From the NCBI GenBank assembly GCA_041391385.1, contig JAWKOD010000002.1, positions 173,659 through 237,658 on the forward strand: a DNA stretch of 64,000 bases, in the 5' to 3' direction. The notes beneath the pieces were generated by a model that was not told the origin of the DNA, did not search any database, and worked only from the letters and a program-made list of their open reading frames with translations. The position numbers were made by a program, and so were the translations under genes. Origin of the DNA: Bdellovibrionota bacterium. Its GTDB lineage: Bacteria > Bdellovibrionota > UBA2428. Of this stretch, positions 1 to 64,000 are shown in pieces (the stretch's first letter is position 1; every line of letters starts with the position of its first letter).

Positions 1-1005
1 CAAGTTATTGTCTCTACGGTTTCTCATGTCGGAAATACGGGATTCACCGAAGAAGACATGGAAAGTCATTGCATCTGGGCCGAGGGGTTGGTGCTTCGTC
101 ACTTGTCCTCTAAAGCTTCGAGCTGGCGAGCTAAAACATCTTTATTACAATGGGTTCTGAAAGAGAAAAAATTTCTTCTCCACAAAGTAGACACGCGTTT
201 ATTAGCTATTCACTTACGTAATGAAGGGTCTCAGCGAGGAGTTGTCTTTGAACGAGGAACGATGAGCGATTCAGAAGCTCTTGCCTCAATGGACAAGTGC
301 ATTCCTCCCATGAAGAACCTTGAACTTTTGAGCGAAGTTACATGTGCTAAGAGCAATCCTTTCGAGGATCGCGAAATGTATTGGCCACAATTTGAGACAA
401 GACATTTAGAAAATGCTCCTCGCATTGCGCTGCTTGATTATGGAGTTAAAACAAATACTCCGAGAATTCTTTCACGCATGGGGTGTGAGGTTATACTTTT
501 ACCCGCTAAAAGTTCTGCGGCAGATATTTTGGAAGCAGGACGAGATGGCATTTTCTTGAGCAATGGCCCTGGTGATCCCGAGGCGGCTACACAAGTAGTT
601 GCTGAGTTAAAAAAAGTGATTGGAAAAAAACCGCTCTTTGGTATTTGTATGGGGCACCAGCTTTTAGCGCTCGCGCTAGGGGCAAAAACTTATAAACTTA
701 AATTTGGTCACAGGGGGATTCATCACCCTGTTGTTCAAGTAAAGAAGGGTGTAAGCACAGGTAAAACACTTATTACGAGTCAAAACCATGGTTTTGCTGT
801 GGATGAGGATTCACTCCCTCAAGGAGTTGAGGTTACCTTTCGTCACGCAAATGATTTATCAAATGAGGGCATTTGTAACGAAAGCCTGCGTTGTTCGTCA
901 GTGCAATTTCACCCTGAGGCTGCACCAGGTCCCTTCGATGGCTTATTCTTTTTTGAGGAGTTTCTCAGGGAAGTTTTGAGTAGCGACAATAAAGGAGTCA
1001 AGTAG
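1..1005 (+). CDS. carA: Carbamoyl-phosphate synthase small subunit (5' end outside the window)
   Basis: Frame is open from base 1 (QVIVSTVSHVGNTG...). Class I glutamine amidotransferase motifs LSNGPGDP, GICMGHQ, TSQNHGFAV and QFHPEA are present. Confidence 0.95.
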   Translation, partial: QVIVSTVSHVGNTGFTEEDMESHCIWAEGLVLRHLSSKASSWRAKTSLLQWVLKEKKFLLHKVDTRLLAIHLRNEGSQRGVVFERGTMSDSEALASMDKCIPPMKNLELLSEVTCAKSNPFEDREMYWPQFETRHLENAPRIALLDYGVKTNTPRILSRMGCEVILLPAKSSAADILEAGRDGIFLSNGPGDPEAATQVVAELKKVIGKKPLFGICMGHQLLALALGAKTYKLKFGHRGIHHPVVQVKKGVSTGKTLITSQNHGFAVDEDSLPQGVEVTFRHANDLSNEGICNESLRCSSVQFHPEAAPGPFDGLFFFEEFLREVLSSDNKGVK

Positions 1006-1643
1006 TGAACCTTGAGCCATACATCTCGGAAATTTTAGAAACTTACGGTAAGGGATCTTATTACGATGAGATTAAGCGTGCTAAGGAACATTATTTTACA
1101 CGCGCCTTTAAGGTCGCTGAGGGTTCAGATCGATACGAAAGCGAACTCAATCAGTTTTTTGATTGGTTTGTTTTTGAGAGAAATCTTGAGAGAGAAGAGT
1201 TACCTCCCATTCGACTTTTTTCTAAAGAAGAAACGGCTGAAATGCCGGAAGATAAAATTAAAGTTTTTGATGCGCTTGGAAACTCGTTTAGTTCTGTTTT
1301 TGAGTTGCTCAAAATAAAAGAAGATGAAGCCGTTATAAAAGATCTCTTCGATAAAGAAAGTTATGTGATTGAGGATATTGAAAATCCTAAAATCTTTCAA
1401 AAGGGAGATATCTTTCAAGCGCGCCTAGTTCCCTTCGACGATAAAATTATTTTTTCAACTGCCTACTTGTTTCACCCAAAGGAAGCTAAGGCTTATTTGA
1501 AGAAAGAAATTAAGAAAATTAAAAACTTAAGAGGAGAGCATAAAAAAGAACTTATGCTTCGTCTCGCACTTATGAAACATCGCTCTGAGCAGTATCCACA
1601 TATCGATGTTTCTCACATCTATTCGGAGAAGCCGATCATATGA
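1005..1643 (+). CDS. Hypothetical protein (212 aa) between carA and carB
   Basis: Long ORF whose start and stop overlap carA and carB; no motif recognised. Confidence 0.75.
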   Translation: MNLEPYISEILETYGKGSYYDEIKRAKEHYFTRAFKVAEGSDRYESELNQFFDWFVFERNLEREELPPIRLFSKEETAEMPEDKIKVFDALGNSFSSVFELLKIKEDEAVIKDLFDKESYVIEDIENPKIFQKGDIFQARLVPFDDKIIFSTAYLFHPKEAKAYLKKEIKKIKNLRGEHKKELMLRLALMKHRSEQYPHIDVSHIYSEKPII

Positions 1644-4600
1644 GTCAGACAGTTCTTATTTTAGGAAGCGGACCCATTATCATAGGCCAGGCATGTGAGT
1701 TTGATTACTCCGGCACACAGGCTTGTCTTGCACTTAAAGAAGAAGGTCGTAGAGTTGTTCTCGTAAATTCAAATCCAGCTACAATCATGACTGATCCCGG
1801 AATTGCGGATCGCACCTACATCGAAGCACTTGATCCTATTATGGTGATCCAAATTATTAAAAAAGAGGGCGTTAGCGCAATTCTTCCCACTATGGGAGGT
1901 CAAACGGCTTTGAACCTTATGTTAGCTCTTTCTAAGATACCAGGAGCTTTGGATGGGGTTGAAGTTATTGGTGCTAATTTAAAAGCAATTCACCTCGCAG
2001 AAGATCGCAGAGCCTTTAGAGAAGTGTGTGAAAACCTTGGTTGCGATGTTCCTCGTTCGGCAATTATTCGCTCGCTTGAAGAGTGCGAAGCCTTTGCGGC
2101 TGAAGTGGGCTATCCCTTTATTTTACGTCCTAGTTTTACTATGGGTGGTACAGGGCAGAGTTTTGTTTACAGCGAAGCTGAACTTAAAAACAAAGCAACC
2201 GCAGCTATTTTTGAAAGTCCCATTGGCGAAGTCCTCGTTGAAGAAAGTGTTCTTGGCTGGAAAGAGTTTGAACTCGAAGTCATGCGCGATCGTTTGGATA
2301 ACGCCATTGTTGTTTGCAGTATTGGAAAACTTAGACGCCATGGGCGTTCATACGGGCGACTTATTACGGTAGCGCTCAGCAGACACTAACGGATAAAGAG
2401 TATCAGGCTATGCGCCGAGATGCTTGAGAATATCTGTGAAGTCTGTTAGCGTTGAGACTGGCGGTTGTAATGTGCAATTTGCGGTTAATCCTACAGACGG
2501 CAGACGGGTTGTTATCGAAAATGAATCCTCGCGTGTCTCGTTCTTCTGCACCGCATCAAAAGCAACGGGATTTCCACCAGCTTATGTGGCCACAAAACTT
2601 GCTCTCGGAAAAAGTCTGGTGGACGTAGATGGTAATCAGACAAAAAAACGAAGGGGTCGCATTTGAGCCAACAATCGATTACGTTGCAGTGAAAATCCCT
2701 CGATGGGATTTTGAAAAATTTTCAGGATCAAAAGATGAATTGCTTCCACAAATGCAAAGTGTAGGTGAGGCTTTGGCTTTGGGTGGTTCTTTTGCAGAAG
2801 CATATCACAAAGCACTTAACTCACTTGAGCAAAAATGGCCGAATGGTGATTCCGCTCTTATGCCTGATCTGTCTCATGCCCACTCAAAAAGAGCCTTTCA
2901 AATTTGGGATACTTTAGCTAAAGGCGCAGCTCCAGATGAAGTCGCGAAGGCTTCGGGCTGGGACGCCTGGTTTACACGTGAACTTGTAGAATATATGCAC
3001 GAATACAAAATGGGAGCGAAGGCTACAAGTCTTAAGCTTTCTTCTTCAGCACATTATCCTATGATTGATACATGCTCTGGAGAAATTCCTGCGCAAACTC
3101 CATTTTATTATTCAACTCGCGAGACGCTTGCTCGTGATGAGAAAACTTATTCTGATCTTTTCCCTCAGCCGACTAAGACAGCAAAAAAAGTTGTCATATT
3201 GGGCTCAGGCCCTAATCGCATTGGGCAAGGTGTTGAGTTTGATTATTGCTGTGTTCACGCCTCTAAAACTTTGCAGCGACTTGGTTTTGAAACCATTATG
3301 ATCAACTGCAACCCTGAGACAGTGAGTACGGATCCTAAGACTTCTACTCGACTCTATTTAGACCCTCTTCATGCAGATACTGTAAAAGATATTCTTGAAA
3401 GAGAACTGGACCCCTCTCACCCTGAACATTTTGTTCTTTTGCAAACAGGTGGACAAACACCTCTGAAACTTTCTAAACAAGTCGAAGCCTGGGGGTATAA
3501 AATTCTTGGCAGTTCTCAGGAGGCCATTGATCTTTTTGAAGACCGATCTCGCTTTGCAGAGATGTTAGAAGGCCTGGGGATTCTTTATCCTGCTTTTAGA
3601 GTGGCAAAATCTAAAGAAGAAGCAACAAGCGTTATTAAAGATTTGGGCTTTCCTCTTTTAGTTCGACCTTCTTATGTGTTGGGTGGCCGAGGAATGCGCA
3701 TTTGCGAAAACGAAGCCGAGGTTATGCAGACTATCGGAGAAGCTTTAGATATTAGCGAAGAGCATCCAGTGTTTATTGATCGCTTTTTGGTTGGAGCTGT
3801 AGAGTTTGACGTGGATGGAATTTGCGACGGGAAAAAAGCCTGGATCGGTGGCGTTATGGAACACGTTGAAGAAGCGGGTATTCATAGCGGAGACTCCGCA
3901 TGTGTGATTCCACCCTTTAGGTTGCCGCCTAATAAAATTGATGAAATGGCAGGCATAGCCAAGAAGATTGCAATAAAGTCGAATACTCGAGGGCTTTTCA
4001 ATGTGCAGATGGCCGTTGCAAATGATCAGATCTATGTGATTGAAGGAAACCCGCGAGCTTCGCGAACTCTCCCTTTTTTGGCAAAGGCTACTGGTTACCC
4101 CATGATTGATTGGGGCTTGCGTGCGGCACTTGGAGAGAATGTTGCAGACATTACCAAAGAAGGAAATATCCCAGGGAACTACAGACTTCCAGGACATGGC
4201 TTTGCTGTAAAAATGCCAGTTTTTCCATTCAATAAATTTAAAGGTTTTGACCCCGTGTTGGGTCCCGAAATGCGAAGCACAGGTGAGGTAATGGGTATTG
4301 ATCTTTCTCCTGGACCTGCATTTGCAAAAGCATTTTTAGGAGCAGGAATTTCTCTTCCAACGCGTGGGAGAGTGCTTTTTTCAGTCAAGGATTCAGATAA
4401 ACATAAGGCGCTTAACATCGCGCGCCTTTTTGAGTTCTTGGGCTTTGAAGTTGTGGGAACTCCTGGCACGGCTGATTACTTAACTCGAGCAGGAGTAGGT
4501 GCTTTTTCTATCCCTAAAATTGGACAGGGAAATGATGATGAAAATCTTTTGGCCTGGATTCGGGATGAAAAAATACAGCTCGTAGTCAACACTCCAGGGT

Positions 4601-4776
4601 CTAGAGGAAGCTTGCGTGACGGGGAGAGTATTCGTCAAATGGCGTTGAAATATAGGGTCCCACTTCTCTCTACATTGTCGGGTGCGGAGATGGCTTGCTT
4701 GGCCATACAAGCGGTTAAAAAAGCGGATATTAAAGTCTTGGCGCTTCAGGACTTTGTCCATGAAACCCTCTTTTAA
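1640..4776 (+). CDS. carB: Carbamoyl-phosphate synthase large subunit, with several 1-nt indels around 2320-2630
   Basis: Both halves present (ILGSGPIIIGQACEFDYSG and ILGSGPNRIGQGVEFDYCC), two ATP-grasp units and a C-terminal MGS domain. The expected SIENLDAMGVHTGD and GGCNVQFAV segments hop between frames. Confidence 0.92.
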
Positions 4777-4816
4777 GCTTTAGCCACCCTTTATATTTCA
4801 TGTTAGCTTACTTGGC

Positions 4817-5290
4817 ATGTCAGATAGGATCCTCATTACTGTTAAGGGCAAAGCGGCCATCGAGGAAGAGCTTCGCGAGCTCAAAAACGTTGCTCGTCCA
4901 GAGGTTATTGCTGAAATAGCTGAGGCTCGATCGCATGGAGACTTGTCTGAGAACGCAGATTATGCGGCGGCTAAAGAAAAGCAGGCTTTTATAGAGGGGC
5001 GTATTCAAGAGCTAGGAGATAAAATTGCTCGGTCTGAGGTGATTGACCCTTCAACTCTTAAAAGCGAGAAGGTTGTTTTTGGAGCAACCGTTACAGTAGA
5101 AAATGATGATGGCGATTCGTTCGTTTATCAAATTGTAGGTGAGCCTGAGGCAAATATTGAGAGTGGTAAGCTTTCTTTGAGTGCGCCACTTGCTCGAGCC
5201 TTACTTGGAAAAGAAGTGGGCGATGAAGTTCAAGTTCAAAGCCCAAAGGGCAAAGTAGCTTACACTATAGCGAATCTCGAATATAAATAA
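4817..5290 (+). CDS. greA: Transcription elongation factor GreA
   Basis: ARSHGDLSENADY motif and C-terminal APLARALLGKEVGD. Confidence 0.97.
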   Translation: MSDRILITVKGKAAIEEELRELKNVARPEVIAEIAEARSHGDLSENADYAAAKEKQAFIEGRIQELGDKIARSEVIDPSTLKSEKVVFGATVTVENDDGDSFVYQIVGEPEANIESGKLSLSAPLARALLGKEVGDEVQVQSPKGKVAYTIANLEYK

Positions 5291-5324
5291 GTTGCTTTAG
5301 GGCGAGAGAGGGGATCCTTTTTGC

Positions 5325-7448
5325 ATGAAAGAAACGGCATCAACTCGAGCAAGCTCTAAAACTTCAGCAAAAAAATTACCTTCTAAACTACAAAAGCAAC
5401 TTGAAGAAGCCGGGTTTAAGAAACTTACTGAGCTACTTTTGCATCTGCCTCGTCGTTACGAGGACAGAAGAAATCCACTCGTCTTTGAAGAGCTAGAGGA
5501 AAAGGTGTCTCAGCCTGTTCTCGCGCAGGGAGTAGTTGAGCGCTATATCCCTCGTTTTGGAGGTGGGCGTCGTTGGCTAGAGGCAGTGATCCGCGTTCCT
5601 TCTCGTTTGCCGACTCCCGCGTATATTTATTTAGTTTGGTTTCATAAATTTATTCAAGCCATACAAAAAGGATACCCGCCAGGAACTGAAATCTTTTTTA
5701 CTGGCAAGATGCAGCGTTTTCAAAGCCGCCTACAAATTGTTCATCCTGAAATGTCTAAGGAGTCTGGGCAAAAGTTAGGTTTTGGTGAAATCATTCCTAT
5801 TTATCCTCAAGTCGAGGGGATAACTCCTAAGAAGTTACGCGAAACAATTCGTTTTGTGTTGGATAACCATTTGAGCGAAACAATTGATCCTGTTCCTGAA
5901 GAAATCTCAAAGAAGTTTTCATTGGTTCATGTTTCAGAAGCTTTGTCTGAGTTACATCATCCGACAAAGTGGAATCCTACTACGATCCTGGATCCACTAA
6001 GTGCTACCGTAAACCCCTATTTTAAAAAGCTCGTTTTTGATGAGTTTTTTTATTTTTCATTGGGATTAGAAAAGTTACGAAAGGATTTAGGTCGAGAGCT
6101 TCGCCATAAAAAAGTAGCACGCTTGGAATGGAAAACAGAAGTAAAGTTTCCTTTTGAACTTACGGGAGACCAAGTGTCTTCGCTCGAAGCTGTTAAAGAA
6201 GATTTTAAAAAAGACATCCCTATGCACAGACTTATTCAAGGTGATGTGGGCTCGGGTAAAACAGCCGTGGCCTTTAGCGCGCTTATTCAGTGTGCAGCGA
6301 ATGGGCATCAGGGGGCGATGTTGGCTCCAACTCAAATTCTTGCGACTCAACATTTTGAGAACTTCTGTAAGTTTTTTCCTGAATTCCAGCACCAAGCAGT
6401 TTTACTCACAGGCGCTCTAAAAGAATCTTTAAAAAAAGAAAAGCGAGCTGATGTTAAAAGCGGTTCGGCTCAATTTGTGTTTGGCACGCAGGCTCTACTC
6501 AGTCGCTTAACTCAGTTTGATTCACTTGCCTTAGTCGTTGTTGATGAACAACATCGTTTTGGTGTTGAGCAAAGAAGGGAGCTGGCGAGTAAATCAAAAA
6601 TAGTTCCCCATCTCTTGGTGATGACGGCTACTCCCATTCCTAGGTCCTTGGCCCTTACTCTTTATGGAGATTTGGATGTTTCAGTTATTCGTGAAAAGCC
6701 CAAGGGGCGAGGCGAGATAAAAACTTATCTTTTGCGTAAAAAGCAAAAAGAAAAGCTAGCAGAACGTCTTTTAAGTTTATTGTCTGGAGGGCATCAGGCC
6801 TACATTGTGTACCCTCTTGTGGAAGACTCAGAACTTCTTGAAAATGTTGAAAGCGTCACAGAATCCTTTAAGGAGTGGACCTCGCTTTTATCTCCTCATT
6901 CAGTGGGCTTATTGCATGGAAAAATGAAAGCTGCCGAGAAAGACTTGGCGATGAATGCTTTTCGCAGGGGCGAAATAAAGGTTTTAGTTTCCACAACGGT
7001 TATTGAGGTCGGCGTTGATGTTCCCAATGCAACTCTCATGATTATAGAAAACGCAGAGCGCTTTGGACTCAGTCAGTTGCATCAATTAAGAGGACGTGTG
7101 GGTAGAGGCGCGGCAGAGAGCGTGTGTGCTCTTGTTGTACCTGATGAGATTACGCCAGAAATAGAACAGCGCTTAAATGTAGTTATCGGAACAAATGATG
7201 GCTTTAAAATTGCTGAAGCTGATTTAGTTCTTAGGGGCCCTGGAGATTTCTTAGGTGTTCGCCAAAGTGGATCAAGTGCTTTTAAAACAGCGCACCTTAT
7301 TCGCGACTTAAAAACTCTCGAACAAGCAAAGCAAGCTGCCAAAGAGCTTTTTGCTCGAGATCCCGAACTGAAAGCTCCACAAAATTCTTACCTGGCATTT
7401 TTATTAGAGGCTACAAGTATCCCCACTGAAAGACTTAGAAGTGGTTAG
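5325..7448 (+). CDS. recG: ATP-dependent DNA helicase RecG
   Basis: LLLHLPRRYEDR N-terminus, QGDVGSGKT, DEQHRFG, MTATPIPR, QLHQLRGRVGRG and TRG motif DLVLRGPG. Confidence 0.97.
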   Translation: MKETASTRASSKTSAKKLPSKLQKQLEEAGFKKLTELLLHLPRRYEDRRNPLVFEELEEKVSQPVLAQGVVERYIPRFGGGRRWLEAVIRVPSRLPTPAYIYLVWFHKFIQAIQKGYPPGTEIFFTGKMQRFQSRLQIVHPEMSKESGQKLGFGEIIPIYPQVEGITPKKLRETIRFVLDNHLSETIDPVPEEISKKFSLVHVSEALSELHHPTKWNPTTILDPLSATVNPYFKKLVFDEFFYFSLGLEKLRKDLGRELRHKKVARLEWKTEVKFPFELTGDQVSSLEAVKEDFKKDIPMHRLIQGDVGSGKTAVAFSALIQCAANGHQGAMLAPTQILATQHFENFCKFFPEFQHQAVLLTGALKESLKKEKRADVKSGSAQFVFGTQALLSRLTQFDSLALVVVDEQHRFGVEQRRELASKSKIVPHLLVMTATPIPRSLALTLYGDLDVSVIREKPKGRGEIKTYLLRKKQKEKLAERLLSLLSGGHQAYIVYPLVEDSELLENVESVTESFKEWTSLLSPHSVGLLHGKMKAAEKDLAMNAFRRGEIKVLVSTTVIEVGVDVPNATLMIIENAERFGLSQLHQLRGRVGRGAAESVCALVVPDEITPEIEQRLNVVIGTNDGFKIAEADLVLRGPGDFLGVRQSGSSAFKTAHLIRDLKTLEQAKQAAKELFARDPELKAPQNSYLAFLLEATSIPTERLRSG

Positions 7449-8238
7449 TGCTTTGGAACTTAATACGCATGAAGAATTTGTAGAGCTTTCAAATGCAAAA
7501 CTTTATGTGAAGTGCTGGAAGCCAAAGCACAATACGAACTTAACTCCAATTATACTTTTTCACGATTCACTTGGATCTGTTGAGTTGTGGCGGGGCTTTC
7601 CTGAGCGTTTGTGTCGAACGCTAAAGCGACCTGTTATTGCCTATGATAGATGGGGCTATGGAAAGTCGAGTCCTAGAGAGTCAACCCTAGAGTTAACTTT
7701 TATCCAGGATGAAGTGACAACACATTTAAGCGAGCTAATTGAAAAGTTAAAACTTCATCGATTTGCTCTTTATGGTCATAGTGTTGGAGGCGCGATGGCT
7801 ATTGTTGGAGCAGCGTTAAAGTCTGAGCTTTGCGATTTTGTTATTAGTGAGTCAGCTCAGAGTTTTGTAGAAGAGAGAACTCTTCAGGGAATTAAAAAAG
7901 CGAGAGCTTCTTTTCGAAGTCCTGATTTATTTTCAAGGCTGAGTAAATATCATGGTGATAAGGCCGCTTGGGTTTTAAAGGCCTGGACGGAAACGTGGTT
8001 GGCGGAGGAGTTTAGGGATTGGAGTTTAAGGTCTTATTTGCCTCAGGTTAAGTGCCCAGTTTTAGCAATCCACGGGGACAACGATGAGTTTGGAAGTGTA
8101 AACTTTCCAAAGTTAATTTGTGAATTGGCAGGTGCCTCTTCAAGAATGCTTTTGTTGGAAGACTGTGGACATGTTCCTCATAACGAATGTGAGTCGCAGG
8201 TTTTTGAAGAGATATCGCGTTTCGTGGAGTCTTTGTAG
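7441..8238 (+). CDS. Alpha/beta fold hydrolase
   Basis: FHDSLG oxyanion region, GHSVGG nucleophile elbow, HGDNDE acid and CGHVPH histidine. Confidence 0.9.
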   Translation: MVSALELNTHEEFVELSNAKLYVKCWKPKHNTNLTPIILFHDSLGSVELWRGFPERLCRTLKRPVIAYDRWGYGKSSPRESTLELTFIQDEVTTHLSELIEKLKLHRFALYGHSVGGAMAIVGAALKSELCDFVISESAQSFVEERTLQGIKKARASFRSPDLFSRLSKYHGDKAAWVLKAWTETWLAEEFRDWSLRSYLPQVKCPVLAIHGDNDEFGSVNFPKLICELAGASSRMLLLEDCGHVPHNECESQVFEEISRFVESL

Positions 8239-8295
8239 CGGGGGCTTTGTAAATACTGTCTTGATAACGAGACGTTCTTTTGTTTTTCTATCAGC

Positions 8296-9240
8296 TTGAA
8301 ACTTAAATTAAATCCTAATGCTCTTGTTTTAATCTTTCTTTTTTCCACATTAAGCTGTTCGCATACTCATAAAGACAACAAGCCAAAGAGTAGCCTAAGG
8401 GGTTATGAGTTAAAAAATACTCTTCGAGTTGCGACTTCACAGTATAAGATTCAGGGCAACCAAAGTGTTGATGGCATCTCTCGTAAGGTAGAGGCTCTTA
8501 TTAAAGAGGCAGCAGCTAAAAAAGCAGAGCTTTTAATTTTCCCAGAACTTTTTGTTTTAGATGCATGGCCTTTAAAATCTAAAAAGACCGAAGCCGAAAT
8601 TGTTCAGCTCATGATTAACGAATACGCGCCTGCTCTTTTGGAGCAAGCTAAACAGTGGAGTGAGCAATATCAAATTGCTATTCTTTTGGGTTCTTTTCCA
8701 CGCGTAACTTCATCATCTAAAATTCGAAACACTGCGTATTTGTTTTTTTCAAATGGAGAGGTCTTCTTTCAAGACAAAGTTTACTTAACAGCGTGGGAAA
8801 AAAGCATGGGCTGGGAGGCTGGAGAAGCTATTCAGGTTCGTGATTCACCTTTGGGTAGATTCGTTATATTGATTTGCTATGACGTTGAATTTCCAAAAAT
8901 TTCTCAAGATCTTGTCACAGAAAAACCAGAACTTATTTTAGTGCCCTCGATGACTGAAAGTCTGAGCGGACTAGAACGTGTTCGTTGGGCCGCTCAGGCT
9001 AGAGCTGTAGAGCATCATGCGTTTGTCGTTATAAGTGGCACCGTTGGGAAAGTTTCTAGGGACTGGGTTCATTACGGGCAAGCAGCTTTTGTTTCGCCTA
9101 GAGATAATTTTTTTAAAGAGAAGGTCGTCCAAGGGATATTGAATAAACCTGGCCTCGTCTTTTCTGAGTTGAATTTAAAAAAGCTCAGGGAAAGTCGTAA
9201 GCAGTCAAAATATTACCCCGCTAAAGATCAGGCCCTTTAG
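8296..9240 (+). CDS. Carbon-nitrogen hydrolase (nitrilase superfamily), probable lipoprotein
   Basis: Triad motifs IFPEL, QDK and ICYDVEFP; RWAAQARAVE; lipobox-like LSC near the N-terminus. Confidence 0.88.
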   Translation: MKLKLNPNALVLIFLFSTLSCSHTHKDNKPKSSLRGYELKNTLRVATSQYKIQGNQSVDGISRKVEALIKEAAAKKAELLIFPELFVLDAWPLKSKKTEAEIVQLMINEYAPALLEQAKQWSEQYQIAILLGSFPRVTSSSKIRNTAYLFFSNGEVFFQDKVYLTAWEKSMGWEAGEAIQVRDSPLGRFVILICYDVEFPKISQDLVTEKPELILVPSMTESLSGLERVRWAAQARAVEHHAFVVISGTVGKVSRDWVHYGQAAFVSPRDNFFKEKVVQGILNKPGLVFSELNLKKLRESRKQSKYYPAKDQAL

Positions 9241-9400
9241 ATTTCCTCTCCCGTTGAAAAAAGCTGCGGAGCGGCATTTTGCGCTCCTGGCCCTGCTATT
9301 TTTGGGGAGATATTTGCAGATAAGCTAGTAAATTCAGCGACCTATGCCTCTGCTCTTTTCGCTCGTTTGAGCATTTAAAGTATGGTATTTATATGCATCT

Positions 9401-9598
9401 ATGAGTATCTCGCACTTAGTTCTACTCTTCTTGATTCTCTTGATCATTTTTGGCCCAACTCGTCTTGAGGGAATTGGCGTATCGCTCGGGAAAGCTATCC
9501 GTGGCTTTAAAAAAGGCATGGAAGAAGGCTCTACTGCTGAGACAGAACAAAAAACGGAACAAAAAAACGACGCTCCTACACCTACAACTCAAGCATAA
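9401..9598 (+). CDS. tatA: Twin-arginine translocase subunit TatA/E
   Basis: N-terminal TM helix, FGP hinge and amphipathic LGKAIRGFKK. Confidence 0.93.
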   Translation: MSISHLVLLFLILLIIFGPTRLEGIGVSLGKAIRGFKKGMEEGSTAETEQKTEQKNDAPTPTTQA

Positions 9599-9677
9599 GT
9601 TTTTTCATTTCTACTCCGTTATTTTTTTGGCTTAATTCTTTCTCCAGTCATCTCGCTTAGCTCCCGATAAACTCTAT

Positions 9678-10538
9678 GTGGAAGAGGCCAAAAAGCAAGG
9701 CTCTGCAGAATCTGCAGAAGCCGTAGAAAATCATTTAGAAAAAAAGCCACATGGTTATTTTTGGTTTGTCGCTCAAGGCACTTTGCTAAAAGGTCCTTAT
9801 TCTACAAGTGAGCTCAAAAAGCTTATTGCGAAAAAAGAAATATCAGAAAAGTTTTTTGCGTGGAGAGACGGCTATCATGAATGGCGCCCTCTTTATGGAA
9901 TTGATGAATTTAAACTTGGTGTGCAAGAAGACCTAAGCTATCCCAGTGTCCCTGTTCCCGGGACAGCTACTCATCCCTCAAAACAATCGCAGGCAGAAGT
10001 GAGTCGTCAGCAAAAAGTTCCTATCTACAAGGTTCGCTTTAATCGCTCACGTTGGAGTGACTTAAAAAAGACAGAAGTTGTTTTTTTATTTTTAGCTTCG
10101 CTAGCTTTTACAATGGCAATCTTAATGCTTTCGTTAAATGTTTTTGAAAAGCAGTGGGAGTCTGTTTGGGGAAAAAGAACAAGCGGAATGTTGTATAGCT
10201 TGGGGAAGGTTCCCGAGGCCTTGCCAAGTTATTTATATGAACCGGTACTCACAGCTCCAGGTTTAGAAAATCAAGAAACACACTTTGTTCCTGTTGAAAT
10301 AGAATCAGACATGGATCGCTTTAACACAGAACATTTTAGAGGAAGAAAAATTGAAAGTCATTTGGCACCTGAAGCGCTAGAGACTTTGGCTTGGGACAAG
10401 AGCAACACCTATATAAGACGCATGCGCGTGCAGGGCTACATTGATTTAAAAGATCCTAAGGCTTTGATAGTAGAAGTGCCTGGTCTTCCCTTTGAGCCTG
10501 TACTGTCTGAGCGTATTCCAAAATCTTTATTTGAATGA
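9678..10538 (+). CDS. GYF_2 (DUF4339)-domain membrane protein
   Basis: WF...GPY...EL...AWRDGYHEWRPL signature followed by one TM segment. Confidence 0.75.
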   Translation: MEEAKKQGSAESAEAVENHLEKKPHGYFWFVAQGTLLKGPYSTSELKKLIAKKEISEKFFAWRDGYHEWRPLYGIDEFKLGVQEDLSYPSVPVPGTATHPSKQSQAEVSRQQKVPIYKVRFNRSRWSDLKKTEVVFLFLASLAFTMAILMLSLNVFEKQWESVWGKRTSGMLYSLGKVPEALPSYLYEPVLTAPGLENQETHFVPVEIESDMDRFNTEHFRGRKIESHLAPEALETLAWDKSNTYIRRMRVQGYIDLKDPKALIVEVPGLPFEPVLSERIPKSLFE

Positions 10539-11393
10539 TTCTCTCATTCCAGAAGTAATTTGATGAATGATTTTTTTTGAAGCTGGGCTTTTAAGATGGT
10601 CTGCACGGTAAGCCAAAAAAAGTTTGTCCTTATAAACAGGTGACTTGGGAGAAAGAAGCTTGAGTTTTTTGGTAGGGTCTCTTTTTGCCACACGACTTGG
10701 AAGGAGGGCAACCCCTAGGCCATCGGCGCAAGCTTCGCTTATCCACTCAAGGCTTTTACTCTCAAGTATGCGATCAAAAATGAGTCCCTTTTGGGTCGCT
10801 TTTTTTACAAGATCATGGCTTTGATTGAGGTCAAGATCACAAATAAGAATTTTTTTTCGTTCAGTGCTACATTTGGGAGAAACATAAAAGCTCACTTCAT
10901 CTGTGCCCAATTCAGTGAGAACAAGGTCAGGATGGCGAATGGGGTTAATAACAAGAGCAGCATCTAATTCGAAAGAGATAACTTTTTCGAGCATGATTCT
11001 GGAAAGACCATGAACAAGGCGAAGCTCAAGTTTGTGGTAATTGTCTAACAAAGCAGGTAAAAAATGCGGAGTTGAGTAGAGGGCTACCGAGGTATGAGCT
11101 CCAAGGGTAAAGTGCCCATGGGGTTCTTGATGCGATTTGTGGAGGGTACTGGTGAGTTCTTCCCACGATTTTAGAAGCTCTTGGGCTTTGAGTTCGAAGG
11201 CTTTTCCCTCATTACTGAGCTGTACTCCCGTTTTACTTCGAATGAGAAGTTGAACCCCTAAGACGTCTTCTAAGCGCTTTAGGGCAGTAGAGAGGCTAGG
11301 TTGAGAGACTCCCAATCGCTCGGAGGCTCTGGATATGTTTAGGGTTTTAGCGACCATGAGGAAGTATTTGAGGTCGTAAAAATTAGGTAGCAT
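10527..11393 (-). CDS. LysR-family transcriptional regulator
   Basis: N-terminal HTH (NISRASERLGVSQPSLS...LEDVLGVQLLIR) plus substrate-binding domain. Confidence 0.95.
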   Translation of the reverse strand: MLPNFYDLKYFLMVAKTLNISRASERLGVSQPSLSTALKRLEDVLGVQLLIRSKTGVQLSNEGKAFELKAQELLKSWEELTSTLHKSHQEPHGHFTLGAHTSVALYSTPHFLPALLDNYHKLELRLVHGLSRIMLEKVISFELDAALVINPIRHPDLVLTELGTDEVSFYVSPKCSTERKKILICDLDLNQSHDLVKKATQKGLIFDRILESKSLEWISEACADGLGVALLPSRVAKRDPTKKLKLLSPKSPVYKDKLFLAYRADHLKSPASKKIIHQITSGMRESFK

Positions 11394-11462
11394 ATGGGGG
11401 TGTTAGCGCAAAATCTTTGCTTTGACCCCGTAAAAAATATTTGCTTCCCTTAGCAGACGCTT

Positions 11463-12632
11463 ATGACCCTTAAATTCGACAACCCTTTTATCCTAGCTCC
11501 TATGGCGGGCATTACGGATATGCCCTTTCGTCGATTGATGCGAAAAATGGGAACAGGCGCGGTAATTAGTGAATTTGTTTCTGCTCATGCGATTAAAAAC
11601 AATTCTCCAAAATTAAAAAAGTATTTGGCTTATCACGAAGATGAGCGCCCTGTCGGAATTCAACTTTTTGGTGGAGAAGACGAAATTCTAGCGCACGCCG
11701 CACAGATTGTTGAAGGCGTGGGCGTCGATTTTGTAGATATCAATTTAGGTTGTCCTGTGCCAAAAGTTACAAAAAAAGGTGGAGGCTCCGCGTGGCTTTG
11801 TCATCCGGTGGATTTGGGAAAAATGCTTGCACTTGTGAAGTCGCGCATTCAAATTCCACTCACGATAAAAATTCGCACAGGCTGGGACGACAGTTCCAAG
11901 AACGCTCTTGAGATTGTAAAGATTGCACACAACGAAGGAATAGCAGCCGTTGCCATACACGGAAGAACGCGCGCACAAGGATACTCCGGACAACCTGATT
12001 GGGATTTTATTTCAGAGATCGCAAGTGAGAGCAAAGTTCCCATTATCGGAAATGGAGATATCATCACAGGGCCACTGGCTGCTGCAAGACTGAGAACATC
12101 TGGATGTGCCGCGGTTATGATTGGCCGAGGTGCGCTAAAAAATCCATGGATTTTTCAAGAAGCTGTAGAAGCTTTAACCCTTGCAGATGCGCTCTCTCCT
12201 GATCAGCAAAAAAATCTTTTTGCAACGGTTCTTCAAAAACATGAGCTTCCCGAAACAGGCACTTTGCCAGCTGGGAGAGATTACTTTCATCGCAAAGTTA
12301 AAAAGCTTCAACCCAAGCCCACGGAGTATGTTTCTGATTGGGTAAAAATAAGAGCCGATCGCAATGCTCAGGAGCTGATTGACTTACATTTAAGTTTACT
12401 CCGCGAAACTTACCCCGAAGAGCGTGCAGAGTTTGCTTTTAGAAAATTCTTAGCGTGGTACGCAGCGGGCTACCCCGGGGCAAAAGAGTTTAGAAAATTT
12501 GTATTCACCACCGAAGAGTTTCCTCGCATTGTAGAGAGAACAGTGCAGTTTTTTGAAGGCGTTAAGCTCTTAGGTGCCAAAGGCGAAGAGCAACGCGAAA
12601 ACGATCCACTCTTCTCATCCGGCCACGGCTAA
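11463..12632 (+). CDS. dusB: tRNA-dihydrouridine synthase (DusB-like)
   Basis: LAPMAGITD, DINLGCP, VAIHGRT, IIGNGDI and VMIGRG. Confidence 0.92.
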   Translation: MTLKFDNPFILAPMAGITDMPFRRLMRKMGTGAVISEFVSAHAIKNNSPKLKKYLAYHEDERPVGIQLFGGEDEILAHAAQIVEGVGVDFVDINLGCPVPKVTKKGGGSAWLCHPVDLGKMLALVKSRIQIPLTIKIRTGWDDSSKNALEIVKIAHNEGIAAVAIHGRTRAQGYSGQPDWDFISEIASESKVPIIGNGDIITGPLAAARLRTSGCAAVMIGRGALKNPWIFQEAVEALTLADALSPDQQKNLFATVLQKHELPETGTLPAGRDYFHRKVKKLQPKPTEYVSDWVKIRADRNAQELIDLHLSLLRETYPEERAEFAFRKFLAWYAAGYPGAKEFRKFVFTTEEFPRIVERTVQFFEGVKLLGAKGEEQRENDPLFSSGHG

Positions 12633-12674
12633 AAGGCGTCAGAGACCTTTTGGGCTAGCCCCCGCTACCTTTTT
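12631..12674 (+). repeat. REP-like element, copy 1
   Basis: AAAAGGCGTCAGAGACCTTTTGGG-ctagcc-CCCGCTACCTTTTT; near-identical copies at 28141 and (inverted) 31897. Confidence 0.85.
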
Positions 12675-12719
12675 GACGTCTTAATAAAGTCTTTACAATA
12701 AATACCGATAAAAGGGGAG

Positions 12720-15440
12720 ATGAAGAAAAGACTCAGAAGGATTCTAAGTTCTTGGATTTTTTGGGGAGTTGGGGTTTTTCTATTTGTTATCGTAACTCTC
12801 GGCATCGCAGCTTTAAGTACTCCATTTAGCGAAGACGCTCTCAAGATAGTACTTAAACAAGAAACATTTAAAGACATTGAGTTGAGTGAGCTTAGACTTA
12901 AGAAAAAACATTTCGATTTACTAAAATTAAAGTGGACCTTTGAGTTAAGTGCGCATGTAGAAAAAATTTGGGGAATTCCGGTTAAAATTAAAAACCTCAC
13001 TCTCGAAGGCACAAAAGGCCTTTGGTCTAAGGGCGAAGTTGAACGAGGAGTTCTTCGCTTTTCAGAAGAAGAAAAAATATTTAAAGGAGGCTTGGCCTTT
13101 AGTCGTGGGTCTAAGGCAAAGCTTACTTGGGATTTATCTAATTTAGAATTTGCGCTTGGAAGCATTGAAAAAAAGATTGGTGTTCCAGCTTATTTAAAAA
13201 TCGAAAAAAAGACAGAAGAAAAGGTTTTAGCCGAGCTTCTTTTTGATGGATTAAAAATCCCATTAGAACTTAGCTTTCTTGAAAATTCTTTTGTTGTTCA
13301 AATCCCCAAAACAACAATTCAAACACATAAGCAAAAGCTGCCACTTGTCGCTCTTAGCGAAGTGCCGACTACCGGAGAGTGGACTTTCGCTTCGAGATTA
13401 CAGTTTGCAGGGGATCTTTTAAGTGAAGCCACTTTTTTAGAGGTTAGCGATGCACTTATAAATGTTGCTGATGTGAGTTCTGATATTTTAAGAAACGGCA
13501 GAGGCGTAGGGGTATTAAATTTAAAACTAAGCTCTTCGGAAGGTCTCTTGAACGGCACTTTAAATTTGAATTTAGATAAAGCAACTTTTGAGTTGAACGA
13601 GGGACGCTACTTTAAAGTCGAGAGCGCGCCTTTTGAATTGTCAGCTAAGCTTGATCAAAACGCAGGAGACTTTAAAATTACCTCAGATCAAAGTTCATTT
13701 GTTGCTAACTTGAAGCGCAATGGTGATATATCAGGCACGCTAAAAGATTTTGATTTAAGCCTTATTCCAAATGCACAAAAAATATTTGGTGTTACACATA
13801 ATGGAGCCGTTAGTGGCGCGGTGAGTGGCGAAATGCATGCGAAACTTATTTCTGGGCTATTGGGATCTAAGAGTATTGAGCTCGAATCAATTCGAGCAGA
13901 AAAGGCGAGCCTTGCCTTGGAGAATTACAAATTTCCTCTTTTAGTAATATCTGGAAAAAGCACCTTTGAGGGCAGCTTTGATTTTAGTAACAAAAAGAAA
14001 AGTCTAAAAGGTGATTTCGATTTTACAAAATCACGCCTTTCTATGGGCTCTCTTTATGAGAAAAAATCAGGCGATGAACTCTATGTGCGCACAACTGCGG
14101 AGTATGTGAATAACTCTTGGAAAACTTTTCAAATGGAAAGCGTAGTTGATGGGCAGAGAGTTCATTTAAAGAAAGATTCAAGTTCGGTTGTTATCCAGTT
14201 TCCAAACACGATAAAGGGCCCGGGGGAATCAATACTTTCTGGATCTGTAACCTACGCCCTTTGTGAAGATAAATTGTGCGAGGATTTTGAACCCACAGCC
14301 TATAATTTAAGAGTTTCAGATTACTCAAGTCACTTGGCGTTTTTAAATGAACTTAAGATTTCTGGAAATGTATCTAAAAAAGGCGAAAAAATTGAGGCAA
14401 AAGATTTAACTTTAAGATGGCCCTCAGGGGATAGTCTTGTAGTAGATGGAAAACTGGATAAATTTAAAACGCTCGATTTAAAAATAAAAGGTGATTTTGA
14501 TTTTAAAAACATAGCATTTTCAAATCCCTTTTTATTCTTTAAAGAGATGCCCGTTCAAAAAGGGAACCTAGAGCTTGCGATGAATCTAAAGCGAGACAAT
14601 ACGTTGTGGAACTTTATTGCGAGTGCTGACATCGAGGATAAAGCGCTTCATTTTGATCGTTTATCTATAAAACAAAGTTCACAGGATAAAGAGAACAATT
14701 CTTCATACGAGGGTCGGGCTCAAATTGATTTAGAGCCGTATCTTTTAAGAAACGAAGCTATAACCTTAACTTCAACGCTCAAAAACTCAGGAGATCTAGC
14801 AGCTTTTCAGGGATTGCTCATGAGAGGGCGCTTTGATGCTGAGCTTGTGCTTGCAACATCAGGGCTTAATCCTGAAGAGCTTTTAAAGCGCTTTAAGTTG
14901 AGAGCGTCAGGAGATGCAGAATTAGAGCAACTCCCCATTACTTTACTTATTTCTCAGGGACTTAAGTCTTACGCTAAAGAAAGACAAAAGGCTTCTGCGC
15001 GTAGTCTGGCCAAATGTTATCCGCAAAAATTGAGGGGCAAATTTGATTTTGATTACAGCGAAGGTAAGTGGAATCTTGCTCCCAGCGCCTTTCAGGGAGT
15101 GGATCGCGACTCAATCGTAAAAATTCAAGGAGTCTTGGGTGACCTAAGCTCTGTTAACCTCATCTCACACTATCTGCCCGGGCCAAAGTGTGATGCTGAG
15201 CTAGCCGCCTGCTTGGGGGATGCTTTTCCTAAGGGCGGGATGTCATTCGAAATTACAGGTGCCTTTAAAGATCCCGAGACAGATCTCGATTTTGCTTTTA
15301 TAGATCAGAGTCTGGAGAGATGTCGTGAGATCGAAGCTAGGAGAGAAGTTGCCTCAGATACCGCGGTTGATAAACGCGATCAGCGTGCACGAATCCAAGA
15401 ACTCAAAGACTTTTACAACTCTCGTAACCTCTCTCGTTGA
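12720..15440 (+). CDS. Large AsmA-like/bridge-like envelope protein (906 aa)
   Basis: N-terminal TM anchor, long beta-rich body and an AsmA_2-like C-terminus ending in FEITGAFKDPET. Confidence 0.6.
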   Translation: MKKRLRRILSSWIFWGVGVFLFVIVTLGIAALSTPFSEDALKIVLKQETFKDIELSELRLKKKHFDLLKLKWTFELSAHVEKIWGIPVKIKNLTLEGTKGLWSKGEVERGVLRFSEEEKIFKGGLAFSRGSKAKLTWDLSNLEFALGSIEKKIGVPAYLKIEKKTEEKVLAELLFDGLKIPLELSFLENSFVVQIPKTTIQTHKQKLPLVALSEVPTTGEWTFASRLQFAGDLLSEATFLEVSDALINVADVSSDILRNGRGVGVLNLKLSSSEGLLNGTLNLNLDKATFELNEGRYFKVESAPFELSAKLDQNAGDFKITSDQSSFVANLKRNGDISGTLKDFDLSLIPNAQKIFGVTHNGAVSGAVSGEMHAKLISGLLGSKSIELESIRAEKASLALENYKFPLLVISGKSTFEGSFDFSNKKKSLKGDFDFTKSRLSMGSLYEKKSGDELYVRTTAEYVNNSWKTFQMESVVDGQRVHLKKDSSSVVIQFPNTIKGPGESILSGSVTYALCEDKLCEDFEPTAYNLRVSDYSSHLAFLNELKISGNVSKKGEKIEAKDLTLRWPSGDSLVVDGKLDKFKTLDLKIKGDFDFKNIAFSNPFLFFKEMPVQKGNLELAMNLKRDNTLWNFIASADIEDKALHFDRLSIKQSSQDKENNSSYEGRAQIDLEPYLLRNEAITLTSTLKNSGDLAAFQGLLMRGRFDAELVLATSGLNPEELLKRFKLRASGDAELEQLPITLLISQGLKSYAKERQKASARSLAKCYPQKLRGKFDFDYSEGKWNLAPSAFQGVDRDSIVKIQGVLGDLSSVNLISHYLPGPKCDAELAACLGDAFPKGGMSFEITGAFKDPETDLDFAFIDQSLERCREIEARREVASDTAVDKRDQRARIQELKDFYNSRNLSR

Positions 15441-16437
15441 TTGGTTTCAAGTGGCAGCTCGTCCACTCCCGTGGCGTAAGAAAAACCCAAACCCATATGA
15501 AATTTGGATTTCTGAGATTATGTCTCAGCAAAGCACTCTTAAGATGATGCTTCCTTTTTTTGAAAGGTGGATGATACGTTTTCCAACGGTAGAGTCTCTT
15601 GCAAGTGCACCCCAAGAAGAGCTGCTTAAGCATTGGGAAGGCTTGGGCTATTACTCTCGGGCACGCAACATTCATGCGAGTGCAAAAATTCTTGCAAAAA
15701 AATTTCCTCAAACACCCACAGAGCTCATCCAACTTCCAGGTATTGGTCCTTATACAGCGGCAGCTATTGCATCGATTTCTTTTGACTATCCTGCGGTGCC
15801 TGTAGATGGAAATGTTACGCGTGTTCTGTCTCGCTATTTGGGAATTAAAAATCCCTATGGCGAAAAAAAAGATTTGCAGAGCATTTTAAAAGCCGCCGAT
15901 GAAATTGCATCCTACGTCCCCGAGTTTAGCCGAGGAACGCTTTCTCAGGCCTTGATGGAATTAGGCGCTCTGGTGTGCAAACCCGGCTCACAGGCACGAT
16001 GCTTTGAGTGCCCCATCAAAAAGAACTGTATTGCTGCAATAAACAAAGAAGTAGCCGAATTACCCTATCCAAAGCTTCGGCCAGAGATGAAGAAGCTCTC
16101 AAGGCTTTTACTTTTGTACCGCAATTCAAGGGGCGAAGTTTTACTCCGGAAAAGACCCGAATCTGGGGTTCTAGGGGGGCAGTGGGAGATCCCCTATTTA
16201 GACCTCGATATGACTTCAGCTGGGCTGCAGAGGCTCTTTGGCCCTCACTTTGAGCTCCATTTTCCCCTTAAACACACAATTATGAGTAGCTCTTATACCC
16301 TTTGGCCCATAGAGTTAGGGCGAGGTCCACGGGTACTGCCTTCTGAGCATTGTTACTATAAGGAGGGCTTTCAGGGCGTATTGAGCACGGCAACTCGTAA
16401 GTTCCTTCATAAATCCAATAAGAAATCTATTGATTAG
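15385..16437 (+). CDS. mutY: A/G-specific adenine DNA glycosylase
   Basis: LPWR, IWISEIMSQQ, WEGLGYYSRARN, HhH LPGIGPYTA, VDGNV and an Fe-S cysteine cluster (CKPGSQARCFECPIKKNC). Start is uncertain; GTG 15385 chosen. Confidence 0.95.
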   Translation: MHESKNSKTFTTLVTSLVDWFQVAARPLPWRKKNPNPYEIWISEIMSQQSTLKMMLPFFERWMIRFPTVESLASAPQEELLKHWEGLGYYSRARNIHASAKILAKKFPQTPTELIQLPGIGPYTAAAIASISFDYPAVPVDGNVTRVLSRYLGIKNPYGEKKDLQSILKAADEIASYVPEFSRGTLSQALMELGALVCKPGSQARCFECPIKKNCIAAINKEVAELPYPKLRPEMKKLSRLLLLYRNSRGEVLLRKRPESGVLGGQWEIPYLDLDMTSAGLQRLFGPHFELHFPLKHTIMSSSYTLWPIELGRGPRVLPSEHCYYKEGFQGVLSTATRKFLHKSNKKSID

Positions 16438-16467
16438 CGGGGCCTACCAAGGCATAAAGATTCAACT

Positions 16468-16689
16468 ATGGCTCGTGTTTGTAAAATTACTGGAAAAAAA
16501 CCTCTTGTAGGAAACAACGTTTCTCACTCAAACCGTAAGACAAAAATGCGCCAGCTTCCTAATCTTCGATCAAAAAGAATCTTTGATGAGAGCACTGGAA
16601 CTTGGGTGACTCTTAAAGTTTCTGCTTCGGCGTTGAGAAATATTACAAAGCTTGGCCTTAAAGCTGCTCTCGCGCAGTCAAAGCTCTAA
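16468..16689 (+). CDS. rpmB: 50S ribosomal protein L28
   Basis: [26 protein letters not shown]...PNL. Confidence 0.97.
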
Positions 16690-16704
16690 GTTTTAATAAA
16701 TAGA

Positions 16705-17478
16705 TTATTTTTGATTAGAGGCTTTTGTTAAGAGCCCGTCCATTTTTTCAAAAAAGTATTTTCCTGTTTCAAACTGCATTTTGCTTGATCGAAGGCGTTT
16801 AAGTCTTAAGAGAAGAGTTTTATCTAGGCCTTGTTTTTCAAGTCGACGATCGATACCCGCAAGAAGCTCATTTGTTATATAAAATTTTTCAAAATCTTTA
16901 CTTGTGCAAGCTTTGTAATCTGGCGCAAAGCCGCTGACTTCACTCTCGGAGCTAATGAGAAGGCTGACAAAATCCTCAGTGTCTTCAAAAAAATATTCAC
17001 TTGCTAGGCCGATAATGTCGAGACGATTCTTATCGTCCATACATGGGATTAAGAGAAAAAAACTTCGCATTGCTTTTTTACGATCGCGCAGGGATATTTT
17101 TTTGTTTTTAAAGTCGTCTAGGAGCGAGTCCAAAAGAGGAGCTTCTTTTCCCGAGCAACGATCAAAGTAAATATCTTGTGCCGCTAGAACTGCAACGATT
17201 TCGAGGGGGCGAAGCTTCCAATCAAAGTCGGTCCAGTTTTTTGTTTTAGTTCTTAGAATGAGTTCCGTGGCTTTATCTTTTTGTGCTGGGACCTTTTCTC
17301 CGAGAGTGAGTTTTTCGGATCGTTTAAAAGCGGTGCTAAGAGATTTAAGTGGCTCTTTAAGATCAGAGAACGCGCATTTTTTAGATTCTGAGAAGCTTCT
17401 TGTCGCAAAAGCGCTCTCGGGATTTGCAAAACTAAGAAGGCATAGCAGTGTCAAATGCTGTAATTTAACGGCCCCCAT
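16705..17478 (-). CDS. Hypothetical secreted protein
   Basis: 257-aa ORF with a signal-peptide-like N-terminus (SAFA). Confidence 0.65.
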   Translation of the reverse strand: MGAVKLQHLTLLCLLSFANPESAFATRSFSESKKCAFSDLKEPLKSLSTAFKRSEKLTLGEKVPAQKDKATELILRTKTKNWTDFDWKLRPLEIVAVLAAQDIYFDRCSGKEAPLLDSLLDDFKNKKISLRDRKKAMRSFFLLIPCMDDKNRLDIIGLASEYFFEDTEDFVSLLISSESEVSGFAPDYKACTSKDFEKFYITNELLAGIDRRLEKQGLDKTLLLRLKRLRSSKMQFETGKYFFEKMDGLLTKASNQK

Positions 17479-17622
17479 AACTCTATTGTGAGTCCATGAG
17501 GCCTTAGCAACAAGTCTAAAGTGAAGATTTCGTTAAGCGCGCATGAATTCTCTGCAGGTGTATAAACTTTATACAAGTATCGAGCACTTTTCGGCCTCTT
17601 TTTAATCAATATATTTGAATTT

Positions 17623-19719
17623 ATGCCCGAAAATAACAATATGAAGAACTTTCTAACAATTCTTGCTTTTAGCTTTTTATTTTGCGGAACTGCTCGAGCT
17701 GCGAATGCTACGAGTGATACGCATACTGGGGAGGGTCAAAGTGGAGATAGGCCAGAAGTTGCAAATAGAACAGGAGTCTCTGCTCTTCAATCAGAACTTG
17801 TTTATCAATCTGTTTCTGAAATTGGAACTTGCGAGCATCCAAATTTAGAGCCTGGAGACAAAACTCTTACTTATAATTTAAAAACACCACTCTACTCACA
17901 GATTAGAAAATATATTGAAGATTCTGAAAAAGCGATTAAGGCAGGAAGCACGCCTCAGGAGCCTTTGGGGGCTGAAGCCTTGCAAGAGATGTTCGCAGTC
18001 CGCTATGGATTTTCTTCTTTCGAGGAATTAGGTAATGCGCCAAATGCAGATGGATTGTCAGAGGCAGTTAAAAAGTTATCAGCCTTTTATGCAAACGCTT
18101 TTGCATTGGCAAAAGAGCGCTTAGGAGATGGGAATTATTCCCAAACTATTATCGCAGATAAGATACTTAAAGCGGGAACGAGTAAGAGTACTGATCCACG
18201 TGTAATAGATAAAGCATTTTTATCTCTTTACGATCTTCTAGATCCAATCGATGCTTTTTCAGCGGCGTCTGTTTCAGACATAGATGATGCAGAGGAAACT
18301 TTGCTTGGTTGGATTAAGACATGTAAGAGCGGGACTTTGGGAGATCAAGATAAAGTAGGTGATGTAGCTGCTGAGAAAGTAGCGGATAGAGAAATAGCAA
18401 AGGCCGACAAGGCTATAGCTGATGCTTCGGCTGGTGCTGAAGCACTTAAACCTGAAGAGGCTAAAGCGCATGTAGATGCTCTACAAGCTGCGAAGAACGC
18501 ATTACCCGAAAGTTCTCCAAAGCAAAAAGAGCTAGAGGCAAAAATAGCCGCTCTAAACAAGGCGAGTGGTCAGGAAACTGCAACAGCAGCATCTGAGCCA
18601 GAGAGTGCCGCAACTCAGTTAGCGGCAAGTTTATTGTCTGACTCCGTTGATGATCAAGGGAATCGTATCGGCCCGGATGGAGAGCTATTAGCGGGAAATC
18701 CACGTGACGAAGCTCCAGTGATTAATAAAGATCCTAGTGAAATTACAGATAAGGATCTGGAACGTCTTGAAGAAGAGAGAAAACTTCTTAAAGCACAACA
18801 AGTAGAAAGCGAAGCTAAAGCCAAGAGATTATCTGCTGAATTAAAGAAATTTACAAATGATAATATTGATGGCAAAGAAACTGCGCTAACTTTCGAAGAA
18901 GCTAAGCAGAAACAGGGCGAGTTAATAGCGGAAAGAGAAAAGATAGAATCTATTAAGGAGTTAGAGGCTCGGGCTGATGCTCTGGAGCTTTCGAGGAAGG
19001 TAGCTTCAGCAAGAGAAATTTCTACTAATTTAAATTCAAGAAATGGAAGTCGTTTGGTAGCAGAGGCAACACCAGAAAAAATTGCGGCATATAAAGCTGA
19101 GGCTGCGGATTTGACTGTGAGACAAAAGGAATTGAAGGTTGCTGAAGCTGCTTTGGCTGTTGCACAGAAAAAGGTTACAGCTAATCCAAGTCTGCAAACT
19201 AACATTGATGAGCGAAATAAGGCTCAAGTTGCTGTGGATCAGGCAAGAATTGCGCATCAAAAGGCTAAGTCAGCTAGTGACGAGCTTGCCCGTGTGACTG
19301 ATTTTGCAAAAAAAGTTGATCAGATAAATAAAAAGGTAGCTGAGTTGGATGCTAACAAACAAGTTTTACCAAAAGTAAATGTTGATTTAAATGATGAGCA
19401 AGCTGTTTATGCTCATATAGCTCAGAGGAATCCTGCTTTGTTTAATCAAACGGAAGAAGAGGGTAACCCTGCTTTAATCTACGAACCAAGAGATGCTGCT
19501 TCTAAAGAACAAATAAAAAAACTGACTCGAGCGCTAAGTACAGAGGTTCGTACGAGCGCCTTTATTCAAAGCATCCTGGAGAAGAAAACACCTTTTAGTG
19601 TTTTTGATAGCAGCAAAATAAAGTTAGGCAGTAATGGTCAATATGATTTGAGTGGACTTAGTCCTGTTGAAAAACAAAGGTTTTATATTGAATTCTCTAA
19701 ATGGAAATATAAGCCGTAA
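17623..19719 (+). CDS. Large hypothetical secreted protein, Ala/Glu/Lys-rich coiled coil
   Basis: 698-aa ORF; signal peptide (MKNFLTILAFSFLFCGTARA); heptad-like AEK-rich central region. Confidence 0.75.
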   Translation: MPENNNMKNFLTILAFSFLFCGTARAANATSDTHTGEGQSGDRPEVANRTGVSALQSELVYQSVSEIGTCEHPNLEPGDKTLTYNLKTPLYSQIRKYIEDSEKAIKAGSTPQEPLGAEALQEMFAVRYGFSSFEELGNAPNADGLSEAVKKLSAFYANAFALAKERLGDGNYSQTIIADKILKAGTSKSTDPRVIDKAFLSLYDLLDPIDAFSAASVSDIDDAEETLLGWIKTCKSGTLGDQDKVGDVAAEKVADREIAKADKAIADASAGAEALKPEEAKAHVDALQAAKNALPESSPKQKELEAKIAALNKASGQETATAASEPESAATQLAASLLSDSVDDQGNRIGPDGELLAGNPRDEAPVINKDPSEITDKDLERLEEERKLLKAQQVESEAKAKRLSAELKKFTNDNIDGKETALTFEEAKQKQGELIAEREKIESIKELEARADALELSRKVASAREISTNLNSRNGSRLVAEATPEKIAAYKAEAADLTVRQKELKVAEAALAVAQKKVTANPSLQTNIDERNKAQVAVDQARIAHQKAKSASDELARVTDFAKKVDQINKKVAELDANKQVLPKVNVDLNDEQAVYAHIAQRNPALFNQTEEEGNPALIYEPRDAASKEQIKKLTRALSTEVRTSAFIQSILEKKTPFSVFDSSKIKLGSNGQYDLSGLSPVEKQRFYIEFSKWKYKP

Positions 19720-19750
19720 ATCACTGCACCCTTAACCCAATCTTAACATT

Positions 19751-19783
19751 AGGGGACGATTCTCTGACGAGGATCGTCCCTTT
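19751..19783 (+). terminator. Putative intrinsic terminator hairpin
   Basis: AGGGGACGAT-tctctgacgagg-ATCGTCCCTTT, just after the 698-aa gene. Confidence 0.55.
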
Positions 19784-19814
19784 AGCATTTGAGGTATTGG
19801 GTCGATAAGACACT

Positions 19815-20051
19815 GTGAGTGTAAATAACGAAGACAAGCTTTGGGAGCAGGTATTTGAGGTGCTGGGGAGCGACGATCGCCTAAAGCGCTTTTTGCGTAT
19901 CCCTCGCCATGAAGTGGTGGGTTTTATGAAAGCTCATGGGACTGACTTATCTGAAAAAATCTTTATTCTTTTTCGACTTATCGAAAAAGGCTACCAGCCG
20001 AGGCCACTCGTCTTGTTTTGCATTGGGGTGATTACAAAGCCTTTGCCTTGA
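19815..20051 (+). CDS. Small hypothetical protein
   Basis: 78-aa ORF filling the gap upstream of cpaF; no motif recognised. Confidence 0.5.
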   Translation: MSVNNEDKLWEQVFEVLGSDDRLKRFLRIPRHEVVGFMKAHGTDLSEKIFILFRLIEKGYQPRPLVLFCIGVITKPLP

Positions 20052-20131
20052 TTCTACATATGGTGCGCTCAGTGCGTATTTGGAAAATGGAATGTCTCAA
20101 TCAAGAAGGCAGAAAGTGCCACGAGGTTTAA

Positions 20132-21238
20132 ATGGATAAGAACAAAAGTATTTTTGAAGACTCGCTTTCGGAGTTTTTAAAACCCATAAAAGATTTGCTT
20201 GATGATGCCTCTGTTACGGAGGTTATGATCAACGGGGCTTTTGAAATTTTTTACGAAGTGAGCGGAAAAATTCACAAGAGCGAGTGTCAGTTTGAGAGCG
20301 AAGCCTCTCTCTTGGCTGCAGCCAGAAACATTTCTCAGTTTGTGGGTAAAGCTGTCACTGAGAATGAACCCATTGTAGATGCAAGACTTCCGGATGGAAG
20401 TCGTATTTGTATCGTTATTGCTCCGTGTGCAAAAAACGGAACAACGATCGCTATAAGAAAATTTGCCAAAGAAAAACTTGGGCTCAAAGATTTAATACAA
20501 TTTGGTGCCATGACTGCCGAGATGGCGCGCTTTTTAGATGTTGCCACAGTACTTAAGAGAAACATTCTCGTAAGCGGTGGTACGGGTTCTGGTAAGACTA
20601 CGTTGCTCAACGTTTTGGGCTCACGCATTCCTGGCAACGAGCGAACACTCATTATTGAAGACACGGCCGAGTTACAAATTAAAAGTAATCACGTTGTGCG
20701 TTTTGAAACAAAACCCAAAGACTTTGAAGGTAAGCACGAAGTTACTATTCGCGATTTAGTGCGAACAGCGCTACGTCTTCGCCCAGACCGAGTAATCGTG
20801 GGTGAGGTGAGGGGTTCTGAGGCTTTGGATCTTGTTCAAGCTATGAACACGGGTCATGAAGGAAGTATGGGCACGGTGCACGCCAACAATCCTTATCAGG
20901 CGATGAACCGTCTTGAAACGCTTTGTATGTTAGGTGATTTAGGAGTTCCCGCGCAAGTTATTCGAAACCAAGTGGCAGAAGCTGTGCAACTTGTAGTTCA
21001 AGCAAACAGGTTACGAGATGGAAGTCGTAAGATTACCGCGATTAGTGAAATATTGGGTCATGATGGAGACAAGTATCTCACACGTGATTTGTTCTTGTTT
21101 AAACAAACAGGGTGGAGTGCTGAGGGGAAGCTCATTGGCCATCACGAGATTTGTGGAGAAGAACCCAGCTTCAAAGATATGATTATGTCTTCAGGCTTAA
21201 ACTTCCCAATGCAAATGTTTCACAAAAAAGCCGCATAA
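20132..21238 (+). CDS. cpaF: CpaF/TadA-family pilus assembly ATPase
   Basis: DARLPDGSR, Walker A GGTGSGKTT, IEDTAEL, LRLRPDRVIVGEVRG and MNTGHEGSMGTVHAN. Confidence 0.93.
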   Translation: MDKNKSIFEDSLSEFLKPIKDLLDDASVTEVMINGAFEIFYEVSGKIHKSECQFESEASLLAAARNISQFVGKAVTENEPIVDARLPDGSRICIVIAPCAKNGTTIAIRKFAKEKLGLKDLIQFGAMTAEMARFLDVATVLKRNILVSGGTGSGKTTLLNVLGSRIPGNERTLIIEDTAELQIKSNHVVRFETKPKDFEGKHEVTIRDLVRTALRLRPDRVIVGEVRGSEALDLVQAMNTGHEGSMGTVHANNPYQAMNRLETLCMLGDLGVPAQVIRNQVAEAVQLVVQANRLRDGSRKITAISEILGHDGDKYLTRDLFLFKQTGWSAEGKLIGHHEICGEEPSFKDMIMSSGLNFPMQMFHKKAA

Positions 21239-21245
21239 ATACTCC

Positions 21246-21288
21246 AAAAGGTACCTAGTTACTTTTTACCTGTACCCGCTACCTTTTT
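21246..21288 (+). repeat. Degenerate REP-like element
   Basis: AAAAGGTACCTAGTTACTTTTT followed by CCCGCTACCTTTTT, the same right end as the other copies; sits between convergent genes. Confidence 0.55.
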
Positions 21289-21324
21289 ACCCGCACTGTA
21301 TACCTTTTCGTAACAGGTTATTGT

Positions 21325-21696
21325 TTACTCGCCAGTAGAGTAGGTCATTTCTAGCGTGGCAATTTTTTCTCTTAGCAATTTTTCTTTACGACGTTGTTCG
21401 TAAATGAGGCCTTCAGTTTCTTTGATAGCAGCTTCGGTATCTTTCCAGTTATCAAAGTACAGTCCCCTTCCAAGTTGTCTCAGTGTTGATTGATAGGAGT
21501 GAATTGAGAGTTGTGTATCTTCAAGGGCTTCTTCAGCTGCTTTGAGTGTTTGAATGGCGTTGACTTCAGAAACTATGGGATTAACGGGAGTAGCATTATT
21601 GTCCACATTGTCGGCTGTTGCTCTCGCTATATGTGGAGCGAGAGACAAGGTAAAAAGAAAAAATAAGTTATAAAAAAAGAAAGTTATTGTTCGCAT
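21325..21696 (-). CDS. Hypothetical secreted coiled-coil protein
   Basis: 123-aa ORF with a hydrophobic signal-like N-terminus. Confidence 0.6.
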   Translation of the reverse strand: MRTITFFFYNLFFLFTLSLAPHIARATADNVDNNATPVNPIVSEVNAIQTLKAAEEALEDTQLSIHSYQSTLRQLGRGLYFDNWKDTEAAIKETEGLIYEQRRKEKLLREKIATLEMTYSTGE

Positions 21697-21816
21697 TGCA
21701 CCCTCCGAAACTACGACTCATATAAGCAAAATCAGAGGGCTTTAGACAAATTAATAAGGCTGTCTTTGTGTCACGTAAATGATTGTTTTTGTTGTGTTTT
21801 TGCCCTAGGTCAATAA

Positions 21817-23241
<1,425 letters not shown>

Positions 23242-23270
23242 TTAAGAAGAAAGAAAGAGAAGGGAAAATC

Positions 23271-24080
23271 ATGAAAAAACTTTTAATCACGGCTTTATTT
23301 GGAGCTTTTGCAGTAGCGCAGGAGACTGCTCCCGAGGCAGCACCTAGCAACCACAGCGTTCTTTATCAATTAGACGCTACAACTGTTTTAGATGGCAACA
23401 AATATCAAGGCGATCACTTTATTCGTTATAGCTATAAGTTTGCTGATGGATATAAGCTTATGCCTGCAGTGTTGTTGTCTACTGACTACGCGAGAGCTAA
23501 TTCAAGTGCTGAATGGCACGATACATTCGCTAACCAATATGTTCGTGTTGAGCTTGATACTCCTAAATTTTGGGACATCGTAGGCTTTAAGACTGGCGTT
23601 CGTCTTCGTTACTATGTTCCTACTACTGTAGGTGACGAAAGTTACGGAACTCTAAGCGCTCGCTTAATGATGGAGCAAGAGTTTAACTCACACTTTAACT
23701 TAACTCTTATTCCTAAGTTGAACATGTATCTTCAAAGAAATGGTTACAACCGTGCTTCTGGCGACAGAAACAACATTGTTGGCTTAGCTCTTGAGATTTT
23801 ACCTCAGTATAAGTTTTCTGAAGACTTAACTCTTACTTACGACTTCGAAATCAGCGGAAAATATCTTGGAGATTCTTTTGCTGGAGACAATAACACTATT
23901 GTTAAAAGCAGCATCTATCATGAGATCGAATTTATGTATAACATCGCTTCTGCTGGAGACTTGGGTCTTGGTTTGATTGCATTTAATGAATTTGCTATCG
24001 GAAATCATTCACAAGCTGAAGTTGCTAAAGACAACGAAACTAACGTTGGTATAAGATTAGCTAAATCACTAGATCTTTAA
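23271..24080 (+). CDS. Putative outer-membrane beta-barrel protein
   Basis: Signal peptide, alternating amphipathic strands rich in Y/F/N/G, and a strong downstream terminator. Confidence 0.65.
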   Translation: MKKLLITALFGAFAVAQETAPEAAPSNHSVLYQLDATTVLDGNKYQGDHFIRYSYKFADGYKLMPAVLLSTDYARANSSAEWHDTFANQYVRVELDTPKFWDIVGFKTGVRLRYYVPTTVGDESYGTLSARLMMEQEFNSHFNLTLIPKLNMYLQRNGYNRASGDRNNIVGLALEILPQYKFSEDLTLTYDFEISGKYLGDSFAGDNNTIVKSSIYHEIEFMYNIASAGDLGLGLIAFNEFAIGNHSQAEVAKDNETNVGIRLAKSLDL

Positions 24081-24121
24081 TTTTAGGCCCTTAAAAAGTT
24101 AAAGAATCACTGGTTAGGTAC

Positions 24122-24168
24122 AAAGCAGAGGCCCCGTCGGTATTTCGACGGGGCCTCTGCTTTTTTTT
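24122..24168 (+). terminator. Rho-independent terminator
   Basis: AAAGCAGAGGCCCCGTCG-gtattt-CGACGGGGCCTCTGCTTT followed by a T run. Confidence 0.9.
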
Positions 24169-24224
24169 CAACTTATTTGACACTTACTCTAGGAATATCG
24201 AGCTATTACCGATAAGTATAAGGC

Positions 24225-25001
24225 ATGCCAACAATGACTCTACAGCCCCCAAAAATTGGTCCCGGAGTAAAGTTTTTACTTGGCTCATTGGTGGTGGTTT
24301 TTGTGCTTCAAAATGCTCTGAGTAAATTTGCTGGGGTTCATGTTGAGGCACTTTTTGGATTTTCTCCCGACGCTTTTCTTTCAGGAAGTATTTGGCAAAT
24401 TCTAACCTATCCTTTTTTGCATGGTGGGCTATTTCATGCGCTCTTTAATGCTGTTTTTATTTATATGCTGGGCTCAGAATTTGAGCGACGTTGGGGCACT
24501 TCTAAGTTTTTAAAATACTATTTTATCTGCGGCATTGGCGGAGCCTTGTTGCAGCTTTTAGTTTCGTTTGTGGGGCTCTATTTGTTTCCTGATTTGGCAG
24601 CCTCTCTTGCTAGAACTCCTATTATTGGCGCAAGTGGTGCTATCTATGGGCTCTTTGTTGCTTTTGGTTTGGTATTTGGCGATACCTACGTACTGTTATT
24701 TTTTGTACTTCCCATTAAAGCAAAACACTTTGTGGCAATTATCACCTTTATAGCGCTCTTCTCTGCAGTGTTTTACTTGGATGCAGCTTCGGGCGGAGAT
24801 GTTGCGCATCTTGTGCATTTAGGTGGACTCATTACGGGCTTTCTTTATTTGCGTTGGAAGGGACCTAATCTCACTGGAGGTGGTCGTGGTGGAAAACGCA
24901 AAATGACTCAGGATGAAGTCCGCAAGCGTTTGAGCCTTGTCGTGAACAATGATGAGAAAGATACAGTGGGTGACCAAGGAATGCCCATTACCTGGAATTA
25001 A
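24225..25001 (+). CDS. Rhomboid-family intramembrane serine protease
   Basis: WQILTYPFLHGG..H..FN, catalytic GASG and AHLVHLGG. Confidence 0.93.
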   Translation: MPTMTLQPPKIGPGVKFLLGSLVVVFVLQNALSKFAGVHVEALFGFSPDAFLSGSIWQILTYPFLHGGLFHALFNAVFIYMLGSEFERRWGTSKFLKYYFICGIGGALLQLLVSFVGLYLFPDLAASLARTPIIGASGAIYGLFVAFGLVFGDTYVLLFFVLPIKAKHFVAIITFIALFSAVFYLDAASGGDVAHLVHLGGLITGFLYLRWKGPNLTGGGRGGKRKMTQDEVRKRLSLVVNNDEKDTVGDQGMPITWN

Positions 25002-25004
25002 TTT

Positions 25005-25349
25005 TTACGATTTGTCTTCGGGTTGCTTGAGCTCGCCCCTGTGAATTTTTACTAAATTATCGATAATCGAATAGTTTCTACGACTGAGCTTTTCATAGTG
25101 CAGTCCTGCTAAGTCCCGGTTTCTCCACACTCGACGAGACTTAATTTGTATCAGCGGCATATCTGGAAAGAGTTGAATGTTGAGAGTGAACTTTTGTGGA
25201 AGTGGGCTTGATTCTTCAATGTGAATTCTAGCTCCAGTAACAGAGAAGTCAACGACCATACAGTCAACGGGCTCGTCCTCCTGCGAGGAAATGATTTGTC
25301 CAGTAAAGCGAATAATTGATCTTGGTTTTTTTCTATCTTTATGGCTCAT
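25005..25349 (-). CDS. PilZ-domain protein
   Basis: RKKPR (RxxxR) and DFSVTG (DxSxxG) c-di-GMP motifs intact. Confidence 0.88.
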   Translation of the reverse strand: MSHKDRKKPRSIIRFTGQIISSQEDEPVDCMVVDFSVTGARIHIEESSPLPQKFTLNIQLFPDMPLIQIKSRRVWRNRDLAGLHYEKLSRRNYSIIDNLVKIHRGELKQPEDKS

Positions 25350-25351
25350 GT

Positions 25352-25948
25352 TTATTCTGCTGTTGGTTTTTTACCGATATGAAATCCGTTTTCAAATAGC
25401 ATACGAGTGAGGTGATCTGATCCGTTCTGTTGCCATCTTTCGAAAAGTTTAATGGCACCATCTGAGCTGTGTAGAAGAGTTTGGTCGTAAATTTCTGAGA
25501 AGATTTCTGAAAACCTTCTAAAACTTTCGGCTAATGAAAAATAAACGTTGATAGATTTCTCGGCAGCTATGTTTTCTTTTATTTCTCCAGCTCGGTAATA
25601 CGCTTTGCCGCCAATTGCTTGGAAGTAATCTCTGTCGAGTAAGCTTCCTTTAGTGTATTCGCTAAAGAATCCCGTCGTAAAAAGTGAATAGTCGCCCAAA
25701 AACTGTAGGGCTTGTAGTTGTTGTGAATAGGGCAGTTTTTGAATTTCTAACCAAAATTCAGTTGGAGTCATGTCTTTGTGTTCGGTGGGGTGAGTGAGTT
25801 TGAGTTCTGAAGCTGTAGAAAATTTTGCAAGAAGTCCGGAGAGGTATCTCAAAACAAGTGGGCTTAGTTGAAGCCCATGACGTTTCGAAATTTTTTCTAT
25901 CTCTGTGTAAAAAAAGTCGTCTACAGACGTTACGATTGCCAGACTCAA
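25352..25948 (-). CDS. Conserved hypothetical protein
   Basis: 198-aa ORF in the same run as the PilZ gene; LGDYSLFTTGFF motif; function unknown. Confidence 0.7.
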   Translation of the reverse strand: MSLAIVTSVDDFFYTEIEKISKRHGLQLSPLVLRYLSGLLAKFSTASELKLTHPTEHKDMTPTEFWLEIQKLPYSQQLQALQFLGDYSLFTTGFFSEYTKGSLLDRDYFQAIGGKAYYRAGEIKENIAAEKSINVYFSLAESFRRFSEIFSEIYDQTLLHSSDGAIKLFERWQQNGSDHLTRMLFENGFHIGKKPTAE

Positions 25949-26156
25949 CTCAATACTCCTTCTTTAAAAGTAACCCTAAAGTGCATAGGCCTTAGTCACT
26001 TTTTCGGCATTCAAAGAGAATTTAATGATTAAGAAAGCGTTAAGAATTTGAAAAGAGGTGCTTCTTTGCCTGTAAAAAAGGTAGTGAGAGGTGGAAAAAA
26101 ACACCCTTGGCATCTTTTTGTTGCGCACTGCGCAAACGGCTGGATATAATAAGAGA

Positions 26157-28142
26157 ATGAGGGTTTTTGCGCATTCTCCCTTGGGGGCGCTTACTACAAG
26201 ATTTTTGGCTCTTTTCGTAGGAGTCTTAAGTAGCTCTTTGCTTTTTGCCAAATTTGAGCAAACAACTGGAACCAAAGTTGATTCTAAGGTTTTTGGTGGA
26301 ATGAGTGATGAGGAGGTTGAGCGTCTCGCAGGTGATCTCTCAGCGCTAAATAATGAATACATTTCTTCGATTAATAAAAACATCAAAAAATTTGATGAGG
26401 GCGATAAGTCTTCAAAATTTGGCGGCAATGGTCGTTACGGCGGCTATGGAGAAGCACACGTCACGAAGGGTGATGGTATGGTGGCTCACGAAGGTGGGGC
26501 AAATGCGGCTGAGGGATCAATCGAACGTGGGGCCTTTGGTACTACAGGTCTCAGGGGACAAGCGCGCATTGATGCAGAGAAAAAAATAATGGAAGAACGT
26601 ACCTCAAAGTTGGATCAGCCAGTTTTTGTAGATGGAAAACTATATACACATAGAAACAAGCTTACTGGTCAAATGCAGACTCAGAGTTTTGAAATATCAG
26701 CAGTTCTTTACGATGCTGGACCTGCGCACGGGGACGGAAATGACCCGCACAGAGTTTATGGCGTTAAAGCTGAGGTTCGCACTGAGAGTAATAAAAACGG
26801 AAAAGTATATGCTGACAAAACAATTCAGGATGCGACTTTAGCTCCTGGCAAACAACCGAACCTAGATTTGCTTCACAAGTCATTTAGTAAAATGGAGCAA
26901 GATAAATACATTATGATGGCCAGCGATGCCTTTGCTTTTAGATCTGCAAGGCTTGATGGTACTGACACTACAAAAAGTGAAAGTAGAAATACAGTGGGAG
27001 AATACAAGCAAATTGCAGTGGACGCATATGCTGCTTATCCGGGGGATATAAAAAAAGCAGAAGCTGAAATAGGAAAAAAGCTAGCTCAACGCGTGGCTGA
27101 GAAAAAAGTTATTCAAGATGAGAAGTTATGTCCTGATGGCACAGTTGGAAAGTGTAAGCCAAGTTCAGGCGCAGCGCAGGCGCAAAGTGAGAAGCTTACT
27201 CCTGATCAAGCAGCGCAAAAGATTTTAGCTAGGTTAGGGGCTTCGCAAGACGGTACGAATATCGAAGCTATTAAAGAACAAATTACCAAGGGAGTAGCTT
27301 TTCAAAAGGATCAGAATGGAGCCTTTACCGCATCCGATGTTTTTGTGGATGATTTGATGCAAAAGGTAAGTTTAAGATCTTTGTCGGGAGTGCTCAGTTC
27401 CTCTCAACTTGAAACATTATATGGGCAAGCTAAGCAAAATTTAGATCCTGATAGGCAGGCAAAAATTGGAGAGTATCAGCAAAGACTTCTGTCTAAGTCT
27501 AATGACTGCTTTTCATTCACGAGCTTTTGTTATTCTTCAAAATTTGGCTCTATTGATCCAAATAAAAAGCAAGTTGAAGGCGCAAATGGCTCAGCAAGTA
27601 TTGATAAAGACGATCCAAATGAATTTCAAAAAATATCGGGTGATCCAGGCGCTTATTTTAAAGATACGCGTGAGTTTATCTTTAATAAATTTGCATATGC
27701 TTATAATCGTCCATTATCTGAGTGGAAAGGTATCGTTACAAACTTAGACTTTAACAAAAATACGGATAAAAACATTAAAGATGTAGGTACCTACAAAGAA
27801 TTCTCAGATATGTACGACAATGCTATGAAAAATGCGCAAGCTATTCAGCAAAACGCAGATAAAAATCTAATTGATCGTCTCAAGTCGGCAGGCGCAACTC
27901 CTGAGCAAATTGCAAAAGTTAGAAAAAATTATAGTGTTAACTTTGATCCTAAAAAGTTAACCCACATGCAACTTTTTGGTCAAAATAAAGATCGCGATGC
28001 GGTGATGATGGACTGGCGTAAAAGCACAGATAATAAATTCTATAATCCTACTGTAAGGCAAAAACCAAGTGCTGCTCCAGCCCAGAAAAATCCGCTTTCT
28101 AATCCCCGCCCCAATACAACAAGAACTCCCGGTCTTATTTAG
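26157..28142 (+). CDS. Large hypothetical secreted protein
   Basis: Long ORF (683 aa from 26091); ATG 26157 gives a signal-peptide-like start. Confidence 0.75.
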   Translation: MRVFAHSPLGALTTRFLALFVGVLSSSLLFAKFEQTTGTKVDSKVFGGMSDEEVERLAGDLSALNNEYISSINKNIKKFDEGDKSSKFGGNGRYGGYGEAHVTKGDGMVAHEGGANAAEGSIERGAFGTTGLRGQARIDAEKKIMEERTSKLDQPVFVDGKLYTHRNKLTGQMQTQSFEISAVLYDAGPAHGDGNDPHRVYGVKAEVRTESNKNGKVYADKTIQDATLAPGKQPNLDLLHKSFSKMEQDKYIMMASDAFAFRSARLDGTDTTKSESRNTVGEYKQIAVDAYAAYPGDIKKAEAEIGKKLAQRVAEKKVIQDEKLCPDGTVGKCKPSSGAAQAQSEKLTPDQAAQKILARLGASQDGTNIEAIKEQITKGVAFQKDQNGAFTASDVFVDDLMQKVSLRSLSGVLSSSQLETLYGQAKQNLDPDRQAKIGEYQQRLLSKSNDCFSFTSFCYSSKFGSIDPNKKQVEGANGSASIDKDDPNEFQKISGDPGAYFKDTREFIFNKFAYAYNRPLSEWKGIVTNLDFNKNTDKNIKDVGTYKEFSDMYDNAMKNAQAIQQNADKNLIDRLKSAGATPEQIAKVRKNYSVNFDPKKLTHMQLFGQNKDRDAVMMDWRKSTDNKFYNPTVRQKPSAAPAQKNPLSNPRPNTTRTPGLI

Positions 28143-28181
28143 GCGTCAGAGACCTTTGGGGTAGGTCTCCGCTACCTTTTT
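28141..28181 (+). repeat. REP-like element, copy 2
   Basis: AGGCGTCAGAGACCTTTGGG-gtaggt-CTCCGCTACCTTTTT between convergent genes. Confidence 0.85.
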
Positions 28182-28195
28182 ACATACACCGACAG

Positions 28196-29435
28196 TTAAA
28201 GTGATATTTCGCCATTACTGTTTTCTTTTACACGCAAAGATAAAAGGATTCCAGGTATCGCAACTAAGCCGCAAAATATATAAAAGCTTGTCCACCCAAC
28301 GGCTTCTACAATGTAACCGGTTGGTGCACCCGAGAGATAGCGTGGTACACCCATTACACTTGTTAGGAGCGCATACTGCGTGGCCGTAAAACGCTTATTG
28401 GTAAGTCGGGCAATAAGTGTACTAAAGGCTGCTGTGCCGAGACCTGCTGTAAAGTTTTCAAAGGCAATAATCGCTGCCAGTAAAAGAGTGTTGTGTGAAA
28501 ATACAGCAAGCAGTGCAAAGGCCGCTGTGGATATGGCCTGGAAAACTCCAAATATAAAAAGCGCATTACGAATGCGCATACTCACCATGAAGAAGCCCCC
28601 GATGAGTGAGCCTGCGACAATGGCAATCCAACCTACGAGTTTAGAGGCGGCACCGATTTCTATCTTGCTATATTGCATGTCCAAGTAGAACTTTGTGCTA
28701 AGGGCACCGCCCATGTTATCTCCAAGTTTATAAAGAAGGATGAATGCAATAACGAGCCATGCGCCCTTACGTGTAAAGAAGTCTTGGAAGGGGAGGACCA
28801 CACTTTCGTAAAAATTCTTTGGAGAGGGCGAGGAAACATTTGGCTCATCTGTTAGGAACATGGCTACAATACAAGGAACCAGAACGAGTGCCATAAGTTG
28901 GTAAACTTGTGACCAAGGGAGAAACTCGGCCAAACTAAGAGCTAGGGCACCACCTATGAGTCTCATCGCGATGAGGTAAGATGTGGTGTTTAGAGCAAGT
29001 CCTAGGGCAATTTGATTGTCTGGGAGGTATTCTCTTCTCAGGCATCGAGTCCTATGTCCAAGGTTGCGCCTAAGAATGCAACAATTGAAGCCGCAATTGC
29101 AATAGTTTGAATATTCTTTCAGGGTCCATGAAACTCATAAAAACGACTGAAACCACAAGTAATATTAGAGTGAGGAGTATCCATCCCTTTCTACGTCCTA
29201 AGGGCAACGAAAACCTATCGAGCACTGGAGACCAAAATTCAGAGTATAGGGTAGGGCTAGCGTGGTACGGTAGTCCAATTGTCTTAATGTCTACACCCGC
29301 ATCACTGGCCCAAGCTTGGAGCAAGGTTCCACCAATCAGTGTAGGCACAAGGCCCGAGGCCAGGCCCATTAAAAAAACAACAAGCATGCGTGGGTTTTTA
29401 AGGGCGGTAATTTGTTCTTTAAGCGTGGCAGACAT
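28196..29435 (-). CDS. ampG: AmpG-family muropeptide MFS permease, split by indels near 28970-29300
   Basis: FLMGLASG, WSPVLDRF..LGRRKGW, LYKLGD and FTATQYALLTS. Restoring single bases gives a continuous AFLGATLDIGLDA-RREYL reading. Confidence 0.88.
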
Positions 29436-29475
29436 GAGAATATGCTACCAGATAAGGTGTCAAAGAACTTAGCAC

Positions 29476-31458
29476 TTGTCTGAAGGGTGGACTTTTTTAG
29501 GCCACTATTTCGACCTTAATAATTACCTAGGCACTTCTATAAGACTTAAAATTATGAGAGGGGGAAAAATGCGCTTATATCCATATATAGCACTACGGCT
29601 TTGCGCCTTTTTGATTTTTCCTCTTCTTTACTCTGTAGAGCTAGAGGTGCATGCCCCTATGTTGCCTCAGGACGAGGGCAATCGAAATTTAATTCTAAGC
29701 CAAGAAAAAATTGTTTTTGATTTTGAACCAGGAATTCGCTCTTTTGATCCAGAGGAAGCTCACGTGTGGGCTGCAAAAAAATGGGTTGAAGCTATTACAT
29801 CTCCTGCTGAAAGTGAAGAGGCTTTTATATCTTTAATCTGGGTTAATGGTCAGCAAATCGCGGCCCTACAAAGACAGAACAAAATTTATGTGACGAACAA
29901 AGGGAGCCCCAAATACGCCTCAATGGTGTTTGAAAAAGAGATTGAAAAAGAGCTTAAGAAATACTGCCAGCAAAAAGAGGATGCAGATACTTGTTTGGCT
30001 ACTTTAAAAGAGAAAGCTTTAAAATTAACAGAGATATTCTGGGGAGATTATAAGAAGAAGGCTGCTGAGGATTTTAAGCGAAATGGGCTTAATGAAAATC
30101 GAATTGGATTTGATCAAATCAGAGGGCACATCAGAGAAGCTTTTCAGGATAGGTTAAGCGATGCCTGGATCAGTATTAATGATTATGTCACTGCTCTTAA
30201 GGGCTCAAGCTTAAGTCCTATTGACCCCGACTTGCATAAGTCTGGACCTGTACGTCTTACGCCCTTCATTCTTCCTCCTAAGGAACAAAATGTTGGGGGC
30301 GTTAACCTTAATCATAAACGAAAAGGCTTAAGAGCTTTTCTGGATGAAACAAAAGAGGCTCTTGGCTTGAAGCCGAAAATTGAAGAAGTTCCAGAGGAAC
30401 GAAAGGCATGGAATTATGTTAGCTCTGAAAGTTCAAGTTATGACCTTTATCGCGCATCTTCTAGATACACGGATCAAGTCGTACGCTCTCTAGGGTGTGC
30501 TTATTTTGAAGAGAGTTCGCTCTTGAATGGACAAATTATTTCTCGGCTCTTGCGTAAAGGAAGCATGGATGTCGCTCAGTTAACTGACATGACGAATGAT
30601 TCGATTGAAAGCTGGTGTTATCAGCAGTTTTCGCAAGCCGAACAAATTTTAGAGTGTAAAAAAAGTATTTCACCTTTGTTTGCAGAGTTAAACAAATATT
30701 ATTGGCAAAGTATTAAAGCTGAACTTGGAAAAGACGGAAAGAAGCTGAGCAGCTACGATGTAGATGTTTTTTTTGAAAACCTAAGAAAAACAAAAGCTAT
30801 CCAAAACCCTGATCACCCACTTGGAAAGATTCATGCTGATATTACATCTCAAATGGAGAAGTTAAAGGGGCGTTGGGGGTATAGATGTCTCTCTAAAAAG
30901 GGTGAGGCCTTGGGTGATTATCGTTTTGTTAAGGCTGCTGATGAAGCTAGGGCTGTAACGGATAGTTTGCTGAAGGGAAGTCTCTTAAAATATCCACTTA
31001 GGAGTCCTCCGGCCATGTGTGCACGTGCTGTGAAAGGTGCAATGCAGGCAGCAGGAATATTTAGAACTTATCCAGGCTGGGGAAATGCAACGAGTATGGC
31101 GAATGGCTTTGAGTATGAAAACCGAAAGCATATCCATTTGAATGAAGGATATGAATTAAAGAAAATTGAAACAATGAACCCCGAGGAGGCACCTGCTTAC
31201 GCAATTATTGTCTACGGCAATGGAAACGGTCATGTGGAGCAAAAGATTCCTACATCTGAACTTGCAGCTCGTGGTATCAAGCAAATGCTTGCATATGGAA
31301 ATAAAAGAATTGACGTTGAAGACAGAGAATTTGCCTATGTGAGTGATTACATCGATTCAGCTCCAAGAAATAGTCCCAAGAGCCGCTTGGCTCGAGGTGA
31401 TGGTGGTAATAATGGTCGACCTGTCTTAGGGATTTATGTCATAATGAGGAAGTCGTAA
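29476..31458 (+). CDS. Large secreted protein with a C-terminal NlpC/P60-CHAP-like (putative peptidoglycan amidase) domain
   Basis: C-terminal CARAVKGAM..AG...P.YAIIVYG..GHVE...YVSDY supplies a Cys/His pair. Alternative start ATG 29569. Confidence 0.6.
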   Translation: MSEGWTFLGHYFDLNNYLGTSIRLKIMRGGKMRLYPYIALRLCAFLIFPLLYSVELEVHAPMLPQDEGNRNLILSQEKIVFDFEPGIRSFDPEEAHVWAAKKWVEAITSPAESEEAFISLIWVNGQQIAALQRQNKIYVTNKGSPKYASMVFEKEIEKELKKYCQQKEDADTCLATLKEKALKLTEIFWGDYKKKAAEDFKRNGLNENRIGFDQIRGHIREAFQDRLSDAWISINDYVTALKGSSLSPIDPDLHKSGPVRLTPFILPPKEQNVGGVNLNHKRKGLRAFLDETKEALGLKPKIEEVPEERKAWNYVSSESSSYDLYRASSRYTDQVVRSLGCAYFEESSLLNGQIISRLLRKGSMDVAQLTDMTNDSIESWCYQQFSQAEQILECKKSISPLFAELNKYYWQSIKAELGKDGKKLSSYDVDVFFENLRKTKAIQNPDHPLGKIHADITSQMEKLKGRWGYRCLSKKGEALGDYRFVKAADEARAVTDSLLKGSLLKYPLRSPPAMCARAVKGAMQAAGIFRTYPGWGNATSMANGFEYENRKHIHLNEGYELKKIETMNPEEAPAYAIIVYGNGNGHVEQKIPTSELAARGIKQMLAYGNKRIDVEDREFAYVSDYIDSAPRNSPKSRLARGDGGNNGRPVLGIYVIMRKS

Positions 31459-31898
31459 TGAAACATTTAACAGCTATTTTTTCTTTATTGTTTATTGGCT
31501 TTTTAAGTGCTGGAACGGCAACAAAAAAAGAAACTAAAGCTTCGAGTTCTGCTCCAAAGGTTGAGGTGAAAGCACCAAAGGCAGAAGAAAAAACTTTTAA
31601 TGAAGAAGAATTCAAGGGTCTTATGAGAGATTGGAATGATAAAGTACTCAAGGTTTTAGAGAATGGGAAAGTACCCCAAGGCATTTTTGAATTAGCTGAG
31701 AAAATTATTAAAGTGAATCCAGATATGATATCTGTGCTTGCGGAGGATCTTAGTGAGTCGCTTAAGCAAACACCTTCGCTTATAGCGGGTATTCGCAAGC
31801 AGTGGTTACCTCATTCAACGAAACCACTTTTTGTGGGCTCGTCTGGCGAAACACTGTTTGAAATGGCTGAGCGCCTTGCTAAAGACGGCAACGGCTAA
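31458..31898 (+). CDS. Hypothetical secreted protein coupled to the upstream amidase-like gene
   Basis: TAATG overlap with the upstream gene; signal-peptide-like N-terminus. Confidence 0.7.
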   Translation: MKHLTAIFSLLFIGFLSAGTATKKETKASSSAPKVEVKAPKAEEKTFNEEEFKGLMRDWNDKVLKVLENGKVPQGIFELAEKIIKVNPDMISVLAEDLSESLKQTPSLIAGIRKQWLPHSTKPLFVGSSGETLFEMAERLAKDGNG

Positions 31899-31939
31899 AA
31901 GGTAGCGGAGGTGTGCCCAAAAGGTCTCTGACGCCTTTT
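31897..31939 (-). repeat. REP-like element, copy 3 (inverted)
   Basis: Reverse complement reads AAAAGGCGTCAGAGACCTTTTGGG-cacac-CTCCGCTACCTTTT. Confidence 0.85.
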
Positions 31940-34236
31940 AGGCAAGTCCAATATAAATGTGAATACTGTCGAGCTTAGCGTCTTTGTGTTTTTTGGAGGC
32001 TATTTTCATAGCAAGAGCGCACAATTCTTTTATTCTTTTTCCATAAAGTGCAAACATCTTTTGAGTGTCTTGGGGGTCCATTTTTCTCTCTTTAACGACA
32101 CTGAGCTTGGCGGAAGGTTTGATTTCAAGAGCATTTTCATCAATGAAAACACTTTCTTTTTTGTTGAAGAATACTTCTAGAGCAAAGCTTCGTGTGGGGA
32201 TGTCTCTGCTAAAACTAACGCCCGCGATGCCGCTTTCAAGGCCCCAAAAGTAATCAAGAGTGCTTTGGTAAAGAGGATGCTCAAGACTTATGAATTCGAT
32301 GTCTTCTCGTAGAAGGGCAACGGCTCTATCGAAAGTCAGTGCCTTTTCCTCAAAGCACCCTAAATGAGGAAAGTTCTCAACAAACACTGAGATTCTGAGC
32401 CCAGCTTGATTGTTCTGTCTAAGCCGAAGTCGTCGTGGCTAACGCCAAAGTCTGCTGCATGAGATTCTCAAAAACCACGTCTGATTTTTCGCTTTTCTCG
32501 AAGCTTTTAATTTCTTTTAAAAGAGCCTGAGCCTTTGTGGCATTAAAAGAGCGTTCATCAACATGGCTCTGGACTTTTTTAAGGTAGAGTTTTTCTTCTT
32601 CTTCAAAAACATCAAGAGCCTTGTCTCTGAATTTATTCCATGCGAGTTTTTTGTCGCTCTCTTTAAAAGCGTTAATTCTATCGAAGACTTTAAAGGCAAA
32701 GGGGCAAGGCTTTGCGAAAATTCCAAAAACTTCTTCATACATTTTCACTAAAAAGTGAGTTTCTGTTTTGGGAGTAAAGGGGATGTGAATGTTGACATCT
32801 TCGCTCTGTCCAATGCGGTCCAAGCGACCAATTCGTTGTTCTAAAAGGTCTGGGTGCTCGGGCATATCCATGAAAATCATGTCATGACAAAACTGGAAGT
32901 TTCTTCCCTCACTCCCCATTTCACTACAGATAAGCGTTTGAGCTCCACCTTCAGAGGCGAACCAAGCAGCTTGCTTGTCGCGATGAAGGAGATCCATGCT
33001 TTCTACAAAGAGAGCAGCACTAAAGCCAGTTTTCTCGGTTAAATAATTAAAGTAATTAGTTGCAGCTTCTTCGCTCTTACAAATCAAGAGAAGCTTTTCG
33101 CCTTTAAAGTCTTTTAAAAATTGGCTTAGCCATTCCTCTGAGCTTTGTTCAATCTCGTATTTATGCAAAATTCGCTGTGGAAATCCTTGAATAATATCGC
33201 GCCTGTTGTGGATATATTCCATAGGGTAATTGTGTGAGGTTTGTAAAAGTTTAACGAGTACGTCGAAGTTTTCTTCGCCAAAACGATAAGGCGTAGCTGT
33301 TAAAAAAAGAACACTTTTTACACTTTCACTAAGCTGCCAAAAAAACTTTAAGGTTTCGGGAGCTTCTTTTTCAAGGGGGATGAGCTGGTGGGCTTCGTCA
33401 ATAATAACCAAGTCCCAGTTTTCTTTAAGTGCTGCGTTGAGAGAGTCTTTTTCTTTTATAAGTAAATCTAAGCTTGCGAGCACAAAAGAGTTCGAGGCAA
33501 ATGAGTTAGCCCCTTGCGATTTGAGTTCTTCTTCCCAGCGATCTTCATCGACAAGGATAAAAAGTTCAAAGAATTTTCTATAGAGCTCGGCTAGCCATTG
33601 GTGCTTGAGTGCTTCGGGTACAAGGATGAGTACTTTTTTAGCTCGGCCTAAGGCTTTTAGTTTTGAGAAAATTAGAGCGGCTTCGATAGTTTTTCCAAGG
33701 CCTACCTCGTCCGCGAGTAGAGCGCGGGGATGAGGCATTGCCACAATTTTATCAACTGCGTAGAGTTGATGTGGGGTGAGTACGACTCTTGATCCGATAA
33801 ACCCATGCAATTGAGAATTTTTATATTCTTCTACGAGCAAGGAAGCTTGCTTACGTAGCTCAAAGGCTTGATGTGTTCCCACGCGGCCGTCACGTAGGCA
33901 ATCAAGAGGGTGCGAAACTTGTTTGGACGAAAAGACGTCGCTTTCTGAAATAATTCCAATTTCTGTTTCGTATTGTAGGAGCTCGTCTTGCTCTATTACG
34001 TTGAGTACTTTGAGCGACTTTCCAGATCGGAGTGTGAGTTCAGCGCCAACGCTAAAGGTGCTTCTCTCAAGAGGGGCACTTTTTGCAGAATAATTTCGTC
34101 GCTCGAGAGCTTTTGAGAATGAAACGCTAATAATGCTGGGACTTATTTCGGTAATATGGCCTAAGCCAAGTTCTGCTTCGTTTGCAGAACGTACGCACTG
34201 GCCGATTTTAAATCGGGAGGGAGAGCTTAGCTTCAT
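31938..34236 (-). CDS. rapA: RNA polymerase-associated SNF2 ATPase RapA, with indels near 32390-32460
   Basis: N-terminal ELGLG, LLADEVGLGKTIEA, IIDEAH, LTATP, SEMGSEGRNFQ and LEQRIGRLDR. An alternate frame FGVSHDD...FVENFPHL bridges the two ORFs. Confidence 0.88.
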
Positions 34237-34703
34237 TTTGCATTAAGTAATACTTTGGGACCTTCTTTAAAGACAACGTCTATCTTGTTGTCGCGGCGGG
34301 CATGTACAACGCCTTTTCCAAAAGTGCTGTGCTCAAATACATCACCTTCTTCGAGTGGGGTTGCGGGAGAATATTTTTTTAATGCAGCATCTCCCCAGTT
34401 TCGAACTCCGCTGTACCAAACTTCTTCAAGATCAACAGCTGGAGTTGTTGAGCGTTTTGTTGTTTTACGTGGTTTTTTTACAGTACTTGAAGCTGTTGTT
34501 TTGTTTTGTTTTTTATACTTATGAACAACCCCAGAAGTCTTACATTGAACTTTATCAACAAAGCCTTTTGCGTCGTGATTAACGACGACATGCCATGTAA
34601 AGGTTTTCTCTTTAGTGCTGTAACACCAAATGTCTTTTGCGACGGGTGTTTTATCAATGTCAGAGGGAATGGTTGGGGCTTTTGGTGTTTTTGCTTCACT
34701 CAC
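34233..34703 (-). CDS. Hypothetical protein
   Basis: Coupled to rapA. GTG 34703 preferred as start. C-terminal FEHSTFGKGVV motif. Confidence 0.65.
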   Translation of the reverse strand: MSEAKTPKAPTIPSDIDKTPVAKDIWCYSTKEKTFTWHVVVNHDAKGFVDKVQCKTSGVVHKYKKQNKTTASSTVKKPRKTTKRSTTPAVDLEEVWYSGVRNWGDAALKKYSPATPLEEGDVFEHSTFGKGVVHARRDNKIDVVFKEGPKVLLNAK

Positions 34704-34809
34704 GATGCTTCTTAGCGTCCCACAGGTTGAATCCCTTTCGCAAGGAAACTCTGCTATGCTATTTTTCAAAAGGGACTTAAAAAGTACCCGAACAAGGAAT
34801 AATCGCATT

Positions 34810-36069
34810 ATGTTTAAAGTCGATGAACGCTCAGATCACATTATTTTGGCCTCCCATATAAATCTTAAGTTTAAAGAGACCCTTCCTATTCATTGGGGGG
34901 CAAAAAATGCTATTGAACGAGGCCCCATAGTTGCCTCAGTAAGTAATTCTAAAGCGCGTAATGCAATTGGCGCCCATAGCGGGAGTTATACGGTCTATAG
35001 GGCTCTTTCTATAGCAAGTGGAAAATTCCCAGCGCTTCATAAACCTGACCTAAACAATACAGAAAGTCCGGTTAAAATTGGGCCTTATGAGCAGTGGTTT
35101 GATTCGACTAAAATAGTTGCTTTGGATCCTTGGGGCCTCGACCCTCAGCTTCATTTTAAAGAGTATTTTGATAAGGGTTACGATATTCGGCCTACGATTG
35201 CCGTAACTCAGGCCCATTTGCAGATCCCCGAGGTCAATGAGGCGATTAAATTGGGCCGGCTTAAAGTCGATGGGAAAATTGTAAAAAATAATCATGACGT
35301 ACGAGTCACAAAAGTAGCTATTGAACCTGTTTGGTTCTTGCCGGGTATTGCAAAACGCCTGGAAGTTGATGAGGGCGATTTGCGACGAACTCTTTTTCAA
35401 GAGACTGGGGGCATGTATCCCGAGTTTATTACTCGCCCTGACTTGAAGGCATGGCTTCCCCCCATTGGAAGTACTACCGTCTATATTTTTGGGAACCCCG
35501 CTGATTTGGCCAATCCAAAAATCGAGCTGACTTGCAGGGTTCATGATGAATGTAATGGTTCAGATGTTTTTGGTTCGGATATATGTACCTGTCGGCCCTA
35601 TTTAATGTATGGAATTGAAGACGCTGCCCGCACTGCTCAAAGGGGTGGGGTAGGAATTATTGCGTACTATCGTAAGGAAGGTCGTGCGCTGGGAGAAGTA
35701 ACGAAATTTCTTGTTTATAATGCACGTAAACGTCAAGTAGGTGGTGACACTGCTGCGACTTATTTTAAGCGCACTGAATGTGTTGCAGGAACAGAAGATG
35801 CGCGCTTTCAGGAGTTTATGCCTGATCCTTTGCATTTCTTCGGCATTCAAAAGATAGATAACCTCCACTCCATGAGCAATATGAAGTACGACGCCATTGT
35901 GCGAAGTGGAATTGAAGTTAAAAACAGAGTTTCTATTCCTGTCGAGCTAGTTCCAGAGGATGCACAAGTAGAGATTGAAGCCAAAAAAGCTGCAGGATAC
36001 TTTTCGCCCGATGGGGCAAAGGACGAAGGGGCACTTAAAAAGGTAAAGGGACGCGCCATTGATGAATGA
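34810..36069 (+). CDS. GTP cyclohydrolase II-like protein (URC1 family)
   Basis: N-terminal IHWGA..AIERGPIVAS...RNAIGAHSGSY extension plus RVHDECNGSDVFGSDICTCR Zn motif and RKEGRALG. ATG 34810 preferred. Confidence 0.9.
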   Translation: MFKVDERSDHIILASHINLKFKETLPIHWGAKNAIERGPIVASVSNSKARNAIGAHSGSYTVYRALSIASGKFPALHKPDLNNTESPVKIGPYEQWFDSTKIVALDPWGLDPQLHFKEYFDKGYDIRPTIAVTQAHLQIPEVNEAIKLGRLKVDGKIVKNNHDVRVTKVAIEPVWFLPGIAKRLEVDEGDLRRTLFQETGGMYPEFITRPDLKAWLPPIGSTTVYIFGNPADLANPKIELTCRVHDECNGSDVFGSDICTCRPYLMYGIEDAARTAQRGGVGIIAYYRKEGRALGEVTKFLVYNARKRQVGGDTAATYFKRTECVAGTEDARFQEFMPDPLHFFGIQKIDNLHSMSNMKYDAIVRSGIEVKNRVSIPVELVPEDAQVEIEAKKAAGYFSPDGAKDEGALKKVKGRAIDE

Positions 36070-37291
36070 TTTCGCAAGGGAACTTATTTTTACAGAGCAA
36101 GAAATTGATTATTTGCTTTCGCCAGAGGCGATTCGTATTCAGGCAAAAGCTATTTTTGACATGTGTCAGGATAGAAAATCTTATTTTGTTTATCATCCGG
36201 AGAATTTCCTACCTGCCGTTGCTTACGTTTTACAGGTTATTAAAAAGAACTACCCCGATCTCAACATTCCTTTTCATTCGAGATGGGGACATTTTAGAGT
36301 TGGCGGCATAGACCGTGTTTTGGAACTAAATAAAAAACTTAGTGGCGAAACCGAAATGGAAATTGCACGTTCTAAAATTGATTTAGTGATTACGTCTGTT
36401 CTTCTAGATGCAGGCGCTGGGATGAAGTGGAAGTTCTTAGAGAAGAATGAAACCTATAGTCGCTCTGAGGGCCTAGGGGTTGCGTCTTTTCATCTCTTCA
36501 TGTCTGGAGCCATGAGCGAGGATAAAACCTCTCCTCGTGTTGATGCTAATGGTTTATTGTCTTTAAGAACACAAGATTTAGAAGAGGCTTTTCAGGTAAG
36601 TGCAAAGAATCCTCTTGTTGGAGTAGAAGGGCGACTTAAGCTTTTACATAATCTCGCTCTTGCCCTTGAAAACAAGAAGTTTTTTAAAGATTCCCGACCC
36701 GGAAACCTTGTTGATTATTTAGTTGAGACTCACGGGAAAGAAATCCCAGCTAAGGGAATTTTAAGGGCGGTCTTAGATGCCTTGGGCTCAATTTGGCCCG
36801 GACGTTTGTCTGCTTCGGGGGTTAATTTGGGGGATGTTTGGAAACATTCAACAGTGTCTTCAGTGGGCGGCTTAAAATCTTTAGTGCCCTTGCACAAGCT
36901 ATCTCAATGGATGACTTATTCTCTAATAGAGCCCATTATGGAAGCGGGCTTAACGGTTGTTGGAGTTGAAGAGCTTACGGGTTTAGCGGAATATCGCAAC
37001 GGTGGGCTCATGTTGGACTCGGGCCTTTTGAGCTTTAAAAATCCAGAAGATGCTTTAAAAGATTGGCTCCCCGGGGACGATCTCGTTATCGAATGGAGAG
37101 CCCTAACTGTTTATTTGTTAGATCAGATGGCAGTGGAAATAAGAAAAACTTTAAATAAATCACCCAAGGATTTTCCCCTCGCCAAAGTACTTGAAGGTGG
37201 GACGTGGTGGGCCGGAAGATACTTGGCCCAGGAAAAACGAGAAGGGGCAACCTCTCCTATTAATCTTGTAAGCGATGGGACTGTTTTTTAG
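36059..37291 (+). CDS. URC4/DUF1688-family protein
   Basis: IPFHSRWGHF, SVLLDAGAG, RSEGLGVAS, HKLSQWMTYSL, LAEYRNGG, VIEWRALT and LEGGTW. Confidence 0.88.
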   Translation: MMNDFARELIFTEQEIDYLLSPEAIRIQAKAIFDMCQDRKSYFVYHPENFLPAVAYVLQVIKKNYPDLNIPFHSRWGHFRVGGIDRVLELNKKLSGETEMEIARSKIDLVITSVLLDAGAGMKWKFLEKNETYSRSEGLGVASFHLFMSGAMSEDKTSPRVDANGLLSLRTQDLEEAFQVSAKNPLVGVEGRLKLLHNLALALENKKFFKDSRPGNLVDYLVETHGKEIPAKGILRAVLDALGSIWPGRLSASGVNLGDVWKHSTVSSVGGLKSLVPLHKLSQWMTYSLIEPIMEAGLTVVGVEELTGLAEYRNGGLMLDSGLLSFKNPEDALKDWLPGDDLVIEWRALTVYLLDQMAVEIRKTLNKSPKDFPLAKVLEGGTWWAGRYLAQEKREGATSPINLVSDGTVF

Positions 37292-37307
37292 AGTTTTTGA
37301 GGAATAT

Positions 37308-37940
37308 ATGAGCGATAAAGTAAAAGTTTTAAATCATCCCCTCTTACAGCACAAACTTGGTTATTTGAGAGATAAGAACACGAGTTCTGCGGAGTTTAGA
37401 GAACTTGTCAGGGAAATTAGTCGGGTTTTAGCCTTGGAGGTAATGAGCGATTGGAAAGACATGAAAAGTGTTGAGATCGAGACGCCCATTGCAAAGGCAA
37501 CTGTAAATCGAATACAAAATCCACCCGTTGTCGTCTCTGTCATGAGAGCAGGAAACGGAATGTTGGATGCAGTTTTATCTATGATCCCCGTAGCCTCCGC
37601 AGGCTTTATTGGAATTTATAGAGATAAGTTTATTAAAAATACTGTTGAATATTATTTTAAAATGCCTAGCGATATTAAGGGTAAGGTGGCAATACTCTGT
37701 GATCCCCTAGTGGCAACTGCAGATACAATGCTAGCGGCTCTCGATCGCTTAAAAAGTTACGAAGTAAATAAAATAAAAATTATAAGCATTCTGGCGAGTG
37801 AGTTCGCTATTGAGAAAATAAAGCATTTTCACCCTGATGTTGAAATTTATACTTTAAGTGTAGAAAAAGAGATGAACGATCAGGGGTACTTGGTTCCTGG
37901 TCTAGGAGACGCGGGCGATAGGCTTTATCAGACAAAATAA
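37308..37940 (+). CDS. upp: Uracil phosphoribosyltransferase
   Basis: HPLLQHKL..LRD, VMRAGNGM, DPLVATADT PRPP loop and GYLVPGLGDAGDRLY. Confidence 0.95.
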   Translation: MSDKVKVLNHPLLQHKLGYLRDKNTSSAEFRELVREISRVLALEVMSDWKDMKSVEIETPIAKATVNRIQNPPVVVSVMRAGNGMLDAVLSMIPVASAGFIGIYRDKFIKNTVEYYFKMPSDIKGKVAILCDPLVATADTMLAALDRLKSYEVNKIKIISILASEFAIEKIKHFHPDVEIYTLSVEKEMNDQGYLVPGLGDAGDRLYQTK

Positions 37941-37945
37941 TTTTA

Positions 37946-38581
37946 ATGGGAAATCGAAGAAAAAAGCCTGGAACAAGATGTTTGGCTTGTCATATGCGAA
38001 AAGAGCTTTGTATTTGCCCTGAAATTAGGGCTTGCAAGGAAACCTTTAAGAACAAATGTAAAATATTAATTTTGATGCACCATCGGGAGCGACACCTGAC
38101 AACAAATACAGGGCGCATTGCTGCTTTGAGTATCCCAAATTGTGAGGTTCATTTTAGAGGACTGCCATACAAGACACTTAATTGTGCTGAGCTTCTTGAT
38201 GCTGAAAGAGAGCCCCTTTTACTTTTTCCAAGTGAAGATGCGCAGGTTTTGACAAAAGAGCTTCTAGAAAAAATAAAAAAGCCTGTAACCTTGGTCGTCC
38301 CTGATGGAAGTTGGCGCCAAGCTTATAAGGTTTCAAAAAGAGAGCCTGCTTTGGCGAATGCTATTCGGGTGATACTTCCCGAGGGTAAGGAGTCTGAATA
38401 TCAGCTCAGGCGAGAGCCTAAGGCGGGTGGCTTGGCAACATTTGAGGCCATTGCTCGTGCTATGGGTGTGATTGAAAACATCGAAATGCAAGAAAAGTTA
38501 GAGAAGCTTTTTCGTTTGATGGTTAGCCGCACTATGAGAAGCCGAAGTGGGCGAGTCGATTTACCTGAGTCTGAAAAGTGA
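37946..38581 (+). CDS. DTW-domain tRNA-uridine aminocarboxypropyltransferase (TapT-like)
   Basis: CxxC...CIC N-terminus, H..E....TNTG, LLFPS, PDGSWRQA (DTW-like) and ATFEAIA. Confidence 0.88.
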   Translation: MGNRRKKPGTRCLACHMRKELCICPEIRACKETFKNKCKILILMHHRERHLTTNTGRIAALSIPNCEVHFRGLPYKTLNCAELLDAEREPLLLFPSEDAQVLTKELLEKIKKPVTLVVPDGSWRQAYKVSKREPALANAIRVILPEGKESEYQLRREPKAGGLATFEAIARAMGVIENIEMQEKLEKLFRLMVSRTMRSRSGRVDLPESEK

Positions 38582-38616
38582 AAGCGCTATCAGGATTTGC
38601 TCCTGATAGCGCTTTC
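38580..38616. terminator. Perfect 16-bp hairpin, likely terminator
   Basis: GAAAGCGCTATCAGGA-tttgc-TCCTGATAGCGCTTTC overlapping the DTW stop codon. Confidence 0.75.
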
Positions 38617-38617
38617 T

Positions 38618-38785
38618 AGAAAACCCCAGCATTGGTGCAGAATGCTGGGGCATATCTTCAACTTAGGTCGAAATCCTGGGTCTCCCCCTCTAGAGCAGCC
38701 CCCTCTTACCCCTAAGGGTAACCCTCTGTGCGCTGTCTCTAGTACCCCTTTTGGGATTTCTTCTAAGGACCCCTCGTCCCTATAA
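38618..38785 (-). ncRNA. Candidate rod-shaped ncRNA (6S RNA-like) with its own terminator
   Basis: Nested complementary blocks 38662-66/38763-67, 38670-76/38754-60, 38690-99/38732-42 and 38706-11/38716-21 around a central purine-rich bubble. On the minus strand it ends in a CCCCAGCATT/AATGCTGGGG hairpin plus TTTT. Confidence 0.45.
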
Positions 38786-38865
38786 AAAGTACTTTATTGC
38801 AGGTGAGAAAAAAGCGCTACTCTTCTTGATGTCGTGTCTGTATCAAAAGTGTCAGCAGCTAAGAA

Positions 38866-40928
38866 TTAGTTTGTTGCTTTTTGTTTTGGGGGCAGGAGGA
38901 ACGAAGTAGGGCTTTTCTTAAAGCGTGTAAAAACTTCTTTGTAAATCTCGTCTCGAATAGAAGATTTAATTCTACGAGACTTAAGGGCAACCCAAAAAGC
39001 TAAAAAGAAACTTACGCTGACGTTCATGATACCAATAAAAAATATTCCTATGAAAGCGAGCCAAAATTGAGAGTGGTAGAGAAAGTCGATACCTAGGCTT
39101 GCAGTTGCAAGTGTTATAGTGCCTGAGGAAATCGTAACGTGTCTTACGTCCAGTGGAATACCAAAGAAGCCAAGAATTTTCGGAGACATTCCTAGCAAAA
39201 AACCAAGTGAGATATAGCCTACCCATCCGCTGAGATGTTTTTGGTAGAGAGTTATCCAGCGTTGCAGTCGGCTTGGTCCAAGCATGGCCTTAAGTTTGCG
39301 GTGTGATGCGAGCGCTTGTGGGATTTCGTGATATACAGACCAGTTGTGGACCCACCCAGCTATGACAGATGAGAGCCATAGGAGAAATCCTGTGAATGCC
39401 GCATGAATCGGAGTGAGACCAAGTACTGAGTAATGAGATAAAGTTTTGAGAGCTTCTTCCTTGTCCATAAGAGGAGCTCCTTGTGCATAGAAAATGATCG
39501 AAAAAATGAGAAGTGTCGTAGGAATGACAAGAAAAACGTTTCCAAGTATGGAGGCGCCTTGCGAACGAATTAAGTTTACAACTTCGTCTACGAGGCTTGA
39601 ACGTTCTTTGTCGCTATTGAGGTTGTGCATTTTAGCAGCAAGAGCGTTTGCCGTCATTGCAGGTTGTCTTGTAGCTAAAGTAAAGCCGAATGAATAAATG
39701 CCGATGAAGCCTACGGAGTAGTTAATTGATTTAAAAATCCCTTGGATGAAGTAGGATAGCGACATCTCTTCCATGAAAGTTTTAGTGAAGGCAATAAGGC
39801 CTGCAATAATACCGCCGCCCGCAGCTTTTCTGAACATTTCGTTATATTCATTCGAGTTTCGCGTAATGTAGTGTTCGCCGGCCTCTGCATTTTGTTCGGC
39901 TATCTTCATGGAGAGCAAGCAGGGCTCTATTTGTGAAAAAATCCCTACGGGGGTCGGATAGCTCGGTCTCGAAGTTCAGTTATCAAACTACAAATAAAAC
40001 GGAGTATTTTTTTAGGATCGTTATCTTTGCCCGTGAGTATTTCAATAAGCGTTTCGGTGCGTCCAATGAGGGATTCAATGCGATCAAGTTCATGGACAAT
40101 ACTAACACTTACTCCGTATACGTTAAGGTGTTGATGAGCTACTTGTAGCTCTTCTCTGCATCGAAAAAGGACATCCCTGAAATCATTCATGGATAAGAGC
40201 TCATCGTTTGGAGAGGTTGTGTCTTCTGCGTCTTTGAGGAGTTGGGCACATACGCCTGTTATTTGGAAGAAGGGTCGATCTCGAAGGGGCATCTCAGAGC
40301 ACCTGATGCGGATTTTGGGATTAAGGCCAAATGCTCGAATTTGTCCGACTAAGAATAAAACAGCATCTTCTACTTCGGAATTTAGCTTGTCCCATACTCT
40401 GCCTTCATCAGCAGAGTTTTCGTAGTTAAAGAGTTCTATGATTTCGCTTAGTAAAGTAGCTTCGATTTTTTCGAGCCAAAGTATATCGTTTTCTGAAGAG
40501 AAAACTCTTACGAAAACTTCGCCAAGTTCATCTTCGTGCGGAGGGCGTGGCAAGAAGCGTTCTGTTAGCCTATCAACTGCCTCTGAGAAAAAACCAGACT
40601 CAGTTGGAAGGCCAGTTGTGCAAAATAAGTCGAGAGCTTTGGTATCAAAAAGTATAGAACGCAAGGTTTTTGCTACATTTTTCTTTTTGTCTGGATTCTT
40701 ATCGAGCTGAATTAAAAGAAAACGAGTGCGTGTTACTTGAAGGTGACCCGTTTCGAGTTCATTTTTTACAATAGAAACATTTCCTTGAGAGCGCATCCAA
40801 CGGAAAAGCTCTACGAGCCATTCGAGTCTTTCTTGAAGGGGGGCTTCGGGGTCAGCATTCGTAAGTAAAGAATCAAGCGCTACACGAGCATTGCCAGCGT
40901 GTTTCCATCGGCTTAAGAATTCAAACAT
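38866..40928 (-). CDS. Gcr/SpecificRecomb (PF10136)-family membrane protein, frameshifted near 39920-39945
   Basis: GLPTESGFFSEAVDRL, GEHYITR, AAGGG, FTLATRQPAMTA and PLDVRHVT; soluble N-half and multi-TM C-half. Confidence 0.82.
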
Positions 40929-41041
40929 TTCTTAGTTTTAGCATGAAGGGCCGAGACTGCACTGTGAGATTTTTGTTATCTTAATAAAAAAGCGAGCTTA
41001 TGCTGCGTTATGCCCCTCTTCTGTTGCTTGACTTAGGTGAG

Positions 41042-41953
41042 ATGAGTGTTGAACATAATGGAAGTATGTTTGAGAGCTTTGATTTAGCGAAAATTTTTGG
41101 GATTTTATCTACGGAACTAAATGCGTGGTTTGAAACCTCTATTAAGTCAATTCCCAATCTCTTTTTTGCTTTTTTAGTACTAGTTATTGCATACTTTTTG
41201 GCGGGCCTGGTACGTAATTTAACTGAATCTATTTTTTCAAGATCTACTCGGAGTCGAGCGGTTCTCGATCTCATTAAAAAAATATTGCATTTGTCCGTTA
41301 TGCTTGTGGGGCTTTTTATTGCTCTCGGCATTTTAAAGCTTGATAAAACGGTGACATCTCTTTTAGCAGGCGCTGGTGTTGTCGGTTTAGCTCTTGGTTT
41401 TGCTTTTCAGGAAATTGCGAGTAATTTTGTTTCGGGGATTTTAATCGCTCTCCAGGAGCCGTATCGAATAGGGGATATTGTACACATTGGGGATTTCATT
41501 GGTAACGTTAAACGTGTTGAGCTTCGCTGTACAACAATAACTACCTTTGATGGCCAAGATGTTTTGGTGCCCAATAAACGCATGTACACAGAGGCTCTTA
41601 CGAATTACAGCATTACTCCTCGTAGGCGAGTGGACTTAAATGTTGGGATTTCGTATTCAGAAGATTTGAGAAAAGTTGAGCAGGTAACGAAAGCGGCTGT
41701 TGAGAAAATTCCGGGACGTATTGAGTCGGAAGAGCTTCGTTTTTACTATAAAGAGTTTGGAGACAGCTCAATTAACTTTACTCTTCAAGTGTGGGTGCAT
41801 TACCCTGCTAACCATAACTTTTTACATTTTCAGCACGAAGCTATTGTTGCTATTAAGCAGGCTTTTGATGCGAACGGAATCACGATTCCCTTTCCAATTA
41901 GAACACTTGATATGAGCCCGGGTTTAGCGGAGAGCTTGGCGAAGAAGTTATAA
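41042..41953 (+). CDS. mscS: Small-conductance mechanosensitive channel
   Basis: LLAGAGVVGLALGFAFQEIASNFVSG, PYRIGD, VPN and EFGDSSINF. Confidence 0.92.
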   Translation: MSVEHNGSMFESFDLAKIFGILSTELNAWFETSIKSIPNLFFAFLVLVIAYFLAGLVRNLTESIFSRSTRSRAVLDLIKKILHLSVMLVGLFIALGILKLDKTVTSLLAGAGVVGLALGFAFQEIASNFVSGILIALQEPYRIGDIVHIGDFIGNVKRVELRCTTITTFDGQDVLVPNKRMYTEALTNYSITPRRRVDLNVGISYSEDLRKVEQVTKAAVEKIPGRIESEELRFYYKEFGDSSINFTLQVWVHYPANHNFLHFQHEAIVAIKQAFDANGITIPFPIRTLDMSPGLAESLAKKL

Positions 41954-41959
41954 CGGACC

Positions 41960-42682
41960 TTAGAGTCCACCGGGAAAATTATGATAGAGAAAAGATCTTG
42001 CCTCAAGTCGATATTCTAGGGGAAAGAGGTCTCCTAACATCTCAACAACGGCTTGCTTTACAGCATCCAGAAGAGGGTCTCTGCTGATACCTTCCTCATC
42101 TGTAGTTGATATTACGTTTCCACGAGGGATTGTTTTCCAAGCTGCTTTTTTGCCACAAAAGCTGATTTGATATTTTTTCTCTGGTCTTTGAACATAGCGG
42201 AGGCTCATTGTTTTTAACTCGTATCCATCCTCGGTTTTACAAGGGTACTTGCCTTTTATTTCGTTAGAACGTGCTGATATTAAAATGTCAAAACTAAGCT
42301 TGTATTTGAGTTGAGCTTCTTCGGTGGTAGCAGGGCTATTGTTCTGGCTTGTATCTTTGTTTTCTGGTTTTGAATCCGGGCCGGAGTCACTTGAAGTTTC
42401 TTTTGGCGCTGGTTCTGGACTTTGGATACTACTTATCAGAGTGCTTGAAATTGTCATTTTAATCTTTGATTCATTATCTAAAATTTGAGCTTTTGCTGTT
42501 TGCTTTTCTTTATCGTTTTGAAAAGTAACGCTTATTGTTTTGCTTTTTTGGTCGATAGATATTTTATTTACCTTTTCAGAAGGGGGAGTTTCTTCAGCAT
42601 TTATAGATAGGCTAAATACATAGAAGCTAAAGAAGACTCCAGTGAAGAGGCCTCGCTTAAGGTAGTTGAAGTATTTACTCAT
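41960..42682 (-). CDS. Hypothetical secreted protein
   Basis: 240-aa ORF with a signal peptide and an S/T/P-rich linker. Confidence 0.65.
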   Translation of the reverse strand: MSKYFNYLKRGLFTGVFFSFYVFSLSINAEETPPSEKVNKISIDQKSKTISVTFQNDKEKQTAKAQILDNESKIKMTISSTLISSIQSPEPAPKETSSDSGPDSKPENKDTSQNNSPATTEEAQLKYKLSFDILISARSNEIKGKYPCKTEDGYELKTMSLRYVQRPEKKYQISFCGKKAAWKTIPRGNVISTTDEEGISRDPLLDAVKQAVVEMLGDLFPLEYRLEARSFLYHNFPGGL

Positions 42683-42688
42683 AGTTGT

Positions 42689-43822
42689 TTATTTCTTTCT
42701 TGGCTCTAAGGCTTCATCAAAATCTTTTTTTCCTACAATACGAGTGCCAAGAACCATGAATTGTGTATGTGAACCATCCATAAATTCGTATTTTACTCTC
42801 GATTTATCAAAGTTAACGCCGTAACTTGAAACAAGGTAATCGCTCCATATAACTAGAGTCTGACTGTTTTGAGAAAATCCAACACCAATAAGACAAGATT
42901 CAGAGATTTTTTCTAGGTGACCAGAAATAACATTACGATCGTTTCCGGTTCTACCTAGGATTTGCGTTTGATCTTTTAAAACGGCAGCTTCGTGGTCATA
43001 AGTTAAGAGTTCTGATCTAACTGTTTCCTGACTCCATCTTCCAGTTTTGGTGATGTGTACTGCAGCGATTCTTGGCACTTTATGATTCGTCCAGGTAAAG
43101 GAGTATTCGTAGCCATTGAGGTTAAGTGAGCGTCTAGCAGATGCAATGTTAAGGCCGAATGGTGCATAAGCACGGTTAAGGTCAGAGAGGTCTTTTCCAA
43201 GGAAAAATCTAGGATTGTTTTTTGAACTTGGGCAGCTAAAGAGACCTTGTCTGTACTCTTCGTCGTTGCGAGCTAAGTTTCTAAAGTGGTCTCTCTGTGA
43301 CCAAGTTACAATTTGATTAAGCTTGGCGTAAGCAGCTTTTGTAAGTGTTGAGGCTCCGCAAGTGTTCAAGTCTGTTTTGATTGTACCGTAGTCACCTATG
43401 GTATCTCTTTTGTAAAAAATCCAGGAGAGGCCATTTTGTCGCATTGAGAGTCTGTAGATTTTATCTCCAGCAATTACCTCTACGCGCGCATTGCCAAGTC
43501 TCCCATTTATTGGATCTGAATCATAAACTTTAAAATCTTTAACTGGACTCCCTAAAACTGAGGAAAGCTTATCTACGGCATCCGAATGTACGCGTAAGTA
43601 ATCAGAACTTTCTACTGTGCTGATAGCGACTTGTTTATGTCCACCTAAGACTGCGAGGTATTTTACTTCTGTGTGAAAGCGACCGAGTTGTTCAATTGTT
43701 TTAGTGGATTCACCACAAATAGTATTCTCTTCTAGGAGTTCATTAATATCTACAGCTTTAGCCATATGGCTAAGCCCAAGAGCGAGAAATAAGTAAAAAA
43801 AACGTACGACTTTCGAATTCAT
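42689..43822 (-). CDS. Hypothetical secreted protein
   Basis: 377-aa ORF with a signal peptide (MAKA cleavage). Confidence 0.7.
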   Translation of the reverse strand: MNSKVVRFFYLFLALGLSHMAKAVDINELLEENTICGESTKTIEQLGRFHTEVKYLAVLGGHKQVAISTVESSDYLRVHSDAVDKLSSVLGSPVKDFKVYDSDPINGRLGNARVEVIAGDKIYRLSMRQNGLSWIFYKRDTIGDYGTIKTDLNTCGASTLTKAAYAKLNQIVTWSQRDHFRNLARNDEEYRQGLFSCPSSKNNPRFFLGKDLSDLNRAYAPFGLNIASARRSLNLNGYEYSFTWTNHKVPRIAAVHITKTGRWSQETVRSELLTYDHEAAVLKDQTQILGRTGNDRNVISGHLEKISESCLIGVGFSQNSQTLVIWSDYLVSSYGVNFDKSRVKYEFMDGSHTQFMVLGTRIVGKKDFDEALEPRKK

Positions 43823-43956
43823 ATCTTTTTGCAGTGTAATTTAAGCAAGATGCGTACCTAGACCAAAGTACGTTGTAGGACATTCTTACTTGTATTTATT
43901 GCTTGATCGGCATAGCGCGCTGGCAGTGTTTAAAATTTAAACAGTAGTTTTCTTTT

Positions 43957-44058
43957 TTATCTCTCTCGTATGGGAACTGGGACCAGCCCCGGGAGGCCAA
44001 AAACGGCTTCGGGTTCTGGATCTTCAACAGGTAGGTCGTTCTGTGAGCTGAGAGTCAT
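43957..44058 (-). CDS. Candidate small protein (33 aa)
   Basis: MTLSSQNDLPVEDPEPEAVFGLPGLVPVPIRER with AAGG 10 nt upstream; below the ORF-track cutoff. Confidence 0.35.
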   Translation of the reverse strand: MTLSSQNDLPVEDPEPEAVFGLPGLVPVPIRER

Positions 44059-44139
44059 GGCATAAGCGCCTTAGAAAAAAGATTCGGCAAACATCGTGGT
44101 AGGTTGCGTCCAACCCAATCAAGTTTGAAAAAGAAACTA

Positions 44140-44636
44140 CTAACGTTCTGTTAGTGGAATGCGAACGAGTGGACGATGTTGGCCAGTTTTTTCGGGGGTT
44201 CCTTCGTAGATTCCACTTATTACTATTTCAAGAGGTATGAATCTGGAAGTTTGCTGTTGAAGCGAAATGCAAACATTTGTGAAAAAGATGATTCTGGTGA
44301 GATTTCAATATTCTCTGCAATAACATTCAATCCAACTACGTATTCGTCAAAGGGTCCTCCCATTACAGCGTATGTTCCAGATTTATTCCTCATCTCCCCA
44401 GGAGTATGTTCCGCTTTTACTAGGATACTGTTTCTTTTAATATAGACCGGAACATTTGATTTGTTTTCTATGTGCAAAGCAACATCTACAACTTTACCTT
44501 TTCGCTTGTACCACCTAGGTGAAAAAACTAAACCTTGGCTTTCAACTATTGAGGAATCATCGAGGTGCAATTTAGTTGCGCAGCTAAAAGTGCTTAAAAG
44601 TAAAATGCTAATAAAAGTGACTGAGAATTTAGTCAT
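44140..44636 (-). CDS. Hypothetical lipoprotein, probable 1-nt indel near 44235
   Basis: Lipobox FSC. The adjacent frame continues LEIVISGIYEG...RIPLTER to a stop at 44140. Confidence 0.6.
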
Positions 44637-44800
44637 GATGATAGTGTAGCGTTTCCTGTTGCATGTTCAACAGGGTCACTTGTTTCCAGCGCTGGAGGTG
44701 AAAATTGACAATGAGAGCACTCTTCGACGAGCACCGAGTTCTCGAAGCCCCTAGGCATAGTGAGTTTTTTATCCCTGCCATCAAGCGAATAAATAATCAA
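44633..44800 (-). other. Small ORF or gene remnant just downstream of tRNA-Asn
   Basis: GGAG-N7-TTG start, 55 aa with a CSHC motif, ATGA overlap with the lipoprotein gene; frame is open back to 44833. Confidence 0.35.
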
Positions 44801-44841
44801 AACATCACTCCACTTCGTTTCGTAATGTTTAGATTATTTAA

Positions 44842-44917
44842 TGGCTCGCTGGGAGGGACTCGAACCCCCGACCAGATGATTAACAGTCACCTGCTCTACC
44901 GACTGAGCTACCAGCGA
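44842..44917 (-). tRNA. tRNA-Asn(GTT)
   Basis: TCGCTGG acceptor, TAGCTCAGTCGGTAGAGC D-arm, GGTGA-CTGTTAA-TCATC anticodon arm, GTTCGAGTC T-loop and encoded CCA. Confidence 0.97.
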
Positions 44918-44939
44918 ATCGGTTTGAAAGACGAGGCTA

Positions 44940-45476
44940 TTAAAAACTGAGCACCCATTCAAGCCCATCTCGAATAAATTGCCCTTTTGGCCATAATATT
45001 CTGTGGGAATCGGGTGATAGCTCAGCCAGCTTCTTGTCTAGGGCCTTTTCGTGCAGGGTCCCGTCATGGCTTAAAGGGCTTCTCATGCACCAGAGCACCT
45101 TTTTGGACATAAAAACGGGTCCGGGGTGCCATTTAAAGAGAGCATTCGTGGATTCACTTTCGGGCTCGACTTCAATCAGGATGCTGTCGGCACATTCTAG
45201 GCAGGAGTCGTTTTTTTGAATTTCTTCTACAGAACTGCAAAAGCCAACGATTTTTTGATTGTCTTTGTTTCGTTTTCCAAGGTTGGCGGCAAAAAAGCCA
45301 CTAAGGGGACCTTTGCTTTCCGAAGGTTTGTGCGCATAGTAACTGTTTTTATCGGGGCTAAAGCGCCAGAGTTCTTGAGTCCATTCGTCCCACATGCGGG
45401 CTTTGTTGGATTTATCTAAACTCACAATAAGACTTCGGTGATAAAGAGCAGCGAGTTCTGGAAAAAAGTGAATCAT
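44940..45476 (-). CDS. Hypothetical protein
   Basis: 178-aa ORF downstream of recR in the same direction. Confidence 0.6.
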   Translation of the reverse strand: MIHFFPELAALYHRSLIVSLDKSNKARMWDEWTQELWRFSPDKNSYYAHKPSESKGPLSGFFAANLGKRNKDNQKIVGFCSSVEEIQKNDSCLECADSILIEVEPESESTNALFKWHPGPVFMSKKVLWCMRSPLSHDGTLHEKALDKKLAELSPDSHRILWPKGQFIRDGLEWVLSF

Positions 45477-45488
45477 ATAACCTTAAGG

Positions 45489-46091
45489 TTATGATAACTC
45501 AAAACGATGCTTGAGGGCCTGCTCAAGAGTCGACGGATCGAGATATTCTACTGACGATCCAGCGGGCAAGCCTAGGGCCGTGCGCGATATTTTTACGCTT
45601 AAACCCAGCTCAGTTGCTTGCTGCTTAAGATAAAGGGCCGTGGCGTCTCCCTCAAGCGTGGCATCAAAGGCGAGGATGAGTTCTTCAAAGCCCTCTTTCG
45701 CTATGCGAGTAAATAATTCTTCCATGCGAATTTGTTTAGGGCCCACTCCTGCGAGCGGAGAAAGGAAACCTTGAAGCACGTGGTATTTCCACGGATGTTT
45801 TTTGAATTTTTCGAGAGCCAAAACATCGGGAGCGTCTCTAACAATGCAGAGTTTTGTGGACACTCGTGAATTTTCTTCACAAAGTGAGCATTTCCCCATG
45901 TCGGTCCAAAAAAAACAAGTGGGACATGTGCCAATAGAAGCTTGAACTTCTTCAAGTCCCTTGATGAGACTTTCAATGGGAGAATTTCTACCTCTCAGCA
46001 AGTGCAGGGTGTAGCGCAAAGCTGTGCGCTCTCCCACTCCTGGAAGTTTAGAGAGTTCTTGTACAAGAGAGCGTAGGGCTCTTGGAAGCAC
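45489..46091 (-). CDS. recR: Recombination mediator RecR
   Basis: LSKLPGVGERTA HhH, C4 Zn finger, YHVLQG.LSPL and TOPRIM ATLEGDATA. Confidence 0.96.
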   Translation of the reverse strand: MLPRALRSLVQELSKLPGVGERTALRYTLHLLRGRNSPIESLIKGLEEVQASIGTCPTCFFWTDMGKCSLCEENSRVSTKLCIVRDAPDVLALEKFKKHPWKYHVLQGFLSPLAGVGPKQIRMEELFTRIAKEGFEELILAFDATLEGDATALYLKQQATELGLSVKISRTALGLPAGSSVEYLDPSTLEQALKHRFELS

Positions 46092-46414
46092 TAGAACATA
46101 CCGGCCATTCCCGGAGGAACGAGTTTTGCCATTTCATCAGACATTTTCTTTTGTGCTGTTTGAAGTGCGCTGTTAACGCCGATTTTAACCATGTCAGCAA
46201 CAAGTGCTGCGTCACCGCCTGAGAAAAGCTCTTCAGAGATTTCAAGTTTCAGTAATTCGTTTTTACCGTTAACAGTTACTTTTATTTTTCCGCCAGCACT
46301 GTCGATTGAATATTCTTCTTTTGCAAGTTTATCTTGAAGAACCTTCATTTCTTGCTGCATCTTTTGTGCCTGGCCGAGAAGTTGATTGAGTCCACCACCG
46401 CTTGGAAATTTCAT
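46091..46414 (-). CDS. ybaB: YbaB/EbfC nucleoid-associated protein
   Basis: QAQKMQQEM...SAGGKIKVTVNG; canonical position between dnaX and recR. Confidence 0.93.
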   Translation of the reverse strand: MKFPSGGGLNQLLGQAQKMQQEMKVLQDKLAKEEYSIDSAGGKIKVTVNGKNELLKLEISEELFSGGDAALVADMVKIGVNSALQTAQKKMSDEMAKLVPPGMAGMF

Positions 46415-46432
46415 AATTTTAATTTAGCTGGC

Positions 46433-48088
46433 TTATGTGTCTTCGTCGAGAATTTTGGTTTCAGAGATGCTACCTTTAAAGGCTTTCAACGCGCTTTGTA
46501 CAGCCACATCTTCTTTGGCTTCTTTGAGCTTTTGTTTCGCTATCTCTTGGGGTGAGGCCGTGGGTGCTTTGTTTTTGCCTCCCTCAAGGCTCACGTTATA
46601 GGTAAAATCAGCCCCGAAGCATTGTTTTAACACGGCTTGGCCGTCTGCAGAGGCGAGGCGTTTTCCGGCAAAATCGGCTTCTGCAATGATTTCAAAGCGT
46701 TTGTCGTCTTGCGTAATAGAGCGAAGGCTTTTGATTGCAGGCAACCAAGCGGGACGCTCACTTCTTAAAAAATTTTGAAATTGATCGGTTAAGGCAGAGT
46801 GACTTGTGCTTGTATTTGAAGTTTTAGCTGCGGGAGCCGGCGAAGAACTTCTGTTCATTGTGTTTTGGTTGTTGGCAGTTGAGTTTGCAGCACTTGCACT
46901 GGGGGCAGAGGTCGGAGAGCTACTGCGAGGGGTGTGACTTATCGGAGCTACTTTGTGAGTAGCGACGCGAGATGCAGCTTGGGCCGAGAGTGCTGGCCGC
47001 TGAAGAGCGAGTTTTATCACAAGAGATTCAAGTGCGATTTGCGCATCGAGAGCTGCTGTAAGATGTCCCTGAAGTGCAAGGCAGAGATCAAGGCCGCGAA
47101 GAATTTCGTCTTGCTCAAGTTTTGCTACTAGACCGTCAAGGATTTTTTTGTATTCAGCATCTGTAGAGTCCAAATGCTTTGTTATTTTGAGTAAGTTTAA
47201 ATCTCTATAGGTTGCAAGAAAACGACCTAATAAAACTTTGGGGTCAGCGCCGCCCGAGAGAGCTTGCGTACAGGAGTTTAAAGAAGCCGCTAAGTCGTGG
47301 TTGGCAATGTTGTCGAGCAATTCAAAAAAGCTTTTTCTAGGGATAAAACCCAAAACATCTTCTAGCTCTTCGCGGGAGAGTTTGTTGCCAGAAAGCGCAA
47401 TGGCTTGGTCTAAGAGAGATTGAGCGTCTCTCATGCAGCCTTCAGCTTCTTCGGCAATCAATAAAAGTGCGTCGCGCTCGGCTTCTACTTTTTCACTCGT
47501 GCAAATGGCTTCGAGTGAGGCAACAATGCGGTCTTTGGGAATACGTTTAAAATCAAAACGCTGGCAACGAGATAAAATCGTTGCAGGAACTTTATGAATT
47601 TCAGTCGTCGCAAAAACAAAGATAACGTGGGGAGGGGGTTCTTCTAATGTTTTGAGAAGGGCGTTGAATGCCGCTGTAGAGAGCATGTGTACTTCGTCGA
47701 TAATAAATATTCGATACTGTCCACTACTTGCGGAGTACGAAACGCTCTCTCTGAGTTCACGAATATTATCGACGCCCGTGTTAGAGGCAGCATCGATTTC
47801 AATAACATCCATGGATTGTCCATTTTGAATTTCAATACACGAGCCACACTTACCACAGGGGACTTTTGTTTTGTCTTCTGATTCACATCTTAAGGCTTTA
47901 GCGAGAATACGTGCTGCACTTGTTTTTCCTACGCCGCGAGGACCCGTAAAAAGATAGGCATGTGCGGTTCTTTTTTGAAGAACGGCATTTTTGAGCGTTT
48001 GGCCCAGAGCCTCTTGACCAATAAGCTGATCAAAATTCTGTGGACGGTAACGCCGAGAGATAACTAAATAAGATGCTGTTCTTTCCAT
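46433..48088 (-). CDS. dnaX: DNA polymerase III subunit gamma/tau
   Basis: RRYRPQNF, GPRGVGKT, CGKCGSC, EIDAASNTGVD, IDEVHML and ILSRCQRF. Confidence 0.97.
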   Translation of the reverse strand: MERTASYLVISRRYRPQNFDQLIGQEALGQTLKNAVLQKRTAHAYLFTGPRGVGKTSAARILAKALRCESEDKTKVPCGKCGSCIEIQNGQSMDVIEIDAASNTGVDNIRELRESVSYSASSGQYRIFIIDEVHMLSTAAFNALLKTLEEPPPHVIFVFATTEIHKVPATILSRCQRFDFKRIPKDRIVASLEAICTSEKVEAERDALLLIAEEAEGCMRDAQSLLDQAIALSGNKLSREELEDVLGFIPRKSFFELLDNIANHDLAASLNSCTQALSGGADPKVLLGRFLATYRDLNLLKITKHLDSTDAEYKKILDGLVAKLEQDEILRGLDLCLALQGHLTAALDAQIALESLVIKLALQRPALSAQAASRVATHKVAPISHTPRSSSPTSAPSASAANSTANNQNTMNRSSSPAPAAKTSNTSTSHSALTDQFQNFLRSERPAWLPAIKSLRSITQDDKRFEIIAEADFAGKRLASADGQAVLKQCFGADFTYNVSLEGGKNKAPTASPQEIAKQKLKEAKEDVAVQSALKAFKGSISETKILDEDT

Positions 48089-48112
48089 AGTTTCAGCCTT
48101 AGGGCAGAATTA

Positions 48113-48460
48113 ATGTTGCCCGGAGGAAGAATGAATCGCAAGTTTAATTCATACGAGGAATTTTATCAGTTTTATCTGAGGGAGCATTCAAAGGCCCAGA
48201 CACGCATTTTCCACTGCATAGGGACACTTTTGGGGCTTGGTTTTTTATTCTTTGCCATCTGGCAGCATCGTTGGGGCTTGATTTTATGGGGATTTTTAGC
48301 GGGTTATGCTGTAGCTTGGCTGTCGCACTTTTTGATCGAAAAAAACAGACCAGCCACCATTAAGTATCCCTTCTATTCGTTTATTTCTGATTTTCGAATG
48401 CTTTTTGATACCGTGACAAATAAACTGCCTCTGAACAAAGATATTCCTAAGATAAAGTAA
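48113..48460 (+). CDS. DUF962/Mpo1-like membrane protein
   Basis: FYQFYLREHS...HCIG...AWLSHFLIEKNRPAT..YP. Confidence 0.85.
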   Translation: MLPGGRMNRKFNSYEEFYQFYLREHSKAQTRIFHCIGTLLGLGFLFFAIWQHRWGLILWGFLAGYAVAWLSHFLIEKNRPATIKYPFYSFISDFRMLFDTVTNKLPLNKDIPKIK

Positions 48461-48468
48461 AAGCTCTT

Positions 48469-49374
48469 ATGTTGAGAGTTTTGCTATTTATCTCTTTTTT
48501 TTCTGTTGGGGCTCTTAAGGCGGATGATCTTATCAACTGTCTACTACGTTTGCAGACAACAAGACATACGATGAATTTTGCAGAAGTTATTTCTACTCGT
48601 TCGCTCAATGCAGAAGAAAAACAGTTACTTCATGATTTTGCTCAAAAACATACTAAGTATAAAGATTCACCGGAGGAACTTGAAAAGTTTTTTAAAGAAG
48701 TAGATGCCATTACACCACACGATAGTGTGGAAGAAGTTATTGCCGTTATGGAGTATCGCCTTGCAAGTAGGAAAGATTTAGAAACGATTAAGGCCGAACT
48801 CGTAGCGCTCCAAGATGACATACCTCAATATTGGAAGGAAAGGGAGCGGAGTATTTTGCCTGGTGATATAGATCAGCAAGTGCGCTGGAATTCTCTTTTG
48901 ATTTTTCAAAGAGCGCAGCATGAAAATAAGGCCGCATTTGTTCAAATTCGGGATCTTCTTATTTCTAAAGGTGACGATCCCAACGAGGTTGCGGCTAAAT
49001 TAGAGGTATTGCTTGATACTGGAAATTTCGATGCAAGTTTTGCACTTCGTTACGAGAAGTTAGAAGAGATTTTTAAGGTTACAGCGACGCCTATGGGGAT
49101 TGCAAGTAAGCCTCAAGAAATGAAGCCGACAACTCAACAAGTTTTTCAAAGTTATATTCTTTATTCAATAATGAGTAAGAATGGCAAGGGCTTTGACGAA
49201 TTGAGCGCAGCAGTCAATCAGGCAAAGCGCTTACAAGGAGATGACATACATAACGTAGGCAATTTGCTTTATTGGACCACTCGTCAGCTAGAGGAATTAA
49301 ATAAAATTCCCCTTAGAACCGGAGGACGAATTATAACCTTAGGTGATTTTGTGGGTGGGCCAGGTAGGCCTTAA
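48469..49374 (+). CDS. Hypothetical secreted protein
   Basis: 301-aa ORF with a signal peptide. Confidence 0.65.
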   Translation: MLRVLLFISFFSVGALKADDLINCLLRLQTTRHTMNFAEVISTRSLNAEEKQLLHDFAQKHTKYKDSPEELEKFFKEVDAITPHDSVEEVIAVMEYRLASRKDLETIKAELVALQDDIPQYWKERERSILPGDIDQQVRWNSLLIFQRAQHENKAAFVQIRDLLISKGDDPNEVAAKLEVLLDTGNFDASFALRYEKLEEIFKVTATPMGIASKPQEMKPTTQQVFQSYILYSIMSKNGKGFDELSAAVNQAKRLQGDDIHNVGNLLYWTTRQLEELNKIPLRTGGRIITLGDFVGGPGRP

Positions 49375-49379
49375 TTTTA

Positions 49380-50198
49380 TTAATTTATAACGCCCAATGA
49401 GTTGAGCAAAAAAATAAGAATCGGCTGATGCACGAGATAAATAATTAACGAGTGCTTTCCTAAAAAAGTTAAAGTTTTGTGGTGTGGTTTATTTTTGTTT
49501 TGCTTTAGAAATTCTTCTTTTGAGTTTCTTTCTTTCAATATGGGACTTAGGTATTTTCCGCAAAAATATCCAAGAAGAGCAACTCCTGACCAGGGAAGAA
49601 AGGGATAGTAATCGGCCATTCCTTTGAAGTCAGACATCGCAAACCAAAATAATTGCGGGTTTTGAAGTGGATTAAAGTAGAAGTAGTTACCAAGCACGAG
49701 AATCAATATCGTTGAGGCTAGGACTAGAGGACGTGGGGCTTTTTGATAAACAATTAAAGCAAGGTAGCTAGCGGAAATGCAGTGAAGGATTCCAAAATAA
49801 ATTGGAGTGCGTGGCATGTAGGCAAAGCTAATAGCCGAAACCATAAGTGCTGCAAAAAAAGTACGAATGAACTTACGCGCCGTTTTTTTGTAGAGATTTG
49901 CAGATGAGTAGTTTTCTTTTTCGATCCAGGAAGAGAGTCCCACTAAAAACAGAAACGTTGAGCCTATAAGAGTAGCTCCCATGTCCCATGTAAATTGGGA
50001 GAAGTTGAGCCCTACGCCCATGTTGTCGATATCCCAGCTTAAATGATAGAGAATCATGGCAATAACTGCGAGTCCTCGCAGGAGATCTATTTCCGGATAG
50101 CGGGGTGTGTGATTTTTAGAAACAAGGCTTAAGTGCGGGCTTTCCTTAGGCTGTACCTCATTAGGTTTAGATCTCAGAGGCTTTTTAAGTGGGCGCAC
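49380..50198 (-). CDS. DUF1624/HGSNAT-like membrane acyltransferase-family protein
   Basis: RYPEIDLLRGLAVIAMILYH, FGILHCI, DYYPFLPW and LGKHSLIIYLVHQPI. Confidence 0.88.
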   Translation of the reverse strand: MRPLKKPLRSKPNEVQPKESPHLSLVSKNHTPRYPEIDLLRGLAVIAMILYHLSWDIDNMGVGLNFSQFTWDMGATLIGSTFLFLVGLSSWIEKENYSSANLYKKTARKFIRTFFAALMVSAISFAYMPRTPIYFGILHCISASYLALIVYQKAPRPLVLASTILILVLGNYFYFNPLQNPQLFWFAMSDFKGMADYYPFLPWSGVALLGYFCGKYLSPILKERNSKEEFLKQNKNKPHHKTLTFLGKHSLIIYLVHQPILIFLLNSLGVIN

Positions 50199-50323
50199 AT
50201 TTATATTATCGGGTTTAAAGGGGTCTTTGCAGAGACAGTTTTTTGTCTAAAAAGTCTTTCTCATAGCCCAAGGGGCAGTATTTTATTGCCTTTATTTAAG
50301 CCTCGATGCTAACCAGTCTCTAG

Positions 50324-52207
50324 GTGCGTCATATTATGAATAAATCAAAATTGAGTCTTATTTTCTTTTCTTTCTATCTTTGCGTTTTCTCATCCCTTCA
50401 CGCCCTCACTCCAAAATCATTTGAGAGAATATATGAAACAACGGGGGTTCAGCACGACTTTCTCGAAATGCACAAAGTGTTTAGGGATGTTCTAAGTGTA
50501 GAAACTAAGCCCTCTTATAAAGACATGAAAGAACTGGTTGCTGATTTGCAGCGAATTGATCCGGATTTTGCGACTGTTCTTATAAAAAACGAAGATTTTT
50601 GGAAGCTGAGCTTTATCTTAGATAATGGTTGGGATGTAACTTTGCCCAACACTCAAGGCAGGGATCTTTTGGTTGAGGCCATCGGAGCTTATCACTTTCC
50701 AAACATCGAGCTTGTTTTAAAGTCGGGTGGAACAAAAATTCTTTTGAATAAAGTTAATAGAGAAATTCTTAAAGAAGCGGGTGAAGAAAATAATTCTTAT
50801 TTAGAGAACGAGCTTGCAAAGTGGGAGTCCTGGGCGCTGAATCCTAAGAAATATCCTCACTTTCTTGAAGGTCAGCCTCTCAGTTACCGCGTAGAGGGTT
50901 ATGCAAGTACGGCAAATAACGAAATGCTTATGCCTTCTGCTGCGCCTACAGCTCCAGAGGCAGCGCCAGCAGCACCACCACCGTTAGCACAACCAATCCC
51001 TGAGCCAATGTCTCCGCCACCACCTCCTCCTTTAGGTAAGGGGGATAATGCTCGAGGAAATTTGGGGCAAGCTAGGGAGTCAAACGTTAATCCGAACATG
51101 TTTGTTGTCGAAGTTCCCTATGGAACTAACCGTGGGATGGATATGAGTAGAAGCAATACTTTGAAAACTACCGAAGGAGCAGAAGCTTTTTATTCCTTCA
51201 CAGATTCTGGGAAAATCTCATACGGTATTGCTCGAGTTACAATACCGAGAACACACAAAGCAGGTAAATTGGAAGAGCGAGGTTTATTTGAACGCAAGTG
51301 GGACCCCAATAAACATGTTGTTTTGGATCAGCTCACTTTGCTAGGGACAGAAGAAGATTTTTTCAAAAAAGTAGGAGAACTCATCAAAGAACGCGAGGAG
51401 AATTTTCCAGAAGATAAAAATGCAAAAGAAATTTTTGTCTACATTCACGGGTTTAATGTCGATTTTAGCTATGCCATGAGAAAAACGGCACAGCTAATGT
51501 TTGATATGGATTATCCGGGTCTTTCTATGGCGTACTCATGGCCCGCGAGGCCTGTAAAACTTCCCCTTCCTCAGGACTTTAGAGATGACGTACTACGTGC
51601 GGAGGCTTCTATCGCCAACCTTGAAGTGTTTTTAGACGGGATACGTAGGGAATACCCCGATAGAAAAATTAACATTATTGCTCACAGTTTAGGTACGCGT
51701 GTGTTAAGTAAGGTTCTTTTAAATTTGGCTAAAAATTTAGATACAGTGAATTTAACTCAGGGAGCTCAAAAGTTGTTTGGACAAGTCATACTTGCTGCGC
51801 CTGCAATTGATGCAACAGATTTTATCGAAGACTGGGCACCAAAAATTACTCCTCTCTGTGATCGTATAAGTATCATGGCTTCAGACGATGATTACGCTCT
51901 CAAGGTGCAATCATTTGCGGAAGATTTGAAAAGCTTTCCGCTCGGGCTATGGACAGACACTCAAGCTGCGTTGGCACTTGATATTTTTAACTTTGATATC
52001 TCAAACTTATCTGCTGGGACATTTAGCCTAGATCATTCCGTGTATTCTCAGGTGCCAAGTGCGATTAATCACATGGGAAGTTTGCTGAAGAATAAGCCGA
52101 CGGAAGATCAACTCACTAAACTCCCCTATGCGAAGTACCTTGAGACCCAAGACAGATTAGATTTCTTTAGTCTGCTTAAGCGAAGAGTTTGGAACTTTTT
52201 ACAGTAG
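50324..52207 (+). CDS. Secreted protein with ankyrin-like N-terminus, Pro-rich linker and DUF900 alpha/beta hydrolase domain
   Basis: PYGTNR, YIHGFN, SWP, IIAHSLG nucleophile, ILAAPAID and LDHS; ankyrin-like GWDVTLPNTQGRDLLVEA. Confidence 0.8.
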   Translation: MRHIMNKSKLSLIFFSFYLCVFSSLHALTPKSFERIYETTGVQHDFLEMHKVFRDVLSVETKPSYKDMKELVADLQRIDPDFATVLIKNEDFWKLSFILDNGWDVTLPNTQGRDLLVEAIGAYHFPNIELVLKSGGTKILLNKVNREILKEAGEENNSYLENELAKWESWALNPKKYPHFLEGQPLSYRVEGYASTANNEMLMPSAAPTAPEAAPAAPPPLAQPIPEPMSPPPPPPLGKGDNARGNLGQARESNVNPNMFVVEVPYGTNRGMDMSRSNTLKTTEGAEAFYSFTDSGKISYGIARVTIPRTHKAGKLEERGLFERKWDPNKHVVLDQLTLLGTEEDFFKKVGELIKEREENFPEDKNAKEIFVYIHGFNVDFSYAMRKTAQLMFDMDYPGLSMAYSWPARPVKLPLPQDFRDDVLRAEASIANLEVFLDGIRREYPDRKINIIAHSLGTRVLSKVLLNLAKNLDTVNLTQGAQKLFGQVILAAPAIDATDFIEDWAPKITPLCDRISIMASDDDYALKVQSFAEDLKSFPLGLWTDTQAALALDIFNFDISNLSAGTFSLDHSVYSQVPSAINHMGSLLKNKPTEDQLTKLPYAKYLETQDRLDFFSLLKRRVWNFLQ

Positions 52208-52230
52208 TCAGTCTTATTGGATTGATAAAG

Positions 52231-52278
52231 AAAAAGAAGCGCGGCTCCCACAAAGAGTGGAAGCCGCGCTTCTTTTTT
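52231..52278. terminator. Bidirectional intrinsic terminator
   Basis: AAAAAGAAGCGCGGCT...AGCCGCGCTTCTTTTTT between convergent genes. Confidence 0.88.
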
Positions 52279-52295
52279 ATAGGCGTGTTAGTACT

Positions 52296-53153
52296 TTACT
52301 CGATTCCGACAAAGCTTCGTAGCTTTCTCCACTTGGCGACAAAGGTGGATCCGTTTACACCCTTGAGAGTAAGTAGGTCGTCTTTTATTTCCATTGCACG
52401 TCGTGCTTCTTCGCCCACTTGATTCAATTCACTTGCGGTCTGAATTTTTTGTACGAGCAGTCCTTCGCTTTGCTCGTAAGGGCCTGCGTAAAAGTAGTGT
52501 CGGCCAAAGGCATCTGCGGGTTCGGCCGCGTTGGGGTCAATCTTTTCTCCACAGTTTATAGAAACTGCGCCGTAGCCACCTGGAGTATAAAAAATGCTTC
52601 CGTGAAAGCCTGAGCAAAAGGGAATCGTTTCATCGCTTCCCTCAATTTTGTTTTCAGAACCCACAAGTTCATAAAAACCTGTAAGGGGGTTGTTGTCGTA
52701 AGCAAAACTTTCTTGTCGCTCCCATTCAATTACGATTTGTTTTCCTTCGCCTAAGTTGCCGGAGAGAATGAGGTGATTTTTACCTCTGAGTTCTACTTTG
52801 CGACGATTAACTTTATGGAGCGAGGAGTGACTGTAGTTTCTTACCCGATGAAGGACTTCGTTTGTTTGTGTGTCTACTTCGTAGGGGCCAGAGTAAAAGA
52901 GTTTGCCTTTAAGCTCTGCTGCATTCGAGTTGGGTTCAACGGATTCACAGTTAATTGCAACGCCCATGTAGCCTGGTACGTATGCAATTGTTCCCGTAGC
53001 TCCATTGCACCAAGGGGTTTCGGTGCCATCAGCGTTGACTGTTGCAAACTTAGTAAGTTTGTAAACACCTAATAGGTCTTGATCTGTGTAGTTCTTCGCG
53101 GATCCTTGGCTAATGATGAGTAGGGCAGCTAGGGTTTTTAGTTTTTTGTTCAT
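52296..53153 (-). CDS. Secreted protein with two tandem lipocalin-like domains
   Basis: Two repeats of LxGxYxL...C.G..G.I.Y..G...V.INC...FY.GPY...W. Confidence 0.7.
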   Translation of the reverse strand: MNKKLKTLAALLIISQGSAKNYTDQDLLGVYKLTKFATVNADGTETPWCNGATGTIAYVPGYMGVAINCESVEPNSNAAELKGKLFYSGPYEVDTQTNEVLHRVRNYSHSSLHKVNRRKVELRGKNHLILSGNLGEGKQIVIEWERQESFAYDNNPLTGFYELVGSENKIEGSDETIPFCSGFHGSIFYTPGGYGAVSINCGEKIDPNAAEPADAFGRHYFYAGPYEQSEGLLVQKIQTASELNQVGEEARRAMEIKDDLLTLKGVNGSTFVAKWRKLRSFVGIE

Positions 53154-53179
53154 GATTATCTCCTCTGAAGTGCACTCTA

Positions 53180-54139
53180 GTGCGAAGACAAAAAAGAAAG
53201 AATATGCTATTTTTGCAAGACTTTATTGCTTTTAAAGAAAGAGTACAAAGCGTGAAAATAGAAGACATTAAAATTTGGGAATCCTTCTTGGCTGTTGCTA
53301 AGCAGGGGCATTTTTCAAGAGCTGCTGGAGTGTTGGGCGTTCCTCTCCCACAGGTGAGTAAACGTGTTACCAAGCTTGAAGAGGGCTTAGGCTTGCGATT
53401 GTTTCACCGCACAACTCGCTCAGTAAGCTTAACGGATGAGGGGAAGGTGTTGTTGCCCAAAATAGAGAGTTTGATGGCAGACCTTGTGGAAACTGAGCAT
53501 TATTTTGAAAAAAATAAGAGTTTCTCAGGGGCTATAAAAATCACAAGCGTTCCTTTTGTGGCACATCGTCTTTTGCTTCCCGTATTGCCTCTCTTTGCGG
53601 ATAAATATCCACAAATAAAAATTGAATTAGAAGTTTCAGAAAAGATGTTAAATCTCGTGGAGTCGGGATTTGATATTGCACTAAGAATAGATACGCCGAA
53701 AGACTCAGACTTGGTTTATAGAAAGTTAGCACCCAACGATCTCATCTTTTGTGCTTCACCTGCTTATTTGAAAAAAGCAGGAAAGCTTAAGGGTCTTGAT
53801 GATTTAAAGAAGCATTCTCTCTTGGCGCTCAGTATTCACAATCGCTGTCGCTTTAAAAAAATTGATAAAAAAGTTGGAGATTTTAGCTCAGCTAAAACGT
53901 TTATTTGTGAGAACGGAGCTTTTCTTACAGATATGGCTGTTGCCGGGGGAGGAGTTTTGCTTCGCTCAATTTGGGATGTGCAAGAATACTTAAAAACTAA
54001 AAAACTTGTGCAGGTTTTAGAAAATTATCCGCTAGAAACCTTCGGCCACATTTACGCCGTAGTTCCTACCCGTCGTTACGTAGCTCCTCGTGTGCGGGCT
54101 TTTCTGGACTTCATCTTTGAAGAATCAAAGAAGTGGTAG
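53180..54139 (+). CDS. LysR-family regulator (DmlR/CrgA-like)
   Basis: GHFSRAAGVLG..PQVSKRVTKLEEGLGLRLFHRTTRSVSLTDEG and LVESGFDIALR. Confidence 0.95.
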   Translation: MRRQKRKNMLFLQDFIAFKERVQSVKIEDIKIWESFLAVAKQGHFSRAAGVLGVPLPQVSKRVTKLEEGLGLRLFHRTTRSVSLTDEGKVLLPKIESLMADLVETEHYFEKNKSFSGAIKITSVPFVAHRLLLPVLPLFADKYPQIKIELEVSEKMLNLVESGFDIALRIDTPKDSDLVYRKLAPNDLIFCASPAYLKKAGKLKGLDDLKKHSLLALSIHNRCRFKKIDKKVGDFSSAKTFICENGAFLTDMAVAGGGVLLRSIWDVQEYLKTKKLVQVLENYPLETFGHIYAVVPTRRYVAPRVRAFLDFIFEESKKW

Positions 54140-54282
54140 CGGACTAGGGGGTCTCATCAAGTCATTCGCTATAATAAACAACACTCATTCCTCACTACGT
54201 TTGTTATGAAAATTGTTTATTATGGCGGAAGTGACGGCGGTCCACGCAACATCTTGAAATTTAAAACATCAAGCAGGTAGCG

Positions 54283-54302
54283 TGTAGCCAAATGTAGCCA
54301 CT
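54283..54302 (+). repeat. Tandem TGTAGCCA motifs (left end), putative integrase arm sites
   Basis: TGTAGCCA at 54283 and 54293; matches 61898-61927. Confidence 0.65.
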
Positions 54303-54344
54303 CACACCCAAAATCCGACATTTCGCTACGTTTCTTTGCATACT

Positions 54345-55439
54345 TCATACGCTGGGCCTTATCTCAATTACTCGTGCAAGCTCTTCTCTAGGGAGAGAAA
54401 ATTGCAGTTTGTCAGTGGCCCCTCGAAGATCCGATCCCGCTACTCTCACATAGCGGTCAGTTGTCTTTAGCTCAGCATGACCTACTATGGCCATGACTTG
54501 TGCAAGAGGTACTCCCTTTAAAAGCATTTGCGTAATAAAGGTGGCCCGAAGATCATGAAACTTTACTTGGGTGATTCCAATGACCTTGCAAAAGTCTCTG
54601 AGGATTTTTGCCTGCTCGCCGTTATCCCAATCCACAATCCGAGGGAGCACGAAGTCTTCGCCGTTTGATTTAAGTCTAAGCTGACTTAGGAGCAGCTTAA
54701 GACTTGTGCTTATGGGTACGACTCTGTTTCTGCGCGACTTTGTGGGGCCAATGCCCGTCTTAGAAGACCAAGACTTAGTCACGTAAATCTTTTCTTCTTC
54801 AAGAAATACATCGCTCCATTTAAGCGCATACAACTCGCCCGACCTCATTCCAGTAAAGACGGCCATCGCCCACACAGGATAAAACCTGTGATTGTTCATG
54901 GCTCCTTCTCTCAAGAGGAGGTCCACCTCTTGCGCATTAAGCACTGACTGCTTAGCCTCTGGTATCCTGATCTTAAATCCGTTACAGGGGTTTCGCTGCA
55001 ATACGCCCTCTTCAATCGCCAATGCCAAAACTCGCTTAATTGTTTTTAGCATCGTGAGCTTTGAGTGCGGTGATCTCACAGACATCTGCACAAAAAGTAT
55101 TTCGTGGATATGTTCTGCTCGAATCATCTCAAGCGGCATATTGTTCAGAACGGGAGTTGCCCATTTCGTCATTTGCCCTGCGTAGTTTTGGATGGTGGAG
55201 AGTCTAAGCTGGAGCTTTTCTCTTTCCAGATAATACTCCATCCATTCTTGCCAAAGCCAAACCTTGGGTCTGTTTTGTTGATCCAAGATTTCGGCCTTGA
55301 GTTTAAACTCCGCCTCGCTAGCGGCTCGCATAGATGTAAATCCACGCAGTCTTTTTTGAAATCGGCCCTTGGGGCTTCTTAAATTTATATACACTTCAAA
55401 AGTGTCTTTTCCGTTTACATTTATTTTTCTGATTGCCAT
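54345..55439 (-). CDS. Tyrosine recombinase/integrase
   Basis: Catalytic set intact: GMRSGE (R), TKSRR (K), FHDLR (HxxR), VGHAE (H) and RYV (Y). Confidence 0.95.
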   Translation of the reverse strand: MAIRKINVNGKDTFEVYINLRSPKGRFQKRLRGFTSMRAASEAEFKLKAEILDQQNRPKVWLWQEWMEYYLEREKLQLRLSTIQNYAGQMTKWATPVLNNMPLEMIRAEHIHEILFVQMSVRSPHSKLTMLKTIKRVLALAIEEGVLQRNPCNGFKIRIPEAKQSVLNAQEVDLLLREGAMNNHRFYPVWAMAVFTGMRSGELYALKWSDVFLEEEKIYVTKSWSSKTGIGPTKSRRNRVVPISTSLKLLLSQLRLKSNGEDFVLPRIVDWDNGEQAKILRDFCKVIGITQVKFHDLRATFITQMLLKGVPLAQVMAIVGHAELKTTDRYVRVAGSDLRGATDKLQFSLPREELARVIEIRPSV

Positions 55440-55481
55440 ATTCTTCTTCCTCTTTCCTTAATTTGAAAAACTTCGAATCCT

Positions 55482-55694
55482 TTAGGATTCGAGTTTTGGA
55501 AGAAGAGACAGCTCTCGAAGTTTAAAACGAAGCCGCCTTCTAATCCTGTATGTAGGTATGTGGCCTCGAAACACATGGATTCGTAACGCATTTACCGACA
55601 TGCGAAGATAAGAGGCTGCCTCAACGGAATTCAGCCAGATTTCACATTCACCTACCTTGTCAAAGAACTCTGCTGATACTTTTATACTCATCAA
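55482..55694 (-). CDS. Excisionase-like HTH protein
   Basis: WLNSVEAASYLRMSVNALR...GHIPTYRIRRRLRF, directly upstream of int. Confidence 0.85.
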   Translation of the reverse strand: MMSIKVSAEFFDKVGECEIWLNSVEAASYLRMSVNALRIHVFRGHIPTYRIRRRLRFKLRELSLLPKLES

Positions 55695-55808
55695 AGCCCT
55701 CCTGTTCTATTCGTTTTTAAATTTTTTCTTATTCTCATTTTTTTCTTTTCCCTTATCTTATTTCTTAATTTTTTTTATTAATTCCCAGTAATCCCGATCT
55801 AGCCCGTA

Positions 55809-55874
55809 GCTCCCCGCCCGCTGACCACTCTCTATCCCTTCTGGTAGATAGAGAGTGGTCAGCGGGCGGGGAGC
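55809..55874. repeat. Perfect 28-bp inverted repeat with a 10-nt loop
   Basis: GCTCCCCGCCCGCTGACCACTCTCTATC-ccttctggta-GATAGAGAGTGGTCAGCGGGCGGGGAGC. Confidence 0.95.
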
Positions 55875-55938
55875 GTCCCACGTGTTTAAGTTGAATGGCC
55901 GTTAAAGCATTGAAGTAAAAGCCGTTTTAAATTCTTTG

Positions 55939-56745
55939 TTACGCGGTATTTTCATCGTTCAAAGTGCTCACGCACTGAGCAAGATTTTCGCTTTCATTGA
56001 GCGGTTTAGCCTCGACAGATTTTGACCCATAGAAGTCCGATAGTTTAGTGCTTGAGCAATCAACAAAGTGAATCATCGCATTTGCTGGTTTTTGTATTAT
56101 GTCGCTCTGCTCGGTGATGATTAGCTGTGGGGAGTAATCAAACATCTGCACATCTAGCCACGCCTTAGTGATTGATTCTTTTATTGAAAGATCGCTAACA
56201 ACATACCAAACGTAGTCTACACTTCGCATATAGCGATACTCTTCAAAAACACCTTTATAGCGTTTTGCGCACTTTAGATTGAGTTCCATCTCAAGCGCAA
56301 TTGTTGATAGTTTGCCTTGGACTTCTTCAATCAAAATACCATCGGGTATTACCTGATCCCTGTGACTTGATGATCTTGTCCACTGAAAGTTCTTTCTCAC
56401 CTGCCGTTCAGATATAAACTCTTTGCACATGTCGATTGACTCTAAGGCCATCCTAAAATCTGTTATTGCTAGCTCATGCTCAAAAGCGTTTCTGTTTGTA
56501 AATCTAGCTAAAACATCCTGACCTATCGCTGTTGCCCCAGCTTTGCCCAAATAATATGCAGCTATCCCGTTACGAAGCCCTACGGATCTGCAAATAAGTT
56601 CATCCTTTTCGAGTTTCCTTAGCCTTCTATACATGGTCGTTGGCGCAATCCCACGAAAGCATTTTGCATGGATGTGTCTTGTTTCAAGTAATCCGTAGCG
56701 ATGAAGAAAATGTAGAAGCTCTTTGTCTCTTTTCTGTATTCTCAA
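55939..56745 (-). CDS. Replication-relaxation (Replic_Relax)-family protein
   Basis: N-terminal wHTH (RDKELLHFLHRYGLLET...RRLRKL), HELAITD, PDGIL...IALEMELNLK and a K...Y motif. Confidence 0.8.
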   Translation of the reverse strand: MRIQKRDKELLHFLHRYGLLETRHIHAKCFRGIAPTTMYRRLRKLEKDELICRSVGLRNGIAAYYLGKAGATAIGQDVLARFTNRNAFEHELAITDFRMALESIDMCKEFISERQVRKNFQWTRSSSHRDQVIPDGILIEEVQGKLSTIALEMELNLKCAKRYKGVFEEYRYMRSVDYVWYVVSDLSIKESITKAWLDVQMFDYSPQLIITEQSDIIQKPANAMIHFVDCSSTKLSDFYGSKSVEAKPLNESENLAQCVSTLNDENTA

Positions 56746-57155
56746 ATATCACTCCTTCCTGTGAGTTCCTGTAGAACTCGCTTTTTTAAATCTTCTTTGG
56801 TGAGTTGCTTTGGCGGCTCAGGTGTTTTTGTAACAATGTCTTTAGGTTTTTCTATAGGTGGCTGAATGTTTTCTCGTTCAGTTTTGGATGTTTCAGCGTG
56901 ATATGTTGGCCGCATTAGCGGTACTGTCTCTGCGCTTTCCATGTCCTCTTTTTCTGCAAAGCCGTATTTCACAACTGCAAATGTAGTTCCAGCAAATACA
57001 GCAAGCACGATGATCCAAAGCTGTAGCGTGAGGTATGCGCTAACAATGTCCCATGCAAGATTTCCCTTATAGTTACTACCGTTAAGCCTCATGCCAAATG
57101 CAACTGCATTCATTCCAAGTGCAATAGCGAGAACGCCCTTAACGATTCTTCGCAT
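56742..57155 (-). CDS. Hypothetical two-TM membrane protein
   Basis: ATG 57155 with GGAAGGA RBS; two hydrophobic segments and a charged tail; 4-nt overlap with the Replic_Relax gene. Confidence 0.65.
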   Translation of the reverse strand: MRRIVKGVLAIALGMNAVAFGMRLNGSNYKGNLAWDIVSAYLTLQLWIIVLAVFAGTTFAVVKYGFAEKEDMESAETVPLMRPTYHAETSKTERENIQPPIEKPKDIVTKTPEPPKQLTKEDLKKRVLQELTGRSDI

Positions 57156-57551
57156 AGGTATTCCTTCCCATGTGATGGGTTCTCCTTTCTTGTTTGTGTG
57201 ACCATCAAGACAAAAACGCACGACAAAGCACTACTTCACAAAACACATTTGCGAAGTAGGCAAAGCAGCGCCTTAGCCTTTTGGCCAAAGTTAAAAATGA
57301 AGTGGTTATGTTTTTATTTTGTTTGAAATTTTAATTTGATTTTTTATTTTTGCTGTGTGAAAGTAGTAGATGTTCAAGCCTACAAGTTCACGCACAATTC
57401 AAATCTAAAAATCTAACGGCCTCCTTTCTTTTTTCTAGGCAAAGTTATGCCTTCATAAATATTGTACCAGCATTTACTTAGTTTCCCCAAGAAAAATCTG
57501 CTCACAAAAAGTACTTGTATAGATTATTTTACCGAAGTTATACTTCGATAT

Positions 57552-57902
57552 ATGTCGAAGTCTCAGGCTCTGCTTTACAGAATGAACGATACTCCCGCTC
57601 CTAAGCTAGCTCGCATATTTGCAGCGCTCTCAGTAGGCGTTAGAATTCGCATCATACGCAACATTGCAAGGCACGGGACTATCGGGGTGGGTAAGCCAAG
57701 AAAGGGACGAGGCTGCACGATTAAAGAGGCAGGACGTGGACTCGGTATTGGTTGGCCTACGTTGTCTCACCATGTGTCGGTCTTGGAAAAGGCTGGGATG
57801 ATAACGATCTCTAGACATGGCCGCTTTAAGCGATGCTGGATAACAACTGAAGCAATTGGAGTGATGTCAGAGTTCTTTATGAGTCTTGGGCCAAGAGTAT
57901 AG
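57552..57902 (+). CDS. ArsR/SmtB-family regulator
   Basis: FAALSVGVRIRII...PTLSHHVSVLEKAGMI..SRHGR. Confidence 0.85.
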   Translation: MSKSQALLYRMNDTPAPKLARIFAALSVGVRIRIIRNIARHGTIGVGKPRKGRGCTIKEAGRGLGIGWPTLSHHVSVLEKAGMITISRHGRFKRCWITTEAIGVMSEFFMSLGPRV

Positions 57903-57960
57903 GTTGAGTATTTAACTTCTATATAAATCTGGATACAGCCAAACATGAACTATAGTTTAA

Positions 57961-58302
57961 TTATATTGTGAGATAGACCCCAATTAGGATAAGTCCTGCT
58001 CCGAGTACCTGCTGTGCAGATAGTGTCTCACTTAAAAAAATTACTGCGCTAAGCGAAATTAGAATGTATCGAATAGAAGATATTGCATTGGATTCTAGTA
58101 ATGGCTGCTTAGTGAGTATTACTAGCCAAAGAAGACTAGAAAATACCCATGCAATTATGGCCGATATCGTCCATGGGCTCATGAGAACTTTAGTAAGTTT
58201 TGTTGACTCCATTGCAGCTAACTTCATGGCTACATGTCCATAGACTGTAGTTAGAAAAAAAACCATCCATGCAAATATTTGAATTGAATTTAAGTTGCGC
58301 AT
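57961..58302 (-). CDS. Four-TM EamA/SMR-type (ArnE/F-like) membrane protein
   Basis: Four hydrophobic helices; FLSETLSAQQVLGAGLILIG C-terminus. Confidence 0.75.
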   Translation of the reverse strand: MRNLNSIQIFAWMVFFLTTVYGHVAMKLAAMESTKLTKVLMSPWTISAIIAWVFSSLLWLVILTKQPLLESNAISSIRYILISLSAVIFLSETLSAQQVLGAGLILIGVYLTI

Positions 58303-58946
58303 AAAATTATCTCCCTTGGGCAATTCCATCTAATAGGAATGGTATCGTTCAAGCCTCGGCTAACGATCATTGTGCTCGTTCCATTCTCAAATCGTGTCCC
58401 ATTCCACTTATAGAAAAACGCAGCAGGATATAACTTCTTCTTCAATTGCCATAAAACAATTTGGCCGCCGTGGAGGTGGCCAGCTATGATTATTTTGTAC
58501 CCTGCGGCTACAGCCTTAGGAAAAATATTCGGATTGTGTGAGCACAATATTGTATTTTTGGGCGGATTTTTATGAATAGAGCCATCAATAGTAATATTTT
58601 TTATGGATTTTCTGGAGTTTTCAATCCAAGACCCTCCCGAATCAATAACTATTTTAGACACGTTATTTTTTCCTACATAATCGTCATGGTTTCCGGAAAT
58701 TGCTAATACAGGTGCAATTACAGTTAATTTAGAGATAAGAAGTTTGAGCTTTATCAACCCAGTCCTATGGTCAACCAAGTCTCCGCCAAGCAATATAAAA
58801 CTAGGGTTTAAATTTTTAACTTTATAAATTATCTGATCTATAAAAAGTGAAGAGGTAAATCCAGAAAAGTGAAAATCTGATAAATATGTAAAGCGGCACG
58901 GAACGCTTAAATTGATTTTTTCTTCGCGGATGAATATCTTAGCCAT
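58290..58946 (-). CDS. Calcineurin-like metallophosphoesterase (YkuE/YaeI-like)
   Basis: SDFH, GGDLVD, GNHD, SHNP, AGHLHGGQ and VSRGL. Confidence 0.9.
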   Translation of the reverse strand: MAKIFIREEKINLSVPCRFTYLSDFHFSGFTSSLFIDQIIYKVKNLNPSFILLGGDLVDHRTGLIKLKLLISKLTVIAPVLAISGNHDDYVGKNNVSKIVIDSGGSWIENSRKSIKNITIDGSIHKNPPKNTILCSHNPNIFPKAVAAGYKIIIAGHLHGGQIVLWQLKKKLYPAAFFYKWNGTRFENGTSTMIVSRGLNDTIPIRWNCPREIILCAT

Positions 58947-59460
58947 TACGTGTACCTTCGTAGATAAGTAATATTGCCAGACAACCTGTACACCAGCGGT
59001 ATATTGCCTTTTGAGGCATAAAAACTGCACTTAACATATGTGCTGCAATCAGCATAGTTATAGGCAGTATCTCAATAAGAGATGTCGATTTCCTTCGAAG
59101 TTTCCATGCATCTTGAAGTGGTCGTTTACTTCCGTCAATTGCAACTGGGAAGAGAAAGATTAATTGAACTTCAACAATATAGAATGCGGGAATTGAAAGC
59201 GCGATTAGAGGCCAGTATGAAAAAAACAAGCCAAAAGCAAGAAAAAGTACTAAGATTAAACTGCTGCAAAAGTATTTCAGGCATCCAAGAAAATTATAGG
59301 AGTGGTTAGGAAACTCAAAGGCTCCCCCTCTATGTTGTTCTAATGCTTTATGCATCCATTTTGCACCTTTATGAAAGCTAAACGTAAACTCGGGTAATTC
59401 TACCAATCCGCTATCAATCATGTGCTTCGCCCTACTTAAGAAATGGTGTGATTTCATCAT
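58939..59460 (-). CDS. Hypothetical membrane protein
   Basis: ATGA overlap with the upstream gene; several TM segments; C-terminal WCTGCLA. Confidence 0.7.
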   Translation of the reverse strand: MMKSHHFLSRAKHMIDSGLVELPEFTFSFHKGAKWMHKALEQHRGGAFEFPNHSYNFLGCLKYFCSSLILVLFLAFGLFFSYWPLIALSIPAFYIVEVQLIFLFPVAIDGSKRPLQDAWKLRRKSTSLIEILPITMLIAAHMLSAVFMPQKAIYRWCTGCLAILLIYEGTRNG

Positions 59461-60017
59461 TTTACAAAACACCAGTGCATCCAAGATAACCAAGCAACTG
59501 TTTTGCCAAAAACAAGCATTCGATGAAATAATGTTTCGATAGCCCTACATCTTTTCCGATGAAAGACAAATTCATCGTATGAAATCAATACAGATGTATA
59601 CAAAGCGAAAACAATTGTTGGAATCAGAAAAACACTAGGATTCTTACTTAAGCTGGAGAGTATCATTAGACAAAAAAGTGGAAATCCTCCACTAGCCATG
59701 GCTAAAATATGACTTAGATGTTCGGCGGGACCGACTGTAAAAAAAAGTCGATGGAAAAGCCAATCTAAAATACCGCCTAGCAATGCGATAGAACCTGATA
59801 TGATCATAGCCCAGACTTGCCACGGGTATTCTGAGTAGGAAAATAGTAACTTATGAGGCACAAAAAACAATAAACAAAAAACAAATAGAATTGTAGGAGC
59901 GAACAATGAAAATAGAGAAATAAAGTCAGAGGCTTTTATGGAAAACGGCTTTCTTTTTAACCCCTCAACCCATGGATGATTAATTAATTCATTTTCCAAA
60001 ATATTCATTTTTATCAT
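59457..60017 (-). CDS. Hypothetical membrane protein with duplicated His/carboxylate motifs
   Basis: DWLFHR...EHLSH and DEFVFHR...ETLFH within TM hairpins. Confidence 0.72.
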   Translation of the reverse strand: MIKMNILENELINHPWVEGLKRKPFSIKASDFISLFSLFAPTILFVFCLLFFVPHKLLFSYSEYPWQVWAMIISGSIALLGGILDWLFHRLFFTVGPAEHLSHILAMASGGFPLFCLMILSSLSKNPSVFLIPTIVFALYTSVLISYDEFVFHRKRCRAIETLFHRMLVFGKTVAWLSWMHWCFVK

Positions 60018-60064
60018 AAAGCCCTCTTTTCATTTTAACTATAAATTGGTGGTTTAAAGTTGTT

Positions 60065-60388
60065 TCACTTCCCCTTGTAAGCAATTAACTCATGTATGTT
60101 TTCAAAGTAGTTTTTTATGGCCTTTTTACCGTTCTCTGTACAAGAATATGTAGTGAGTGTTTTTTTATCTTTGAATTTTTTATGAACCTCCACAAGGCCT
60201 GCGCTTTCTAGTTTTGCGATATGTGAGGATAGGTTCCCTCTGCTCAATTCTAGGTTTTCGCAAAGATAGGTGAAATCGAGTGCGTCTTTTTCGGTAATCA
60301 GTGCTGCCATGATTGCCAACCTTGTGCGATCACTTAAGAGAGGGTGTGTCTCAAGTATGATTTTAGCTTTCATGCTATTTTCCAGCAT
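60065..60388 (-). CDS. Winged-helix regulator (ArsR/HTH_34-like)
   Basis: RTRLAIMAAL...DFTYLCENLELSRGNLSSHIAKLESAGLVEV.K...TTYSCTENG. Confidence 0.88.
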   Translation of the reverse strand: MLENSMKAKIILETHPLLSDRTRLAIMAALITEKDALDFTYLCENLELSRGNLSSHIAKLESAGLVEVHKKFKDKKTLTTYSCTENGKKAIKNYFENIHELIAYKGK

Positions 60389-61094
60389 TTCTCATTTCTT
60401 TAAAGGTTTTTAGAAAGGAAAAAAGTGAAACGGCAAAAAAATATCCCAAGGCCCATCCTACGGAACTTTCTTTACTTATTAGAATATATACTGCAAGTAA
60501 AAGAGCTCCTAAGCCAAGGAGAATTCCTTCTTTGAAGCGCATGTTAAAGATTCGATTATGATAGAGTTCGTCAAAGATAAAAACTAGGAGCATGGGTGAG
60601 ACGAAATCAATTCTTCCACTTATAATAACTAAGCTCAGTGAGAAAAATTTTACGCTCAAATTTGCAACTAGACTTAGTCGTTTCAAATACTGAAAGTTTT
60701 TTTCAAGGTAGCTTGAAAAGCTAAGAGTACTTTTTCTCCAAGACATAAAAGCCGCGAAATAAAACAAAAGAACCATTAAAGCGATAAAAACGCCAAGATT
60801 GGCCAGGCCTACTTTTTGTATTTCCGAGTTATTTATCGATGCATATAAGTCTCGCGTAATTACGTTATCTCCTGCTAGTTCTACGAAAAGGAACAGCCCA
60901 GAGAAAAAGAGGGCTAGCGCCTCGATAATAATTTGGGGCTTGAGGAATTCGAGATTTTTCCTTTGCTTTGAAACTTCAAATTTTTGCAGAATTTGGTTTA
61001 TAAATTCCAGATCATCAGTACTTTTTTGTAATTCTCTCGTATCAATATTTTGTTTGGTCATTACATCTCCCTTTATTGTTTGTATCACAAACAT
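60375..61094 (-). CDS. Hypothetical multi-pass membrane protein
   Basis: About 5-6 TM segments; overlaps the wHTH start. Confidence 0.7.
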   Translation of the reverse strand: MFVIQTIKGDVMTKQNIDTRELQKSTDDLEFINQILQKFEVSKQRKNLEFLKPQIIIEALALFFSGLFLFVELAGDNVITRDLYASINNSEIQKVGLANLGVFIALMVLLFYFAAFMSWRKSTLSFSSYLEKNFQYLKRLSLVANLSVKFFSLSLVIISGRIDFVSPMLLVFIFDELYHNRIFNMRFKEGILLGLGALLLAVYILISKESSVGWALGYFFAVSLFSFLKTFKEMRNAGK

Positions 61095-61195
61095 GTTTGC
61101 AATTGTAGTTAATTTTTCATTAAGATAATAACTTAAATATTTTCATATACTTATGAGTGCCTTTAATTAGTTGCTAATGTGTGTCCAAAGTGGAC

Positions 61196-61224
61196 TTGAT
61201 TTTTGGTATCCGTTTGGATACCAT
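61196..61224 (+). promoter_or_regulatory. Sigma70-type promoter with an overlapping palindromic operator for the TA operon
   Basis: TTGATT-N17-TACCAT, with TGGTATCC-gttt-GGATACCA (61204-61223) between and over the boxes. Confidence 0.7.
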
Positions 61225-61235
61225 AGTAAATAGAA

Positions 61236-61571
61236 GTGGAAGCTACTCCGAAGAACGTCATCGACTATGAAACAGTGGGCGGGAAGTGTCCGCTTCGCGA
61301 ATGGTTAGATGAGTTGGATGCTTCTACCATTGCTCGGATAGAGGCGAGGCTTCAAAGAGTTGCCTTCGGAAATTTTGGAGATGCGAAATCTGTGGGGCAA
61401 GGGGTGAGTGAGCTTCGTATGAAATTTGGAAGTGGATATAGAGTTTACTTCGCTCAGTTTGGAAACGAAATTGTCGTACTCTTGTGTGGAGGAGATAAAT
61501 CCTCTCAAGATAGCGACATAAAAGTAGCAAAGGAATATTGGGAAGATTTTAAAAGGAGAAACAATGCTTAA
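61236..61571 (+). CDS. RelE/ParE-family toxin (addiction module killer type)
   Basis: CPLREWLDEL...ARLQRVAFGNFGDAKSVGQGVSELRMKFGSGYRVYF...LLCGGDKSSQDSDI. Confidence 0.92.
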   Translation: MEATPKNVIDYETVGGKCPLREWLDELDASTIARIEARLQRVAFGNFGDAKSVGQGVSELRMKFGSGYRVYFAQFGNEIVVLLCGGDKSSQDSDIKVAKEYWEDFKRRNNA

Positions 61572-61890
61572 AGGTGGAAGGTCTCATAAAAAATCTTTGG
61601 GTGAATGGCTTAAAAAAAGTCCAGACAATCAAAGAGAATATCTTAAAGCTCAGCTTGAAGAAAATGCTGATATGCCTGAAGTGATTGTTGCTGCAATTCG
61701 CGAAATTGCTGAAGCTCGTGGTTATGAGGTGTTGGCAAAAGAAGCGGGGCTCAGCCAAAAGGCTCTCTACAAAATTCTTGATGATACAAAAGAAGCGAAA
61801 CCTCGTTTTGAAACTATTTCAAAAATCATTCAAGCTCTTGGACTACGCTTTACTGTAGAAGCTAATCCTTACAGGACGAGGTTGGGGTAA
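61564..61890 (+). CDS. HTH antitoxin (addiction module antidote type)
   Basis: YLKAQLE...AAIREIAEARG..VLAKEAGLSQKALYKIL...KPRFETISKIIQALG; overlaps the toxin stop. Confidence 0.9.
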   Translation: MLKGGRSHKKSLGEWLKKSPDNQREYLKAQLEENADMPEVIVAAIREIAEARGYEVLAKEAGLSQKALYKILDDTKEAKPRFETISKIIQALGLRFTVEANPYRTRLG

Positions 61891-61897
61891 AATTTTT

Positions 61898-61927
61898 TGT
61901 AGCCACTGCTGAGCCAAAAAGTAGCCA
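61898..61927 (+). repeat. TGTAGCCA-like motifs (right end), putative integrase arm sites
   Basis: TGTAGCCACT 61898, CTGAGCCA 61909 and AGTAGCCA 61920. Confidence 0.6.
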
Positions 61928-62047
61928 ACCACAGAGAGTGTGTGAAATCTGGAGAAATCTCGTCGCTTCGAAAACTTCTCCTCTGCCGTTTGTTATGTAT
62001 CTGAGTTCCTTGGGGTCTAGGGATCAATCCATTTTGACTTGCCGTCA

Positions 62048-62139
<92 letters not shown>

Positions 62140-62218
62140 GACGCTATTTGGGCAAAGTCTTTTTAAATGTATACCTTAAAACTTTGAATTTGACCTGCTT
62201 TGTTATATTGTTTTTTCA

Positions 62219-62314
62219 GAGCTCGGCCCCTACGGGTTAGTTTTTGGAAACTCCGCCAGGTCCGGAAGGAAGCAACGGTACTAAAAACTTCTCTTGGTAG
62301 GGTAAACCGGGCTC
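62219..62314 (+). ncRNA. ffs: Signal recognition particle RNA (4.5S)
   Basis: Conserved GCCAGGTCCGGAAGGAAGCAAC domain IV core; ends pair (GAGCTCGG/CCGGGCTC). Confidence 0.93.
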
Positions 62315-62330
62315 GCTTTATTTGTGGGCT

Positions 62331-63419
62331 TTATTCAGACTGCCCCTTGAGTCTTAGACGCGTAATCTCAAACAATCCATACATTAAAAGAAGGATTACT
62401 GGGCCCCAGGCTGCGAGAGCTGGGTTTACAAAGCCTTCTGCAGCAAGGTTGATACAGTAAGAATAAAGAATCCATAAAAAGAGGCTGCCGATTGTAATAA
62501 AGGTGAGGTCTTTGGCGAGGTTGTTACCTCGTCTAAATTTAAGAGTTCTGGGGAGGGCCAATAGCAGCAGAATAAAGGATAAAGCCAGGTAACTTAGGCG
62601 GCTATGGAAGGTGCTCTCCCAGAGTGATGTGTTGATGCCCATTTGTTTGTAGCGTTTCATTGTCTGCATGAGTTCGCCTTGCGTTAGAACTTCTGGGTTG
62701 AAGTCAAAGCGAACAAGGTCCACGGGTGCTTCCATTAGATGGTTATCGAGTGAGTCAAAATGTTGAAGGTTTGATTGTTCAAGCTCATTGCTGACAAAGA
62801 CCTCAGTTCCTTCAAGGAGAAGCCAGTTCTTTCCGTTCCAGATGGCTCTTTTGGCATTTGTTATTTTGCTGAGCTGAAAATTAGCATCAAATTCGTAGAG
62901 GGCCACATCGAGTAGCTCTTGTTTTTGCGCATTGTAAAATCCGACGTTATAGAGAACGTCTCCACTTTTATACCAAATCTTTTCTTGCCTCATTTGGCCG
63001 ACGCTCGAAACCTTGCCCTTTATCTTATCAATAAGGATCTGGTGCTCTTTTAGTCCCTTTGGAGCCAATTCCATTGAAATCAGTAAAAAAGGAATGCCAG
63101 TAATAAATACTGTGGCAAAAAGTGGAAGGATGAGGTCGCGATAACGAACACCAAAGGATTCAAAGGCAACAATTTCTCGGTTGCGGTTCATGCCCCTAAA
63201 TACAATGACGGTGGCAACAACAAGTGCAACGGGGAAAACGAGTTGCAAATATGAGGGGGTTTTGTAGGCAAAGGCCAGCACCGAAAGCATGAATGATCCT
63301 TGGAGCTTAAAAACGCTCCCGAGCCACTCCGCTAAAAGAGGAAAAAAACTCAAGCCAAGCCATAGGGGAAGAAAGGTTTTGAGAATTTCAAAAAGCACAT
63401 ATCTGCCAAAAATTCCCAT
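62331..63419 (-). CDS. lptG: LptF/LptG-family LPS export permease
   Basis: IFGRYVLFEILK, P.YLQLVFP, RNREIVAFESFG, periplasmic beta-jellyroll region and PALAAWGP. Confidence 0.85.
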   Translation of the reverse strand: MGIFGRYVLFEILKTFLPLWLGLSFFPLLAEWLGSVFKLQGSFMLSVLAFAYKTPSYLQLVFPVALVVATVIVFRGMNRNREIVAFESFGVRYRDLILPLFATVFITGIPFLLISMELAPKGLKEHQILIDKIKGKVSSVGQMRQEKIWYKSGDVLYNVGFYNAQKQELLDVALYEFDANFQLSKITNAKRAIWNGKNWLLLEGTEVFVSNELEQSNLQHFDSLDNHLMEAPVDLVRFDFNPEVLTQGELMQTMKRYKQMGINTSLWESTFHSRLSYLALSFILLLLALPRTLKFRRGNNLAKDLTFITIGSLFLWILYSYCINLAAEGFVNPALAAWGPVILLLMYGLFEITRLRLKGQSE

Positions 63420-63481
63420 CCCTTACAGGGTAATGACCTCCTAGTGGATACTCAAGGCCTAATCGGATAGGCTTTGGAAAT

Positions 63482-64000
63482 ATGGCCGAAAAATCTGACG
63501 ATAAGAAGAATATTAAAAGTAGCTTTTGGTGGCGCGAAGCTGTGGGGATTTTTTGGACTATAGCCTTTATCGTTTTTTTGCGAGTTTACATTTTAGAGCC
63601 CTATGTCATTCCATCCGAGAGCATGGTGCCTACTTTGCTTGTGGGCGATCACGTTTTTGTGGCTCGAGGCGCCTATGACTTTAAACTTCCACTTACGAAC
63701 ACATCGCTTGTAAAAGTTTCTGATCCTAAGCGTGGAGATGTTGTTGTCTTTGATTACCCTCGTCAAGAAGACGAAGAGAATGCGGGTAAGTTTTTTGTAA
63801 AAAGAGTTATTGGAGTTCCCGGCGATACGATCGTTGTTAAACGTGGAGTGCCTTGGGTTCAAGAGAAGATATTAACTCAGACAAGTGTTTCTTCTGAAGA
63901 AAGCGCTAAGGAAATTAATGGATTTAAATTAGATCCAAGAAACGAGCTTTATCGGGAAGTTATTCCAAATGCGCGTGAGCCTTTTCATTGGGTACAGCGC
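63482..64000 (+). CDS. lepB: Signal peptidase I (runs off the window end)
   Basis: TM segment then EPYVIPSESMVPTLLVGDH (catalytic Ser), PKRGDVVVF and FVKRVIGVPGD (catalytic Lys). Confidence 0.95.
   Translation, partial: MAEKSDDKKNIKSSFWWREAVGIFWTIAFIVFLRVYILEPYVIPSESMVPTLLVGDHVFVARGAYDFKLPLTNTSLVKVSDPKRGDVVVFDYPRQEDEENAGKFFVKRVIGVPGDTIVVKRGVPWVQEKILTQTSVSSEESAKEINGFKLDPRNELYREVIPNAREPFHWVQR

Follow-up and report, generated by a model that had tools for sequence, protein, structure and literature searches.

MOBC is the least understood of the canonical relaxase families; only TraX of pAD1 and MobC of CloDF13 have been studied, and a stable covalent intermediate has never been observed for this family (PMC12857230, PMC6736028). 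Proteins with the PF13814 domain correspond to MobC in CONJscan, i.e. to the MOBC relaxase family (PMC5357655), belong to the PD-(D/E)XK superfamily, and are mostly fused to an HTH domain (PMC3424549). TraX binds five direct repeats located 70-120 bp from nic (PMC12857230), and inverted repeats together with AT-rich regions are present in the oriTs of both pAD1 and pAM373 (PMC5587640). In general, oriTs are mostly situated upstream, and MOBC genes are mostly preceded by the gene of a coupling protein, or T4CP (10.1101/2024.01.30.577996). Compact mobilizable elements (IMEs) consisting of relaxase, excisionase, and integrase genes were described by Coluzzi et al. 2017, and streptococcal IME_Class_8 combines a VirD4 coupling protein, a MobC/PF13814 relaxase, and a serine integrase (PMC5357655).

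The interval between the T4CP and relaxase genes of pAM373 was used as the principal comparator. It contains five copies of a direct repeat of ~12 nt and a composite inverted repeat of ~145 bp that is followed by an A-rich tract. The inner hairpin of this repeat comprises CCTGACCA and TGGTCAGG, with CAACG at the 5' side of the loop, and is read as TGCAAAATTCCTGACCATTTTAGCG...CGCTAAAATGGTCAGGAATTTTGCA. We take this interval, with its CTGACC-box hairpin, to be the oriT region of the plasmid. Francia and Clewell reportedly placed the oriT between orf53 and orf57 in 2002, at an inverted repeat of ~140 bp beside short direct repeats within which TraX nicks, and the oriT position and the nick inside the large inverted repeat are said to have been described for both pAD1 and pAM373 in that work and by Francia et al. 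in 2013. The Bacillus subtilis plasmid pNIB353_2 (MOBC) carries an AGACC/CTACG hairpin of the same polarity ~390 nt upstream of its relaxase gene. The CTGACC hairpin was not detected on the MOBC plasmids pFPK_1 of Francisella and pHD05 of Paenibacillus; the motif is not universal among MOBC plasmids.

The window analyzed here is a stretch of 64,000 nt from a predatory member of the Bacteriovoracaceae, in the Bdellovibrionota. Within it, the original prediction had singled out a hairpin and a neighboring T-rich stretch as an oriT or double-strand origin with an unwinding element, recognized by the protein encoded next to it. Bdellovibrionota are predators, and their routes of horizontal gene transfer are poorly described. 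To our knowledge, no MOBC oriT of this kind has been described before in this lineage.

The island, its relaxase, and the hairpin

The element that carries the hairpin was delimited by comparison with four related elements from Bacteriovoracaceae/Bdellovibrionota MAGs (G005, G016, G007, and G011). Homology starts at position 54222 in 4/4 relatives, extends to ~57903 in the closest one, and resumes at 61889-62082, beside tRNA-Ser; the outer limits of the homology are 54222 and 62056-62082. An 8-nt att core, ATGGCGGA, is repeated at 54221-54228 and 62049-62056, and the shared homology bounds and the repeated core thus define an integrated element of ~7.8 kb. Its features, in window coordinates, are as follows.

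54222..62056, unstranded: integrated element, ~7.8 kb; bounds from homology with the four related elements
54345..55439, minus strand: tyrosine integrase (Pfam Phage_integrase, 4.5e-21)
55482..55694, minus strand: excisionase-like HTH_17 protein (Xis), 70 aa; likely ATG start at 55691 behind AGGAGGG
55700..55790, unstranded: tract rich in T on the plus strand and in purines on the gene strand, defined by composition; directly upstream of xis
55809..55874, plus strand: hairpin with a perfect 28-bp stem and a 10-nt loop; candidate oriT core
55821..55826, unstranded: CTGACC box in the left arm, mirrored by GGTCAG at 55857-55862; most conserved part of the stem in the family
55837..55846, unstranded: loop, TACCAGAAGG on the gene strand; possible recognition or nick region
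55900..55915, unstranded: conserved non-coding block CGTTAAAGCATTGAAG, from an intergenic alignment of five related elements
55939..56745, minus strand: MOBC-like relaxase, 268 aa, with N-terminal wHTH and PD-(D/E)XK nuclease domain
56742..57221, minus strand: two-TM protein, 159 aa, of family F1, which occurs at 26 loci
57462..57902, plus strand: ArsR/MarR-like wHTH regulator, part of the conserved backbone; 67-95% identity in the four related elements
57903..61889, unstranded: variable cargo between the backbone and the att arm
62050..62139, minus strand: tRNA-Ser(tga), the integration target

The order on the minus strand is two-TM protein, relaxase, hairpin, tract (purine-rich on this gene strand), xis, and integrase. 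Three of the related elements are integrated at tRNA-Pro genes and not at tRNA-Ser. A search for an empty integration site in the genus by way of the LysR flank returned none; the gene was present only in G005, where no tRNA gene adjoins it. The ORFs scanned in 54222-62056 encode the integrase, Xis, the relaxase, the TM protein, the wHTH regulator, an EamA protein, and a phosphoesterase, and the remaining cargo ORFs are too short for a T4CP or VirB4. Neither mating-pore genes nor another recognizable replication gene were found in the island among the ORFs scanned, and no T4CP match was obtained on its contig (C2). The 159-aa TM protein, for which no Pfam match was obtained, adjoins the relaxase gene upstream, which is the coupling-protein position in other members of the family. 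Kinship of this protein with the N-terminus of a T4CP was considered and rejected (hhalign probability 11%). With its own int and xis genes, att ends, a predicted relaxase, and a candidate oriT, and lacking mating-pore genes, the island can be classed by gene content as an IME.

The 268-aa protein matched Pfam PF13814 (Replic_Relax) at 31.2 bits against a cut-off of 25.3 over residues 11-175, and NCBIfam NF041423 (MobC_subf) at 47.6 bits, so far under the cut-off of 200 that the protein would be a distant MOBC member outside the curated subfamily. Searches of genome and metagenome collections, in which a 7-sequence alignment served for genome contigs, returned 68 further loci, and an alignment of 43 sequences with 17-87% identity to the window's protein was used to identify conserved residues. 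H90, P134, D135, E152, E154, and K158 are invariant in this alignment, as is Y181 in a set of 12 sequences. The AF2 model (pLDDT 85.7) consists of an N-terminal wHTH and an alpha/beta nuclease core, with fold matches to MarR-type wHTH proteins, FokI, and the small subunit of R.BspD6I; a sequence search of the PDB with the protein returned nothing meaningful. Comparison of the family profile with the pAM373 relaxase, which is annotated as a 'replication-relaxation family protein' and typed MOBC, gave an hhalign probability of 97% (E 7.8e-11, 187 columns) in which the D, E-x-E, K, and Tyr columns coincide, and the family HMM matched the same relaxase at 1.6e-17. Distant plasmid homologues are likewise typed MOBC and adjoin T4CP genes. 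In the deposited CloDF13 record the family HMM found no MobC, and no CTGACC hairpin was found there. The 268-aa protein is a TraX-like MOBC relaxase homologue.

The mismatch-free inverted repeat described in the original prediction was recovered exactly: the arms at 55809-55836 and 55847-55874 are 28 nt each, 100% complementary, and separated by a 10-nt spacer. ORF positions bear out its placement between the stop codon of the Replic_Relax (relaxase) gene, from which it is 64 nt distant, and the xis ORF. As single-stranded DNA the hairpin folds at -40.1 kcal/mol, compared with -13.3 +/- 2.5 for shuffled sequences (z = -10.8). The loop and the apical stem carry the asymmetric C-rich ...YWAC... 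apex of the family, here CTCTATCTAC on the gene strand. No second copy of an arm was found in the window at up to 3 mismatches (0 expected from shuffles), and BLAST against the 2.8-Mb assembly of 16 contigs gave a genome copy number of 1, on which ground a dispersed REP-like palindrome was rejected. No Rfam family fits the hairpin; a match to mir-4865 at 35 bits against a threshold of 100 was regarded as spurious.

The T-rich stretch of ~90 nt at 55700-55790 was also found as described, with 57 T, 15 A, 16 C, and 3 G in 91 nt (63% T, 79% A+T). A single-base bias of this degree is reached by only 6 regions genome-wide. The tract has a weak period of 23 nt (2.8 copies, 68% matches), and its character is kept in close relatives in the intergenic alignment. 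It is a candidate for relaxase or accessory-protein binding repeats, for the xis-int promoter region, or for both. The block CGTTAAAGCATTGAAG occupies part of the interval that separates the hairpin from the relaxase stop. On the strand that probably folds (see below) it comes 3' of the hairpin, and it may represent an alternative nick or accessory site.

Conservation of the hairpin and the strand that probably folds

The surroundings of homologous rep-relax genes were inspected for comparable hairpins, whose absence would have refuted the original prediction; nearly every locus with enough flank has one. Where the downstream flank measures at least 60 nt, the hairpin is mostly found 8-170 nt past the relaxase stop, and ~12 loci have no hairpin of at least 10 pairs downstream of the gene. 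In total, ~37 distinct hairpins of the same design were collected downstream of homologous genes in Bdellovibrionota. The genome studied here contains four further paralogues (contigs C3, C5, C6, and C10), and a hairpin is present at 5/5 genes including the window's own, at a distance greater than 8-170 nt for two of the paralogues. When the whole genome was scanned for TGRCY-box hairpins of at least 12 pairs, 6 sites were found, five of them at the five MOBC-like genes.

No other non-coding feature between the relaxase gene and xis is nearly as well conserved in the four close relatives as the hairpin, and its arms differ by compensating changes (CCGCCCGCTGACC/GGTCAGCGGGCGG versus CCGCAACTGACC/GGTCAGTTGCGG). 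The design common to the family consists of a variable lower stem, the CTGACC box, a C-rich 5' upper stem, and an apex with YWAC(G)AT. Lower stems are unrelated in sequence between loci and add 1-17 more perfect pairs outside the box; in all, the relatives' hairpins have 13-30 consecutive pairs, and many loci have outer inverted-repeat arms around the inner hairpin. Alignment of 37 hairpins (alignment A5) showed G10, C12, G45, and C47 to be invariant, T9, C13, and A48 to be conserved at 90% or more, and A25 and C26 to be nearly invariant, along with conservation of the C-rich 5' apical side. Both the stem box and the apex sequence are kept at 17-35% protein identity. Over 20 alignment pairs, 84.9% of cells are paired, compared with 32-45% with slid partners; 18 of the 20 pairs change on both sides, and the 168 double-change cells, against 48.6 in shuffles, were reached by 0/500 shuffles. 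The hairpin is a real, strongly constrained, functional feature, and these alignments support its reading as a conserved partner of the adjacent relaxase gene.

Symmetric changes in both arms would also be expected of a palindromic duplex operator bound by a dimeric regulator, which could be Xis, the ArsR-like protein, or the relaxase wHTH acting as a repressor, and which would control xis-int with no nicking involved. Three HTH proteins are encoded nearby, the hairpin lies upstream of xis-int, and PF13814 was first read as a transcription regulator by Steczkiewicz et al. (PMC3424549). However, the number of consecutive pairs kept is far beyond what a half-site needs, the lower stems share no sequence between loci, and the apex is asymmetric and polar. 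In addition, the catalytic residues of the nuclease domain are invariant, and the position of the hairpin behind the relaxase gene does not depend on which recombinase or xis-like gene is found further on. We give an operator hardly any credence.

The mismatches in the aligned hairpins were used to ask which strand forms the helix. Counted on the gene strand, the core and upper stem contain 434 Watson-Crick, 35 C·A, 12 C·T, and 0 G·T cells; seen from the complement of the gene strand, the C·A cells become G·T and the C·T cells G·A, the mildest mismatches in DNA. A single transition suffices for either C·A or G·T. That C·A is abundant and G·T missing altogether on the gene strand therefore points to selection on the complementary strand, and the strand that folds is probably the window's plus strand, antisense to the relaxase gene. 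Since the stem in the window is perfectly symmetric, this assignment comes from the relatives' hairpins. The bias favors a single strand of DNA that folds, of the kind known from transferred strands and single-strand origins. The cruciform that had been envisaged fits less well, as the mismatch pattern points to one strand folding and not to symmetric extrusion.

The same asymmetry speaks against a function of the helix in the relaxase mRNA, and bears on the possibility that the hairpin is an RNA-level element only, i.e. a terminator lacking a U tract, a stabilizer of the relaxase mRNA 3' end, or an insulator against read-through into xis-int. Lying behind the 3' end of one gene and before the next operon, the hairpin is suitably placed for such an element, a perfect GC-rich stem of 28 bp would fold in RNA too, and covariation alone does not distinguish RNA from DNA. 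On the other hand, on the sense strand C·A and C·T account for 47/47 non-Watson-Crick cells and G·U for none, which is the opposite of what a sense RNA helix would show. As originally noted, no T run adjoins the stem, on either strand, and a terminator scan made no call at the hairpin. Conservation of the box and apex among such divergent proteins exceeds the needs of a terminator, the hairpins of pAM373 and pNIB353_2 are located upstream of the relaxase gene and not at its 3' end, and Rfam offers no matching family. A Rho-independent terminator was rejected, given the missing T tail and the tolerance of C·A with 0 G·T on the sense strand; the same two observations disfavor the terminator-only alternative that had accompanied the original prediction. 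A role confined to RNA is considered very unlikely.

Gene surroundings and a proposed role in transfer

Upstream of the relaxase genes of the family lies either a T4CP gene (TraG-D_C/TrwB matches) or a member of the two-TM family; past the hairpin there is a small xis-like gene, and then a tyrosine integrase or a large serine recombinase gene. The hairpin is 3' of the relaxase gene irrespective of the recombinase type. Within the 100 nt past the hairpin, the gene strand is 64-84% purine in 34/35 loci, often with short degenerate repeats. What the family conserves is a purine-rich tract, and the property that the T-rich stretch in the window shares with the family is thus strand-asymmetric purine richness, not A+T richness; the 'unwinding element' of the original prediction is not borne out. 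The tract bears a closer resemblance to the direct repeats that serve as binding region in pAD1-type oriTs.

On contigs C6 and C3 of the same genome, modules consist of a T4CP gene upstream of the relaxase gene and the hairpin downstream of it; a large serine recombinase follows the hairpin, confirmed by Pfam on C6 and deduced from an ORF of similar size on C3. On contig C10, a 993-aa ATPase with a TraG P-loop (VirB4-like), a weak CagX/VirB9-like match, and a clear TrbI/VirB10-like match are followed by a T4CP gene, the MOBC gene, and a CTGACC hairpin. The VirB4 family PF03135 had no match in the genome, and the T4SS genes on C10 were found through other families. This conjugative element could serve as a helper for the island, an assignment based on weaker Pfam matches.

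Overall, an oriT at which the neighboring relaxase would act, on a mobilizable island of the MOBC type, is the most likely identity of the hairpin, a reading to which we assign a probability of about 0.72 from comparative sequence analysis. The oriT part of the earlier proposal is largely supported by the comparison, in distinction to the unwinding element and the cruciform.

Much of the same evidence could be accommodated if the relaxase were a rolling-circle initiator for the excised circle and the hairpin, instead of an oriT, were its double-strand origin or, on the folding strand, its single-strand origin. PF13814 was first linked to plasmid replication and relaxation (PMC3424549), and a review places MOBC enzymes among multifunctional initiators of the rolling-circle type (PMC5714925). 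Single-strand origins, too, typically show a conserved loop on a strand-specific fold, ParA genes lie beside a few family members (loci L073 and L076), which is plasmid-like, and the relaxase is the only recognizable candidate for a replication protein in the island. The recurrent partners of the family are nevertheless coupling proteins and T4SS genes, not replication or partition genes, and plasmid homologues that have their own Rep genes still keep the protein beside a T4CP. Moreover, the closest matching cis site is in the region of pAM373 that is said to be a transfer origin. Replication in place of transfer is considered unlikely, and the two roles are compatible and not exclusive.

If the hairpin is an oriT, transfer might proceed as follows. 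Int and Xis would excise the island as a circle, and the wHTH of the relaxase would bind the hairpin box, the repeat tract, or both, comparable to TraX on its direct repeats. The relaxase would then nick one strand in or beside the hairpin. The transferred strand would be the window's plus strand, the one predicted to fold, with the hairpin at its trailing 3' end, and refolding of the hairpin in the recipient would mark the site of termination and re-joining. Because the island has neither a coupling protein nor a T4SS, it must borrow both, and a helper, for which the C10 conjugative element is a candidate, would supply them. Rolling-circle copying of the excised circle could be primed from this nick as well (cf. 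PMC5714925).

A broader and more tentative proposal, which we hold to be possible yet doubtful, is that the CTGACC hairpin with its asymmetric YWACG apex is an ancient, portable recognition and termination module of TraX-type PD-(D/E)XK relaxases, distributed from Bacillota plasmids to Bdellovibrionota islands and active only once the strand antisense to the relaxase gene is single and folded. If so, each of the five co-resident systems would owe its specificity to the variable lower stem, and the fold would hold two ends together for re-joining. This would explain how a restriction-enzyme-like relaxase, for which no stable covalent intermediate has been observed, completes transfer.

Together with its ~37 relatives, the locus provides a compact oriT candidate for MOBC that is defined by comparison. 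The conserved box, the co-varying stem, and the prediction of the folding strand make it a direct substrate for biochemistry. The analysis further records mobilizable islands in Bdellovibrionota along with a conjugative element that is probably a helper, and the CTGACC-box motif could serve in the automatic annotation of oriTs in this lineage.

Comparison with known transfer systems

Similarity to the oriTs of HUH relaxases (TrwC of R388, MobA of R1162) lies in an inverted repeat that is read as a folded single strand and, in the proposed scheme, is located 5' of nic on the transferred strand with a role in termination. However, the HUH fold is unrelated to the PD-(D/E)XK enzyme of the island, and the island's stem is much longer.

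Streptococcal IMEs are alike in being compact modules for mobilization and recombination with a PF13814 relaxase, and the relaxase-xis-int order of the island matches that of IMEs with tyrosine integrases (PMC5357655). The likeness extends to the paralogous C6 and C3 modules, with their T4CP gene and large serine recombinase (deduced for C3). In contrast, streptococcal MobC relaxases occur only with serine integrases and VirD4, whereas that of the island occurs with a tyrosine integrase and Xis, and no oriT is defined for the streptococcal elements (PMC5357655). IME_Class_8 has a coupling protein where the island has a small two-TM protein. MobC of the 89K island was discarded as a comparator, being an unrelated accessory protein of the R1162 type.

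The closest resemblance was to pAD1 oriT2 and the pAM373 oriT (TraX/Orf8). These are conjugative plasmids, whereas the locus described here is a 7.8-kb chromosomal island of Bdellovibrionota with a tyrosine integrase and no T4CP. The pAM373 repeat is composite, ~140 bp long, and located between the T4CP and relaxase genes; the hairpin of the island is a single perfect unit of 66 nt downstream of the relaxase gene, which, along with the lack of a T4CP, also sets it apart from the usual MOBC layout. The relaxases are homologous, each combining a wHTH with a PD-(D/E)XK domain. The pAM373 site and the hairpin share the CTGACC(A)...(T)GGTCAG box, CAACG or CTACG at the 5' apical side, and the polarity relative to the relaxase gene, a likeness limited to these motifs. 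An A-rich or purine-rich tract follows the repeat in both cases, the short repeats nearby being direct repeats in pAM373 and a weak 23-nt periodicity in the island, and just as a large inverted repeat adjoins the MOBC relaxase gene in pAD1 and pAM373, so does the 28-bp repeat in the island.

Integration target and conserved genes of the island

The window island is integrated at a tRNA-Ser(tga) gene, while in three relatives a tRNA-Pro gene marks the end of the homologous island; these genes are located as follows.

L023, 7549-7625, tRNA-Pro gene at the end of the island
L024, 5245-5321, tRNA-Pro gene at the end of the island
L025, 12905-12981, tRNA-Pro gene at the end of the island

The integrases of the window island and of these relatives are 74-86% identical, and the two kinds of island end suggest a switch of target among integrases at this level of identity. 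The bacterial small SRP RNA gene (window 62220-62316; Rfam, 54.8 bits) is located directly past the tRNA-Ser target.

Three features in and around the relaxase operon were considered in the window.

57462-57902, plus strand (opposite to the relaxase operon), ArsR/MarR-like wHTH gene
56742-57221, minus strand, gene for a 159-aa protein with two transmembrane (TM) segments
55939-56010, relaxase C-terminus, residues about 243-268

Within the island backbone, the wHTH gene ranks among the most highly conserved, with 67-95% identity in relatives, which is above that of the relaxase, and its product is likely the regulator of the island. The family of the two-TM protein was found in 26 loci, always directly upstream of the relaxase gene where a coupling protein is absent. 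A loop, GMxLNGS...NxAW, is conserved in the family, and the C-terminal motif ...RKRVLRELTGR is present in the close relatives. A Pfam search with this protein gave no match, and no relation to the N-terminus of the coupling protein was detectable with hhalign (11%). The protein may be an adaptor to the coupling protein of a helper, or an exclusion factor.

In the structure model of the relaxase, residues 243-259 form a low-confidence linker (pLDDT below 50), which is followed by a predicted short helix with an 'AQxVS' motif. This motif is kept in homologs down to about 24-30% identity, and it may serve as a recognition signal for a coupling protein.

Other MOBC-like loci of the genome

Four further MOBC-like genes (L108-L111), each with a downstream hairpin containing the CTGACC box, are present in the same genome.

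C3, 12515-14975, coupling protein, relaxase, hairpin, and then an ORF of roughly 600 aa
C6, 24348-28873, same order; in this copy the ORF is a confirmed large serine recombinase
C5, 14379-15882, only a coupling protein fragment upstream of the MOBC-like gene
C10, 3566-11441, additional T4SS-like genes (993-aa VirB4-like, TrbI/VirB10-like, and weak CagX/VirB9-like)

The C10 locus may be a conjugative helper. The hairpins of C3 and C6 have an identical apex but entirely different lower stems.

Composite repeats and pAM373

Hairpins with a lower stem of only 3 bp, downstream of relaxase genes at L039, L041, L043, L047, L048, L065, L069, L072, L079, and L084, form a subfamily in which GCTGRCC...GGYCAGC is flanked by conserved TCCACC and GCTTAC. 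A GGCGG/CCGCC stem surrounds these hairpins, and another repeat lies outside it, giving composite repeats of about 100-140 nt.

At two other loci (L052 and L053), the contigs end about at the hairpin start or within the hairpin, which could reflect an assembly break at a multi-copy or palindromic sequence.

In the plasmid pAM373, an ORF annotated as a 79-aa 'hypothetical protein' (L107, 14283-14522) overlaps the large inverted repeat and the A-rich tract of the interval described as the oriT. This ORF is probably a mis-annotation. The composite repeats of the 3-bp subfamily are like those of pAM373.

Follow-up and report, generated by a model that had tools for sequence, protein, structure and literature searches.

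Enzymes that free or recycle undecaprenyl phosphate, a scarce carrier lipid, determine how bacteria withstand antibiotics that sequester lipid-linked precursors of the cell wall, and to our knowledge only two enzymes of this kind acting on the cytoplasmic face have been reported, both in 2025 and only from Bacillus. The Chlamydia enzyme LpxG is a membrane-anchored lipid pyrophosphatase, namely a UDP-2,3-diacylglucosamine diphosphatase, YaeI is a phosphodiesterase of Escherichia coli, and both belong to COG1408; PlcP is a metallophosphoesterase. ArnE and ArnF, which are 4-TM halves of the EamA/DMT type, form the subunits of the undecaprenyl-phosphate-aminoarabinose flippase. UpsH (YpbG) of Bacillus subtilis, a COG1408 metallophosphoesterase, is anchored by a TM segment, and its domain on the cytoplasmic side carries a GHxH catalytic pair; an envelope-stress regulator induces it, and during envelope stress it detaches UndP, at the cytoplasmic face, from polymers carried on UndPP (Roney and Rudner, mBio 2025, PMC11898649).

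A second group of described systems concerns operon context. Lipocones, which are small and helical, sit in the membrane and have a polar pocket that is conserved; they are found with calcineurin-like phosphoesterase partners and elsewhere with carotenoid genes (Burroughs, Nicastro and Aravind, eLife 2025, PMC12419801). The same study described a type of operon named "cytoplasmic-helix+6TM plus wHTH switch", in which the genes of a TM protein and a wHTH protein come first and Coq4, DUF1361 and transglutaminase genes are included, and it tied such neighbourhoods to undecaprenol and exopolysaccharide metabolism (PMC12419801).

The locus described here lies in a window of 64,000 nucleotides, the whole stretch of DNA that was analysed, from a Bdellovibrionota bacterium belonging to a predatory lineage. 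Its features are the following.

54222-62056: integrative island of about 7.8 kb at tRNA-Ser(tga)
54345-55439: tyrosine integrase (Phage_integrase, 4.5e-21)
55939-56745: Replic_Relax/MobC-like gene
57582-57902, plus strand: convergent ArsR-like wHTH gene (HTH_20)
57961-58302 or 58329, minus strand: g6, small DMT protein with 4 TM resembling an EamA half, 113 or 122 aa (ORF)
58290-58946, minus strand: g5, metallophosphoesterase, 218 aa (ORF and Pfam)
58939-59460, minus strand: g4, 4 TM helices, 173 aa (ORF)
59457-60017, minus strand: g3, 5-TM, 186 aa (ORF)
60065-60388, minus strand: g2, winged helix HTH_34, 107 aa (ORF and Pfam)
60375-61094, minus strand: g1, membrane protein, 239 aa (ORF)
61236-61571: RelE/ParE toxin gene
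61564-61890: 108-aa ORF following the toxin gene
62050-62139: tRNA-Ser

Direct reading of the window between 57961 and 61094 gave six intact minus-strand ORFs, as the initial annotation had claimed, and reading the junctions confirmed the overlapping start and stop codons that it had reported for the last four. The g3/g4 junction is an ATGA overlap (59457-59460), g4 and g5 overlap by 8 nt (ATGGCTAA), and g5 and g6 by 13 nt if g6 starts at ATG 58302 or by 40 nt from ATG 58329. The former start (MRNLN...), with its 13-nt overlap with the g5 stop, is the likely one; the "MELP" start further upstream arises because the conserved WNCPRE of g5 is encoded there in another frame. At the head of the operon, the start of g2 overlaps the stop of g1 by 14 nt, and a 47-nt gap containing a AAAAGAGGG ribosome-binding site separates g2 from g3. 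The higher AT content noted earlier without computation was borne out, the GC content of the operon being 0.364, while 3.1-kb windows taken from the rest of the window have 0.422±0.012 and not one of the 256 is as low; that of the island backbone is 0.428.

The operon sits between the integrase and tRNA-Ser, and an 8-nt repeat, ATGGCGGA, occurs at 54221 and at 62046, the 3' end of the tRNA; it was found by eye and, being short, is weak evidence. In the closest relative the synteny of the left flank is not preserved. No g3 gene was found in 60 relatives in the phylum, so that the operon is here an acquired cargo of the tRNA-Ser island. The locus thus combines what characterizes a tRNA-linked island, that is a tyrosine integrase, a tRNA target, a flanking repeat and the absence of g3 from relatives. 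The earlier description of the module as mobile is upheld by the placement between integrase and tRNA-Ser, this absence and the foreign composition.

Judged from its sequence, g5 is an intact cytoplasmic enzyme of the YaeI/LpxG type, the type that the models indicate in place of the YkuE-like one named in the initial annotation. It matches Pfam Metallophos PF00149 (2.9e-9, 38.1 bits vs a cut-off of 21.5), and this score above gathering goes with the five metal-binding motifs of calcineurin-like metallophosphoesterases (DxH, GD, GNH[DE], H, GHxH), all intact in g5 as DFH, GGD, GNHD, H and GHLHGGQ. The protein has no signal peptide and no TM segment, is encoded in single copy in its genome and shares 45% identity with its homologue in locus L001. 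The best NCBIfam match is YaeI NF008460 (5.1e-19, 68.8 bits vs 188, model positions 47-267 of 271), followed by LpxG NF033458 (5.7e-16, 58.7 bits vs 350), of which only a part of the model is covered. These scores are far below the cut-offs, which counts against the reading proposed below, and g5 was rejected as an equivalog of either, YaeI corresponding to the same subfamily level only. The GHxHGGQ-type motif set is common to g5, LpxG and YaeI, but g5 is a minimal 218-aa domain without an anchor of its own. Its closest characterized analogue, likened by description, would be UpsH, with which it shares the catalytic motifs and, as predicted for g5, a membrane-held cytoplasmic catalytic domain. 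UpsH, however, has its own single TM segment and no dedicated partners, whereas the predicted anchor of g5 is the separate conserved 4-TM protein g4, which g3 always precedes.

The g3 protein is a 5-TM protein with its N-terminus inside and two hairpin motifs, DWxxHR...E and YDEFxFHRxRC...E...HR. We found 76 homologues, and a search of 1.84 billion proteins delineated a family of 81 clusters at 50% identity, with D85, W86, H89, R90, E99, D148, E149, H153, R156, C157, E161, H165 and R166 invariant and H103 replaced by Glu in many members. The g4 protein, whose start is ATGA-coupled with the g3 stop, is predicted to consist of a cytoplasmic N-terminal region of about 55 aa followed by four TM helices; its invariant residues are F29, W35, M36, G59, K62, Y63, F93, Y94, E97, F102, F104, P105, D109, W156, G159 and Y167. 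The WCxGC signature by which the initial annotation had singled out g4 does not hold as a family motif, since the first Cys varies and the second Cys alone is at least 90% conserved. The two proteins are unrelated to each other. Neither g3 nor g4 matched a Pfam, NCBIfam or PDB entry: no Pfam family is common to the members of either, an AgrB match being confined to the g4 copy in the window, and sequence comparison with the PDB gave no hit for either one. The g3 model (AF2, pLDDT 86) had no Foldseek match in the PDB with E below 1. That neither family has a detectable relative with a known function counts against the reading proposed below. The K+R values of the g3 motif loops are 4.8 and 4.1 vs 0.75-1.7 in the remaining loops, and positive-inside counts also place the g4 termini in the cytoplasm; following the positive-inside rule, the motifs and these termini are thus predicted to face the cytoplasm. 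We predict that g3 is the catalytic or lipid-head-group-binding subunit and that g4 is a membrane platform tethering g5.

To follow the module across taxa we used a set of 83 loci, each encoding a relative of g3. The gene g4 comes after g3 in 80 of them and g5 in 71, across about ten phyla including Bacteroidota, Planctomycetota, Verrucomicrobiota, Cyanobacteriota and Myxococcota; the order g3>g4>g5 and the strand are constant and the genes mostly overlap. In 12 loci (Planctomycetota, Verrucomicrobiota and others) g4 and g5 are fused in frame into one protein with g5 C-terminal to g4, and in an alignment of 11 fused homologues the catalytic motifs of g5 are invariant. A model of the fusion (pLDDT 85) matched LpxH as the top hit and also Rv0805, Mre11 and GpdQ, at E ~1e-6. 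The co-occurrence expected for the four coupled genes therefore stood for g3, g4 and g5 but only in part for g6, which follows g5 in 13/83 loci (Cyanobacteriota, Planctomycetota, Verrucomicrobiota, Chloroflexota); the full six-gene order is restricted to locus L004 and one further locus. Recurrent partners, which point to lipid and phosphate chemistry, are a 4TM+SRPBCC-like protein (31 loci), the ArnE/F-like 4-TM protein (13) and an APH-like kinase (8). Bacteroidota operons with the trio also hold Coq4-like, DUF1361 and transglutaminase genes, the same make-up as the wHTH switch operons of Burroughs et al. (PMC12419801). Two observations count against the main reading. Some loci lack g5 (Myxococcus, Aquimarina) and have a kinase-like gene or g3-g4 alone, and the trio is patchy, being present in 7/151 genomes of one Bacteroidota order, a distribution as compatible with an accessory role, in resistance or in a particular niche, as with housekeeping of carrier lipids.

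A distant paralogue of g3 retaining the same residue constellation lies directly after crtI-crtB in 30/30 Bdellovibrionota loci. This placement links the g3 fold to isoprenoid-diphosphate pathways, but the similarity behind it, with an hhalign probability of 8% and E-values of 5e-5 to 0.2 in reciprocal HMM comparisons, is weak and counts against the main reading. Membership of g3 and its paralogue in the Lipocone Wok/DUF2238 family, which would call for profile similarity to DUF2238 and the active-site pattern H(H2)/E(H3)/D(H4), was considered and rejected: the hhalign probabilities were 1.5%, in a comparison with six DUF2238 proteins, and 0.7%, no DUF2238 Pfam match was obtained in 20 g3 members, and the motifs of both were absent from the supplementary sequences of PMC12419801. 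The predicted active sites also differ, that of g3 facing the cytoplasm and that of Lipocones the outer leaflet (PMC12419801).

Hydropathy gives g1 a cytoplasmic N-terminal helix of about 50 aa and 5-6 hydrophobic stretches. It had no Pfam, NCBIfam or PADLOC match; a homologue occupies the same position in L004 (1e-18, 24% identity), a 233-aa gene takes that position in the further locus with the full six-gene order, and comparison with the TM family heading the Bacteroidota operons gave an hhalign probability of just 24%. The g2 protein belongs to PF13601 HTH_34 (2e-21, 76 bits vs a cut-off of 27) rather than to the ArsR/SmtB metalloregulators (NF033788, 41.1 bits vs 55), and in 10 related loci a homologue lies upstream, encoded on the same strand. 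Pairs of a membrane protein and an HTH_34 protein, comparable to g1-g2, stand first in the operons of L004 and of about 7 Bacteroidota loci, making the regulation claimed earlier plausible, with g1 as a candidate membrane sensor partner of g2. The second ArsR gene announced at the far end is indeed a convergent ArsR-like gene, scoring 27.9 bits for HTH_20 (cut-off 27); as an ArsR/SmtB metalloregulator it was rejected (NF033788, 36 bits vs 55). No homologue of it was found in the 83 related loci; it is island-specific, with no apparent link to the operon. As to g6, its score for EamA PF00892 is 27.9 bits, just under the gathering cut-off of 28.2 (24.3 bits for the L004 homologue), and it matches ArnF (4.5e-7, 30.3 bits vs 99) and ArnE (1.7e-4, 21.8 bits vs 92) weakly. 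It resembles both in being an EamA-like 4-TM protein of about 113-122 aa, but it is a single gene and not a pair, with no ArnC- or ArnT-like genes nearby; given scores below the cut-offs and no arn genes in the window region, it was rejected as an ArnE/ArnF equivalog.

We tentatively propose, by analogy, that the operon encodes a regulated module acting on lipid-(di)phosphate head groups at the inner leaflet. Of the functions first suggested, envelope-lipid modification is the best reading, on the basis of the analogies with LpxG, UpsH and ArnE/F, the SRPBCC partner and the isoprenoid-linked paralogue. The horizontally acquired cargo would have as its core a conserved three-protein membrane machine, in which g3 would expose two pseudo-symmetric acid/His/Arg motifs at the cytoplasmic membrane interface, the 4-TM platform g4 would be synthesized together with g3 owing to the ATGA coupling, and g5, a binuclear metallophosphoesterase of the YaeI/LpxG/UpsH type, would be kept at the inner leaflet by g4. 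The complex would bind a membrane lipid whose head group is attached through a phosphate or diphosphate and hydrolyse this attachment; the substrate would most likely be, as for UpsH, an intermediate linked to polyprenyl (undecaprenyl) diphosphate, or alternatively a UDP-diacylglucosamine-like lipid, as for LpxG. The g6 protein would then carry the resulting lipid, or a sugar attached to a lipid, to the other side of the membrane, a TM-SRPBCC lipid-binding protein standing in its place in Bacteroidota, and the sensor g1 with the HTH_34 repressor g2 would turn the operon on under envelope stress. The sequences show how the genes are arranged and coupled, that they co-occur and are fused in places, that the catalytic motifs are intact, that the operon is foreign and, under the positive-inside rule, that the orientation is cytoplasmic; we infer which class of substrate is used, what g3 does, that g6 flips its cargo and how the operon is regulated.

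Remodelling of glycerophospholipids or lipid A precursors is an unlikely alternative. Here g4-g5 would be an LpxG-like UDP-2,3-diacylglucosamine pyrophosphatase or a PlcP-like phospholipase C and g3 a head-group transferase or hydrolase, altering bulk lipids and not carrier-lipid intermediates. LpxG as second-best curated model of g5, LpxH as top structural match of the fusion and the SRPBCC lipid-binding partner in 31 loci would suit it, and regulation of phospholipid head groups was proposed for pairs of a 4-helix membrane enzyme and a calcineurin-like phosphoesterase (PMC12419801). However, the LpxG score of g5 is 58.7 against the 350-bit cut-off, g3 is unrelated to DUF2238/Wok, and a module that is rare, patchy and missing in the relatives of the host does not correspond to an essential lipid A step.

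The four acid/His pairs of the g3 motifs (i, i+4), located at helix ends with pseudo-two-fold symmetry, would also suit a di-metal redox or metal-binding site, which counts against the main reading. A di-metal (di-iron-type) enzyme of the membrane, oxidizing or hydroxylating an isoprenoid or some other lipid, is nevertheless in our view an improbable role for g3; the phosphoesterase would then process a phosphorylated precursor or product in a small lipid-biosynthetic pathway instead of acting as a salvage hydrolase. The paralogue with the same constellation fixed after crtI-crtB and the Coq4-like genes of the Bacteroidota operons are in line with such an enzyme, but the g3 motif matches none of the established di-iron signatures (ExxH, for instance), many members have Glu in place of H103, the three invariant Arg beside His fit phosphate binding, and no conserved reductase or electron-donor gene is nearby.

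Detoxification, also put forward in the initial annotation, is retained as a rival that we find distinctly improbable: a small-molecule or metal resistance cassette with wHTH/ArsR-like sensors, g6 as an SMR/EamA-type exporter, g5 (and APH-like kinases in other taxa) modifying the toxicant, and g3 and g4 as transport subunits. Both regulators score under the metalloregulator cut-off, the convergent gene is without a relative in the related loci, g6 is found in only 13/83 loci while g3-g4-g5 is constant, and the fusion of g4 with g5 suggests a reaction taking place at the surface of the membrane and not on a soluble toxicant; these points stand against the two ArsR-like wHTH genes, the mobile island, the SMR-like 4-TM protein, the APH-like kinases in 8 loci and the patchy distribution. 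The proposed defence function was unsupported, and an anti-phage or abortive-infection module, in which the metallophosphoesterase would cleave nucleic acids or hydrolyse a nucleotide signal and the membrane proteins would be effectors, is very improbable despite the mobile island with its RelE/ParE toxin gene, the Mre11/SbcD-type structural neighbours and the patchiness, given that PADLOC-DB 2.0 had no match for g1, g3, g4, g5 or g6, that the conserved partners are lipid-type (SRPBCC, ArnE/F-like), that the Bacteroidota context consists of envelope and isoprenoid genes and that the gene tree within Bacteroidota largely matches taxonomy.

A bolder form of the carrier-lipid proposal, which we regard as unlikely, is that g3 and g4 would constitute an unrecognized class of integral-membrane enzyme complex presenting polyprenyl-diphosphate-linked head groups to the tethered phosphoesterase at the cytoplasmic leaflet. 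The whole would then be a mobile, stress-switched carrier-lipid rescue machine of Gram-negative bacteria and other phyla, and the paralogue encoded with crtI-crtB would catalyse related reactions of isoprenoid diphosphates during the synthesis of carotenoids.

Our analysis thus describes a conserved module of three proteins, in some loci partly fused, with the enzyme type of UpsH at its centre and two families without name, fold match or annotation. For bacteria outside Firmicutes it provides a concrete candidate, open to testing, for the processing of lipid head groups at the inner leaflet, and functional leads for these two orphan membrane families as well as for a third one, which has a fixed place in carotenoid operons among predatory bacteria.

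Six genes, each with an intact reading frame, follow one another on the minus strand to form the operon. In order of transcription they are:

60375-61094, minus strand: g1, membrane protein, 239 aa
60065-60388, minus strand: g2, winged-helix regulator, 107 aa
59457-60017, minus strand: g3, membrane protein with His-containing motifs, 186 aa
58939-59460, minus strand: g4, membrane protein with four TM helices, 173 aa
58290-58946, minus strand: g5, metallophosphoesterase, 218 aa
57961-58302 (or 58329), minus strand: g6, EamA-half protein, 113 (or 122) aa

Direct reading of the junctions showed that the g3 stop and the g4 start share an ATGA at 59457-59460 and that g4 and g5 overlap by 8 nt. The g5/g6 overlap is 13 nt, or 40 nt if counted from the upstream ATG of g6; this upstream start ('MELP') is probably an artefact, because a shifted reading of the g5 codons for the invariant R-W-N-C-P-R-E produces its ATG. 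L004, a locus from another genome, keeps the second ATG of g6 (MRN...). Further upstream, g1 and g2 overlap by 14 nt, and a 47-nt gap containing a good ribosome-binding site separates g2 from g3. Scans for promoters and terminators performed no better than shuffles. With minor corrections, the six intact genes and coupled junctions described in the initial annotation were borne out, as was its uncomputed impression of an AT-rich operon: the GC content is 0.364, against a mean of 0.422±0.012 for 3.1-kb windows elsewhere in the window, and none of 256 such windows reaches so low a value.

The g5 protein belongs to the calcineurin-like metallophosphoesterases and has a complete set of catalytic motifs. 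Among curated models it scores best with YaeI and LpxG, far under both equivalog cut-offs, and a sequence search of the PDB gave no match. The regulator g2 belongs to the HTH_34 winged helices (76 bits) and does not reach the ArsR/SmtB metalloregulator cut-off. The resemblance of g6 is to an EamA half, just under the cut-off, and to ArnF/ArnE, well under theirs. No match to g1, g3 or g4 was found in Pfam, NCBIfam or PADLOC.

A scan for g3 relatives, taking one genome per species, identified 130, of which the best 80 were analysed together with three loci from assemblies. The window proteins were compared by phmmer with all ORFs of the resulting 83 loci, which include two duplicate pairs (L001/L002 and L003/L063).

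Occurrence of the other operon genes in the 83 g3 loci
g4: 80/83 loci, directly after g3
g5: 71/83 loci, directly after g4
g6: 13/83 loci, directly after g5
g2: 10/83 loci, upstream on the same strand
g1: 1/83 loci (L004), upstream of g2

The order and strand of g3, g4 and g5 are constant in the loci examined and the genes mostly overlap, many loci having the same 4-nt overlap of g3 stop and g4 start as the window. The hosts belong to Bacteroidota, Planctomycetota, Verrucomicrobiota, Myxococcota, Cyanobacteriota, Chloroflexota, Spirochaetota (Leptospira), Elusimicrobiota and candidate phyla. The core trio g3-g4-g5 is real and widespread. Co-occurrence of the four coupled genes across taxa, suggested as a check in the initial annotation, holds for this trio, which g6 joins in 13 loci; the entire six-gene order of the window recurs in L004 and in one metagenomic locus. 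Some loci have g3-g4 without the phosphoesterase, namely L018, L022 and L083 from Myxococcaceae and L003/L063 from Aquimarina addita. An APH-like kinase-fold gene follows g4 in two of the former, both from Myxococcus (L022, L083), and a 4TM+SRPBCC gene does so in Aquimarina, where the 243-aa downstream gene proved to be neither a diverged phosphoesterase nor g1. Argonema antarcticum (genome G305) has two g3 copies (L019 and L029), each in a g3-g4-g5 set on a short contig, and one of these g3 copies contains an in-frame TAG.

A search of a set of 5.8 billion proteins returned 76 homologues of g3, and the family is compact, with no more than 81 clusters (50% identity) in a set of 1.84 billion representatives. 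Its alignment contains two hairpin motifs, DWxxHR...E and YDEFxFHRxRC...E...HR, and 13 invariant polar residues. In a confident AF2 model (pLDDT 86), an N-terminal helix precedes four long TM helices. Both motif loops are predicted to face the cytoplasm from positive-inside counts (K+R of 4.8 and 4.1; alternate loops, 0.75-1.7). A Foldseek search of the PDB with this model gave no match with E <1, the similarity to TSPO (TM 0.44-0.5) not being significant, and a profile search of PDB sequences found no match either. Member-wise Pfam scans were equally empty and do not support the UniRef name 'DUF3429' carried by some homologues, on which the literature was uninformative. A relation between g3 and g4 as paralogues was also rejected.

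The g4 protein is predicted to comprise a cytoplasmic N-terminal region of ~55 aa followed by four TM helices, with KY, FYxxE, FxFP and D among its invariant residues. The WCxGC motif singled out at first does not stand as a redox CxxC, since its first Cys varies across the family. The N-terminal region and the TM2-TM3 loop are rich in K+R which, together with the four TM helices, places both ends of the protein in the cytoplasm in our prediction. Pfam scans and a profile search of PDB sequences revealed no relatives; a match to AgrB (E 0.004) occurred in 1/25 members only and is due to chance. A word-based homologue search returned only g4 itself, and its homology is for this reason shown through the neighbours of g3. 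In 12 of the 83 loci (L004, L009, L010, L012, L015, L016, L020, L021, L026, L030, L043 and L047) g4 and g5 form one ORF, strong evidence that the two function as one unit, and cytoplasmic ends of g4 fit its C-terminal fusion to a phosphoesterase without signal peptide. The model of the fusion (pLDDT 85) matches LpxH, Rv0805, Mre11 and GpdQ, through the enzyme domain only. Of the characterised enzymes, UpsH (YpbG) of B. subtilis comes closest as an analogue of the g4-g5 unit. This COG1408 metallophosphoesterase spans the membrane once, has its catalytic domain in the cytoplasm, is induced by the SigM envelope-stress response and frees undecaprenyl phosphate from UndPP-linked intermediates of teichoic and teichuronic acids (PMC11898649).

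Clustering of all neighbouring ORFs revealed three recurrent partners: the g6 family, an APH-like kinase-fold protein (8 loci, in Cyanobacteriota, Myxococcus and others) and a ~329-aa protein that has four TM helices and ends in an SRPBCC-like domain, a weak call (Polyketide_cyc2 E 0.01). In 31 loci from Bacteroidota, Leptospira and one contig labelled Pseudomonadota, the gene for the latter immediately follows g5 or immediately precedes g3. In seven Bacteroidota-type loci (L028, L031, L038, L041, L042, L059 and L067, the HTH_34 of the last assigned by phmmer with the window proteins), the operon is headed by genes for a 212-254-aa membrane protein and an HTH_34 protein; an eighth locus, L064, likewise has an upstream HTH_34 gene. 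Four of the seven (L038, L041, L059 and L067) carry a long operon on one strand, with L038:1226-12694 as type case, in the order TM protein, HTH_34, Coq4-like (twice), 159-aa TM protein, DUF4153, 4TM+SRPBCC, g3-g4-g5 and DUF1361, followed by PNP_UDP_1, transglutaminase-like and peptidase S51 genes. This arrangement contains no detectable DUF2809 domain but corresponds to the 'helix+6TM plus wHTH switch' neighbourhood that has been linked to undecaprenol and exopolysaccharide metabolism (Burroughs et al. 2025, PMC12419801). By analogy with these heads, the g1-g2 pair appears to be the local form of a membrane-sensor/wHTH switch that recurs in other loci; hhalign gives g1 and the Bacteroidota partner of HTH_34 a probability of only 24%. 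The L041 contig is labelled as a Hydrocarboniphaga daqingensis MAG and is near-identical in gene order and g3 to the Bacteroidota loci L059 and L067 (g3 branch lengths 0.03-0.11); the probable explanation is mis-binning or, failing that, a very recent transfer.

A borderline g3 match in a relative led to a 184-aa protein with 4-5 TM helices (L085:1465-2019, minus strand; also L088-L117), encoded directly after phytoene synthase-like and CrtI-like genes. It occurs in 52/301 genomes of the phylum, and crtI-crtB directly precede it in all 30 Bdellovibrionota loci fetched. A colinear constellation (D...H, E...H, DE..H.R, E...H) is kept between this protein and g3. Despite an hhalign probability of 8%, distant homology to g3 is probable because reciprocal HMM searches lend it modest support: all 28 top non-self matches listed for its profile against 4,279 ORFs are g3 proteins (E 5e-5 to 0.15), and it ranks first in the reverse search with the g3 profile. 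Without a Pfam or NCBIfam match, and 'hypothetical' in all sources checked, the paralogue is a candidate for an unrecognised membrane protein of the carotenoid pathway. The Lipocones have been described as small enzymes of the membrane that act on lipid head groups linked through phosphate; one of their families, Wok/DUF2238, occurs together with calcineurin-like phosphoesterases and, in a separate context, with carotenoid genes (PMC12419801). Neither g3 nor the paralogue shows similarity to DUF2238 proteins, and their motifs were not found in the sequence supplements of that paper; the likeness is one of logic, not of family.

The operon is carried by a ~7.8-kb island with the following features:

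54345-55439: tyrosine integrase, one border of the element
61236-61890, plus strand: RelE/ParE-family toxin gene (TIGR02683, 2e-33) and a 108-aa ORF
62050-62139: tRNA-Ser(tga), the other border

A Replic_Relax/MobC-like gene is also present. The toxin gene overlaps the downstream 108-aa ORF, which may encode its antitoxin, and this pair, between the cargo operon and the tRNA, likely stabilises the island. The 3' end of the tRNA is repeated, as a short sequence, at the far border. GTAGCCA-type short repeats near both ends, GTAGCCAAATGTAGCCAC on the left (54280-54310) and TTGTAGCCACTG...AAAAAGTAGCCAACC on the right (61895-61935), may be integrase arm-binding sites. The cargo is AT-richer than the island backbone (54222-57960, GC 0.428), which suggests a mosaic element that acquired the operon separately. 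Apart from two borderline matches, g3 is absent in 60/60 sampled relatives (6 at genus level, 13 at family level and 41 at phylum level); lack of synteny on the left side in the closest relative meant that no empty site could be demonstrated there. A quick maximum-likelihood tree of g3 contains one well-supported Bacteroidota clade and places the window copy on a long branch within a strongly supported, taxonomically mixed clade of 11 members, most of which carry g6. Within the order of Hymenobacter mucosus, g3 is present in only 7/151 genomes. The trio is an accessory trait, often lost and transferred.

The initial annotation had proposed an envelope-lipid, detoxification or defence module, and our results partly support it, favouring a lipid-head-group version. 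The obligate trio, its translational coupling, the g4-g5 fusion, an intact catalytic site and an orientation towards the cytoplasm fit a hydrolytic machine at the membrane surface, acting at the inner leaflet on a lipid whose head group is linked through phosphate or diphosphate, and the lipid-type partners and stress-type regulator pair are consistent with this picture. Its predicted substrate is, with reasonable probability, some membrane phospholipid or lipid-linked head group. More tentatively, polyprenyl-diphosphate-linked substrates are favoured, on the model of UpsH and LpxG and because both the paralogue and the Bacteroidota operons have an isoprenoid setting. The nearest rival to such substrates is remodelling of bulk phospholipids or lipid A precursors by the trio; a di-metal redox role for g3 is a further alternative. 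Readings of the whole operon as a toxicant-resistance cassette or as a defence module are less likely rivals. Under the favoured hydrolytic reading, the trio, which with its two orphan protein families is undescribed as far as literature and database searches reach, would be kin to membrane-anchored lipid phosphoesterase systems of the COG1408 type.
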